DNA from: Octopus vulgaris
Taxonomy: Eukaryota
Assembly: GCA_951406725.2 (NCBI GenBank)
Contig: OX597823.1
Coordinates: forward strand, 105,152,001-105,216,000
Reading direction: 5' to 3'
Length of the DNA stretch: 64,000 nucleotides
The notes beneath the pieces are model-generated. The model was not told the DNA's origin. It was given only the letters and a program-made list of their open reading frames with translations, and ran no database searches. The position numbers and the translations under genes were made by a program. Positions 1 through 64,000 of this stretch are shown in pieces (position 1 is the stretch's first letter; each line of letters begins with the position of its first letter).

Positions 1-71
1 AGTGTGGTAACGATTCTGCCAGCTCACTGCCTTATTAAATTACTGCTTTTAGTCTTAAGGCTTAAAATACT

Positions 72-275
72 TTTATTGCCTTTGCCTTACCGAAGGCAGA
101 GGTATTGTTTTCAGTTGTGTTTGTTTGTTTGTCCATGGACAAGATATCTCAAGAACCACCGCTGGATGGATTCAGTTGAAACTTTCAGGAATGTTTGACC
201 TTGTGACTGGCACGGTCTCATTAGATTTTGGGATCAATCTGGTACCGGACCAAGGATTCTGGATTATTTTTCCGA
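72..275 (+). mobile_element. Non-autonomous DINE-1/HINE-like repeat fragment
   Basis: Short hairpin (gccttaccgaaggc), then a gttt microsatellite and ggatggattcagttgaaactttcagg...attagattttggga. This layout recalls Helentron-associated elements; family assignment is from recall only. Confidence 0.35.
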
Positions 276-924
276 TTTTTTCTTTATATGTATATGGACA
301 GTTTCACATAGTTCTCTTGTACATGCACACACATGCACATATATACATCTTCAGTGTTGAACATTACCATCCCATTTCCATTGTACACACACACACACAT
401 GCATGCAAACATAGCTCTCTTTTACACATACATATACTCACACTTCAAACACCGTTTAGTGACTTTTTCACTCCTTCCTTCATTATTCATTTATCACCCC
501 TTCCTTTCTCATTCATACGACACTCTTTGCCACTTCATTTCATCTTTCTCATTGTCATTATTTTCTCTCACTCTCCCTCAGTCATGACTATTACTCTTAC
601 TACTTCTCCTTCACTGTATTAGTATTTCATCTCCTCTCCCTTGAGGCACATGATCCACCACATTGTAACAAGGATTAGATCTTGTGGTGGGATTCTTCTT
701 GAGGATTACATTAAATGCACATATGTCTTTGGAATACTCAACCATTTACACTATAATTCAGAAATTGTTGTTTTCAGTCAGTCAAACAGTTTCATTCAAT
801 GCAATCAATGAGAAAACCATCTCTATTTTGATTTACACACAGTGTTTACATTTCTTACTGTGTAGAAACTCTGTTGTAGACTTTTAAGGAGTCGAATATA
901 AACACAAAGGAACACCCCTCCACA

Positions 925-1120
925 CACATACACGCACAAATAGACACATATGTACATATGACAGGCTTTCACAGAGTTTCCAGCTGCCAAATTCACTCAG
1001 AAGGCATTGGTCAGGCTCAGGGCTACAGTAGAGAATACTCGTCTAAGATGCCATGCAGTGAGATTGAACCTGAAATCATGTGGTTTCAAAGCAAGCTTCT
1101 TGACTACACAGCCATGTCTA
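925..1120 (-). mobile_element. SINE family B, degenerate 5' half
   Basis: Reverse complement aligns to the head of the full copy at 38698 (ggctgtgtagtcaagaagcttgct...ggttcaatctcactgcatggcatctt). Confidence 0.75.
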
Positions 1121-1484
1121 TGCCAATGAGATAAAAGGTAAAAATCTTCATAAATATGTTGGGCAATAAAGCCATGCATTAGAGTCACAGCACAATATTT
1201 ACAGAAAACAGAAATTGAGGAACATTTTCCCCAATGAAAGTATCAAAAGTAAATTTATTAAATTATTGAAAAATTGTTTGTTATTTGAATAACAAAAAGA
1301 AAAAAAAACAGAAAAATAGTTTGCTGCGAATTAGTGATGAGATAAAATAGATTGCAATGGTACTGATGTAGTGTGTTAAAGACAAGTCTAGCGGAAGTTC
1401 ATTTTGCTTTGTGATTTTTATCAGAAATATAAGGAATAAATGAACTAAAAGGAAATAACTTTACAAAAAATATCAAATCTTTTT

Positions 1485-1662
1485 ATCTCTTATTTTTTGC
1501 TCGTTTCAGTCATTCGACTGTGGCCATGCTGGGGCATCATCTTGAAGGGTTTAGTCAAATTAATTGACCCCCAGCACTTTTTCAAACCTGGTACTTATTC
1601 CGTTAGTCAATTTTGCTGAACTGCTAAGTTATGGGGATGTAAACAAGTCAACATTGGTTGTC
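1485..1662 (-). mobile_element. SINE family B, 3' half
   Basis: gtttcagtcattcgactgtggccatgctgg matches the family B tail in reverse. Confidence 0.75.
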
Positions 1663-1892
1663 AATATTCCATTCTATAACTGATTCTATTGCACAATACA
1701 CATGTTCATATATACATACCCATATACACCCATATATATACACAGTTGTTCTTAATAATATAATGTTTATTAATGGAATACCTAGTAATATTTCTACTAA
1801 TATCTTCTACATTGACCCTGGCTTTAAGGGAGTTATTATTGTACAAATACAAATACAGAGATGCACATACATAGATATATACATAATCATCA

Positions 1893-1929
<37 letters not shown>

Positions 1930-2254
1930 ACATCAATGATGATAATGGTGGTGAATATGAAGACCCGTAACAATTGCACTCTGGGGGGTCATTATCCTCA
2001 TAAAAGAATACTCATGCACCGTCATATTCAATTTCAATTTGTCAAATATCTGTTTACTGTGAATTAGTTCAGAGAACATGTCAATTTTGTAATATTCAGC
2101 ATTAGAATTACTTCATATTGACATATTCCTATGAAATGATGTTATGAAAGAACACCAAAATATATAAGTTCAATGATTTCTGGATGGTATTCTTGTGATA
2201 CTTTTATTAGTGTTATCTGCTGGTATTAAATTCCTGATAAGTGAAGCATGTACA

Positions 2255-2415
2255 GACAAGGTTGAGTGATAAGAAGTTAGTTTCCGAACCATACGGTTCT
2301 GGGTTCAGTCTTACTGCGTGGTACCTTGGGCAAGTGTCTTCTGCTATAGCCTTAGGATGAATAAAACCTTGTGAGTGGATTTGGTAGAGAGAAACTGAAA
2401 GAAGCCTGTCATATA
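2255..2415 (+). mobile_element. SINE family B, 5' half
   Basis: ggttctgggttcagtc...ccttgggcaagtgtcttctgctatagcc...ggatttggtagagagaaactgaaagaagcc. Confidence 0.8.
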
Positions 2416-2417
2416 CA

Positions 2418-2842
2418 TTGTTGTTGTTGTTGTTGTTGTTGAAGCATGTTGTTGTTGTTGTTGTTAAAGTAGTGGGTAGCAATTTCCTTCACTACATCAG
2501 GGAGTGACGACCCTCCCTGACACGTGTCCTGGGCTCAGCTGGCTCTGGCTCACAGTACCTGGTATGGGCCACTATTCAGGGTTATGGAAAGGAGACAACC
2601 TTCAAAGAAATCTGGTGTGGAGCCCCGTAGGCAGTTTAGTGTTTGACTTAACACTCTTCTGGCAGCTCCTGCAACTCCTTTGGACTATGTCTGCAAGGTC
2701 GAAAGAGGAATCCTGACTATTCGGCTACCCAGGATTTTCTTACATCTAGCCCAGGCCTGCGCAAAACTGGACAGGAAACTTTGATTTGCTTCTCCAGATG
2801 CACAACTCCATTGTCTCCCGAGACAAAAGGATGCCAACAACA
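2418..2842 (-). mobile_element. Short non-autonomous element, probably RTE-derived, with (AAC)n tail
   Basis: GC-richer island. The minus strand starts ggcatccttttgtctcgggagacaatgg, resembling RTE/BovB 5' ends, and ends in (AAC)n. No ORF. Confidence 0.4.
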
Positions 2843-3088
2843 ATATGATAAACACCTAAATGGAATTAACATGCTATCCACTTGATAGAATCATTAAATG
2901 GTTTTATCTTTAATTAATTAATTTACAGATTCGTTTGGATACTTACCCTCCGGCTGCACCTCTCCTACACACGGATCACAGTGGACTCTAGTCTTGATCA
3001 GAAATCCTTGCAATACACCACGACGTCTAAAAACCTTTGAACTTTACGTAAAACTGCTGCTATTATTGTCATTACTTTATTTTTGTTC

Positions 3089-3124
3089 CTTTCTGTAGAA
3101 GAGTGTAGGCTCGAAACGTAAAAG
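3089..3124 (+). ncRNA. Minimal type-I hammerhead motif (A6U variant) in a Penelope-type terminal fragment (~2925-3208)
   Basis: cttt CTGTAGA a gagt-gtag-gctc GAAA cgT A aaag. Stem I is cttt/aaag and stem III is the palindrome acgt. The downstream tacaccacctgtcttc recurs inverted at ~60270-60295. Confidence 0.6.
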
Positions 3125-3327
3125 ACTTTTTCTATTCCTGAGCGTTATACTAATACATCTGTTTGTTTTGTACACCACCTGTCTTCATCTTTTGCTTTTT
3201 TTCGTAATTTCAGTTAGATTATTTACTTATGATTAAGCTCGCACTTATAAAGCGTTTTCATGAAGCCTTAGCAGCTATAAATATTTTCAATTGATATTTT
3301 TCATCAACTATTTAAGCAGATATGTCT

Positions 3328-3414
3328 ATCTGATGAAGCATCATTACATATTTAAATGGATTTGATTATTCTTGGAAATCTTTGTTTTATTAATGAAGCA
3401 GAAATAGCTGTAAT
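3328..3414 (+). ncRNA. Degenerate hammerhead motif
   Basis: CTGATGA (3330), stem II gcatcatta/taatgaagc, then GAAA tagctgT A. Stem I is weak. Confidence 0.5.
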
Positions 3415-3639
3415 TTATGAGATTTGTTTGTATAATATATTTAAATTGAATTGAATTTATAATTGTTCAATTTATTGTTTTATTTTCCATTTCTTATTTA
3501 TATTTATATACTAATAAACTGTATGTTTATTTATTATTTACCTATTGGAATAACATCGTTATTGATACAGGTTATATAAGCCAGTAAATTCTTTGGATAT
3601 TTAATATCCTTTAGGAGAATTTTACACCTAGCAAAATTG

Positions 3640-4165
<526 letters not shown>

Positions 4166-4694
4166 ATAATCATTACAAAGTAATTATAAAGTAAAAATGG
4201 AAGTAGCTGTGCCTGTACCTTTTTAATGATTAAACTGACACTACCAAGATGCTACAGCTTTAGTCCTGACACACTCTGAAATCAAATCACTTATTTGCCA
4301 AACATATGCAGTTTAGAAAAATAACACAACATCATTAAGACCATCATTATTATCATTACGAAAAATTATAAAATAATTTCATGAATATTTTTTTTTCCTT
4401 GCTTCATAAAGCCTTCAAGTTTTCAAATGATTTATTCCCTGATGTTACCAAACAAAAGCATCTATTTTATTTGATTTCTTTTTCAAACGTGAGAATTTAT
4501 ATTTAATAGCAACATCACAAGACTGAAATACTGCAAGACTGGTGATCTGTTTTGCATGTTATCTTTATAATCAATGATAGTAAATCATTTTTTAAAAATC
4601 TTCTTTGTATTATTTCTGTTTTGCTTCTTTTATTTTTTTCTCATCAAAAGATGGTGGAGTAGACGATTGGGGTTGTAGAGTATGGGTCTAAACT

Positions 4695-5000
4695 GATTGC
4701 TGGCAGAATTGTTAGTGTGCCGGGCAAAATGCTTAGTGGCATCTGTCTATATGTTCTGAGTTCAAATGGTACCGAGATTTATTTTGCCTTTCATCCTTTT
4801 GGGGTCGATAAAATAAGCACCAGTTGACTCTGGGGCCAACGTAATCTATTTATCACCCACCTCCAAATTTAAAACCAATATTTGCTTTCATCCCTTAAGA
4901 AATTTGCTTTTCAAATATGTGGCTTCAGGTTCAATTCTGCAGTATGGCACCTTGGGCATGTGTTTTCTGCTATAGCCCCAGGTCAATCAAAGCCTTGTAA
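4695..5000 (+). mobile_element. SINE family A copy followed by a family B 5' half
   Basis: gctggcagaatt...gagttcaaat...gcctttcatcc, then caccttgggcatgtgttttctgctatagcc. Confidence 0.75.
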
Positions 5001-5013
5001 GAAAAATCCCATC

Positions 5014-5053
<40 letters not shown>

Positions 5054-5142
5054 GTGTGTGTGTGTTTGTGTTCGTGTGTGTGTATCTGCTGAGATGATTC
5101 AAAAACACCACACCTAATGACCTAATTGTATATCCTTTCTAC

Positions 5143-5224
5143 CCCTCTGATGAGATTTTGTCTAATATAATGATTTAATTATTGCAATTTAATGTTTTAG
5201 GATAAATCAAAACAGCTGTAAGAG
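5143..5224 (+). ncRNA. Hammerhead motif with G12 mutated to A
   Basis: ccct CTGATGA gattttgtct...aggataaatc aAAA cagctgT A agag. Stem III is the palindrome acagctgt. Confidence 0.65.
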
Positions 5225-5390
5225 AATATGTATTTTTGCAGATAATAAATTATATTAATGCTATATTTCCATTTTCTAAATATTCTGTATATATATATAT
5301 ATACACAGAAAATTTAGAAAATATAGGCTGTATATATATATATATACTACACATAGCTAAAAGGCCGATTATATATATATATATATATAT

Positions 5391-6008
5391 ATAATGAAAT
5401 TTAAATTTTCTAAAGGTTAGTTGCCTGTTTTCAGTTTCAATTTTCCTGTAACAAGTGGATTATAAGTGGATAAATCAGTGTATTGGCTTTAGAATAACCC
5501 TCTTTAGCCCTTAATTATAAGATGTTTATACTTCAACCGTAACGGTTTTTTTAATATACTGCCACGCTTCCTGATGGATTCGTTTTCTGTAGAGAAAGGG
5601 ACTTCATCCTATATTGTTAGTAGTAAACTCACTGCTTGTTACAAGGGGACCGGTAGCCATTACAATATGTAGCGGCGAAAGGTCAACACGTTGTTTCTGA
5701 GGCTGACCAAGGAATTTTTACTTTTAGATATAAGTGATGTACTTAAGTGTAGTTATGTTTTTAGCTTGTGCTTTTTCCATGATCACATGGGAGTATTTTA
5801 TTTATATCCCCTCGAAAGCTCTACTGAAGAAAGAATATATCTTTTATAAGATTAATTCCGAAATTGATTCAATATAGAGATAACGAAAATTAAATTTTCT
5901 AAAGGTTAGTTGCCCGTTTTCAGTTTCAATTTTCCTGTAACAAGTGGATTATAGGTGGATAAATCAGTGTATTGGCTTTAGAATAACCCTCTTTAGCCCT
6001 TAATTATA
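5391..6008 (+). mobile_element. Retrozyme-like element: 489-nt unit plus ~128-nt terminal redundancy, inserted in (TA)n
   Basis: 5391-5519 is repeated at 5880-6008. A hammerhead lies immediately before the second copy. No ORF; TA tracts on both sides. Confidence 0.75.
5819..5879 (+). ncRNA. Type-I hammerhead ribozyme with intact core
   Basis: ctcta CTGAAGA aagaat..atctt-ttat-aagat..attcc GAAA ttg-att-caaT A tagag. Predicted cleavage after 5874. Confidence 0.8.
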
Positions 6009-6125
6009 TATATATATATATATATAGATATAGGGTAAAAAATTATTAATTTATAATTAATAAATTTCACCAAGTAGTTTCGGTATAGAAAGGAACCATA
6101 TTCGGTAAAAAATTATACAAGAAGT

Positions 6126-6150
<25 letters not shown>

Positions 6151-6157
<7 letters not shown>

Positions 6158-6284
6158 TAACAATAATTAAGGGTTTAGCAACGAGTTGCTTAACCACATA
6201 CCGAAAAATTTAGAAATGACTGCTATTTCTAAATTTTTCGGTATGTGGTTAAGCAACTCGTTGCTAAACCCTTAATTATTGTTA

Positions 6285-6291
<7 letters not shown>
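6151..6291. repeat. Perfect fold-back palindrome (67-bp arms, 7-nt loop) in (TA)n
   Basis: 6151-6217 is the reverse complement of 6225-6291. Confidence 0.95.
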
Positions 6292-6324
<33 letters not shown>

Positions 6325-6390
6325 TGTTATTACAAAAGTATAGATAACCCATCAGATTAATGCAAAATTGTTTTTATTATAACTGAACAT

Positions 6391-6608
6391 AAGGCGGTGA
6401 GCTGGCAGAATCATTAGCATGCCGGGTGAAATGTTGAACAGTATTTTGTCTGCTGCTACATTCTGAGTTCAAATACCACTGGGGTTGACTTTGCTTTTCA
6501 TCCTTTTGAGGGTCAATTAAATAAGTATCAGTTATGTACTGGGGTTGATGAAATCGACTAGCCCCTCCCCCAAATTTCAGGATTTGTGCCTATAGTAGAA
6601 AAGATTAT
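6391..6608 (+). mobile_element. SINE family A (tRNA-like head, conserved core, cccctccccca tail type)
   Basis: A-box-like ggcggtgagctggcagaa, B-box-like gagttcaaat, core ctttcatcc...taagta. Confidence 0.85.
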
Positions 6609-6716
6609 AACTGAACACAAAAACCATTTACACACACATACATATGCATATATAGACACACATACATATGCATATATAGGCACACTTCAGTAACACAGTG
6701 GAAGTATGTTGTGCAG

Positions 6717-7225
6717 ATATTTGTAATCAGAAACCTTATTTAAGAGCGTATTGTTGAGAGTATGGATGAGGAAATCACTGTTGGACAGGCACTGGTTTAC
6801 ATATTCAGTCTTGAACTCATTGAGGTAAAGACCTACACAATTTGAGGCTTGTTCAAGAGATTGTAAAAGAGACTGGGCATTGGAGACAGAATAACTGATA
6901 AGAGCAATGTCATCAAAATCTCTCGTGGAAGCGTCATCCAACCAAAGTACAAATATATGGGAAACTACCACCTGTATCATCTCTTGTGAAAGGTAGAAGA
7001 GTCCAGTTTGCTGGACATTGTTGTAGAGCTGAAAATGAGGTAATTTCTACTCTTCTCCTCTGGAAGCAATCTGCTCGCGATACCAGAGGGCGCACACTCG
7101 CCTACCCTGATGTAATCTCCAGGGATACAGGCATCCAGCAACAGAACCTCTGTAATGCTATGATGGACCGTGAGGTCTGGCGTAGTAAATTCCATTGTCT
7201 CGGCCACGGTCGAACAATGATGATG
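6717..7225. mobile_element. RTE-type LINE 3' fragment with 5' inversion
   Basis: The minus part encodes RT (DFDDIALI...LEQASNCVGLYLNEFKTEY). The plus part encodes the C-terminus (RRVQFAGHCCR...AMMDREVWR) and an (ATG)n tail. TSD atgttgtgcag at 6706-6716 and 7226-7236. Confidence 0.8.
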
Positions 7226-8249
7226 ATGTTGTGCAGTAACATGACCTTAGTTCTAAATGACCAGACTAATTTTTTTTTTAACTAGGTACCACTTGACCAA
7301 GCAAGAGGTGATTAGCACTGGTGAAAACAATGTACTTGCTCAATCTATTTATTAGAAATCGAACCAAGGAAGAGTTGCTCCCTCCTATAAAAATTGCTGC
7401 TAAATCTCTCTCAAATCACACTCTACGATCTTAAATTAATAAAGAATACACTGGATTATGTAGTTATTGATATGCTCAAAAATAAGTGGTAGTCTCTGTT
7501 AGGGTGACCTGTAACAAAAGAACTATAACTACTTTGAAAGACACCTAGCTCCTATGTTTTGATTGCAAAACATGCCTTTACATCTGTTTCCACAAATAGC
7601 TATGTCCCTTGTCTACAATTGTCCTACCTCTGTTTCTGCCTTTATATTTCACACCTCTGCTTCTACAACTGTCACGTCTTGTCCTACCTCAGTTTTCACT
7701 CTTATAATTCACACCTCCGCTTCTACAAATGTTGCATCACTGCTTTAAGAAATGTCACATTGCTGTTTTAGCAAACAAGACATTTCAGTGAATGTATTTA
7801 CAAACGCCACAACAAGTGTTGGTGCTGCAAGTCAAATGGAGCAATCCATAATGTTGAGCAAAATTCTCCTCTGGAAATGGCTTGTAACCAAGAGAAACAG
7901 AAAGGTTAACAAACAAACAAGAAATTGGCAAATATAAAACACAAATTTTGCAAAAGAAACTCTGAAACCCTGTATGAAAATAGTGGAGTAAAGTGTGTTT
8001 GTGTGTATGAATTCATTTGTATGTGTATATGTGTATGTATGTGTTAACATTGTGCATGTGTGTGGGTAAGAGTGTGAATAAAACAGCTTTGAATTAACAT
8101 ATGTCACCCCCACCCCCCACCTTGGCACAGATCAATTTCTCACAAGACATTGATTTGTTCATTCATATTTATTTGCTTTCGGAAGAAACGAGTTGGGTTG
8201 GCAGTGGGAGAATTGACTCACTGCTTTATTGCAAATTTGTTGGGTGTAT

Positions 8250-8501
8250 TACTTCTTTCTTTCTTTCTTTATTCCTTCCTTCCTTTCTTTATTTCTTTCT
8301 CTCTTCCTTTCTTTCTCTTTATTCCTTTCTTTCTTTCTTTCTTTCTTTATTCCTTCCTTCCTTCCTTCCTTCCTTCCTTTCTTTATTTCTTTCTCTCTTC
8401 CTTTCTTTCTCTTTATTCCTTTCTTTCTTTCTTTTTTCTTTCTTTCTTTATTCCTTCCTTCCTTCCTTCCTTCCTTTCTTTATTTCTTTCTCTCTTCCTT
8501 C

Positions 8502-8579
<78 letters not shown>

Positions 8580-9179
8580 CTCTTCCTTTCTTTCTCTTTA
8601 TTACTTTCTTCATTCCTTTCTTTCTTTCTTTCTTTCTTCCTTTCTTTCTTTCTTCCTTCCTTTCTTTCTTTCTTTCATCTTTCCTTTCTTTCTTTCCTTC
8701 TTTCTTTCTTTCTTTCTTCCTTTCTTTCTCTTTATTCCTTTCTTTCTTCCTTTCTTTCTTTCTTTCTTTCTTTATTCCTTTCTTTCTTTCTTTCTTTCTT
8801 TATTCCTTCCTTTCTCTTTCTTTCCTTCTTTCTTTCTTTCTCTCTTCCTTTCTTTCTCTTTATTCCTTTCTTTCTTTCTTTCTTTATTCCTTCCTTCCTT
8901 CCTTCCTTCCTTTATTTATTTCTTTCTCTCTTCTTTCCTTTCTCTTTCTTTCTTTCTTTCTTTCTTTCTTTATTCCTTCCTTCCTTCCTTCCTTCCTTTC
9001 TTTATTTCTTTCTCTCTTCCTTCCTTTCTCTTTCTTTCTTTCTTTCTCTCTTCCTTCCTTTCTCTTTCTTTCTTTCTTTCTTTCTCTCTTCCTTTCTTTC
9101 TCTTTATTACTTTCTTCATTCCTTTCTTTCTTTCTTCCTTTCTTTCTTTCTTTCTTTCTCTCTTCCTTCCTTTCTCTTT

Positions 9180-9214
<35 letters not shown>

Positions 9215-9250
9215 CTCTTCCTTTCTTTCTCTTTATTACTTTCTTCATTC

Positions 9251-9317
<67 letters not shown>

Positions 9318-10050
9318 TCCTTTCTTTCTTTCTTTCTTTCTTTCTTCCTTTCTTTCTTCTTCCTTTCTTTCCTTTCTTTCTTTCTTTCTCTCTTCCTTTC
9401 TTTTTTTCTTTCTTTCTTTCTATCTTCCTTTCTTTCTCTTTCTTCCTTTCTTTCTTCCTTTCTTTCTCTCTTCCTTTCTTTCTCTTTCTTTCTCTCTTCC
9501 TTTCTTTCTTTCTTTCTCTTTATTCCTTTCTTTCTTTCCCTCTTCCTTTCTTTCTCTTTATTCCTTTCTTTCTTTCCCTCTTCCTTTCTTTCTCTTTCTT
9601 CCTTTCTTTCTCTTTTCCTTCCTTTCTCTTTCTTCCTTTCTTTCTTTCTTTCTCTCTTCCTTTCTTTCTCTTTATTCCTTTCTTTCTTTCCCTCTTCCTT
9701 TCTTTCTCTTTCTTTCTTTCTCTCTTCTTTTCTTTCTCTTTATTCCTTTCTTTCTTTCTTTCTCTTTTCCTTCCTTTCTCTTTCTTTCTTTCTTTCTTTC
9801 TTTCTCTCTTCCTTTCTTTCTCTTTATTCCTTTCTTTCTTTCTCTTTCTTTCTTTCTCTCTTCCTTTCTTACTCTTTATTCTTTTCTTTCTTTCTCTCTT
9901 CCTTTCTTTCTCTTTCTTTCTTTCTCTCTTCTTTTCTTTCTCTTTATTCCTTTCTTTCTTTCTCTCTTCCTTTCTTTCTCTTTATTCCTTTCTCTCTTCC
10001 TTCCTTCCTTCCTTCCTTCCTTTCTTCCTTTCTTTTGTTTTTTCTTCTTC
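8250..10050. repeat. 1.8-kb polypyrimidine (TTTC/TTCC)n compound satellite
   Basis: Directly visible, with recurring higher-order units such as ctctcttcctttctttctctttattcc. Confidence 0.97.
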
Positions 10051-10349
10051 TGTTTTATGGAAAACAGAAAATCCAATTTGACATCATTCCCCCCTGTGTT
10101 TGTGCGGTTAATGTTCATTTTCTTATTGCTGCTTCATTATCACTGAGGTCTTAATCAATTTCTTCTTTATTTCATTCTCCTCCTGTAATCGGTAACACTG
10201 TTAATGACATAATATTGATTATTTCGAGAACGTCTTTCAGTTCACTGGATAAAATGACTGGCGATTTGACAACAACAACAAAACCAACTAAAACAAACAA
10301 AGCTAACAGACACATGAAACTTTTTTTTAAATAAACAAGCAAAAATTGC

Positions 10350-10389
<40 letters not shown>

Positions 10390-10619
10390 TTAATAATAAT
10401 AATTATAGCCATAAACAGCAAAAAACAACAATTATTTCACCTCAGTTCAGTGCATTAATTGTCAGGTTGGTGCCTAAATATTATGATATGGTAGGATGGG
10501 GAGTAATTAAACTAACCCAAAACAGCCAAATTATTTTTTACACTTCCTGATCAGAATGTGTGTATGTGTGTGTGTATCTCTATGTATATCTATCTATACA
10601 TACATACAATATACATACA

Positions 10620-10733
<114 letters not shown>

Positions 10734-10792
10734 CATATATATATATTTATATGTATGTGTGTGTGTATATATATGTATGTACATATATAATG

Positions 10793-10832
<40 letters not shown>

Positions 10833-10834
10833 CA

Positions 10835-11589
10835 AGTGTCACTATGAAAGGTTACTAAATGTAAAAAATGAATGGGAGAAGTCTACCAAATATCAAACCA
10901 ATTGAGGGACCAGCCATCAGTGTTGAGAGCAGCATAATAGATAAGGCAGTTAAGGACATGTAGATAGGGAAAGCCCTAGGGGCATCAGGAATCAGTGCCA
11001 AGGGGATTAAAATCAAGTCTGGAAAGTTACTAAGAGGGTTATAGCTCAATTGGTTAGAAATAGAATTAAACTAGATGTCATGCAGTTTGGTTTTGTACCT
11101 GGGAAGAGAACCACAGATGCCATCTTCTTACTGAGACAGCTGCAGGAAAAGTACTTGGCCAAAAGTAAGCCATTGTACTTAGCCTTTGTCAACGCGGAGA
11201 AAGCTTTTGACAGAGTTCCCTGCTCTGTTATATGGTGATCTGTAAGGAAGTTGGGAGTAGAGGAGTGGCTTGTTAGAGCTGTACAAGCCATGCTCAGTGG
11301 TGCTGTCAGTAAGGTGAGAGTCGACCATGAATACAGTTCTCGGCCCATTCTTATTTATTATAGTCCTCCAGTCCATAACAGAGGAATTCAAAACTGGGTG
11401 CCCATGGGGACTACTATATGCTGATGACCTTGCTCTTATCGCAGAATCTTTTGCAGAATTGGAGAAGAAATTCCAGGTATAGAAGCAAAACCTGGAATCA
11501 AAGGGTCTTAAAGTTAACCTAGCAAAGACCAAAGTTGTTAGTAAGGAAGAAGATAAAACTCTCCTTCTGTCAGGTAAATGGCCCTGCTC

Positions 11590-11590
<1 letters not shown>
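10835..11590 (+). pseudogene. RTE-clade LINE reverse transcriptase fragment
   Basis: QFGFVPGKRTTDAIFLLRQLQEKY...AFVNAEKAFDRVP and LLYADDLAL, with stops and deletions. Confidence 0.9.
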
Positions 11591-11619
<29 letters not shown>

Positions 11620-11621
<2 letters not shown>

Positions 11622-13325
11622 TAGCTCATTTAATGCCATCATTTATTAATGATATTAGGTAATGTCTTTTGATTAGTATTGATCTGAGTTAAAGGAGACT
11701 TCGTTCACGAGTACAGGTGTCTGAAACTGTGGTACAGATTCTTTTCGCTAGATTATAAGGTATATTAATTTCTATGCGTTTGGGATGGCATGAGTTGAAT
11801 AATAGTTATTGTTTAGAATCTGTAGGTTTATAGAAGATGTCTGTTTCATTGTGGTTATTGACTATTTTAATTAGGATGTCAAGAAAAGGGACTTGTTTAC
11901 TGCTATGCTCTATGATAAATTGTATGTTGCTATTAATATTGTTAAGCCTTATTTTGAAATTGAGGAGTTTGTCCATGCTATCTTTCCAAAGTATAAATCA
12001 ATCGTCCAAATACGTCTCCTAGTTCTCCTTTAAATAGCAATGAAATGAGATGCCATATTTTTGTTGTAATGATCGATATATTTCAAGCTCTAGGTAACCC
12101 ATTACAAGGTTCGCAATCACTGGAGCAGCTCGGGTTCCCATTGCAATTCTACATTTTTGTCAATAGTAAACTGTATCAAACATGAAATAGTTTTTCAGTA
12201 GAATGAATTTGAGTGCTTCGATTATGAATCTGTGGTTAATGCGTCCTGGGATCTCTTCTGGGTATTCTTCTAGCCAGAAGGTGATTGCTTCTATACCATT
12301 ATCGTGTGGGATATTGGTGCACAAATTCACCACATTGAATGATACTAACAGGGTTCCTTCTTTTATTGTCTTCGGGAGGTGGTTAAACATGTGTAAGTCA
12401 TCCCTGATGAAGCTTTTCACATATTTTAGAAACGGTTTGAATAAGATGTCAAGGAAGTTGCTCAAACAGTGGGTTTCACAAGCAGGGCCAGCAATGATGT
12501 GTCTCAATTTGAGGTCAGTAGGGGTTGGGGGAATGAATGGGAGGGACCACATATATAGGGTAGCAAAAATTAACAAGTTAAAAGTTTTTATTTTTCATTC
12601 CCTTCTAAAATTGCTCTTAAATGTAGTTTTGGTCGTTTTGACTGCTTCTTCTAGCATGTAAAAATTATCTGTTAAAGGTAATTTTCTCTTGTGTTTAAAT
12701 GTACACTATTTTATATTGAGTATATACATACATATATATACATATACATATATATGTATGTGTGTGTTTGTATATATATATATATGTGTGTATATATGTG
12801 TATGCACAGGCTTGGAGAAACTTTGCGAGCTTTACAAATGTGTAGATTTTGTGTATTTTAGGTAATCCATAGAATAGACAAGGTCTGTATTTAAAATTGG
12901 ATAATCTATTTCATGTTTAGTGAGGCCCTTTCCATGTATTTGAATGAAGGAGGATAAGTTTTTAAGTGTCTTCTTTGGGTTGTATTGTACTATCTTCTCA
13001 TAGTAAATATTATTTTCCAACATGAAAAGTATTAAATTTTTGTAGTGCTCTGTGTCCATCACCACTACAGCACTTCCTTTGTCAGCTTCTTTAATGGTGA
13101 GGTTTATATCATTTTTAACTCGATTAGGTCTTTTCATTCATTTACATTAAGGTTGGATTTAATTCGTTGTTTTTGTAGGGTATCAAAAGGAAAACTGGTA
13201 ATGTGTTCACAAAAAGCACCAAGTTCTTTATTTCTGCCTTTTGTAGAACAGTATTCCCTTTTATTTTTTACTATTGAGACATCTTTGCTGGTGTAGCTGT
13301 GAAGTGCTTCTGTGAGGTGTAATTT
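11620..13325 (-). pseudogene. Penelope-like element RT, disrupted
   Basis: TIKEADKGSAVVVMD (DKG motif), LRHIIAG, LVSFNVVNLCTNIP, AMGTRAAP, FLDILI...TDIFYKPTD...SCHP. Interrupted at ~12590-12810. Confidence 0.9.
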
Positions 13326-13736
13326 TCGTAATATATATATATATACATGCATATTCGTAAGACACATATATAGGGTAGCGAATATTCTTAGAAATTTCAC
13401 CACCAGTGGCCTAGCATATATAAAAAGTCAATAGACAACATATTCTCAATTCAAAATAGTGTACATTTAAACACAAGAGAAAACTACCTTTAACAGTGCA
13501 AAAAATAACAAGGTAAAAATTTTCTATTCTTCATTTCCTTCGAAAATTGCTCTTAAATGTGGTTTTGGTCGTTTTGACTGCTTCTTCTAGCATGTAAAAA
13601 TTACCTGTTAAAGGTAGTTTTCTCTTGTGTTTAAATGTACACTATTTTATATTGAGTATATACATACATATATATACATATACATATATATATGTATGTG
13701 AGTGTGTTTGTATATATATATATATATGTGTGTACA

Positions 13737-13740
<4 letters not shown>
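12590..13740. repeat. Duplicated ~200-bp terminal segment (12590-12810, 13520-13740) plus inverted partial copy (13443-13496)
   Basis: aaaattgctcttaaatgt...ttttgactgcttcttctagcatg...gtacactattttatattgag plus a TA-rich tail occurs twice; the reverse complement is at 13443. Confidence 0.9.
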
Positions 13741-13773
<33 letters not shown>

Positions 13774-13884
13774 AAAATGGTAAATAATTTTCCTGTGGTT
13801 TTTCATGTAACCAACAATTATTTACCGGTAAATTTCGGTATGTAAATACGACAAAATAATTGTCAAGACCTTTGTAAGGTTCAG

Positions 13885-14161
13885 TATATAGTAAAGAAAA
13901 ATAAGTTGGCTAGCAGCAAGCTGTTTCGCCTCATACCGAAGGAATTAGAAATGGCAGTCAAAGACCGTTTTTTCCATTTCTATAAGTGGAGGTTCCAACT
14001 GAATTCGTGTATTTGCCACTCCGGTTTTGTGTATGTGAGCCGCAAGGGCCTTCGTTTTTGGAACCTCCACTTATAGAAATGGAAAAACGGTCTTTGACTG
14101 CCATTTCTAATTCCTTCGGTATGAGGCGAAACAGCTTGCTGCTAGCCAACTTATTTTTCTT

Positions 14162-14170
<9 letters not shown>
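13885..14170. repeat. Inverted repeat, ~113-bp arms, 59-nt spacer, (TA)-flanked
   Basis: 13885-13998 versus 14058-14170 are near-perfect reverse complements. Confidence 0.95.
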
Positions 14171-14209
<39 letters not shown>

Positions 14210-14214
<5 letters not shown>

Positions 14215-14284
14215 TAGGTGAATGAATTATCCTATCTTTATCGTCAGCATGGAAAATTCGTTTAACCGAAACCTGGGTAGCAAA
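14210..14284 (+). ncRNA. 5'-truncated hammerhead candidate
   Basis: ataagta, long stem II ggtgaatgaatt/aattcgtttaacc, GAAA cctgggT A. The 5' strand of stem I is lost into the TA tract. Confidence 0.45.
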
Positions 14285-14360
14285 TTCACGTCAGAAAATA
14301 CGGTTGAAGCGACCTGTCAAGGGTAGACACTCCGGGTTCATGTGTAGAAATTTGTGTGTT

Positions 14361-14707
14361 GTATATGAATAAATGAAAGAATGGAGTCGAACGAAGATGT
14401 TAACAAAATTCCTTTACTCTCAACACATGTTTTGAAGACAGCGTGTTTTCCTTCTGAAGGAATAAAGGGTGCATTATGCAATCTTCTCATCAGGAAAGAA
14501 AAGGATCCTCTCTCAACAACAAGACAAACAAAAATTTCGATGATTGCCTACATGGTAACCAAAGCGATAATGAGTGATTTTTTTAAAAAATCCGTTATAA
14601 ACATTGACGTCAAAAATGAAAATATGCTGTCTTCGAAACATGTGTCGAGAGTAAAGGAATTTTGTTAACATCTTCGTTCGACTCCATTCTTTCATTTATT
14701 CATATAC
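14361..14707. repeat. Inverted repeat (82-bp arms) enclosing a decayed hammerhead (14508-14651)
   Basis: Arms 14361-14442 and 14626-14707. ctctc tcaacaa caagaca...tgtcttc GAAA catgtgT C gagag. Confidence 0.8.
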
Positions 14708-14714
14708 ATATATA

Positions 14715-15111
14715 CTAGCAGTTTCACCCGGCATTGCTCGGGTTTGTAAGGGAAATAACTATATAAGCATTTTTAGAGAGTTATAGCCAAAAAATAGCAA
14801 AAAAATGCATTAAAAATGGAAAAAAAATGATGGTAAATTTTTTTTAAATCGTTGACTCCTCGTAGACATTTTTAGAGAGTTACTTCCCTTATATAATAGC
14901 GAAAAAATGCATTAAAATGGAAAAAAATGATTGTAAATTATTTTAAAAATCGTAGACTCATCGCAGACGCGCGCTAATACACAGAAGGGCTCGATATGAA
15001 TCACGACTATAAGATACCCGGTTTTGGTTAAACTGCACCGCAAAATGTGGGAGTAGTTAGGAATCTAAATCGTAGGAGACAGACACACAACTTCACTTTT
15101 ATATATAAAGA
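14715..15111 (-). mobile_element. Non-autonomous Helitron
   Basis: 5' A|TCTTTATATATAAAAG, 3' hairpin cccgagcaatgccggg followed by CTAG|T. Confidence 0.8.
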
Positions 15112-15184
15112 TATATATATATATATATATATTTAAATATATATATATTGAATATATACATATATATGTGTATGTGTGTGTGTG

Positions 15185-15435
15185 AGGGCGCATGGCTAAG
15201 TAGTTAGGATGTTGCCCTCATGAACATGATTTCAACACATAGACTGGGTGGTGCGTTGCATTCTTGAGCAAGACCTTTCACATCCCATGCTGCTCTGTGA
15301 TCACTTCAGCACCTGATGCATGGCACACTATGCACCTGTTCAGACAACGACAATTTAATGGAGAGAGAATGAGCCAAAGAGTGGCACAAACATTTGATTA
15401 CTACAAACAAATCACTTGTACAAGTCGTTCAACAA
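15185..15435 (+). mobile_element. SINE family D
   Basis: tRNA-like head gggcgcatggctaagtagttagg and ttcttgagcaag core. A related copy lies on the minus strand at ~57930-58190. Confidence 0.6.
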
Positions 15436-15657
15436 AGGAAGTCCATCATATGTATACACACACAACTCACATGCACATGCACACACACATGCACACACAC
15501 ACACACACACACACATGTATATATATATACATATATATATATACATATATACATATATACATACACACATACACACACACACACACACATATATACATAC
15601 ATACACATATATACATATACATACATATATATATATACATATATATATACATATATG

Positions 15658-15692
<35 letters not shown>

Positions 15693-15713
15693 ATACATAT
15701 ACATATACATACA

Positions 15714-15771
<58 letters not shown>

Positions 15772-15864
15772 TATATACATATATATATATACATATATAC
15801 ATATATACATATATATATATACATATATACATATACATATACATACATACATATATATATATAT

Positions 15865-15930
<66 letters not shown>

Positions 15931-16239
15931 ACTGACCTCTTCCAAATAGATGTTGACCCCTGTTGGTCTCTTGAAATTCTCGTGATTATCTGAGATCAAA
16001 CTAAATCTAGTTGCTAAGAGAAACGCATCATTTGTAAAAGTGGAGGCGTGACATTGAAATATAGGTGTATAGATTTCTGATGTACTTTTCCTGTTACAGA
16101 TGAAAGACTTGCAAACAATAGAAGTGGAGTGGAATAGATTTTGTTTTGTTGTTGTTGTTCTTTTGTTGTTGTTGTTGTTAGACACAGTAGATTGATATAT
16201 TAGTGTTAAAAATTGGGAAGCTACTAATATGTATGTATA

Positions 16240-17299
16240 TACGAGGGAGAGTCATAAATTATATGCACTCTTGTATTTTCAATGTATTTACAGAAAAGCA
16301 GAGGATAAACAATTACGTTATTTTTCTATGCAGTCTCCTTCCTTTTTGATGCTCTTGGTCTGGTGGTGCACTGCTTCTTTTCCATCTTCATCTGTAGGAA
16401 ATTGACAACCTCATAAACCATCTTTGAGCAGACCAAAGATATAATAGTCAGAAGGGGCAAGATCTTGGTTGTAGGTAGGCTGTTCCAGCACCTCAAACCC
16501 AGCTGGCAGAAACATTAGCACGCCGGGCGAAATGCGTAGCCGTATTTCATCTGCCATTACGTTCTGAGTTTGAATTCCGCTGAGGTTGACTTTGCCTTTC
16601 ATCCATTCGGGGTCGATTAAATAAGTACCAGTTACACACTGGGGTCGATATAATCGACTTAATCCATTTGTCTGTCCTTGTTTGTCCCCTCTATGTTTAG
16701 TCCCTTGTGGGCAATAAAGAAATAAGAAACTGCAGAAGCCAGGCGAAATGCGTAGCCGTATTTCATCTGCCATTACGTTCTAAGTTCAAATTCCGCCGAG
16801 GTCAACTTTGCCTTTCATCCTTTCGGGGTCGATAAATAAAGTACCAGTTATGCACTGGGGTCGATGTAATTGACTTAATCCGTTTGTCTGTCCTTGTTTG
16901 TCCCCTCTGTGTTTAGCCCCTTGTGGGTAGTAAAGAAATAGGTTAATGGGTTCAACAATCTGGGAGTGCATTGTCATGCAACAACAAAACTTTCTTCAAC
17001 AATAGGCTTCGGTGTTTGGTCCAAATTGCTGGCTTCAGTTTGTCAGCCAGCACAGCACTGTATCTTGCACTGTTGATCATAAACCCCAGAGAAATCGGAT
17101 CACTGCTCTTTGTTCTTCTTTGGTGCACATTCCTAGTGGAGCGGCCATGCTTACATTGTAAAACCAGAAAGAAAAATGGTGCAATCAGGCTAAAACTTTG
17201 ATGATGTGACCACAATACTACCAACTATAAGAAGGCAGTGTGACAGTAATGAAGATATGTTATGGCGAAAGTGTGGATACTTTTTGACTTACCCTCGTA
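16240..17299 (-). mobile_element. Internally deleted mariner transposon, split by a SINE dimer
   Basis: TA-flanked TIRs cgaggg..agtca. Motifs LLLHDNA and PTYNQDLAPSDYYIFGLLK (YSPDLAPSD type). Confidence 0.85.
16501..16940 (+). mobile_element. SINE family A dimer with Tx1-type tail
   Basis: Two head-to-tail units ending ttgtcccctct.tgtttag.cccttgtggg..ataaagaaata. Confidence 0.9.
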
Positions 17300-17859
17300 C
17301 ATACAAACATACACATGCATGTCCCTATGTATCCTTATTGGAGCAACAGGAGACACAGACCAAACTGACTGGAGCAAAATATGGATGGATTTGGGGTTTT
17401 AGACAGTGAATGCAACTCCTTAATTCATGATATCTGGAACAATAAAATCTGCATGACCTTGTTAAGATTTAAAGGATAATGAACAAAACAAGACATTTTC
17501 TTTCACAACCTTGCTACTGAGCTGGTCAAACTTAACTCTAAACTAAAAGGAGAAAGCAAACTCACAAATATGCATGCATCCATCCATCCATCCATCCATC
17601 CATGCATCCATCCATCCATCCATCCATCCATCCATCCATCCATACATACATACATTACATACATACATTACATACAAACATGCATACATTACATACATAC
17701 ATTACATACATACATTAAATACATACATTACATACATATCCAAATTATAAATTCACATTGATACCAATGATAATTGGTGCACTTGGTTTTGCTTGTAAAT
17801 GCTTAAGTGACAATATGGGTAAGTTGGGGTTTTCAATCAGCAAACATACTCATCACAAA

Positions 17860-18262
17860 TCTCTTCTCTCTATATATAAAGCTGAAGTTGTCTGTGTATG
17901 GCAGGTTTGGTAGCCTTCAACGAAAACTATCTCCTCATAGACCCTGCAGTGCAAGTTGACCAAAATTGAGAGTATGATAGAAGAAGGCTTACTTTTCCTG
18001 CCGTAGAAGAAATAATTCAAATCGGACCATGTTAACATCAAAAATTATTTACATCAAAGAGGTGCTTTTTTTCTATGAAAATCCCTATTTTTTACAATTT
18101 TTTGACTGCTGTGTCGCCATTTTTTGGTGTATTTCAACCAGAAAAATGTTCACTTAAAGAGAATAGCAAGCTACATAATGCAAAAGTTTTACCTTTCAAA
18201 AATTCTAATTCTAAAGGGTCGAAAAGAAAAGAAGCCCGAGCAATGTTGGGCTATACTGCTAG
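17860..18262 (+). mobile_element. Non-autonomous Helitron
   Basis: 5' TC...tatatataaagctgaagttgtc, 3' gcccgagcaatgttgggc plus CTAG|T. Same family as 57262-57613. Confidence 0.8.
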
Positions 18263-18779
18263 TGTAATCTATAAGTAGAAGAGTAAAAATATTTGAGACA
18301 TTTCTCAAGTTCAAAATGTGACATCATTTTTGTTATCTATATGTATGTATATGTGTTCATGTGTACATAAGTGTATTTATGTATGGGTAATATCCCTGTG
18401 TCTGTATGTATAACTGTGTATGTAAGTGTACGTGTACATTGTGTTTATGTGTTTTTATCTGTGTGTATTTATGTGGGTGTATGTGTATAGATTAAAATCT
18501 AAATCTATCCCTCTTTATTCCACATGAAAGTTCCAAAATGCTTAAGTTCTGATAGATAAAACTATTTAAATTTTGAGAATCTATTTAGTCAGTATTAGTA
18601 GGCACAGTTCATGTGATCAATAAATTAACTGATCAATGGACCAACAAATTTATTAGATTATTTCTAAATTCTTTTTAAAAACTCTAAAGTAACACAAACT
18701 GTTCAAAAGATAGACTTCATGCCTTTACTGTACTATTTTCCCATTAAGAGTCCACTTTATTTACATTATTTATTCACTG

Positions 18780-19030
18780 CTGCTATAAGGGGCTCACAAT
18801 GGAAAAGTGCTCTCACATGTGGGATGGTACTGCTGCTGCTGCACATACAGATATCCAACATCATATACAGCATATGGCCTTCTGGTTGATTGATATATTT
18901 TCACTCACAGACACACACCAACCTTTGGTCCTTTGGTACAATATCTCTTCTCTCTGCCTCTGTTACTTCTTTACTTATTTAAACCCTTTGCTCCCTATGA
19001 AGCAGAGGTCAATTGTGACTTTTCTCCACT
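18780..19030 (+). pseudogene. Highly decayed CR1/Jockey-like LINE C-terminal fragment
   Basis: TMEKCSHMWDG, resembling the xMEYCSxxW motif downstream of the RT. Confidence 0.5.
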
Positions 19031-19099
19031 GTCCGTGATTCTGGATTTTGAGGCTTTCCTCTCTCGGGTCTTGTTGGTTTTGAATTCTCATCACTGATT

Positions 19100-19256
19100 C
19101 TGTGTACATTATTTACATTATATACATTCGCTGGATATTTGTCCTCATTTTGTTTGTTGTTAACACAACATTTTGGCTGATATACCCACCAGCCTTCTTC
19201 AGGTGTCTTGGAGAAATTTCGAACCTGGGTTCTCATTCCTAAGGTATTTTTCGATG

Positions 19257-19318
<62 letters not shown>

Positions 19319-19420
19319 GTTGTTGTTGTTGTTATTGTTCAGGTCACTGCTTGGAATCAAACTCAGAATCTTGGGGTTAGTAACCTGCACTTTTAACCTT
19401 ACACCATATGCCCACAGGCC
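19100..19420 (-). mobile_element. tRNA-headed SINE-like element with (AAT)n linker and hammerhead-bearing tail
   Basis: Head gggcatatggtgtaaggttaa...gagtttgattcc (A/B-box-like). Linker 19256-19335. Hammerhead 19162-19207: acac CTGAAGA a ggctg..cagcc aAAA tgT T gtgt. Confidence 0.65.
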
Positions 19421-20631
19421 AATGGCTATACAATCCAACCAAAATATCTCAGTTACACAAACATAAACAGAATTACTATTTAACCTTAAAATGCATCGTA
19501 CATATTCAAAGAACCTTAATGTACAAATTGAAATGCAAAAGAACGAAATAATAAATGGATTTATGAATGAAAGTTTGGTAATTGCATTTATTTCCACCAT
19601 GCAACACTTATTATTGCAAATAAGTTTTAACTAACTTAAACTATACACTCACACAAATACATTCATATATATATATATGTCTCGAGTTGTAGCTGTAATT
19701 CAAAGGGGCCAGCCTTGTCATATTCTGTGTGAGGCTGAATCTCCCTGCAAACTACATTAATGTTATGCCTGTCTGTGGAGTACTCAGCCATTTGTGAGTT
19801 AATTTTATCCTTGTATGGTAATGAAAAGTGAAATTGACATCCAATATTTGCTGTGTATGCATCTATGTATGATCTTTTCTTTGGATTTATGTATCTGCTG
19901 TCTGTTAGGGTGATAGCTTGGCCTTGCAATAAATACCTATGACCCTTTATACTCTGAATTTAGATCTCATGGAGATCAATTTTGTTTTGCATCCATTCAG
20001 GGTCAAAAATGGAAATTATCATTCAAATCCTGAGATCAATGTAATTGATCATTCCACCAAAAATTCTTTGTGCTTATTTAAGAAACTGTTATTTTTCTTT
20101 TATCATGACATTTTGTTTCAATTTTCATTTAAGGAGTTATGGGGTATTTGGTTGAAAGTGATAAAGAAGAAATACGAGCCACTTATTTCACTTCTCACAA
20201 ATAAATTGCATAAATGATGCAAAATGAAAACCACAAAAGTGGGAACAGTGAGAAAATCTGCTGAGTGAAGACAGAATTCTTCACTTTGAAAGAAGAACAA
20301 TAATCCTCAGAAGATTATGTGGATTAAGGAAAATACAGTAAAGAACCATAAATGGAAGAATAAAAAGAAACTGCAACAAACAAAATTCTGTATTTGTGGT
20401 TGTCATTACTACCATCATCATCTGCAGCAGCATCACAGCATTGCTGGCATCATCTTTGTTTTACATCTTCTTTACATGGTGACATTGGTAAGACAAATTG
20501 TCACAAGCGGAATCAATCATTATTTGAAATTACTAATCCCTTATTCTCTTGGATAGGTCAGAGGAGCATGCCCTGTTCAAATGTTCCATTTTCTCTCAAT
20601 TGGGTTCTACAGATGGATGCACTTCCTAACA

Positions 20632-21234
20632 AGAAGGTGGTGAGCTGGCAGAGTCGCTCGCATGCTGGACGAAATGCTTAGCAGTATTTCGTCTGACGCT
20701 ACATTCTGAGTTCAAATTCCGCCGAGGTCATCTTTGCCTTTCATCCTTTCAGGGTCAATTAAATAAGTACCAGTTACATACTGGGGTCGATATAATCGAC
20801 TTAATCTGTTTGTCTGTTCTTGTTTGTCCTCTCTGTGTTTAGCCCCTTGTGGGTAGTAAAGAAATAGGTATTTCATCTGCCGCTACGTTCTGAGTTCAAA
20901 TTCCTCCAAGGTCATCATTGCCTTTCATCCTTTCAGGGTTGATTAAATAAGTACCAGTTATGCACTGGGGTTGATATAATCGACTTAATCCGTTTGTCTG
21001 TCCTTGTTTGTCCTCTCTGTGTTTAGCCCCTTGTGGGTAGTAAAGAAATAGGTATTTCATCTGCCGCTACGTTCTGAGTTCAAATTCCTCCAAGGTCGTC
21101 ATTGCCTTTCATCCTTTCAGGGTCGATTAAATAAGTACCAGTTATGCACTGGGGTTGATATAATCGACTTAATCCGTTTGTCTGTCCTTGTTTGTCCTCT
21201 CTGTGTTTAGCCCCTTGTAGGTAGTAAAGAAATA
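20632..21234 (+). mobile_element. SINE family A trimer with Tx1-type tail and 17-bp TSD
   Basis: TSD ggatgcacttcctaaca at 20615-20631 and 21235-21251. Units 2 and 3 lack the A-box head. Confidence 0.92.
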
Positions 21235-21479
21235 GGATGCACTTCCTAACATGCTTCAATTTACAAAGTTGCAATGAGTGCCTTTAATAATAACTTAATT
21301 TTTGACCTTTTCCTGCTTTGTAAAATCTTACTTGATAATTCTTGAGGGAAAGGCACCGTCTTCACAAATTCTCCTAGACTGGTGACATTGATGGCATTAC
21401 TGTTCTTCTTGAGCATTTGTTGGTCAACATCTGCAGGAAAGATATGGCCAAAGGAGGGAATTCTAGCATGTTGAGGTTC

Positions 21480-22130
21480 TGGGATGGAAGAACAGGGTGC
21501 AGTGATTAGTGCAGGACCTGGTGAGGGGAGCTGGACACAAGAAGAGGGAAGAGGAGGGGGAGACAAGAGAAGGGTAATATCTGAGTGGATGAATAGCATG
21601 AATCCAGCCAGTTCCAGTGGTCAGCAGCCATTATAGTAACAATAGAAAAATCAGAAAGAAACCGCATTTCACCCGTGGACCAGAGACTGCAGGGTGTCTC
21701 TAACTGATTGCATGCCAATCAATCTGGTGGACCTTTCTGGATGCATTCTTGAATGTTTCTGAGCACCATGTCCACCACCACTACCACTGCTGCTACCACC
21801 ACTGCTGCTGCCACCTCCACCACCACCACCACCACCACCGCTGCTGCCGCCTCCGCCACCACCACCACCACCACCAATAATGTACCAGATGTGAGAGCAA
21901 CACTCCATTGTGGGCTTCACCTCGGCATTGTAGAGTTTTAATAATTGTTAGCGGTTGAAATATCTTGAAACAGAAAAGCCAGTTATTAGGATGCAGTCCC
22001 TATCTATACTAATGTGCTTTCACCAGAAGAGACCCTTTGTAATAGTGAGACCAAATAATTGGAGTGATTTTGAGGGTCATAGCTGAATGCTGTTCATGAT
22101 TAAGTGGAGTGTGGTTCACTATAACGTTTG
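21480..22130 (-). pseudogene. Decayed CR1/Jockey-like LINE 3' region interrupted by a (CAC/TGC)n tract
   Basis: KPTMECCSHIW motif; similar to 18780-19030. Confidence 0.55.
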
Positions 22131-22311
22131 CTGAGTATGAGTAGCATTTGTGTTTTCTTACATGCTCTGATGTGTCAGTGTTGCTCTGATGTGTCTAGCA
22201 TATATTATTTCATTCATGCTTAGAAATGTAACTATTCAGCAAATTTGTTCTTGCATATAATATGTATTTATATATATATATATATACGATGATGATGACG
22301 ATGACAATATA

Positions 22312-22468
<157 letters not shown>

Positions 22469-22484
22469 CATATATATACACACA

Positions 22485-22822
22485 CTGTGCTTGAGGAGAC
22501 CTATTGAGTCAAGTACATCAACATCAAAAAATCAAATGGACATTGTAGTTGTGATACCTGTGTCGGTGGCACGTAAAAAGCACCATCCGAACGTGGCCGA
22601 TGCCAGCGCAGCCTTGACTGGCTTTTTTGCCGGTGGCATGTAAAAAGCACCCACTACACTCACGGAGTGGTTGGTGTTAGGAAGGGCATCCAGCTGTAGA
22701 AAAACTGCCAGATCAGACTGGAGCCTGGTGCAGCCACCTGGCTTCCCAGACCCCGGTCGAACCGTCCAACCCATGCTAGCATGGAAAACGGACGTTAAAC
22801 GATGATGATGATGATGATGATG
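22485..22822 (+). mobile_element. Family C short retroelement with RTE-like ends and (GAT)n tail
   Basis: tggcacgtaaaaagcac repeats, ggaagggcatccagctgtagaa, ccaacccatgctagcatggaaaacggacgttaaacgatgatg. Several other copies in the window. Confidence 0.8.
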
Positions 22823-23559
22823 AACTAAAACAGTATTTTATAACAGTTTTTGTTGCTTCGACTTCATTCCAAAATTCTTTTCTAATTTAGCTTTAAGTTA
22901 CCCTTTTCACATTTATGTCTTCTACTCATTACTTCATTCCAAAAACATTGACTAATTTCCTTTCTTGTTTTCATTTAATTTCCTATTTTTTTCAGTATCA
23001 GCTACTAATATTGTCAGTGTTTTTAAACTATTAACCTCAAATGTGGAGAAGAGTTTTAATTTTTGGAATTTAATTTTCTTTCTTTAAATCCACAATACAT
23101 TTTGATTGGTTTTGATCTGTGACCAGCATCCTCAGATGTCTTATTCTTGAATGAGTATGTAGCATCAGGTTGCATTTGAATAGGAGTTCCATCCACAGGC
23201 ATCACTGGTGAGGTAGATAAGAATGTTTTCACTTTTAGTTTAGAAATTAAGGTTTCTAGTTCAAATCCAGGCTGGAACTACATAAACGTTCAGGAATTAA
23301 GACAGCTGTTTTCTTTTCTTATCATATCCACAGAATGATGGTGAAATGATTTGTAGAGATGTGATGATGTGAATACTCATTTCTTAATTCTTTCAATTAG
23401 TTGATACAGATAGAGAGGAAAAGAAAAGGGAGAGAGAGAGAGAGAGAGAGAGAAAGGAGAGGGAGATAGAGAGAGAGAAAGAGAAAGAAGGAGAGAGAGA
23501 GAGGGAGAGGGAGATGAAGAGTGAATGAGAGAGTGTGAGTGACTGAGAGAGAGAGAGAG

Positions 23560-23862
23560 AGAGATTGGTAACATATTTATCAACTTCACTGAGGGAAAAG
23601 GTAAAGTTGACCTGACCTGTATGGGATTTGAACTCAAGAGTGCAGAGAGCCAGAACAAATACTGCTTAGTGGCCTTTTGTCTGTCCTTACGTTCTGAGCT
23701 AAAATTCCACCTAGGTCGACTTTGCCTTTCATCCTTTCAGGGTTGATAAAATTAAATGCCAGTTCAATACTGGGGTCCAATACAGTCCAATATCGGGGTC
23801 GATGTGATCGACCGTCCCCTTCCTTCATATTCCAGGCCACGTGAAAGGATTATTATTATTAC
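23560..23862. mobile_element. Divergent pair of family A SINE remnants
   Basis: Minus-strand gagttcaaatcc core at ~23580-23660 and a plus-strand copy at 23660-23862. Confidence 0.65.
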
Positions 23863-24838
23863 TTAATAATTTCAATAGTTAATTATGTAAAGCAGAGTTG
23901 TCTCCCTTATTAATTTATCATTTTGACAGACAATTAGTCTGAGATGAGAGAAAGGCTACACAGTACGATGTAGTTATTAGTGGTGATGGTGATTTATTGT
24001 TAGTATTCAGTAGGGGGGTTTAAATTGTGTTCCGTTTCCAGGTTGGAGTGTCTACAAATATGAATTACACTTAACAGCTTGATATAAGTTCCTTTAAGCA
24101 TTAATTATATACATTAAGAAAATATTCTAAAGGGAGAAAAAAGACAAGAAAAACAAACAGAAGCACAATAGCTGGTAATTAGAATAAATAAATAAATAAA
24201 TAAATACACGGAGAAAAAAAAATTATTAACGAATGCAGTGAATAAAATAAAAAATTTCAGATAAACTGAAAAATAATTTTAAAATTATTTAAAAAGAAAA
24301 TCAAGGTGAAAAGGCAGAAAATGAAAAATTAAAATTACTAAAAAAAAATGTTTTAAACAAATAAAATTGAACTCTTAATAAAATAAAAGAAAAATTTGTT
24401 CTTAAGAACAAATAGAAAAAATATAAGATTAATGAATGAAAAAATAATTAATGGTAGAATATGTCGATGTTGTTGGTTCTTTGAGAATAAATCTTGAAGA
24501 TAATAAAATAGAAATAAAGAAATGAAAATGGTTAACGATAAATGTAAACTTTAATTACAGAAAATTAATGAGTTTCTATTTGTTTGTTTATTTATTAGCT
24601 TATTCTTTTCTTATATTCATTTTACCCACTTCAGTCATTAGAATGCAGCCGATGCTGGGGTATTGATTTGAAGGGTTTAGTCGAGCTGATCAAATTGACC
24701 CCTGTGCTTATTTTAAGTATTATTTTGCTGAACTGCGAATTTAGAGAGGGGATGTAAACAGACCAACACAAACAAGTGTAATGATACCCTTGCACACACA
24801 TACATATATAGACACACACACACACAAGCATATACACA

Positions 24839-24909
<71 letters not shown>

Positions 24910-25114
24910 GTTATATATGGAGATATATTTATATATAACTAGCATTATGACCTGTTGTTGCCGGGTCATAGTGCTAGTGCATGTATATATGTGTATATAT
25001 ATGTGCACATATTACATGTACATCTATATATATACATCTACACATAAAATACAAAATACAAAGTTATATCTTGATATCACTAGTGATAACAATACTCAAA
25101 ATATATAACAGACT

Positions 25115-25430
25115 GGAATTGTAAGCCCGTCTCTTGCAATTTCGATCAATTGTATCTTGTCCTCCCTCTTGTATAGAAGTGTGGCTACAATCCAGCCAAC
25201 CTCAACTTCTGGGGAGGGGGGGGGGCATTTTAAATTTTTATCCAGCACGTTCTACGTCCCAGATATAAAGGTAAAAATAAAATATTTACACTTTGCAAGT
25301 TCGAGTCGAGTACTCCCTTGCATGCTCCGTTGACTCAAACCTTGCTTCTATTGTGGCGAATTTACCGCCTCTGGTTAGATATCTTTCATAGTCGCACCAA
25401 GACACTTTTCGATGGTGCTTTCCTCCAGGT
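25115..25430 (-). pseudogene. Old Tx1-type ORF1 fragment, downstream half
   Basis: LEESTIEKCLGAT..YLTRGGKFATIEARFESTEHAREYS..NILFLPLYLGRRT aligns with the ORF1s at 29390-30391 and 31161-32036. Confidence 0.8.
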
Positions 25431-25675
25431 TGTTTTATTATTACCCACAAGGGGCGAACATAGATAGGACAATACAATCTGATGTGGGGTCAGACACACG
25501 AATGGGTTTTTACAATAAAATGAGTTTAAAAATTAACATGAAATTACAAAATATACACAAAATCGAATGTTAGAACAGACCGGAAGACATTACGGGTGGA
25601 GTGGGTGCGGGTTTAGCTCGGACCCCACGAGCCCCGCCTCCCCACTGATACTTTTGGTTGCGCTTGGTATTACAT

Positions 25676-28600
25676 TTATGTTGTATCTTTCACTCGCAAC
25701 TTTCGTGCTACATCTTTCCATCGTTCTTCATACACTCTCCTAGTCAGGCATATTCTCTCCAGCCCTATCTTCCTTTTCAGGTGAAAGATGAAATAATTCA
25801 TCAAACCAGGGTCGGAGATGAACTTGCCTGACTGTAAACCTTTCATTCTCGTCTTCCATATCACCTCTTTCGCAATTGCTACTACAACGAGAAAACGAAA
25901 CTTACCTTCATTCACGAGGAAATCCGGTGGGTCAATTTTTGTAATCGACTCAGTCGACAGCTGTACTCTTCGTGTACCTGACAACAGCTGTTCGGCATAA
26001 ACCCACACCTCAGACACGTCCGGACAATGAACAATAGCGGTGCGGGACGGTTTCCCTATCCCGCCCGCATCTTGGACATATCGGACTGTCTTGGCCACCG
26101 TGCCTTGCGAGTTTATCTCGAACAGGTAGAGCTCCTCTGTAGCATTACCATGCCAGAGACTTCTGGAAGTTGTCCAGTGTCCTCGGCTTGAACGTACGTC
26201 GGAACAGACTGGCCAGCTGATTATCGTCGAGACCTAGGGCTTCTCCCAAGGTATCTTCACATTCCGCCTCTACCAACCCTCTATAGAAGAATGTGGTGGA
26301 ACCCCCACCGCAGGCGTTGCCTGAGCGATGGAATAGCAGGAGAGCCTTGCGACACTCCGTGTACCAAGTACCAAGTTTCGATCTACGATTCAGCCAGGTT
26401 TCCCATCCACCGAAACTAGTGAACTTGGGAAACATCAGTTTTGCTAGCGAAGACCACACCCGTTCACCATCCAGGTAGAGCCACAGATGTCTTAACCTCA
26501 GCGCATGTCTGCGCATCATCAGCCAAGGCATCCCTAGCCCACCCTTTAACGGTTGTTGACAGCAAGTAGAGCGTTTCACAAGTGGTTTCCCACCCTTCCA
26601 CAAGAAGCAGAAGAGCTGTCTTTCCAACTTGATCAACCACGAATCAGGGCAAGGAACGACGGAAAGGCGGTAGGTGATAACCGATGCGATAAACACATTG
26701 GCCACCTCCGCCCTCCCTTTCAGGGATAGCCACCGCCAAGACCAGGTCTTGGCTACTGCAGCCACCTTGCTCGTTACCTCGCCCCAATTCTTCTCTATTT
26801 GGAGGTCTGGACCGAACCAGACCCCTAGCAGTTTAATCGGACCCTCCGTCCAACGTCCCACGACGCTGTCAGGAGGCATCGACTTGCCTCTCCAGGTGCC
26901 GAGTTGCAAGCCGACTGACTTTTCGCGATTAACTTTTGCTCCTGTCACCGTCTCGTAAACCTCTATGGCCTTGCCTACTTTACATAGGTGGTCCATTTCG
27001 GTTACGATGATGGTGATGTCATCCGCGTATGCTGACACTGATTTTCCATTACCTGGCTGTCTCAGGATGCCGCTCAGTTTTCGCAGTAATGGCTCGAGAG
27101 CCATCACGTACAAAAGCGGGGAGAGCGGACACCCTTGACGAACCGAGCGTTTGATTTTGAACGGCTTCGACAAGAAGCCGTTCACCCGAACTACCGAGTC
27201 GATGTTATCATACATTTGGATAATCCACCTGAGGAAGCCAAGGCTCAGCCCGAACTGTGCCAGGGCAGATACCAGGTAACGATGGTCGACCCTATCAAAG
27301 GCTTTAGATTGGTCTAAATGGACCAGTACCCCACCCTTGCCAGAATCACTATTAAACCCCTCTATAGTGTACCGCATTAGATGGAGATTATCCTGAATGG
27401 ATCTGCCCGGAACGGCACATGTCTGTGCCTCTCCGATCAGACCATCCGCGACACGCGCCAATCTTTTCGATAACACTTTGGCCAAAATCTTCAACTCTGT
27501 GTTTAGCAGAGTGATGGGCCTGAAATTATCAATGCACTCCCCCTTGCTCGGGTCCTTTCTGACGAGAGTCACTACTCCCCGGCGCACAGATCTGGGTATA
27601 AGCCCGTTCTGCTGCCAGTTCGCATAGACCTCCGCCAGTAGGTGCCCGAACAAGTCTGGCATACTCTTATATAACTCATAGGGTAGACCATCCAAACCCG
27701 GTGCCTTGCCTGCGCCGCAGTCCGCCATTGCCTCAAACACCTCCTCAGGCGTGATTGGCCCTTCACAGCCCTCCGCATCTCGCCCCGATAAGCGCGGCAG
27801 CCCGTCGAGTAGGTCCGTAAAGGCCCTCCTCCTATCCAGTCCGCCGCACTCACCGAAAAGCTGAGCGAAGTGCTCCTGAAAGGCCTCACACATCTTCTCG
27901 GGTTCGTTTATCAACTCACCTTGTTGGTTCGTCAAAGATCGAATCGTGGCATCATTACCATGCTGAGCTTCCACCAATCGGGCCCATCTCATGGCGTTGA
28001 TTCCTTCACATCCCATATGGCGGATTCTAGCCCTGACAATGCAGCCCATGTGTTTGGCCTCGAGGTGCTGGTTTAACACCAGTCTCTTAGACGCCACCTG
28101 AACCGCAGAGCCAGTTTTCATGGCTTCCTCTAATTCCTTAACTAGAGTAGTTTCCCTTCTAGCCTCTCTAGCCACTACTCCTATGCTATATCTAATAGAC
28201 TCAAACTTGATGGCTCGTTTGAGGGCGTACCACCATTTGTTATTAATGATGGTACCAGATAGTGCCCTCTGAATTATATTCCTAATCTGGTCTTTGTACT
28301 CCTTAATCGCCAGAAGGGACGTATTAAGTTTCCAGTAACCGGATCCTCTATTTTTAACCTTATCTATGTCAAGCTTACAAGTGACCATTTTATGATCACT
28401 GTAGCTGATCGGGTAAAACTGTGGACACTTAGCTATTTTACTGTCTACCTTTCTAATTAGTATTCTATCTAAATATGACCTGGAAGATCCGTCGCTGTTT
28501 GACCATGTCCACAATGGAGCGTTCGGAAATTCCAGCCTGTAAGGATCTGCTAGCTCAAAGCGGCTTAGCAGTTCCATGAAGCCACTGTTACCTTTCCTAT

Positions 28601-29073
28601 CTGGACGTGAGCCAACGCAATCTACATCCGCTTTGCAAATTGTGTTAAAGTCTCCTAGCACCACTAATGAATGCGAAGTACCAAGAAAGTTTTCTAGTTC
28701 ACGAAAATAATCACTTTGCCCTGTACTGTTGGGTGCGTAAATTGCAACCAGTCTGATAACTTTACCATTACTGAACGTCAAATCCATGACGACCAGCCTA
28801 CCTTCTGGATCTGCAAAAATTAACTTTTTTCTCAGAAACCCGGTTTCTTTTTAATAGGACCAACACCCCACTCCCGCCTGTAGGACTGCCAGGAGAGAAA
28901 AAACTCTCGTAGCCGTCAAACAGCGGGAGTAGACCTCTTGGCCCCTCTAACCGGGTTTCTGTAGCAACAATAACATCTAAATTACGCGACCTGATATCAT
29001 GCAGGAAGCGACCTTGCTTCCAGCCTGCTCCCAGGCCGCGCACATTCAAACAACCAACATAAATGTAATCCAT
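25676..29073 (-). pseudogene. ORF2: AP endonuclease, reverse transcriptase and C-terminal Cys/His domain, with few disablements
   Basis: CLNVRGL, ATET, GDFN, YLDRI, SDH (APE); KAPGLDG, FRPITLLN, LDQSKAFDRV, VRQGCPLSP, AYADD (RT). Frameshift near 28790 and disruption near 26145. Confidence 0.95.
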
Positions 29074-29081
29074 TACTTACC

Positions 29082-30391
29082 TTATATCAGTGGTTCGGTT
29101 TTTTCTTTTTCTTCTTTGTTTGTCTCTTTTTCTGGGCCTCGTGGGGGAGTCTGACGCAGGCCCTCGAATATATATGGAGATGTTATATCCATTCTGAGCG
29201 GGCCTACGTCATGAAAAAATTTGGACTTTATCCGTCCGTAATCCTTCCGGCCTATTCTGTACAATACATAGTCATTTTTCCTCCCTATTTTTTCTACTTT
29301 GGCCATCGCTGCCAACACATTACCGAGTCTATTGTTCGTGGCCTTAACGGCCATAAATGAGTTCAACGACTCTCTTTTCTTCTTTTGGTTTACTTTGGGA
29401 GGGGTGGTTTCAGTTTTTCTTTTTTTCTAGTGATTTTTGACCACCCCTCCTCCTTTTTCGTTTCCTCGCTCTTTTTTTCCTCCGCCGCTGGTTCCGCTGC
29501 CTCTGTCACCTCCACACCTTCAGCCGTCCCTCCTGGGCCGCCCAGCGCTGCTTCTGATGACACCTCTTCTGCTTTTCCATTTGGCTGAGCTGCTTCCTGC
29601 GGTTTGGGTTGGCATTCTGCCCTTACATGCCCTTTCTTACCGCAGCCGAAGCACCTCGGCTTTCTGCCCTCTACGAAGACTGTGACTCTATCTTCTTCGC
29701 TTATTTTTAGAGTCTCTGGAATCTCCTCCAGGGTTTGTATTTCTGCCTGGATGGCTATTATTATCCGCTGCCCTTTCCAGAATTCTTCCTCCTCTACAGT
29801 GGCCTGGAGGATGTTTATTTTTTCCTCCAGGCCTACCATAACTGCTGCCACCAGAACTTCAGCATCCGCTTCTGGCGGAATATTATTCATAGTGATCTTT
29901 GATGTTCTTTTGCCTCTATACAGGGGTAGGAGAACAATATTCTCCGCTTTTATTGGTTCCATGGATAGCTTTTTAGCTACCTCCTCTGTTGTGAATCTCA
30001 CCTCCACTGTGCCGTATTTCTTCCCTCGATTGATGTATGTGATCTTATCCATTATCGGCTTTAAGCAATTTTCGATTTTTTTCTCCTCTATTTTTTGTAT
30101 TGATTTGCTTGTTGTATTGAAGGTCTTATAAATTATTCTTCTTTTTGTAATTTCTTCCTGTTTTTGGGCGTTTGAAGCCACGGTTACTTCCGTGCCCTCT
30201 TTTGACACACAGTCCACCTTTAGGTTTTCGACATTAATTTTTTTAATTTTCTTACCAGCTACTTCCGAAAATTTTTTCGCTGGTGCTGGAATATCTTTTT
30301 TCTTTGGCGACCCCGCCTCTTTTTTCTTTGGCGACACCGCCGGTGATCCTGCATCACTAGTCACAGGTGAATATGAGATGGGGGATTCCAT
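29082..30391 (-). pseudogene. ORF1 gag-like protein with CCHC zinc knuckle
   Basis: 333-aa ORF containing CFGCGKKGHVRAEC. It continues after a frameshift near 29395 into 29082-29366. Confidence 0.88.
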
Positions 30392-30616
30392 CTCCGATAA
30401 CTGGCTTTAACAAGCCCTTGGCACAACCAAGATAATGATAGTTTTTCCCCCACGGAGGGGGGAATACCAACACGAAGCCTTCGCACGAAGGCTGACTTCA
30501 ACAGTTGTACAACAATACAGAAAGACAGTTAGACACACAGTAGATTATAACGGAGAAAATATACACAAGGCAAAATATAATAACTCACTATACACTCGAA
30601 TTGATTTCCTCCAGGT

Positions 30617-32387
30617 GATTTTATTACTACCCACAAGGGGCGAACATAGAGGGGACAATACAATCGGGGAACTTAAAATAAGAAAGCGAAATGACAAGAA
30701 AGGAAAAAATAAAAAGTAAAAATGACAAATGAAAGAATATTTACAATGAGATGCAAATGCCCACTCGATCCCCGGAATCGAGAGGTTACATTTTCGTCAC
30801 ATATAGTTCACAATTTTTTTTTCTTTTTCTCTTCTTTCTTCTCTCTCCTCTCACAATCTCACACGTATTCCATAATACCTTTCAAGTCTCTAAAGTCAAT
30901 CACTGAGCCCTCAGGCAGCCGCTCTTTCATTCGAACACCCGTGTAAAAAATTACACTCTCTCCAGCTGCTCTGAGGAACTCAGCGACTCTTTCTTCGGGG
31001 ATCAGAGCAGTCTCCTGCCACTGATCAGTCATCCTGTTGACCCACACATGTCCCTCCGTACTACATGTCAATTCCTTCATTTCGGGGCTGAAATGGAAGG
31101 TTATTAACTTGTAGTAATCTTGTTTCCGTCCTACGTTTTCTCTCGTTTTTCTTTTCGGGCTTACTTCTTCCTTGTTCTCCTCTCTTTGTTTCTCTCTTTC
31201 TCTCTTTTTGCCTTCTTTTCTTTCTTCTTCCTTCTCTTGTCTTTTTGGTTCTTTGTCTGTTCTCTCTTTCTCTCGTGTTTTATGTTCCTTTTCTTTTTCT
31301 TTTGTGTGCCGTCTTTTCTTTTCGTTTGATTCTGATCTCTCTCTTGTTTTTTTCCTGTTGTTTCTTTTTCCTTTTTCTTTTCCTGACTCTGTTTTGGTTC
31401 TATTTCTTTCTTTTCTTTTATTTCTTTTTCCTTCGTTGACTTATTATTTCCTTTCTCTTGTTGTTTTGTCTCCTTTTCTATGTTTTCTTTTTCATTTACC
31501 GTATTCTTCTTTCCTTCAAGTTCCTTCTCGCACTCCGCCATGAATTCGTATAACGGGCACTCTTTTTTAATGTGCCCCCTTGTCCCGCACAAGTAGCAGT
31601 TTGGCTTTCTTCCCTCTACAATTACACTGAGGGTTTTCTCGTCTTCGATTTCTATTCTATAGGGGAACCTTTCAATGTCCTCTTTTGTGGCCATCAAACA
31701 CAGTTCTACCCCATATCCTCTCCAATTTACTGCGTTGGACTCCTTAAAGGATTCCACCTCCACTTCCTCTTCTGCTGCTCCTAGAATAGCTGTTGCCAGC
31801 CATTCTGTTTTTACTTCTGGGGGTATATTCGGGATTTTAACCCGGACCCCTCTTCTTCCCTTGTATGAGGGCCACATTATAAATGTTTCCGCTCTTAGAA
31901 CAGTGGTAGCCAGTGAGGCTGCAATTTCTTCCGTTGCACATCTCACCTCCACCGTACCAAATTTTTTTCCTCTACTCACGTAGGTCGATTTATCCATTAT
32001 GTCTCCCAGACATTTTTCGATCTCTGCTATCTCCACTCTTGCCAGTTTCTTTGTACTTTTGTCCTGGGTTCTATACGTTACAGTTTTGTTTTCCTTTGTC
32101 CTCCTTTGCTTTCACGGGGGGATTAGCTTCACGCTATCACCCTCCCTTTTGAATAGCTTTTCATATTCTTTGATTTTACTTTTCTCAAAGAAAACATCCT
32201 TCACGATTATTGCCGAATCATTATTATTCTTTCCCGTGACCCCCGCGTAAGTCGCCATGACTAGAGGGTCAATTCACCTTCTTCTGAAGGTTTCCAAACG
32301 TGGAGGCAAACGCCTCGCGCGATATTAATCACTTTACACAACAAAATTTCACTGTCTAATCACAGATAACAACACGCAAAAAAATGA
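30617..32387 (-). mobile_element. ORF1-only (HAL1-like) element, copy 1
   Basis: ATG at 32258 (MATYAGVTGK), one TGA where copy 2 has CGA, CYLCGTRGHIKKEC knuckle, K/E-rich linker, C-terminal domain to 30859. No RT. LINE-type 3' tail. Confidence 0.88.
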
Positions 32388-32399
32388 TTTCCTCCAGGT

Positions 32400-34163
32400 G
32401 ATTTTATTACTACCCACAAGGGGCGAACATAGAGGGGACAATACAATCGGGGAACTTAAAATAAGAAAGCGAAATGACAAGAAGGAAAAAATAAAAATAA
32501 AAATGACAAATGAAAGAATATTTACAATGAGATGCAAATGCCCACTCGATCCCCGGAATCGAGAGGTTACATTTTCGTCACATATAGTTCACAATTTTTT
32601 TTTCTTTTTTCTCTTCTTTCTTCTCTCTCCTCTCACAATCTCACACGTATTCCATAATACTTTTCAAGTCTCTAAAGTCAATCACTGAGCCCTCAGGCAG
32701 CCGCTCTTTCACTCGAACACCCGTGTAAAAAATTACACTCTCTCCAGCTGCTCTGAGGAACTCAGCGACTCTTTCTTCGGGGATCAGAGCAGTCTCCTGC
32801 CACTGATCAGTCATCCTGTTGACCCACACATGTCCCTCCATACTACATGTCAATTCCTTCATTTCGGGGCTGAAATGGAAGGTTATTAACTTGTAGTAAT
32901 CTTGTTTCCGTCCTACGTTTTCTCTCGTTTTTCTTTTCGGGCTTACTTCTTCCTTGTTCTCCTCTCTTTGTTTCTCTCTTTCTCTCTTTTTGCCTTCTTT
33001 TCTTTCTTCTTCCTTCTCTTGTCTTTTTGGTTCTTTGTCTGTTCTCTCTTTCTCTCGTGTTTTATGTTCCTTTTCTTTTTCTTTTGTGTGCCGTCTTTTC
33101 TTTCGTTTGGTTCTGTTCTCTCTCTTGTTTTTTTCCTGTTATTTCTTTTTCCTTTTTCTTTTCCTGACTCTGTTTTGGTTCTATTTCTTTCTTTTCTTTT
33201 ATTTCTTTTTCCTTCGTTGACTTATTATTTCCTTTCTCTTGTTGTTTTGTCTCCTTTTCTATGTTTTCTTTTTCATTTACCGTATTCTTCTTTCCTTCAA
33301 TTTCCTTCTCATACTCCGCCATGAATTCATATAACGGGCACTCTTTTTTAATGTGCCCCCTTGTCCCGCACAAGTAGCAGTTTGGCTTTCTTCCCTCTAC
33401 AATTACACTGAGGGTTTTCTCGTCTTCGATTTCTATTCTATAGGGGAACCTTTCAATGTCCTCTTTTGTGGCCATCAAACACAGTTCTACCCCATATCCT
33501 CTCCAATTTACTGCGTTGGACTCCTTAAAGGATTCCACCTCCACTTCCTCTTCTGCTGCTCCTAGAATAGCTGTTGCCAGCCATTCTGTTTTTACTTCTG
33601 GGGGTATATTCGGGATTTTAACCCGGACCCCTCTTCTTCCCTTGTATGAGGGCCACATTATAAATGTTTCCGCTCTTAGAACAGTGGTAGCCAGTGAGGC
33701 TGCAATTTCTTCCGTTGCACATCTCACCTCCACCGTACCAAATTTTTTCCTCTACTCACGTAGGTCGATTTATCCATTATGTCTCCCAGACATTTTTCGA
33801 TCTCTGCTATCTCCACTCTTGCCAGTTTCTTTGTACTTTTGTCCTGGGTTCTATACGTTACAGTTTTGTTTTCTTTGTCCTCTTTTGCTTTCGCGGGGGG
33901 ATTAGCTTCACGCTATCACCCTCCCTTTTGAATAGCTTTTCATATTCTTTGATTTTACTTTTCTCAAAGAAAACATCCTTCACGATTATTGCCGAATCAT
34001 TATTATTCTTTCCCGTGACCCCCGCGTAAGTCGCCATGACTAGAGGGTCAATTCACCTTCTTCTGAAGGTTTCCAAACGTGGAGGCAAACGCCTCGCGCG
34101 ATATTAATCACTTTACACAACAAAATTTCAACGTCTAATCACAGATAACAACACGCAAATAGA
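32400..34163 (-). mobile_element. ORF1-only (HAL1-like) element, copy 2
   Basis: Near-identical to copy 1 at an offset of ~1782, with different small indels. Confidence 0.88.
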
Positions 34164-34170
34164 TTTTGGA

Positions 34171-34240
34171 CAGGTGTTCAAATCTTCTTTTTTCTCTACA
34201 TTGTATACTTTATAGACAATAGTCTTTTCTTTAATTTAAT
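34171..34240 (-). pseudogene. Old Tx1-type ORF1 fragment, upstream half
   Basis: IKEKTIVYKVYNVEKK..FEHL joins EESTIEKCL at ~25425 once the array is removed. Confidence 0.7.
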
Positions 34241-34818
34241 TTTTTATTATCCATCCGGACTATTCCATTTCTGCACGCTAATTTTATTTTTAATTTATTC
34301 CCACTCATGTGAAACCACTTATTCAAGTTCAAGTCATTGATGCAATTTTATACCAATTGTTATTTTTACTTTTGTTATGTTACGATTATATTATACTTTA
34401 GTTTGATTTTAATTATTACTTACTACATATAATTCAATTGTTATTATTATTTTTATCGTTAAAGTGAAAGTATCTGACATAAAATAGAGAAATGTTTTTG
34501 TTTCACTTTTAACACGTAATACTAAAATAGTGGAGAAGATATGATATTGCTATGGGCTCGCTCTAGGCAAGAAGTTGAACATTTTTTTTGCCCATGAAAC
34601 TACATGGACCCTAAGTAAGGCATGTGTAAAATTTGAATGAAATTGGTTGTGTAGTTCTCAAGTTTTAGGGAAACACACAGACAGACACACATTCTCAGTT
34701 TTATATATATAGAGGGACATATGCTACATATATATTCTTCCTGAACGTCAAACTAACACACTTGCTTGCTGTTCCCTCACCTGCCTTTGTCTTTTGTTTT
34801 CAGTACATTTGAACCAGG

Positions 34819-34853
<35 letters not shown>

Positions 34854-34854
34854 T

Positions 34855-34931
<77 letters not shown>

Positions 34932-35035
34932 GTGTATATGTATATATATATGTGTATATGTATATGTGTATGTATATGTATATGTGTATGTATATGTGTT
35001 TATATATATATTTTCTTTTGATACATATATGTGTT

Positions 35036-35066
<31 letters not shown>

Positions 35067-35190
35067 GCATGTAAATATATGTATGTATGTACGTATGTAT
35101 GTATATATGTATGTATATATATATATTATTTTATATTATTATTTTCATACATATAGATCTGCTGTATACATACATACATACATACATACA

Positions 35191-35222
<32 letters not shown>

Positions 35223-35232
35223 GGCATACACA

Positions 35233-35277
<45 letters not shown>

Positions 35278-35569
35278 ACACGCACTCACAACAAGCTTCT
35301 GCATGTTTCTGGCAACAAAATCATTGGCTGGCCAGGGGCCACAATAGAAGACACTTACACAGTGGGACTGAACCCAAAGCTACAGGGTTGTGAAGTGAAC
35401 TTTCCACAAAGAAAACATTTTGTTGCTCCTTTCTTTCGCTTGCATTGTTGAGTGGGTAGGGTTTAGATGGCAAAGATATACAAATGGAGTAAAAAATGCT
35501 GAAAATTATAATGAACTTAGCAGACAATGAGGAATTGCTTGTAGGGACACTGTATTTCATTTTGCAACC

Positions 35570-37430
35570 ATAATATAGGTTTTTGCAGTCATTTTTGCCC
35601 ATTTGCCATTCAATTTGATAATTGGATCAGCTGCATTTTATATCCCTTTCTCTTACACCAACTTGTAATGAGGGAACCACGTGTAAGGTACATGTGTATA
35701 TTGGGCAAAGATAGGGCAAGGCTGGTTGATGCCTTTGATGGGCATCAAACCAATTACCTACAAATGGCAGACACACTTGGCATTAAAAGAAGTACTGCCT
35801 GATCCACAGTAGTGACCTACCAATGGCCTGGGAGGCACCACAAGTTGCCCAGAGGAGCTGTCCACTACGTTAAGCTTGATGAGGAAATACAGGCCAGTCT
35901 TCAGGTGATTATTGATGCCAACCCATTTGCAACACTTCAACAGATGAAGAGGGACTTAGAGGCAGCATTCCCCAGAAAGCTGCCTGTTCCTGTGTCTGCA
36001 ATCTCATGGGCTCTAGATGGGATATTGATAACTATGAAGTTGGTCAAAGATGTCCCAGATGCAAGAAGTACTCTGAGAATTCTGGAGAAGCATTTTGAGT
36101 ACGCACATTGGTTCATGGAAGAGGAAGTTGTTGGCCATTGTGTATTCATTGATGAATGTGGGTACAACATTTGGACCAGGTGGTCTTTTGGACGAGCCCC
36201 TCAAGGCATCCCTGTTCACCAAAGTGCTAACCATCAGTGTGGGAAAAACTGCAATGACACTTTCGCAGTGTTGGGAAAAATCAGCCTGGTTCACCACTCC
36301 ATTGCGAATGATACTGTTACATGAAACTCTTCTGAGGAGTTCTTGGCAGAAACAGTTCGAACATGTGCTGACATGTTCCCAGCAAATGAATTAGTCTGCT
36401 TGATCAACGACAATGAAAGGTCACAAGTTCATGCCGAGGTCCCAGCCGACACTGACTCACAGATCAATCTGAAACTCCTGCCTCCCTGCTCGCTGTTTCT
36501 TAACTGTATGAAAACGGCACATTCTACCTTTAAGGCAGCTGTCAAGTGGGATCTCAGTTGAGCTGAGTTGCAGCAGAGGGTTGGCAACTGAACAACTGCA
36601 TAAGAAGCTGGCATAACCGTGAAAGAATGGTGAGCACATGTCATACAACAGGTCACAAGACATAACATCGACACTATCACTCCAAAAATTCTGTTTGTTG
36701 GTATAGACACATCCAGACCTACCTCCTGAGATACCTCAACCACCAGTGAATAAACGGCTAAATTCTCTCAAATGAACTCTCCTTATTAAGACTGTAAATC
36801 AATAATTATCTCAGTATACACAGCACTCTTTCCCCGATGAAAGAAAAATGCAAAATCAAAGAAATATACACTTTTCCCAACAAGACATATTATGCAAAAG
36901 AAGAACACAAATTACAACATAATGAATTTAAAATCAAAGAAAAGGAACATCTGTTGTAATTGTGAGTTTCTTTAAAAAGATTGAAAAGGCTGGAATGCGA
37001 TTTCATAAAGTCTTTAACAATAAATACATGTACAAAAGCAAAAATAAAAGAATACATAGAGAAGACATGGGCTTAAAGCATAAACAATGGATGGAAACAC
37101 ATGATTATGATAACTAGGATCATGAGATAAATCCAAAACAACTATCATGGTAATTCGATTGCTCGAAGTGTTAAATAGATTACTCCAAAATGAATTTGAA
37201 TGCTCAAAAAGACGCTTTCTCACATTCTGACTAATTTGAATGATCCCAATAGGCATTTTAATTTGAATGATGCAAATGCTAAATTCTTTGACCGAAGTGC
37301 GAAATTAAATGATCGAAAAACGAATTTGAAGGACTAACTTCATGGCATTCATATTTTCATGTCTTTGGATGACCTGATTATTATCAAATTGAATGGGGAA
37401 CGTATGAAAATGATGGCAAAAACCAATACA
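35570..37430 (+). mobile_element. Tc1/IS630-superfamily transposon with decayed transposase
   Basis: CVFIDECGYN, LINDN, LLPPCSLFLNCMK (LPPYSPxLNPIE type). Imperfect TIRs at 35578-35630 and 37374-37424. Confidence 0.85.
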
Positions 37431-37530
37431 TTACCAGGTATATTAGATTTTTATAGAAAATCTGTAGAGATAAACTTCAAAACACACACACATGCACATA
37501 TACATAATACATTCATATATACACATACAC

Positions 37531-37580
<50 letters not shown>

Positions 37581-37620
37581 CAAAGTGAAGTTGTAAGGTA
37601 CCGCACAAGTGGAAATATAC

Positions 37621-37913
37621 ATGAAAGAAGGCTTGAAAATGCTATTTTAAAGCTGCTTATTCACTTGACCGGTTTCACTTTTTTAGAAAAAGACTGTCAA
37701 AAGTAAAATATAAAAGTTTTGTAAAAGCTTTGTAGTGTTAAGTACTGGTTGTCACAAAAGTATTAAAATACATATAATACTTTTGTGACAACCAGTACTT
37801 AACACTACAAAGCTTATACAAAGCTTTTACATTTTACTTTTGACAATCTTTTTCTAAAAAAGTGAAACTGGTCAAGTGAATAAGCATCTTTAAAATTGCA
37901 TTTTCAAACTTTC

Positions 37914-37919
<6 letters not shown>
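37621..37919. repeat. Fold-back palindrome (~145-bp arms) in (TA)n
   Basis: Arms are reverse-complementary with a few mismatches; loop at ~37764-37775. Confidence 0.92.
37833..37880 (+). ncRNA. Hammerhead with U3:A8 core and GUC site
   Basis: tttactt TTGACAA tctttttctaaaaaagt GAAA ctggT C aagtgaa. The mirror copy at ~37660-37707 on the minus strand has the accggt stem III. Confidence 0.75.
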
Positions 37920-37969
<50 letters not shown>

Positions 37970-37970
<1 letters not shown>

Positions 37971-38630
37971 CACCTTAAAAATATTCTCTATTTGAAGCAA
38001 TGTATCAGTCAAGGTACATTTTCCACTATTCGAAGCTGTGTTGGAATTCTTGCAAAGTGATACCTTTTAACACGTTTGTCATTTTTTTTCCTTCACCTCT
38101 TCCACATCTGCAAATTCTGTAGTCCCAGCATTTGTCACCAATGGTGACCTTTGCAATGGATCCAGACCGACTTCCAACTGTTCTTCCAGTTCACGACACA
38201 CATTCAGTCATAACTGCTTTAGATTTCGATGAGCAAGCAGAGCACAAATTTTGCTGCAACTCTTTTCATTTACAATTCCTTGTTCCAAATTCTTTGGCAG
38301 GAGCTCCAGGACACACCAATCATATCAACAAGATTGTGTGTGTTTTGCTCATGGCAGCATCCTTATAAACTGTTTGAAGCACGACAGCTGTTTTGGCCAC
38401 CGTTTTCCCAAACAGAAAACAGAATTTCACAGGAGCACACTGCCCCTTCATTTCAGCCATTGCAAAAATCAACAAACAGGGGAGAAGCACTGCAAAACAA
38501 AGACACACCACGTGGCAGTACAACTTCATCCAATGATGCCAGTCAGCAGGCTGACGCTGTAGTGTCGCATCAAATGGCTTCTAGTGACAGAAGCCTGAAT
38601 TACAATGGATTTGTTTCACAGAGAATGTTT
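37970..38630 (-). mobile_element. Mariner-derived remnant
   Basis: N-terminal VKFCFLFGKTVAKTAVVLQTVYKDAAMSKT resembles the mariner HTH region. Confidence 0.65.
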
Positions 38631-38697
38631 ATACATCCATCCATCCATCCATCCATATATACATTACATGTATTCATTACATACATACATAGGTGCA

Positions 38698-39095
38698 GGA
38701 GTGGCTGTGTGGTAAGTAGCTTGCTTACCAACCACATGGTTCTGGGTTCATTCCCACTGCGTGGCACCTTGGGCAAATGTCTTCTACTATAGCCTCGGGC
38801 TGACCAAAGCCTTGTGAGTAGATTTGGTAGACAGAAACTGGAAGAAGCCCGTTGTATATATGTATATATATGTATGTGTTTATATGTTTGTGTGTCTGTG
38901 TTTTTCTCCCCACCATTGCTTGACAACCGATGCTGGTGTGTTTACGTCCCCGTAACTTAGTGGTTCAGCAAAAGAGACTGATAGAATAAGTACTAGGCTT
39001 ACAAAGAATAGGTCCCGGGGTCGATTTGGTCGACTAAAGGCGGTGCTCCAGCATGGCCGCAGTCAAATGACTGAAACAAGTAAAAGAGAAAAGAG
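38698..39095 (+). mobile_element. SINE family B, full length
   Basis: tRNA-like head ggagtggctgtgtggtaag...gggttcattccc, ccttgggcaa core, internal TG/TA tract, tail cagtcaaatgactgaaacaagtaaaagag. Confidence 0.9.
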
Positions 39096-39792
39096 AGATA
39101 CATTACATGCATTCATTACATACATTCATCTGGGTCTTGAGATCTCTCTCGTGAGTTGTTGTGAGGTCCCCATCTAACTTGTGAGACCCAGGTTTTTGTT
39201 TGTGACATAATGGATGTGGTTTTATTTCAAGACGATGAAACATGACAGAGAAACCTTTTCTTAGTTGTAATGTGTTATTAAATTCCTGCTTCATAATTAT
39301 AATCACTTGCTATGCAAGTACATCTCCGTAATTATAGATAGCTAATTTGCAAATTTGCTAGTGTTTTGGATAAAATATTTAGCAGTATCTATATTGAGTC
39401 TATTTTGAGTTTAAATCATGCTGAGGTCAACTACGTGTCTTATCTTTCCAGGTTGATAAAAATGTATCAATTCAGTGTGGTGGTATGTGTGAAACTGTTA
39501 GAGGATTTAGTGAAATGTTTTGTGGTTTTTGTGATGGCTCTTTGCATTCTGAGGGTAACATCTGTGATGATATTGGTATGAAGCTGTATCACTGCAAATC
39601 AGTGGCCTTTCTCTCAGATAAACATTGTCGGCATGAAGACTTGCTTGTATGTGTATCTGCCAGTCTTTCTCAAAACAATCTTGCCTTGACCTGCATATAT
39701 ATGTGTGCAGATCTTTGGCAAACATTGACCAACAGAGGCCCTACATACATAAATGAATAAAAGACAAATACTAATTCTCATATAACAAAGAT

Positions 39793-42591
39793 TAGGGGAG
39801 ACCGGGGTTGGTTGACTACATTTTGTACATTTTCACTGACAGAGCAATACTATTTGATGCATTCTACTGCATCTTGTATTACACGCATAAATCAACCATA
39901 GCAGAAGACTTACAAAGCTAGGGATCTCATCTGCTTATTGTCTGGATTTATATTTTGTGCATTTTCTAAGACCACTTAAATGTGTCAACTTGCCCCGATA
40001 CCGGGGCAAGTTGACACATATAATGGGGTATGTTGACACATGAATGCATTATCTTGGAACATACATGTTAGTGGACAGAAAGACATGATATAAGCTTGTT
40101 GGTTTGATCAAGGGCCTTTATTACGGTTCCATTACAAATCATCATCAGAGTCACAATTTGGGCATGTGAATATTGTCAGACCTGGTGTGCATGCCTCGTG
40201 ATCCCAACCTTTACAATCAGAGCATTGAAGCCACACTTCCCTTCCTTTGCTGTTGGAATAAGGCTCGCAGTACACTAAGCAATTGCACTCTTTCTCATCA
40301 GAGATATCACTTTCTTGAATTTGAACTTTTTTCTTAACAGCTGGACCTTTTCCCTTCGTTAACCTGCCCTTACTGAGTCCCTTTCCTATCGTTCCTTTAT
40401 CAATGTTTGTCTTCTTTTTACTTTTACTTTTTGTCTTTTCTTAACAACGTTTCTTTCTTCCTCTGGTTGATTTTTTCCTAGGGCCTGCTTTGGGTGGTGG
40501 ACAGATTTGAAAGGGTGAAAGTAAAGACCTGGTGGCTATGTTGTTTGAAGGCCCAGGTGTTGCTGGTGCTGAAGGCCCAGGTGCTGAAAGTGCAGGATCC
40601 GGTCAGTCAGTGACATAGCTTGGTGCAAAGTCACTGTCTGTGAAAATGTTGAGATTAAAAGGGCATATTCCTGTAGAAGAAAAGCCACTAAGAATGTTCG
40701 TCAGGGTTGAAGTCAATGGCCATGCAGTTTTGACAATACATGGAATGTCATAAATGGTCATGGTCTGTGTACTTCTTCAGTGGTCCATAGACCACTTTGT
40801 CCAATGGCTGTAACCTGTGTGTGCAGTGAGGTGGAAAAGAAAGCATGGTGATGCCCCTCGATACTAAGGTGGGAATCATGATTGTTCAGCAAGAAAAGGC
40901 ACGGTGACTGCTTTGAACATTTCCCATTCCTCACAAAGTGTTGAAGGAATTTCACAAACTGCTCCTCACACATCCAACCAGATGGATTAGTACCTCCATC
41001 GCTGCCTGATGGTCTATTGTTCAGGAAATGTGGCCTCAAGTTCTTCTGGGGTAAAACAAAAAATGGTGGTATGCTGTTTCCAGTGGCATTTACACAGCAT
41101 GCCAATGTGACCAGAATTCCCATCTCCGCACTTGTCATTTTTCCCACTTGCTTTGTTCCTTTTCTGGCAATAATTCTATCGGGGCGCTGCACAGTTGTTA
41201 TGCCAGTTTCATCCATGTTGTAGATATTGAATGGATCAAATTTATCCCGAAGCATCACCTCAGCAAGTTGGTTGAAAAACATAGCAACATTTGTCTTGTT
41301 GAAACTTGCTGCTCATGCCAAGCTTGTTGCCTGTGGAATTCTTATGGATAAATTCTTGTGTCGTTGAAGATATCCAGAGAACCAGTCTTCACCTGCCATT
41401 TCTGTCTCATACCAGGTTGGAGGAATATTACATCCATGTGCCTTTGCCATCGAAAAGCCAATTTCCGCACATCTTTTGGAGCAAGCCCATAGTAAATTTC
41501 TGCGGCAGCCAAAACATAAGCCTCTGACTGATTCTTGAACTCGTTGGTGAGAACTTGCTGTAGCTTTTCATCTCCACTAAGACTGTGATCATTGTTGTTT
41601 GCTTCAGTGGCCTTGGTACAGTAGTGAGACAGAGATTTAAAGGGATTCCAAATGTTCTCGAAGCTTCCCGCAAGGAGATGACACGAGCTCGGACCTGTTG
41701 AATAGCCTGTTGGATTACATCCTGTGGAAGGGTTGCCCTCTCGCTTTTGCATTTGTAGTGTTGCACCATGACAGTTGTATATCTAGGTCTGTAAAGAGAG
41801 AGAGGGGGAGAAAAAAAAAGCAATTTAGGTCATTGCATAATCCAACAGTGAAAGCAAAACGAAGCTCTGAGTGTTTCCCTACTTTTTAGTTTCAAGCATG
41901 CCTGGTCACGGCATAACTTCATGCTTATATATCAGTGGTACAGGTTACAAAGCTGAGGCAGTGTACAAGCTGTTGACTAAGTAGGTAGCGGCATGAAGAT
42001 AGAATAGGTTGGTATAGATAAAGAGAGCTGATCGAAAACTATAGCAAGCAATACATAAATTACTGAATGAATTGATCCAATGTACCAGACATGAATCAAA
42101 CAGCAAACACTCTTAGTTAAAATGGGACAGATACAGTCTGTGAACCAATGTAAGCAACCTACAACAACTTTATCAAAGGCCGGGGCAAGTTGACACACTG
42201 TATCAACGTGCCTCTGTTTACATGTGTCAACTTGCCCCGACCCCATTTCCCTCGTAAATGTAATCACTGAGTGAAAACCACTAGGGTTTTGCAAGAATCC
42301 ATTTGTATAGGATCGTGAGAGATATTATTTCTAACTCCTTAAGGTTTAATACACATAATGCAGTCTTAAACAATATCCAAAATAACTAATTATCAAAAAT
42401 GTTGAAAATAACTTACCAAGTGGAAAATTCCAATGTTGTCCGCGTGGAGCAGACAAACTCTCACAACGGCAATGAAATCAAATGAGGGGGAAGCTTATAC
42501 TAACAGCACTACTATGATGTCATTAAATCGTCCGAAAGTAGTTTCGCATTTTCTCTAGAGAAAATGTGTCAACTTGCCCCGGTCTTCCCTA
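39793..42591 (-). mobile_element. pogo/Tigger-like transposon (HTH, DDE, PHD-like finger), decayed
   Basis: TA-flanked TIRs ggg(g/a)agaccgggg. ISLREASRTFGIP (psq-type HTH), IYNMDETG, and C-terminal WLQCSDCKGWDHEAC..CPNC. Confidence 0.9.
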
Positions 42592-42659
42592 ACTTTAAAA
42601 TGGAGTACAGGAATGGAATGTATGACAAAGACTTACTCTATAATCAATACAGTGTTGAT

Positions 42660-43125
42660 ATAGGTGTGTGGCTTCGTGGTTAGGTTGTTGGACAAATGTT
42701 TGTAAGATTGTGGTTTCTATTCTTGGTCTAGGTGACATGTGTTCTTGTGCAAAACACTTCATTTCATGTTGCTCCAGTACATTCAGCTGGCAAAAATGAG
42801 TAAGCCTGCAATGGACCGGCGTCCCTTCCAGGAGGAAAATATACAAAAACCAGGAAACTATAAGTCTATACGACTTGGAAAGGAGCTAATATATAAATTC
42901 AACTGTAATATTGGCTTCAAATCTTGGCCCAAGGCCAGTAACTTTGGGGAAGGAGATAAGTCAATTACATCAACCCCAGTGGTCAACTGGTACTTATTTT
43001 AACAACCCTAAAAGGATGAAAAGCAAAGTCAACCTTGGCGGAGTTTGAACTCAGAACGTAAAGATGAGTAAAATGCTGCGAATCATTTTGCCAAGCATGC
43101 TAATGTTTCATTTAGCTTGTCACCT
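42660..43125. mobile_element. tRNA-derived SINE (+, 42660-42880) and family A SINE (-, 42905-43125)
   Basis: gtggcttcgtggttagg head with gcaatggaccggcgtcccttccagg; reverse ggatgaaaagcaaagtcaacc...gaactcagaac. Confidence 0.7.
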
Positions 43126-43389
43126 TGAAAATTCAATTGTAAAATCTACGAACCCTGACACATTGCTGAATTCAAATCCAAAATTTTCAGTGGTTGTAAG
43201 CATATGGCTAAGTTCCTGTTGATAAATTATGAAGTACCACACTCTCTCTTTTCAGCCTATTTTACAGTCAAAGGGGAAATATCTCCAAGTCTAGGAAAAG
43301 AAATACTGTGTGGTATTCTACCCAACATCCTAATGTCTCTATCAATTTTCTGGTTAAAAATTTTAAAAGTTACCTGAAAATTGTCTGTG

Positions 43390-43990
43390 TTATTAAGAAT
43401 CTTGCTTCCCATTCATATGGTCTGGTGCCAGTCCCACTGTGTGGTACCTTGGGCAAGTATGTTATACTGTAGCCTTGTGCTAACCAAAGCCTTGGGAATT
43501 TCTTTGGTAGATGGAAACTAAAAGAAGACTATTGTATGTATGTGTGTAAAAGCACCTAGTACACACAGTAAAATGGTTGGCATTAGGAAGGACGTCTAGC
43601 TATAGAAACCAAGCCAAATCAGACTGGAACCTGGTGTAGGTTCCCAGCTTGCTAGTTCTGTTCAGACCATCCAACCCATACCAGCATGGAAAACAGATGT
43701 TAAAAGACGATGATGTATGTATGTATGCATGACTATCTATCTATCCTACATGTAGATGTATGTGTATTTGTGTGTACCCATGTCTGGGGTATGATGGTCG
43801 TAAATGTGCTTGTCATACAAGTGAGGTTGTTTGTTCCATGCAAAACATATCAGGTCATGGGAAAATATTACCTTGTTTGGAGACAGGTGAGTGTTGACAT
43901 CAGGAAGGACATCAGGCCATTAGAAAATCTGCCTCAACCAATTCCATCTGACCCATGCAAACACAGAAAAATGGACACTAGATAATGTTG
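43390..43990 (+). mobile_element. Family B 5' half followed by family C remnants
   Basis: ccttgggcaag; ggttggcattaggaaggac...ccaacccataccagcatggaaaac. Confidence 0.7.
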
Positions 43991-45494
43991 ATGTCTACCC
44001 TGGCAACCATATGTGTAAATGTGATGTACAAATGTGATCTAATTTTAGCCATTTGTTCTTTGGTTGCTAAAGGCTCTATACAATATTTTTAATAGAATTT
44101 GAAAGCATGATCTTTGACTTTGGAAATAATATGTTTTTCTTCTCTCAGATAATAAAAGCTAAATAGACTGAAGCTAGATTTATGATTGTGTAGCAACAAG
44201 TTTCCAACCAAACCTTGTCAGTGAAAATTCTTTCATATTTTGACCCTGTCAAATAAATGTTAGTTTTATAATGACAAGTTCTAAAGAATCCAATAGGTTG
44301 AGTTTTGGAAGTTTTGTTCACATTTTGCCATCTGACTTTATGTTCACTGACAGAAACAGTGAGAGAAGGTGTTGACCAAACCATTTTGGAACCAAAACTG
44401 TCTGCTGTGTTGGAATACATTGAGAACAGTTCACTTTGTTATATATTATACAATAAATTGTAGAATATATGTGTATGTGTGTGGGTGTTCAGAAACTGGA
44501 ATAAAGAAATGGTGATGTGAGTGAGAGAGAGAGGGGGGGGAGAGAAAGAGGGAGAGGCAAAGAGGGGGTAAGAGAGAGAAACAAAGACAGGGAGAAAGAA
44601 TGAAAGAGAGAGAAAGAAAGAAAGAAAGAAGGAGAGAGAGAGAGAGAGCAAGTGAGGAATGCAGTGTATAGCTAAGAGAAGAGTGTTACATTATCACATG
44701 ATTAATTTGGAGAAAGCAGACGACATAACATTTGACTAACAATAAACAGAGTGAAACCAATGTTATTTTACTTGTTTGTCATTTATGTTGTTGCTGTGGT
44801 TTAATCTTAGATTAACATGACTTGAAAAGATTTATGATAAAAGGTGCTCCAACCGTGACTATCTGGAAATACATTGTCCAATGTATGCTTCCTCTTTAAG
44901 ATAATAAGGTGTGATCTGAGGGAGATTTGGCTGCTCTTTCTAGCAGATTAAACAACCACAGTGAAGCTTCGTTCATGACTCATTTACCATTTACTTTTAA
45001 AGATATGTTATAGTCTTTTACTATAACATTTTAAAGATATACTTACAATTTTAAGATATACTTTTCATAGGAAATTTTAGGAAATAAAATATTGTTAGCA
45101 GGGAAATAGGGACCATATAAATCTAGTTTATCATGAAGGCAATGGAATAAAATTACTTAGAAATAAAAGTAAAGACAATATATTAATGTATGCTGAAAAG
45201 AAAAAAAATTTCAATATTTCAAGTGTAATCTCTTTGTCAAGAAAGAAATTATAGCTAATAACAAAGAAAGAAGTTAGTGTACACATCTTTATTTTTCTTT
45301 CTTATTGTCTCTCATCTCTGTCTTGATAAAAGGCTTGTGCCCTTTAAGAAGGAGGAAAATTGATTATTTTCTCTTTGCTGCATAGCAAAACAGATTGATT
45401 TTGCCTTTACATTTAAGTATGTTTTATTCAATGGGATTTCATTTTGCAGATAGAAATTCATGATGGATCATTCAGATTCAGTTGTCAGATATTA

Positions 45495-46522
45495 TATTGG
45501 GTCATCCCATAAATAATGTGGTTTTTTTATACTTCTTTTATTTTAAAAAATTATGATAAACAAAGTTCTTTTTTAATCTAAAATATGCTCTCCTTCATTT
45601 TCTACAATGCCCTTCCATCTATCTGGTAGCCTTCCAAGGTCCCTCTTCCAAAATTCACTTGTCTGTGATGAAAAATACTCTTCCAGTACTGTTCTGACCT
45701 CATCTACAGAATTCATATTTTTTCCCTCCAAATGATTTTAAAAACTGCTGAATAAATGATAATAAAATGGGGCAATGTCCAGTGAATATGGTGGGTAGGG
45801 GATCGTTTCCCATTCAAACTGCTCCAGCCTTTGGAATGTCATCCCCACTGTATGTTGCTGAGCATTATCCTGATGGAAGGACACCTTTCGTCTTGAAACC
45901 AAAGGTTGTCATTTTACTTCTAGGTCTGACTTAAGCCACTCAAGTCACTCGCAGTAAATCTCCTTTGTTATCATTTGGTTTGGGTTTAAAAGTTCAAAGT
46001 GAACTAAACCTTTCATATCCTACCAAAAAGATAACAACACCTTACCTGGGTAAAGGCCTTCTTTGGCTTGGGGTGCCAGTGTTTCTCCTTTCCCTACCCA
46101 CTGTCTTTGGCACTTGACATTTTTATAGAGAACCTATTTTTTGTCACCAGTCACTATTCGGTCCAAAAAAGGTTCATTTGTGAGACATGACAGCAAAGAA
46201 GAGCACACATTCACTCTCTGCACACAATTAGACTCAGAAAGTTTGAGGAATCCATTGACCCAGTTGGCTGACTTTTCTGATAGCATGCAGGTGTCGATGA
46301 ATGGTTAAATGACCAAATCCAAGTTTCTCTCCTATTTTCTCAACAGTTATGATGGGATTTTGTTCCACCAGAATTTGCAGGAAGTCCTTTTCAAGCTCTA
46401 CAGATTTTCCAGGATGAGGCTCATCTTCTAGGATGTAGTTTCCAACTCAGATTTTCTGGAACCACTGTTGGCACTAGCTTACGCTTATTGTCCGATCCCC
46501 ATATACTGCATTAATATTCCTT
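45495..46522 (-). mobile_element. Mariner transposon, 5'-truncated and decayed
   Basis: TA plus TIR-like ttgggtcatcccataaataa; RIVTGDKK, HQDNAQQH and a PYSLDIAP-like motif. Confidence 0.8.
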
Positions 46523-47230
46523 CCAGACAAAATGCTTAATGGTATTTCATCTGCTGCTACATTCTGTGTTCAAATTCTGCTGGGGTTGACTTTGCTTTTC
46601 ATTCTTTTGGGGTTGATAAATTAAGTACCAATCAAGTATTGGGGTTGATGTGATTGACTTACCCAATTCCACAACATTTCAGGCCTTGTACCTACAGTAG
46701 AAAGGATTATTATTATTATTATTATTGTTATTAAGGCGGTGAGCTAGCAGACTCGTTAGAATGCTGGGCAAAATGCTCAGTACTTCACCCATTCACTACA
46801 TTCTGAGCTCAAATTCTGCCAAGGTTGACTTTGCCTCTCATCCTTTTAGGGTCGATAAATTAAGTACGAGTGAAACACAAGGATTGATATAATCAACTTA
46901 TCCCCTCCCCAAAAATGGCTGCCCTTGTGGAAAAATTTGAAACCATTATTATTATTATTACTATTATCATTTATTTATTTTTTTTTGTTGGTATTATTAC
47001 AATTACAGATAAAGTGGTGAACTGGCAGAATTGTCAGCATGGCAGGCAAAATGCATGGTGGCATTTTGTCCTTTCTTATGTTCTGAGTTCAAATTCCACT
47101 GAGGTCGACTTTGACTTTCATCCTTTCGGGATCGATAAATTAAGTACCAGTTGCGTACAGGTGTCAATGTAATTGACTAGTTCCCTACCCCATAATTTCA
47201 GGTCTTGTGCCTTTAGTAGAAAGCATTATT
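46523..47230 (+). mobile_element. Three consecutive family A SINEs with (ATT)n tails
   Basis: Cores at ~46560, 46800 and 47080, each followed by an attattatt tail. Confidence 0.85.
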
Positions 47231-47595
47231 ACAGATAAAGATGTTGAAGCTTCATTTGAAAAGAAACGAAAAACACGAATACTAGTGGATGGTGAGTGGT
47301 TAGACTGGTTGCTTCAAACATTGATTTGCTTTGTTTGTATTTGTTTTCTGTTTTTAAACAATGACAGCAAGCAAGATCTGTTTAGTTATTTGTAATCATT
47401 ATAAAAAGATAACTGGCATGTTGATGTGCCATCGGATTAATTACAATTGCTCTATAATAGCAGAGGATCAGATGAAATACAAACGTAAATGCTGTCTGCT
47501 TTCAACGAGATGTTTTACTCATTTCACTGATTTCGTTTTGGGATTTGGTTTGCAAGATTCTTTATATGAGTTCATGTGTTAAAGCATATTCTGTT

Positions 47596-47853
47596 GTGTC
47601 TGGAGAGAGTCATTTTCTTTTTGTGCCTTATAATTTAACACACTCACCGGTAAAATTTCCACTTTTTTCTTATTTTTATTTTCCTAAAATTTTCGTTGCG
47701 TCTTGTAACCTTTTCAATAGTTTTGACTCTATTGAAAAGGTTGCAAGACGCAACGAAAATTTTAGGAAAATAAAAATAAGAAATAAGTGGAAATTTGACC
47801 GGAGAGTGTGTCACATTACAAGGCACAAAAAGAAAATGATTCTCCCCAGACAC
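47596..47853. repeat. Fold-back palindrome (~125-bp arms) with a hammerhead next to the loop (47728-47766)
   Basis: tcta TTGAAAA g gttgc-aagac-gcaac GAAA atT T tagg. Confidence 0.85.
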
Positions 47854-48194
47854 TGTAATACCATTTCTATTGAAATCTTTATTTACTCATTTTACCCCAC
47901 TTATCTAATTCCTTTTTGTATGATTTTCACTGTGTATCTATTGATGCTTTTAATCCTTTAGAACTCAGATTATTGCCAACAGTAATGTTTACTTAATCAG
48001 ATTGATTTGAATTAATCATGCATTATCTCATAGCTTTGAAATTTTTATGACGTGATTGTTTATTTTTAGAATGACATTGTAGGATAAGTGTGAAAGATCA
48101 GATCTGTCCTATTTGAACATAAAGCAACTAGAATATTTTGGCCGGTTATAATGCTAAAGGGTTAAATCTTTTTGCAAGACACTGTTATAATTTA

Positions 48195-48645
48195 TTGGTT
48201 GCGCATTTTGGGGCAAGGTCAGCACTTTTTGAAGGAGCAGTAAGTTGATTACATCGACCCCAGTGTTCAACTGGTACTTATTTTATTGACCCTGAAAGGA
48301 TGAAAGGCAAGGTTGACCTCACTGAAATTTGAACTCAGAATGCAAGGATGGATGAAATGCAGCTAAGCCTTTTACCTGGTGTGCTAATGATTCAGCCAGC
48401 TCAATGCCATAATTTAGGGATGTGAGGTACACAGAAAATAACAACCATAACAACAATCAAAATACTATAGGTACAAGGCCTGAAATTTGGAGGGAAGGGG
48501 TAAGTCAATCACATTGACCCCAGTGTTCAACTGGTACTTATTTTATTGACACCAAAGAGGTGGGAGGCAGTATTTGAACTCAGAATGTATAAAATGCTGC
48601 TAAACATTTTATCCAGTGACATAATGATTCTGCCAGCTCACCATT

Positions 48646-48689
<44 letters not shown>

Positions 48690-48855
48690 CCTTTCTGCTA
48701 TTGGCACAAGGCTTGAAACTTGGGGGATGGGAATAGTTTAATATATTGACCCAAGTACTCAACAGGTACTTATTTTCTTGACCCCAAAAGGATGAAAGGC
48801 TAAGCTGACCTCAGCAGAATTTGAATTCAGAATGTAAGGATGGACGAAATGCCAT
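48195..48855 (-). mobile_element. Three family A SINEs
   Basis: Repeated ggtacttattt...aaaggatgaaaggc...gaactcagaat. Confidence 0.8.
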
Positions 48856-49560
48856 TCTTTCCCTGTACTTTTAGTTATATTTTTAGTGTGCACTGAATTT
48901 TGAAAAGAATATAAGGGGGCACTGCAAGTGAAAAAAGGTTGTGGAGAACTGAGACAAATGTATGTTCCAGTGGGAAAAGAAGAGAGAGATGGTGATGAAG
49001 ATGTGTCAGGACATGCCCTCAAGGAACATTGGGCATAGTGAGAATAAGTGAGGTGATAGAATAAGTACCAAGTTTAATAAAAAATATAAAAAAAACAATC
49101 ACTGGGGTTGATTCATTCAACTACAAAAAAAAAAAATCTTCAAAGGTGGTGCCCTAGCATGGCCGCAGTCCAGTGACTGAAACAAGTTAAAGAATAAAAG
49201 AATGTTATGATAATGATGCCAAAAATCAAACACTTTTTACTTCTCAAAGACAGAGTGGTCACCACCTCCGAAAGTATTCAGTGCTGTCTTTGCCTTTCCA
49301 TTGAAATTTGCCAGACCTTTTCTCATCTCATTCACGTAGCTTTTGAGATCATTTTTCATTATGATTAATCTGAAGAAAGCAAAGTAGGACAGTCGTTTGT
49401 AGCAATTTAGTGCTGTGAGTTCTAATGTATTGTATTGCGATTCATTAACTTGCCACTAATTGCTGTCACCTTGACCGATCAGCACCACACTTCAGATCAA
49501 TATATATATCTATGTGTGTGTGTGTATGTGTATGTGTGTGTAGGCACATACATATGTACG

Positions 49561-49591
<31 letters not shown>

Positions 49592-49925
49592 TTTTGCAAG
49601 CATGTATATATGTGTGTGTCTGTATGTATGTGAGTGTGAGCGTGTGTGCATGTGTGCGTGTGGGTGTGTGCGCATGTGTGTATAATTGATGTAGTGGGAA
49701 CATACATACTTCATGCGTATATGTATATATCTTTAACACATATACATATATACATACATACATTGATATATATATGTGTGTGTGTATGTATGAGTATATA
49801 TATATGTATACACACACACATACACACAAACATATATGTATATATATATACATACACATACACACACGTACACACATATAGATATATATATATACATATT
49901 TATATGTATGCAATTATGTATGTGT

Positions 49926-49957
<32 letters not shown>

Positions 49958-50509
49958 TATAGTGATAAGCTGGTACCTACATTCTAAAGGTGTCAGGATG
50001 TCAATATTGGATGTGAGCATCTAATATGTGAGTGTCTAATAATGTGAGTGTTAATGGTTATCTAATTGCTGACAGGATGAGTTTCTGTTACATCTGGAGT
50101 TCTGACTAAAGCACATTGGCAAAAAATCAATAAATTTAACAGTGAGTTCTATAGCTTAAAGGCTTAAAAATTGCAGTTTAACTACTTTAAATTTGTGTCA
50201 CCATCATCATTGTTTTCTGTCTGCTTTTCATGATGACATAGACTGGATGGTTCCCCTTTATATGGGTCAGCTTTTATTCGGAAATGTTGCAGATGGGCTG
50301 GAGGATTGTATTTTTTAGTCCATTTCACTTTTAGCTAGGTTTCCATGGATGGGTGTCCTGTTTCCAGAGCCTACAGGGTGAATTTTATCATGAAAGCAGT
50401 ACTAGAGAGATTGTCGTGTCCTGTATGTGAGGTATAATTCATCTATCTAATAAAAACTTTTTCTTATGCCTTACTTGTTTTTTTGATTCTTGCCTTGACT
50501 GGCTTCCAT

Positions 50510-50762
50510 GCCAAGGCACGTAAAAAGCACCAACCGATCGTGGCCGCTGCCAGCCTCGCCTGGCACCTGTGCCGGTGGCATGTAAAAAGCACCCACTACA
50601 CTCACGGAGTGGTTGGCGTTAGGAAGGGCATCCAGCTGTAGAAGCACTACAGATCAGACTGGGCCTGGTGCAGCCTTCTGGCTTTCCAGACCCCAGTCGA
50701 ACCATCCAACCCATGCTAGCATGGAAAGCGGACGTTAAACGATGATGACGATGATGATGATG
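50510..50762 (+). mobile_element. Family C short retroelement
   Basis: Matches 22485-22822; (GAT)n tail. Confidence 0.85.
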
Positions 50763-50829
50763 ACTATAATCTCAGAATATAGGCTTCCATCTCTAAAAAA
50801 GAACCTTCCCCAGTATGGAAAGAAATATT

Positions 50830-51150
50830 AGGGATCCACATAGTGTTTATCAGATGCTGTTATGAACAACACCTTGGTCTTTTTTAAACGTAGAATTGAG
50901 TTAAAGACATCACATGTAACAGAGAATCTGTACACCATAAGCTGTGTATATTCTTCTGCATTTGCTACAAATTCAGCTCTGTCTGCATGCAAGTTTTCTA
51001 ATTTGAGACATAAAAATCTTTGATTTGCTGTTGAAACCTCATAAATCAAAAATCTTTCTTGAAGTGTGAAGTCTTAGTTTAACACCTCTGTCCAAATTTT
51101 GATAGGCATCAGATAGCAAAGTGGTTAAAAATAAAGTTGGTGCTAGAGTG
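50830..51150 (-). pseudogene. Very decayed RTE-type RT fragment
   Basis: ADRAEFVANAEEYTQLMVYRFSVTCDVF..LKKTKVL resembles the region following YADD. Confidence 0.45.
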
Positions 51151-51280
51151 TCACCGTATGAAATAGCATAGTCTCAAACTTTCCATCTTCTATTTACTCC
51201 AGCCTACTAACTTGGTACTCTGTGTACTACCACATCAATGATGTCATGGAAAAATTGCATTGCAGGGATATGCACCAAAC

Positions 51281-51868
51281 GGTGAGTTGGCAGAACCGTT
51301 AGCACACTGGGCGAAATGCTTAGCAGTATTTCGTCTGCCGTTACGTTCTGAGCTAAAATTCCGCCGAGGTCGACTTTGCCTTTCATCCTTTCGAGGTCGA
51401 TAAATTAAGTTATGCGCCGGGGTCGATGTAATCGACTTAATCCGTTTGTCTGTCCTTGTTTGTCCCCTCTATGTTTGGCCCCTTGTGGGTAGTAAAGAAA
51501 TAGGTATTTCGTCTGCCGTTACGTTCTGAGTTCAAATTCCACTGAGGTCGACTTTGCCTTTCATCCTTTCGGGGTCGATAAATTAAGTACCAGTTATTTA
51601 CTGGGGTCAATGTAATCGACTTAATCCATTTGTCTGTCTTTGTTTGTCCCCTCTGTTTAGCCCCTTGTGGGTAGTAAAGAAATAGGTATTTCGTCTGCCG
51701 TTATGTTCTGAGCTCAAATTCCGCTGAGGTCGACTTTGCCTTTCATCCTTTCGGGGTCGATAAATTAAGTACCAGTTACGCACTGGGGTCAATGTAATCG
51801 ACTTAATCCCTTTGTCTGTCCTTGTTTGTCCCCTCTGTGTTTAGCCTCTTGTGGGCAATAAAGAAATA
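51281..51868 (+). mobile_element. SINE family A trimer with Tx1-type tail and 17-bp TSD
   Basis: TSD agggatat(g/a)caccaaac at 51264-51280 and 51869-51885. Confidence 0.92.
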
Positions 51869-52572
51869 AGGGATATACACCAAACAACTTCACTCTATAC
51901 TTTGTATTTTTTGTCAAAAGACTGATCAAGTGAATCAATAGGATTATGTGATTCACTGCAAACAATCATGTTGTAAGCCTGTCAGTTGACTTACCAGAAT
52001 GAATGTTTTCTTTTCTTTTTTTTATGAAGCATTAAGTACAAAAGACATTTTCTGTATTTTATTTATTCATATATATATGTATCTGGTCAACAAAACTGAG
52101 TCAGTTTAAAGTTAAAATAGCCATCTACGCATCATACTTAATGTATATATATATCACTATGTTATTTGTCCTGAGTTAACATCTCTTATGGAAATGATGC
52201 ATTAAAAACACAATAAATTGCAGATGAGGAAGCACCCCAGTAGTGACCAGCAAGTATGCCAGATTTTGGCCTTTTTGGGAAGTAACTGGTGAATCAACAA
52301 TGTATATACATACAATTTGATACACGTATGACAAAATATATGTATGTATATATGTATTCAAACATACATATATAAATTACCTCCCCTGTGACATGTATAC
52401 TTATTTATTTACTATACAGTCTCATGTATCTTTGTATATTCTTATCAACAAACACCAATATTCCCATGTGGTACATTTGAACAATTGTAAGGAATCTCTT
52501 TGCATGAAACCATTGGGAGCCTTGTTAATCCACAAATACATTACACTAACACACACATACACACACACACAA

Positions 52573-52629
<57 letters not shown>

Positions 52630-52709
52630 AGTATTAATAATAATGAGTATGGAGACTCGTACATCCACAAAATTTATTTTATAGCTATATACATCATAGT
52701 ATAATTAAT

Positions 52710-52793
52710 GACCTATACATGTTTCCGCTACAGCAACTATTTACCGTTGCAGATGCAACTTTGCAATATCGTTGGTGCAATTTCATCAGGGTC
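52710..52793 (-). ncRNA. Hammerhead motif with enlarged stem II, in a Penelope-type 3' remnant (~52640-53275)
   Basis: gacc CTGATGA ...(~55 nt)... GAAA catgtaT A ggtc. Confidence 0.6.
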
Positions 52794-53277
52794 CATCCAT
52801 TTGGTCTCCTTTCATCTCGCTGAAGTAAATTTTTGTTAGTATTCTGTGGGAGGTAGAGGTATTGTTATTTATGGGTAGATGCTGCTGACCTTCATTTCAT
52901 CTCAGTCATTGTCTGAAGTTGGGGTTTGGTCCTAAAATAGGTCAAAGTCAAGGTTGTTGTCTATGTAAGGTGCCTTGTTTGCCTTGATAGATGTGTGCCT
53001 TATTTTTGATTCTGGCTGTGGTGTTTGTATTGAAGTGTTTAAATTGATTTTTGGTTGGGTTGCTCCATTGTTTGTGTTGGGTATTCATTGTTTTGGTGAT
53101 GTTTATCAACTATTTTTTATTTAACACTTTTGTTTAATTACTATTGTTTATATTTATATCAGACTTTAAATTTTGCCAGGGCGTTGGCTATCTAGAATCA
53201 TTTATATTATTTAAAAGTCCATTGCCATGTGTGTAAACATCTCTGCTTTTTTCTTGTCTTAAATGAAAGAAGACTGT

Positions 53278-53316
<39 letters not shown>

Positions 53317-53566
53317 ACTGCTAGCCGCCACTGACCATTCAAAATACTACAATCAAGGCCCTCCCAAATCCCCCCCCCTTCTCCTCATCATCCTTCTTCT
53401 TCTTCCCTACCAAGAATTCACAACGACCTCGAACCCACAAATGTGAACAAGAGAGACAGAGCAAGGCAGAAACAAGGAAAATGCCACTTATATTTGAACA
53501 CTATACAAATATTCCTTTAAAAAAACATTTCTTTTAATTTTTCTAAATTTAATTATTTAATCGTTA

Positions 53567-53604
53567 CAGTTGAAAAGGTCTCAAAATGACTGAAACCGGT
53601 ACTG
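53567..53604 (+). ncRNA. Minimal hammerhead with U3:A8 core in a (TA)n-flanked insert (53315-53658)
   Basis: cag TTGAAAA ggtc-tcaaaat-gact GAAA ccggT A ctg. Confidence 0.75.
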
Positions 53605-53652
53605 AAATGTTCTTTATAAAATTACTTTAGCATTTTCTATTTTGACTTATTT

Positions 53653-53705
<53 letters not shown>

Positions 53706-53719
53706 TATGTGTGTGTGTG

Positions 53720-53937
53720 TTCCCCCCAGCTGGACGGGACACCAGTCCATCGCAGCATTACTCAAGAAACAGGAAGAAAGGGTGAGAGAAAGTTAGGGCG
53801 AAAGAGTACAACAGGGGTCGCCACCACCCCCTGCTGGAGCCTCGTGGAGCTTTAGGTGTTTTCGCTCAATAAACACACACACAGCGCCCAGTCTGGGAAT
53901 CGAAACCGTGATCCACCAACCACGAGTCCGCTGCCCT
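53720..53937 (-). mobile_element. tRNA-derived SINE with gcgatggactgg tail
   Basis: gggcagcggactcgtggttgg...ggtttcgattccc (B-box-like). Confidence 0.7.
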
Positions 53938-54182
53938 CCACACACAAACACACACATATATATATATATACATGCATGTGTGTGTGTATATATTATTATA
54001 TGTATGTTTGTGTCTAAGTATGTATGTGTGTGTGTGTGTGTTACATATATGCATATGGACATATATCCACAAACATGTGTGAATGTAAATGTACACATAA
54101 GCACTTTCCTTTTCTCTTTGTCTCACTCTGCTCCCCACATATACACCTACACAAAAACTCTCTCTTTGTCACACACACATAC

Positions 54183-54219
<37 letters not shown>

Positions 54220-54789
54220 ACATGCTCCAACACTCACATATATATATGCACACGGACAGATGAACTTATACAATGAATGGAAAAATGGATTGTGATGAGA
54301 AGACAGAGATGACACACGGACATAAAAAGAGAGACTTGGTTAGGGACAAGAGATAAGTAGACAAATTAATATTGATGTTATTGAGAATTAACTAGTTATA
54401 GAGCAGATACAGCAAGTTGTTGTCAGTGGTGATGTGTGTGGGAGTGTGCAGCAAGGTGAGGAGTAGGTGATTGCAGGTAGCATAAGAAGAAACAGCGCCA
54501 TGGTGGCGGGGAGGAATTGATCTGGTTGCAAAGAGGGGTAAAACAGCTTTGTTGAATCTGTGGACAACATACTCTCCATAGTGTTTGTTATATTAGTGTA
54601 CGCACATGCATGTGTATTTGTGTGTGTGTGTGTGTGTTGGGGTTATTTAGGACAGGTAAATCTCATGGCGGTCATGAAGAATAAGCCAGCAAATCCTTTG
54701 GGTTTGTATATATGTTGACTTAAGCATAACATTGCTTTTATTGTGTGTAACATGTATGTGAGTCTATGTACATATGTAATATGCATATT

Positions 54790-55000
54790 CTCTTTTATTC
54801 TATTTTATTTGTTTCAGTCATTTGACTGCGGCCATGCTGGAGCACCGCCTTTAGTCGAGCAAATCGACCCCGGGACTTATTCTTTGTAAGCTCAGTACTT
54901 ATTCTATTGGTCTCTCTTGCCGAACCGCTAAGTGACGGGGACATAAACACACCAGCATCGGTTGTCAAGCAATGCTAGGAGAACAAACAAAGACACACAA

Positions 55001-55039
<39 letters not shown>

Positions 55040-55976
55040 CATATATATGACGGGCTTCTTTCAGTTTCCGTCTACCAAATCCACTCACAAGGCATTGGTC
55101 GGCCCGGGGCTATAGCAGAAGACACTTGCCCAAGATGCCATGCAGTGGGACTGAACCCGGAACCATGTGGTTGGTAAGCAAGCTACTTACCACACTGCCA
55201 CTCCTGCATCTATATGCATATGTATATATTTATTCTTTTAGACTTTTACTTGTTTCAATCATTTGACTACGGCCATGCTGGAGCACCGCCTTTAGTCGAA
55301 CAAATCAACTCTAGGACTTATTCTTTGTAAGCCTAATTATTATTCTATCGGTCTCTTTTGCTGAACCGCTAAGTTTCGGGGATGTGAACACACCAGCATC
55401 AGTTGTCAAGCGATGTTGGGGGGACAAACACAGATATGCAAGCATATACACACACATATATATTCATATATATATGTATATATACGATGGGCTTCTTCCA
55501 GTTTCCGTCTACCAAATCTACTCACATGGCTTTGGTCAGCTTGAGGCTATAGTAGAAGACACTTGCCCAAGGTGCCACACAGTGGGACTGAACTCGGTAC
55601 AATGTGGTTGGTAAGCAAGCTACATACCACACAGCCATTCCTGTGCCTATACGCAGCCACTCCTGCACCTGTGTATATATATCCATGTATGTATATATAT
55701 GCATATATGTATATATATATGTATATCTATCTATCTATCTATCTATCTATATATATATATATAATCTTTTATTCTTTTATTCTTTTATATGTTTCAGTCA
55801 TTTGACTGCAGCCATGCTGGAGCACCGCCTTTAGTCAAACAAATCAACCCACGACTTATTCTTTGTAAACCTAGTACTTATTCTATCAGCCTCTTTTGCC
55901 AAACTGCTAGGTTGCAGGGATGTAAACACACCAGCATTGGTTGTCAGGTGATGGTGGGGGGACAAACACAGACACA

Positions 55977-56044
<68 letters not shown>

Positions 56045-56170
56045 ATGGGCTTCTTTCTGTTTCTGTCTACCAAATCCACTCACAAAGCTTTGGTTGCCTT
56101 GAGGCTATAGGCGCAGTGGGACTGAACCAGGAACCATGTGGTTGGTAAGCAATCTTCTTACCACACAACC
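54790..56170 (-). mobile_element. Three tandem full-length family B SINEs
   Basis: Copies at ~54790-55205, 55240-55640 and 55780-56170. Confidence 0.9.
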
Positions 56171-56833
56171 ATTCATTGAAGAAACTGGAGCCAAAAAGGA
56201 GTATGGTTGGACATTGTTTATTATTTACTACAATTGTTTCAACACAACATAGTTCTCCAAGAATACATGTATTTAATTATGCAAACTTCTCAACATTTCT
56301 AAAGCATTTGGGTTGCTATTTCTAGCAGGTAAAGCTTGGATGATTCATGCCATCTTGATTGGGGTTTATCAGATGACATCAGAGATCATGGGAGAGATAA
56401 ATAACATTTGCTTCATTAATTTTACATTGAGATAAGAACTTTGAGACAAATTCGCCAACAGTTGGAATTCAACCTGGGATTGGAACAATAGAATGATTGC
56501 ATTACATGAATTAATCCCCTGTCATTAACCTCTGATCAAACACCACTGGAGTCATTATAGACCTATTATAGTCATGTTATTTATCTCTCTTTAGTATTGA
56601 GCAACAGGCCCAATTAGTCCTCTGCAGGAGCTAGCTTAAAATTCCACATTGAGTGTGACTTTTAAGCTTGTATATATATATATATATAAAATTATAATTT
56701 AGGGTATCTAAGAGATACCACCACGCTGGAAAGAGCAGTCAAAAACTTGACTCTAAAACCACATTAAATGTTCAAACAGCACCAGGAGAGAAGACAAAGA
56801 GACAAAATAAACTATCAAAAAAATTACTGGATA

Positions 56834-56892
56834 ATTCCAGATCCTGGATTTCTGGTTTTGCATAAGAAATGCTTTGCCTTCATCAGTGGAAT
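56834..56892 (-). ncRNA. Hammerhead ribozyme with intact core in a (TA)n-flanked insert (56688-56918)
   Basis: attcca CTGATGA agg..gcat-ttctt-atgc..cca GAAA tccaggaT C tggaat. Confidence 0.8.
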
Positions 56893-57261
56893 ATACTCAG
56901 ATAGCACATAAATACAAATATATATATATATACAACATACAATATGCTTACTTTTGGCTGCTAAACCCTTCAAGGTGGTGACCCAAGTCTAATGACAGAA
57001 ACAAGTAAAAGATAAACGATAAGATATAGAAACATATATATATGAATTCATAAATATACACTGATTGGTGTGTGAAGAGGGTTTCCCGTAATTCCAATGT
57101 TTCTTTGGGCCTCCAAGTTTCTATTGGATGCTGTCACTGTCACATGACACTGTCACCTCCCCCTTTTTTTTGTAAAAGTTTAACAAACATGTAATCAAGT
57201 AAAATGTATTGAGTGCTTGAGTAATTCTTCAGTTTCATGTTAAATTGTTTTTATCATAACA

Positions 57262-57613
57262 CTAGCAGTATCGCCCGGCGTTGTTCGGGTTTGTTTTGAC
57301 CCTTTAGAATTGAAATTTTTGAAAAGTAAAAATTTTGCATTATGTAGCTTGTTCTGGTTGAAATACACTAATAGTAAAAAAATCGTAAAAAATAGGGATT
57401 TTCATAGAAAGAAGCACGTTTTTGATGTAAATAATTTTTGGTGTTAACATGGTCCAATTTGAATTTTTTCTTCTATGGCAGGAAGAGCAAGCCTTCTATC
57501 ATACTCTCAATTTTGGTCAACTTGTGCCACAGGGTCTCGGAGGAGATAGTGTTAGTTGAAGGCTACCAAACACCTGCCACACACAGACAACTTCAGCTTT
57601 ATATATAGAGAGA
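57262..57613 (-). mobile_element. Non-autonomous Helitron
   Basis: A|TC start, cccgaacaacgccggg hairpin, CTAG|T end. Homologous to 17860-18262. Confidence 0.8.
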
Positions 57614-57649
57614 TGAGATAAAAGCAAACATTAATATACGTGTGTATGT

Positions 57650-58190
57650 AAGGTAGTGAGCTGGCAGAATTGGTAACATACCAGCTAAAATGCTAAGTGG
57701 CATTCATGTTCTGAGTTCAAATCCTACTGTACCTTTCCTTAGTCTATTACATTGACCCCAATGTTTCACTGGTACTTAATTTATTGAACCTGAAAGGATG
57801 AAAAGCAAAGTGGATCTCAGTGGAATTTGAACTCAGAATCTAAGGATGGATGCAATGCTGCTAAGTATTTTACTCACAGTGCTAATGATTCTGCCAGTTT
57901 GCAGCCTTAATAAGAATAATAATAACAATGGACTCTATCGTCGAAGATGATGTATGATTGTTCAACTTTTGCCAAAAGCCCTGCACAAATGATTTGTTTA
58001 TAGTGATCAAATGTTCGTGCTGTACATTGGCTCACTCTCTCCATTGAATTGATGTTGCCTGAACAGATCCTAATCTCAGGTGTCGACCACAAGATGAAGT
58101 GATTTGCTCAAGAACACAAGGCACCACTCGATCTAGAAATTGAAACCATTATCTCACATTTGTGAGTACAACACCCTAACCTCCAGACCA
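57650..58190. mobile_element. Family A SINE pair (+/-) and a family D SINE (-)
   Basis: ggtagtgagctggcagaa at 57652, reverse core at 57750-57905, family D match at 57930-58190. Confidence 0.7.
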
Positions 58191-58231
58191 CCACTACCAA
58201 CAACAACAACAACAACAACAACAGCAGCAGC

Positions 58232-58279
<48 letters not shown>

Positions 58280-58357
58280 TTTTTTGAACCAGTTGAAGAC
58301 ACACGAGATGTCGAAATATCGTTCACTAGATAACAATGGCACTCTTTTAATTTTGAC

Positions 58358-58450
<93 letters not shown>

Positions 58451-58454
58451 TGAC

Positions 58455-58525
<71 letters not shown>

Positions 58526-58528
<3 letters not shown>

Positions 58529-59085
58529 CCCTGATGCAGTACCAGGCAGTGGCTCTCATGGCTTCTGATCTTAACTGATTGGAAGTGTTATCATGTACAT
58601 TGTTTTGTCTTGGTATAAAAGATGGGCTACAGCAAATATTTTGCTCAATACCACAGATTTGCTTGTCAGTTGTTTGACCTTAACCAGTTGAGCATGTCCC
58701 TAAGTGGCTGACGATATGTGCATCTCTGATCACGAGCAGAAGTAGTGGGGGAGCATCATAGCCATGTGTCGAGAGGGATTCTTTGGGGTTTGAATAATTC
58801 ACCTCTGGAAACATGGGTGGTTCTTTCAACATCCTTAAACAACCCTTATTCAGGGACCTTTTGAGCGGGATGGGCTACTCAACCTGAAGAATATTCTAAC
58901 TGGGCCCCACCTGCAAGGTCATGTGCTGTTTATCTTGATATGAGATCACCATGTCGCGCACATATGGTTGTGATGCATGTGCCTGGTGTACCCTTATCAG
59001 ACGGGTAGTCATGATGGGTATATTGGGCTTCGTATATTTTACCCCAGTGTCACTTTGATGGCATGCACTGCTCTCTCATTCAATA
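58526..59085. mobile_element. ~560-bp non-coding insert within (AAT)n
   Basis: Complex GC-richer sequence bounded on both sides by AAT repeats. Possibly the UTR of a TAA-targeting non-LTR element. Confidence 0.45.
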
Positions 59086-59199
59086 ATAATAATAATAATA
59101 AATGAATGTATTTATGCTGATGTACCTTCGTTATTCTAACCATGGATTGCTGCAATTGGTTCTTTACCAACATTCAAACTGTATTTAGTTTTTAAATTT

Positions 59200-59520
59200 T
59201 CCATCACAATTATGGCTTTCCACTGAATTAAATTATGGCTTATGGGCATGCAGTACTGATGCTGGTCAATCATTCATATACTCAGAATTTTTCAATTTCA
59301 TGCTTCACTGAACTTTGTTTCTTACAAATTAACATGAATTGTATTAGTACAGAACCTTTCAACTGTTGCATAAAACACTCTTTGTCTATGACTGCCGAAA
59401 CAGTAGAATATTCCCCTCCATGGGCATCTGCTATGTTTATCATTTTCTCACCTCTTCTGCTGCACCTTATAATGTTCAGCTTGCTTACAAATGCATTAGT
59501 CCAAAGTTTCTTGCAGACTA
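59200..59520 (-). pseudogene. Possible Tigger/pogo N-terminal HTH remnant
   Basis: KLNIIRCSRRGEKMINIADAHGGEYSTVSAVI resembles a CENP-B-type N-terminus. Confidence 0.35.
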
Positions 59521-59742
59521 CAGCATTGTGTGCGTGTGTATTATATATATATATATAGGAGATGTACTTGCATAGCAAATGATCTGGAACGTAAACAATT
59601 GCAGTGTGAAAGGTGTTTATGAATAGGTCACGGCCTCAAAGCGACGAAAATATTTTGGCAAATTTAATTTAAATGTTGAAGTGAATCTAACGGTCTTTGT
59701 GTGTTTCTTAAATAGCTTATAAACACCTTCCATGCAGCAATT

Positions 59743-59774
<32 letters not shown>

Positions 59775-59777
<3 letters not shown>

Positions 59778-60232
59778 GATATCGAACCTCATCCGACGAC
59801 AGGCACCCATGCCTGCGAAGACCTGTTGGGGCAAGTGAAATCGAAATCAAAATCGAAATCGGAATTGAAATTGAACCAATCCTATGACTGGCACCTGGCA
59901 GATGCCAGGACCCCTGGACTGGTGGTACGTAAAAAGCACTATCCGACTCGTGGCCGATGCCAGCACCACCTCGACTGGCTTCCGTGCTGGTGGCACGTAA
60001 AATGCACCAATCCAACCGTGGCCATTGCCAGCCTCGCCTGGCACCTGTGCAGGTGGCACGTAAAAAGCACCCACTACACTCATGGAGTGGTTGGCGTTAG
60101 GAAGGGCATCCAGCTGTAGAAACATTGGCAGATAAGACTGGAGCCTGGTGCAGCCTTCTGGCTTCCCAGATCCCCGGTCGAACTGTCCAACCCATGCTAG
60201 CATGGAAAACGGACGTTAAACGATGATGATGA
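59775..60232 (+). mobile_element. Family C short retroelement
   Basis: Three tgg(c/t)acgtaaaa.gcac subrepeats and a (GAT)n tail. Confidence 0.85.
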
Positions 60233-60794
60233 TATATATATATGTATATAGGGAGAGTTCCCCAAAAAAACAAAAGACGAAGACAGGTGGTGTAGAAAAT
60301 ATATATACTGGTTTATAATTATATAAATAAATATGGGTGCAGATTAACCACACAAACATGCTAGAAATAGACACCAAATGGCTCTAAAACCACTTCAATA
60401 CTCCATTAGCACAGGTTGTAAGCAGGCAGAGGAAAAAATTAATAAGGTTTTCTGATTTATTGTAAATCAATTTCAAACTTAGCATTATAAGACACCCTGT
60501 TATCATCAGTACAATATGTCAAAGTATATGTATGCAAATATCTATACATACCTGTATGAATGCCATATTCACACGACCACATGCATAGATTTACAGGTAT
60601 ACACGATTTTTCTTCTTATCTCAACCATGTGCATATTTTATCAAGATAATCTTGCAGTGAATGCAATTTGATCAGGAACAAAAATGTTTTCTTTTTTTCA
60701 TATAGAATTAAGGATAGAATCACTTTTACGATTTTATAAAGTAGCCAGCGTGAAATAAAAAAACTTATAGGTAACATTTTATACTAATTTTCGC

Positions 60795-61224
60795 CTGGCC
60801 CCCGTGCCGGTGGCACGTAAAAACACCATCCGTTGGTGGCCGTTTGCCAGCTCTGTCTGGCACCTGTGCAGGTGGCACGTAAAAAGCACCCACTACACTC
60901 ACGGAGTGGTTGGTGTTAGGAAGGGCATCCAGCCATAGAAACACTGCCAAATCTGACTGGGCCTGATGAAGCCTTCCGGCTTCACAGACCCCAGTTAAAC
61001 CGTCCAACCCATGCTAGCATGGAAAACGGACGCTAAATGATGATGATGATGATGATGATGATAATTAGTAGTGGCTGTGTGGTAAGTAGCTTGCTTACCA
61101 ACCACATGGTTCCGGGTTCAGTCCCACTGCGTGGCACCTTGGGCAAGTGTATTCTACGATAGCCTCAAGCTGACCAAAGCCTTGTGAATGGATTTGGTAA
61201 ACGGAAACTGAAGGAAGCCTGTTG

Positions 61225-61270
<46 letters not shown>

Positions 61271-61475
61271 TGTGTCTGCATTTGTCCTCCCCCCCCAACA
61301 TCACTTGACAATCGATGCTGGTGTGTTTACGTCCCCATCACTTAGCGGTTCGGCAACAGAGACCGATAGAATAAGTACTAGGCTTACAAAGAATAAATCC
61401 TGGGGTTGATTTGCTCAACTAAAGGCGGTGCTCCAGCATGGTCACTGTCAAATGACTGAAACAAAGAAAAGAAAA
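60795..61475 (+). mobile_element. Family C element (60795-61062) followed by a full family B SINE (61068-61475)
   Basis: Direct similarity to the other copies. Confidence 0.88.
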
Positions 61476-61869
61476 AAGAATATAAATTACAAGCAACATA
61501 TTCCGGCATTGCCCATCTGTTATGACCTACAGCCATATTGTATTATTTGTTCTTCTCTTATGGTCAGAATCAGCACAACTGATATATAGTGAGCTGGATT
61601 ACTGGAGTAATTAATGGAGGTTATTGTAAAAGCAGTGAGGGTACAATTTGCATGGGTTTGCATGAAAGTGTTTTCTGTTCTTAAGAAGGATCACAAATTA
61701 TGTTTTGTTTCACTGTATAAAGGGGGTTCATACGATTTTGTCCAGAAATCACATTTTCAAAATTCTAGTTTTTCTCTTTCCCCACTACAATTTCTTAATT
61801 TGTAACTTTCTTATGAATTGTTTTTTTTTTTTATACATGTAGAAAAATATAGAGATTCTGAATCAGGGA

Positions 61870-62260
61870 AATATATTCTTTTTTTAAAGTTTAATTTTTC
61901 TTAAAGAAGCACTCAATGCCTCTTTCCCCACCTCACCCACCCATCACCTGCCCACTTTCAAAAAGCTAATAACACCCTATGTTTCACTTTCATCTGATGT
62001 TTCATGTATGTGTAGAATTGTGCTGAAATAGCAGACATAAAAAAATATTAGAGCACCACCAGAAAACCTGACATGCTAGAAACAATAGGTAAATGACATT
62101 ATTTCTGAAGAAACTCCTCCACTTTCCAAAAAGCTAAAAGTGAAACATTGGGAGTTTGTAGCTTTTTGAAAGTGGTGAGGTGATGGGTGGATGTTGGGGA
62201 AGAAAATTTTAGTGTTTCTTTAAAAAAAAAGATAGATGGAAATTCTTAAAGAATCATATT
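61870..62260. repeat. Degenerate inverted repeat (~120-bp arms)
   Basis: ccacccatcacc..ccactttcaaaaagcta..atgtttcacttt versus aaagtgaaacat..tagctttttgaaagtgg..ggtgatgggtgg. Confidence 0.75.
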
Positions 62261-62666
62261 CTTTAATCTTTTCTTCAAGGATTACCAAGAAAAAATTCAA
62301 AAATGTAAAAAAGGAAGATATTGAAATGGGGAGGGAGAAAATTGAATTATTGAGAACATGTTTTTGGGGTAAAATCCTAATCTCCCGTATTGAAAACAGG
62401 AATCGGAAGAAATTTAGGAAAAAAAATGGGGTGGGGGTAGGGTGTATGCAAATGTCACATTGGACATGCTAGAAACAACAAGTAAAGGACAGGATTTCTG
62501 GGAGAACTTCCTTTTAAATTTATATTGAAGATCAGGTTTTTAAATACTCTCATCACACGTACAAATTACAGAATAGAAAATGGTGATTTCAAATGGATTT
62601 CAGCTGTAATTTTGTGCGTGCAATAGCAAGAAATAATATACAGAAGTTTTACTTAGAGAGAGAGAG

Positions 62667-62720
<54 letters not shown>

Positions 62721-63476
62721 GAAGTTATTTTATGGCATTCTTTCATTTGAAGCAGGAAAGTTGTCAACTTGATCATATGGTCAATCATACCGGATCATAT
62801 GATTGTTCATTAATTTCTGTAAATTGTTTTTTTTTTTTATTTCTGTAGGCTTTGAAGAGAGCAAAAATTGAAAGAGAGGAGAAAGTGAAAAGGCAACATT
62901 TGCTTTGAAGTGAGAGCAGAAATTGAAAGAGAGGAAAAAGTGAAAGATGTATGTACACATATATGAAATGGACATGGCACCTACTATTCTCTTCAAATTC
63001 CTTTCATTTTGCTTTTTGAATTTTTTAAAGTTATCTTCCTTTACCTCCTCCTCCTCTCTCTTATCTTCTTGGCTATCTTTGTACATTATATTCTTAGACG
63101 TTATATTTTTATATACCTTAATTTATCCCTAATTTATCCTTAATGTCAATCTTTGACACCCTCTCTCACTCTATTTACCTCTCTTTCTATTTATCTACTT
63201 TTCTGTGTTTTTATCGCTTAATAACTGCTATTCTGTTATCTAGTGTTGATATGTTCGCATCTTTTTCTGGATACTTACACTATCAGGACTTTAACTCATA
63301 TGGATTTACACAGGATTGCACCTAAGGACTTGTGGACTTACTTCTACACGACTGGAAAGTTGAACTCTGAACTTTTATACTTCTTTTTTCTTCTCTTTAT
63401 TCATCTCCTCATTCCTTTACTCCTGCCCTCTCTGTCATCATTTCATTAATCTATACCCTTCTCGTCTTGCCTATTT

Positions 63477-63532
63477 GTCTCTGATGACAGAATATCTCAT
63501 ACTCTGGGATATCCCAGAAACAGCTGCAAGAC
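63477..63532 (+). ncRNA. Hammerhead motif (U16.1 mutated to C) in a Penelope-type 3' remnant
   Basis: gtct CTGATGA cagaatatctc..gggatatccca GAAA cagctgc A agac. Confidence 0.7.
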
Positions 63533-63544
63533 TTTGATGTTTTC

Positions 63545-63582
<38 letters not shown>

Positions 63583-63630
63583 TATATGACTTGAGATGTT
63601 TGCCTTGCCTTAACTTTTGCTGTCCTCTTT

Positions 63631-63685
<55 letters not shown>

Positions 63686-64000
63686 TCATCATCGTTTAAC
63701 GTCCGTTCTCCATGCTAGCATATATATGTATAATATATATATATATATATGTATATCTATATATATACGCATATATATATATAATATATACATATATGTA
63801 TACATATATATATATGTGTGTGTATATGTATATGTATATATATATGTATGTATATACATATACATACATACACTTATACATTCATATAGGTAAGTAGGTA
63901 ACTAGGTGTGTTCAATATACCTATATATGTACTTATGTGCGCGCACACACACACACACACACAGAAGTAGATAAGAGTTCAACCGTTCAGTCAATTACCT

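Follow-up and report, generated by a model that had tools for sequence, protein, structure and literature searches.

An L1/Tx1-group LINE and ORF1-only elements with a common 3′ tail stacked at a fixed Helitron site in Octopus vulgaris

Described relatives and the octopus locus

Animal elements of the L1 group are the textbook "relaxed" type of LINE, and the mammalian element HAL1 is poly(A)-tailed and not site-specific. A conserved hairpin tail of ~45–50 nt is shared by an L1-group LINE and a tRNA SINE in maize (ZmSINE2/LINE1-1_ZM) and in Chlamydomonas (SINEX-3/L1-1_CR) (Ohshima 2013, PMC3747384), as in the octopus system described here, where the hairpin is smaller and less well supported than in these stringent pairs. 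In the SINE/LINE pair table of that paper, the L1-clade pairs come only from plants and a green alga, with neither a Tx1 pair nor an animal L1-clade pair. With respect to targets, the crocodilian Tx1-Mar LINEs (Kojima 2015, PMC4494074) are also Tx1-group LINEs that prefer a DNA transposon and have two preferred sites in one target, and the dependent SINEU elements insert into the same target, occur as tandems around a duplication and can carry target-derived 5′ extensions, as found here. The Tx1-Mar target is a Mariner or Harbinger element, whereas the target here is a Helitron; that paper reports no LINE sharing the 3′ end of SINEU-1, whereas the octopus SINE shares the tail and not the target. 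The sections considered here mention neither an ORF1-only partner nor long polarized arrays, both of which are present here. Xenopus Tx1L in Tx1D (PMC4494074) is likewise a Tx1 LINE inside a non-autonomous DNA transposon, but the Tx1D target is piggyBac-type, whereas here the insertion site belongs to an ORF1-like fragment that a Helitron has captured.

Mammalian HAL1 (PMC5753468) is a non-autonomous L1 derivative with ORF1 only, like the ORF1-only element here, which differs in that its ORF1 is only 27–28% identical to that of the LINE, that at least two lineages exist and that they are stacked at a fixed site. The Drosophila HeT-A/TAHRE/TART elements (PMC6719617) form head-to-tail series of ORF1-only elements and reverse transcriptase donors growing from one end, as is likely here; they are Jockey-clade elements of chromosome ends with a host role, whereas the octopus arrays belong to the L1/Tx1 group and lie in interstitial Helitron copies. 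Among the papers found by literature search, none describes in its title or displayed text a Helitron-targeting Tx1 family or an octopus SINE with a Tx1 tail; these families may already be catalogued in Repbase, in Dfam or in the octopus repeat-annotation supplements (PMC13282606).

The window is the whole stretch of DNA analyzed (64,000 nucleotides), and all positions refer to it. The original prediction placed a block of related elements at 25431..32450; the block is there, but a second ORF1-only copy (32400–34161) and the flanking Helitron halves lie outside that span. The features are as follows:

34176..34715, minus strand: Helitron-like non-autonomous repeat, 5′ half, with 95% identity to the 5′ portion of one empty copy
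34162..34175, minus strand: 5′ junction, an altered target-site copy with 4 differences in 12 bases relative to the downstream copy
32400..34161, minus strand: full-length copy B of the ORF1-only element (98.8% identity with copy A); tail at 32400–32446
32388..32399, minus strand: 12-base target-site copy between the ORF1-only units
30617..32387, minus strand: ORF1-only element copy A, 1.77 kb, with a zf-CCHC match
~30859–32258, minus strand: ORF of copy A, frameshift-broken; intact relatives have 466–493 aa
30617–30663, minus strand: shared 3′ tail of copy A; 135 exact 36-base matches in the genome
30605..30616, minus strand: 12-base target-site copy between the ORF1-only element and the LINE
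25431..30604, minus strand: full-length L1/Tx1-group LINE, 5.17 kb, with RVT_1 and Exo_endo_phos
29390..30391, minus strand: LINE ORF1, one CCHC knuckle, shorter than the 433–450 aa forms in other copies
25676..29076, minus strand: LINE ORF2 (endonuclease, reverse transcriptase), by comparison with a natural intact 1,133-aa copy
25431–25479, minus strand: the LINE's copy of the shared 3′ tail, A-rich at its end and predicted to form a small hairpin
25414..25430, minus strand: target site A, downstream copy, 16–17 bases, the site that follows 23 of 30 LINE 3′ ends
25105..25430 plus the upstream-of-target start at 34176–34230, minus strand: decayed ORF1-like fragment in the Helitron, from tblastn with LINE ORF1
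near 25120, minus strand: target site B, in the decayed ORF1-like fragment
24939..25430, minus strand: 3′ half of the Helitron-like repeat, closing with a hairpin and CTAG; 94% identity with an empty copy
16500..16940, plus strand: SINE dimer with a related tail
20636..21235, plus strand: SINE trimer with a related tail; direct repeats of ~17 bases on both sides, read by eye
51281..51868, plus strand: SINE trimer with a related tail; direct repeats of ~17 bases on both sides, read by eye

The LINE in the window is broken (ORF2 frameshifts near 28820 and 26040, stop at 26145), and among the matches listed an open ORF2 frame of ~1,130 codons occurs in more than 35 of 150 LINE copies. ORF2 consists of an apurinic-type endonuclease followed by a reverse transcriptase (Pfam), and its best solved relative is human L1 ORF2p (E 5e-61; R2, E 3e-25). 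Target-site duplications of 16–18 bases were read by eye at five off-target loci and found at locus L366, where a 5′-truncated LINE is enclosed by a full 16-base target duplication. By its ORF2 domains, its ORF1 knuckle, the RNA-binding folds predicted for the ORF1-only protein, and its duplications, the family belongs to the L1 group (L1/Tx1). The narrower label Tx1 is putative and follows from this membership and from the targeting of repeats and microsatellites; reference searches returned no named Tx1 element. One sister family has (ATT)n after the tail in 30 of 30 loci, and another has (TATC)n in the four tails displayed; duplications of 13–20 bases accompany 8 of 28 sister-lineage tails. 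The LINE lineage has changed targets at least twice.

The common 3′ tail and the ORF1-only elements

The tail, ~46 nt long, was located in the LINE, in the ORF1-only element and in the SINE units at 16.5, 20.6 and 51.3 kb (plus strand), everywhere the original prediction had put it. That prediction called the tails nearly identical, which is slightly too strong a wording for the SINE, although the sharing is real: by BLASTN, the SINE is 83–89% identical to the ORF1-only element over 46–47 nt (E 1e-8 to 9e-5), and the LINE and ORF1-only 3′ ends are 90.6% identical over 64 nt, the last 12–14 nt being target copy and not tail. A 16-base core of the tail has 9 matches in the 64-kb window, while 0.01 are expected by chance.

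Such a tail might be a piece of SINE acquired by the LINE, or a chance look-alike, without a role in mobilization; the SINE is more than 100 times as abundant, and the predicted hairpin is weak, with only 4 bp. Against this, the tail was present at all 30 LINE 3′ ends examined and is kept in six sister lineages, down to 57% ORF2 identity. In each lineage sampled it lies at the very end of the element, also in families with other targets at 57–58% ORF2 identity, and coding and upstream UTR sequences are far more divergent between lineages than the tail. The clade-wide distribution already contradicts the reading as a SINE piece or look-alike without a role, which we regard as very improbable. 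Because all 30 LINE ends carry the tail and it persists in the sister lineages, these comparisons identify it as a clade-wide LINE tail and not a SINE remnant, and the question of whether other LINE copies have it is answered in the prediction's favor. A conserved stem-loop had been proposed as a further check, and here the outcome was divided. Stem pairing is maintained across lineages, with the third pair flipped from C-G to G-C, which also speaks against a SINE piece, in an alignment read by eye only and with one row (F_289) at wrong coordinates; folded one by one, six tails were not more stable than their shuffled versions (z −0.4 to +0.7), and the support from covariation is weak, the observed values being reached in 25–48 of 500 shuffles.

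ORF1-only copy A encodes a zf-CCHC domain, with no match to reverse transcriptase or endonuclease. An unbroken full ORF was found in only 4 of 65 ORF1-only units, reflecting decay or assembly error. The lineage is old and its ORF1 is under purifying selection (dN/dS 0.11–0.19 and dS up to 1.9 in the 4 intact of 65 copies). With ORF1 alone, a LINE-like end and an ORF1 under selection, the element is HAL1-like. Its protein model (mean pLDDT 61) resembles tandem-RRM proteins (best Foldseek E 4e-5; single domains at Z ~8), and we predict, with moderate confidence, two RRM folds and a CCHC knuckle. Separately, an atlas search returned CCHC clusters at 0.92 and ZCCHC3-type RNA-binding clusters below 0.9, a lead only. 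A second ORF1-only lineage, 25–28% identical, occupies the same site in 7 of 20 loci; since it ends like the SINE and yet occupies site A, the LINE protein may accept a SINE-type end. Because tail and site are shared with the LINE, we infer that the ORF1-only element would be mobilized in trans by LINE ORF2. The proposal that this LINE family is the engine of the ORF1-only element is thus plausible, given the common tail and target site, the mixed arrays and the open ORF2 copies.

The Helitron target and the polarity of the arrays

The LINE/ORF1-only block sits at one fixed site of a 1.1-kb non-autonomous Helitron, inside a captured, decayed ORF1 fragment, and is bounded in the window by the two halves of one Helitron. 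Target specificity, the Helitron and the array structure did not figure in the original prediction. When LINE ORF1 was compared with 9 empty Helitron copies by tblastn, the captured fragment was matched with a best E of 2e-7. The 5′ end motif was found in 23 of 28 empty copies and the hairpin in 24 of 28, and 22 of the 24 hairpin-bearing copies have CTAG followed by T. The TC start, the subterminal hairpin, CTRR before T and the captured fragment class the repeat, at the level of sequence, as a non-autonomous Helitron.

Among the 30 best LINE 3′ ends, 23 are followed by the Helitron site and 3 more by a site copy and another unit, and the empty site is visible in 28 of 30 Helitron loci. Exact counts in the genome gave 892 empty sites, 89 tail-target junctions and 314 tails. 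In a tally made by hand from the first 100 of the 314 tails, 63 tail loci comprised 35 at site A, 8 at site B, 5 in a second repeat, 12 elsewhere and 3 undetermined; the Helitron (site A or B) thus holds 43 of 63. No similarity to the Helitron was seen in site C, the second target repeat.

The arrays run head to tail, with up to 22 ORF1-only units plus one LINE, and Helitron halves flank all six fully covered arrays. In the tree, 3′ units were basal and 5′ units derived in 5 of 6 arrays with at least four units, while array C9 showed no polarity; the arrays were chosen for many tails and their units are not independent, so that p-values are not literal. In 7 of 7 arrays, 2–5 of 12 bases at the 5′ junction deviate from the downstream target copy, and in 5 of 7 the spacer adjoining the 3′ end shows no change. 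The arrays likely grew from one end, the 5′ end.

Duplication at the DNA level, by unequal crossover between copies of the target or by rolling-circle copying of occupied Helitrons, after one retrotransposition per locus, might have produced most of this structure. In the largest array, of 22 units, six units are 0–1 base apart, and local duplication explains this run as well as repeated insertion does; some units look recombinant in the tree, and unequal recombination between target duplications has been proposed for bivalve SINE arrays (PMC11481361). As the main source of the arrays, however, such duplication is quite improbable, for they mix LINEs, two ORF1-only lineages and 5′-truncated units, the same site bears units with different truncation points, and subfamilies stand in order of age in the five polarized arrays. 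Moreover, units next to each other in an array differ at up to 89 bases and yet match units on other contigs, where several units have their closest relatives; copy B has 4 differences from its nearest unit, in an array on another contig, versus 14 from copy A. Successive insertion remains our preferred reading of the arrays.

The SINE and the proposed mechanism

The original prediction joined LINE, ORF1-only element and SINE in a three-tier system with this LINE as the engine of both dependents. The first two tiers are supported; the third, a SINE moved by this LINE, is not. Of at least 52,328 exact SINE tails in the genome, none was found at the LINE target, and in 18,836 cases the sequence after the tail is a site from the head of the SINE itself. 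The first six bases of the target come after three SINE tails, none of which lies in the Helitron. Median pairwise divergence was 9.8% for the SINE (n = 31), 5.5% for the Helitron (n = 40) and 3.4% for LINE 3′ ends (n = 40), the last two sets being biased toward close copies. Two diagnostic tail positions of the SINE agree with a sister lineage and the stretch just upstream agrees with an older family; as a whole, the SINE tail is no closer to this LINE family than to several other lineages. The SINE's partner is likely another family of the same clade.

We consider it unlikely that this LINE lineage, or its direct ancestor before the Helitron target was taken up, drove the ORF1-only element and the SINE alike. 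This lineage's ORF1-only tail does fit the SINE tail best, narrowly (78 vs 76, 74 and 71 for others). When duplication lengths and ages were compared, as had been suggested, the lengths proved similar (16–18 bases for the LINE, 11–24 in 10 of 23 SINE chains), whereas the SINE was the more diverged and looks older. LINE and SINE both form arrays of units in one orientation, at a site similar to the 5′ part of the element itself, and at least two target changes in the lineage make an earlier target possible; the SINE's absence from site A could reflect timing alone. The diagnostic positions, the lack of SINE tails at site A and the divergence given above weigh on the other side.

To look for a partner, the genome was searched for sequences in which a LINE-type upstream part runs into a SINE-type end; one search gave no match and another gave two, both of which look like SINE variants. 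A search anchored in the older family gave 128 matches, and the 30 examined belong to the (ATT)n family, whose hairpin is different. A tRNA origin of the SINE is suggested by A-box-like motifs in 3 of 3 and B-box-like motifs in 2 of 3 SINE heads in the window (loose patterns); ARAGORN and Rfam scans for it gave no match. No MetaSINE, CORE or Deu central domain motif was matched in the searchable supplements of PMC4824008.

Taken together, it is probable that the LINE and its ORF1-only relatives were stacked at the fixed Helitron site through LINE ORF2 acting on the tail, and that the SINE was moved by another family of the clade. LINE ORF2 protein would recognize the tail, cut the fixed Helitron site and copy in LINE RNA and ORF1-only RNA, each insertion duplicating 16–18 bases of the target. 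Where a unit is full-length, the target-like 5′ end of the element takes the place of the distal portion of the upstream target copy, likely through annealing of the new cDNA there. The cut site would thereby be rebuilt at the 5′ junction, so that the next element lands ahead of the previous one; arrays would then likely grow at the 5′ end and record subfamily succession. ORF1-only elements likely retain ORF1 because it acts on their own RNA, as the two predicted RRM folds and the knuckle suggest.

A broader picture is put forward tentatively. An animal L1/Tx1 clade with stringent, hairpin-based 3′ recognition might host several ancient ORF1-only lineages and a SINE that is among the most abundant of the genome, one branch having made a Helitron-captured piece of its own kind of ORF1 into a self-renewing landing pad, with transcription from just upstream of the cut site, the target rewritten at each 5′ junction and HeT-A-like arrays as timelines. 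If true, a conserved tail shared by an animal L1/Tx1 clade and a very abundant tRNA-type SINE would place stringent recognition in the animal branch and would name the clade behind a major SINE expansion in the octopus genome. The intact copies and hundreds of empty targets make the system a putative natural site-specific integrator, and it allows a direct test of why ORF1-only elements retain ORF1. In the polarized arrays, the order of the units tells, locus by locus, how subfamilies followed one another and how targets were switched.

The block and its Helitron target

The window (G000:C10:105152001-105216000) was compared with the 2.8 Gb genome. Its L1/Tx1-group block consists of three units, in 5'-to-3' order:

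34161-32400, minus strand, ORF1-only copy B, first in the block
32387-30617, minus strand, ORF1-only copy A, second in the block
30604-25431, minus strand, full-length LINE, third and 3'-most in the block

The same minus-strand tail closes all three. Endonuclease and RT domains are present in the LINE; its nearest solved structure is human L1 ORF2p, and the best-scoring named relative of its ORF2 is an Argonauta protein. This ORF2 is broken by two frameshifts and one stop; among the 150 LINE copies listed, more than 35 keep the frame open over about 1,130 codons. A 1.8-kb (TTCT)n microsatellite (window 8253-10046) is a source of long spurious open frames.

We found that each tail of the block is followed by the same 12 bases, and that the two flanks of the block together form a 1.1-kb repeat with the TC-type start, terminal hairpin and CTAG end of a Helitron. 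The repeat was empty in 28 of 30 loci, its flanks joined over a single copy of the 12 bases. Among the 30 best LINE 3' ends, 23 ran into this main target (site A), three into a site copy and another unit, and four into something else. By exact pattern, the genome contains the empty site 892 times, the tail-target junction 89 times and the tail 314 times. To avoid best-match selection, the first 100 of these 314 tails, representing 63 loci, were classed by hand: 35 lay at site A and 8 at site B, the second target in the Helitron, two of the latter being assigned by their left flank and spacer alone. Another 5 lay within or next to the separate repeat holding site C, and 12 elsewhere, with 3 unclassed. 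The target region is a decayed ORF1 fragment of the same kind, matching LINE ORF1 residues 86-201 (best E 2e-7, 9 loci). According to passages of PMC4494074, crocodilian Tx1 families target DNA transposons, with two sites in one target; they insert in tandem and show 5' extensions that derive from the target. Xenopus Tx1 resides in Tx1D.

At the site B arrays L141, L158, L160 and L169 the left Helitron flank often ends short of site A, which suggests an internally deleted Helitron variant. In the site C repeat, insertions of the window's lineage and of the sister lineage lie no more than a few dozen bases apart. The downstream part of this repeat resembles a mariner-type piece.

Site C loci: L155, L163, L165, L168, L187, L190, L200, L201, L208

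At L055/L175, a truncated LINE of the window's family lies inside a SINE head at a site A-like spot. In the LINE at L165:4001-7595, 130 bases of 3' sequence lie inverted on the 5' side, an arrangement that resembles a 5' inversion.

Junctions and array polarity

Full target duplications of 16-18 bases were observed at truncated or off-target copies (five loci by eye, plus L366). Full-length units retain only about 12 bases of target, followed by their own target-like 5' end. The 5' ends of the subfamilies at sites B and C resemble sites B and C, respectively, and off-target full-length copies (L154, L172, L173) have brought with them a few of the bases that precede the usual cut site. These junctions fit a mechanism in which RNAs would start just upstream of the target site and cDNA ends would anneal to the target, so that each insertion would rebuild the site on its 5' side.

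Six arrays, selected for many tails and fully covered, were examined; Helitron halves enclose all of them, and the biggest holds 22 ORF1-only units and one LINE. In a unit tree rooted on two relatives at 86-87%, with one unit absent from each of two arrays, 3' units were basal and 5' units derived in five arrays, with Spearman values of -0.75 to -1.0. The remaining array held young units only and showed no trend. With the window's array included, 7/7 arrays had a 5' junction in which 2-5 of 12 bases depart from the target copy downstream, and the spacer (the target-site copy between units) adjoining the 3' end was unaltered in 5/7. Several array units had their closest relative on another contig, though in the largest array six units are within 0-1 base of one another and local duplication may therefore contribute to its growth.

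ORF1-only lineages

An unbroken ORF (466-493 aa) was retained by 4 of 65 ORF1-only units, and these four gave a dN/dS of 0.11-0.19 with dS up to 1.9. Because their protein is only 27-28% identical to LINE ORF1, the ORF1-only elements are not recent deletion products. The protein model (mean pLDDT 61) predicts two RRM-like folds, a knuckle and a long helix, with a small domain at the C-terminus. In the ORF1-only protein of L092:7943-9340, this C-terminal domain is about 80 aa long, has a predicted small alpha/beta fold and did not align with LINE ORF1. Excerpts of earlier papers describe the ORF1-only derivatives HAL1 (PMC5753468) and HeT-A (PMC6719617).

At site A, 7 of 20 loci have a second ORF1-only lineage, 25-28% identical, immediately before the LINE; its end type forms 48 junctions at this site, six of them inspected. 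Its members are 454-471 aa when intact, have a SINE-like end and are stacked at site A; two 5' junctions viewed show a few Helitron bases removed, not duplicated.

Second ORF1-only lineage at site A: L353, L356, L357, L359, L363, L367, L368

The tail across the clade and in the SINE

The original prediction held that one 3' tail is common to the LINE, the ORF1-only element and a tRNA SINE. The sharing of the tail was confirmed: over 46-47 nt the ORF1-only tail is 83-89% identical to that of the SINE copies near 16.5, 20.6 and 51.3 kb, far above chance. The sister lineage (70-76% ORF2 identity) carries the tail in 29 of 30 loci by pattern and a variant in the remaining one, and related tails occur in LINE families at 57-58% ORF2 identity and in an older family. 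In one of the families at 57-58%, a young one with a 1,145-aa ORF2, (ATT)n follows the tail in 30/30 loci; in another young one (L291-L320, 1,149 aa), (TATC)n follows the 4 tails displayed among 30 loci. The (ATT)n family (L241-L270; G000:C4:93.80-93.83 Mb, C47, C50) also forms tandem arrays with a period of about 5.87 kb.

The tails were examined for a conserved stem-loop. The consensus fold of 26 tails is a 4-bp hairpin in which 97% of cells pair; the same values, however, are reached by 25-48 of 500 shuffles, and single tails folded no better than shuffles. The third stem pair is, by eye, G-C instead of C-G in distant families. The predicted hairpin is plausible.

The exact 28-base SINE tail occurs 52,328 times in the genome, whose size and SINE richness fit the octopus figures given in part of PMC13282606. 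In 18,836 cases the sequence next to it is a site that lies about 40 bases inside the head of the SINE itself, which produces arrays of 180-184-base units. Older copies have the same head and core without the shared tail, and are often the last unit of SINE arrays.

Older tail-less SINE copies (window): 4699-4852, 6400-6559, 23641-23777, 42957-43109, 46523-48850, 57741-57897

The Tx1 family had also been proposed as the engine of both dependents, which was only partly supported, the SINE being the exception. By a pattern covering the main SINE variants, the first six bases of site A come directly after only 3 SINE tails, and no such case lies in the Helitron. Against 13 tails the SINE scored 57-78 with no clear winner, the window family's ORF1-only tail leading by 2 points, and three pattern searches of the genome for the exact LINE partner found none. 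Ages and duplications were also compared. Median divergence was 9.8% for the SINE; the values for the Helitron (5.5%) and the LINE (3.4%) were smaller, both being biased low. Duplications measured 11-24 bases for the SINE (10 of 23 chains) versus 16-18 for the LINE.

Excerpts of PMC3747384 list L1-clade SINE/LINE tail pairs in maize and Chlamydomonas only, and those of PMC11481361 give CR1, CR1-Zenon, L2 and Nimb as bivalve SINE partners; the portions seen of PMC4824008, PMC4758252, PMC8869645, PMC3472496 and PMC8967140 contain no octopus Tx1 partner. Our search, confined to the literature, found neither the combination, nor a Helitron target, nor a tRNA-type SINE bearing an animal L1/Tx1 tail. 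Precedents do exist for each ingredient: DNA-transposon targeting, two sites, tandems, 5' extensions, ORF1-only elements and L1-clade tail pairs. The SINE results above trace its tail to the clade of the window LINE, but do not establish the window's own family as its engine. An ancestor of that family, active before the Helitron spread, may have moved the SINE.
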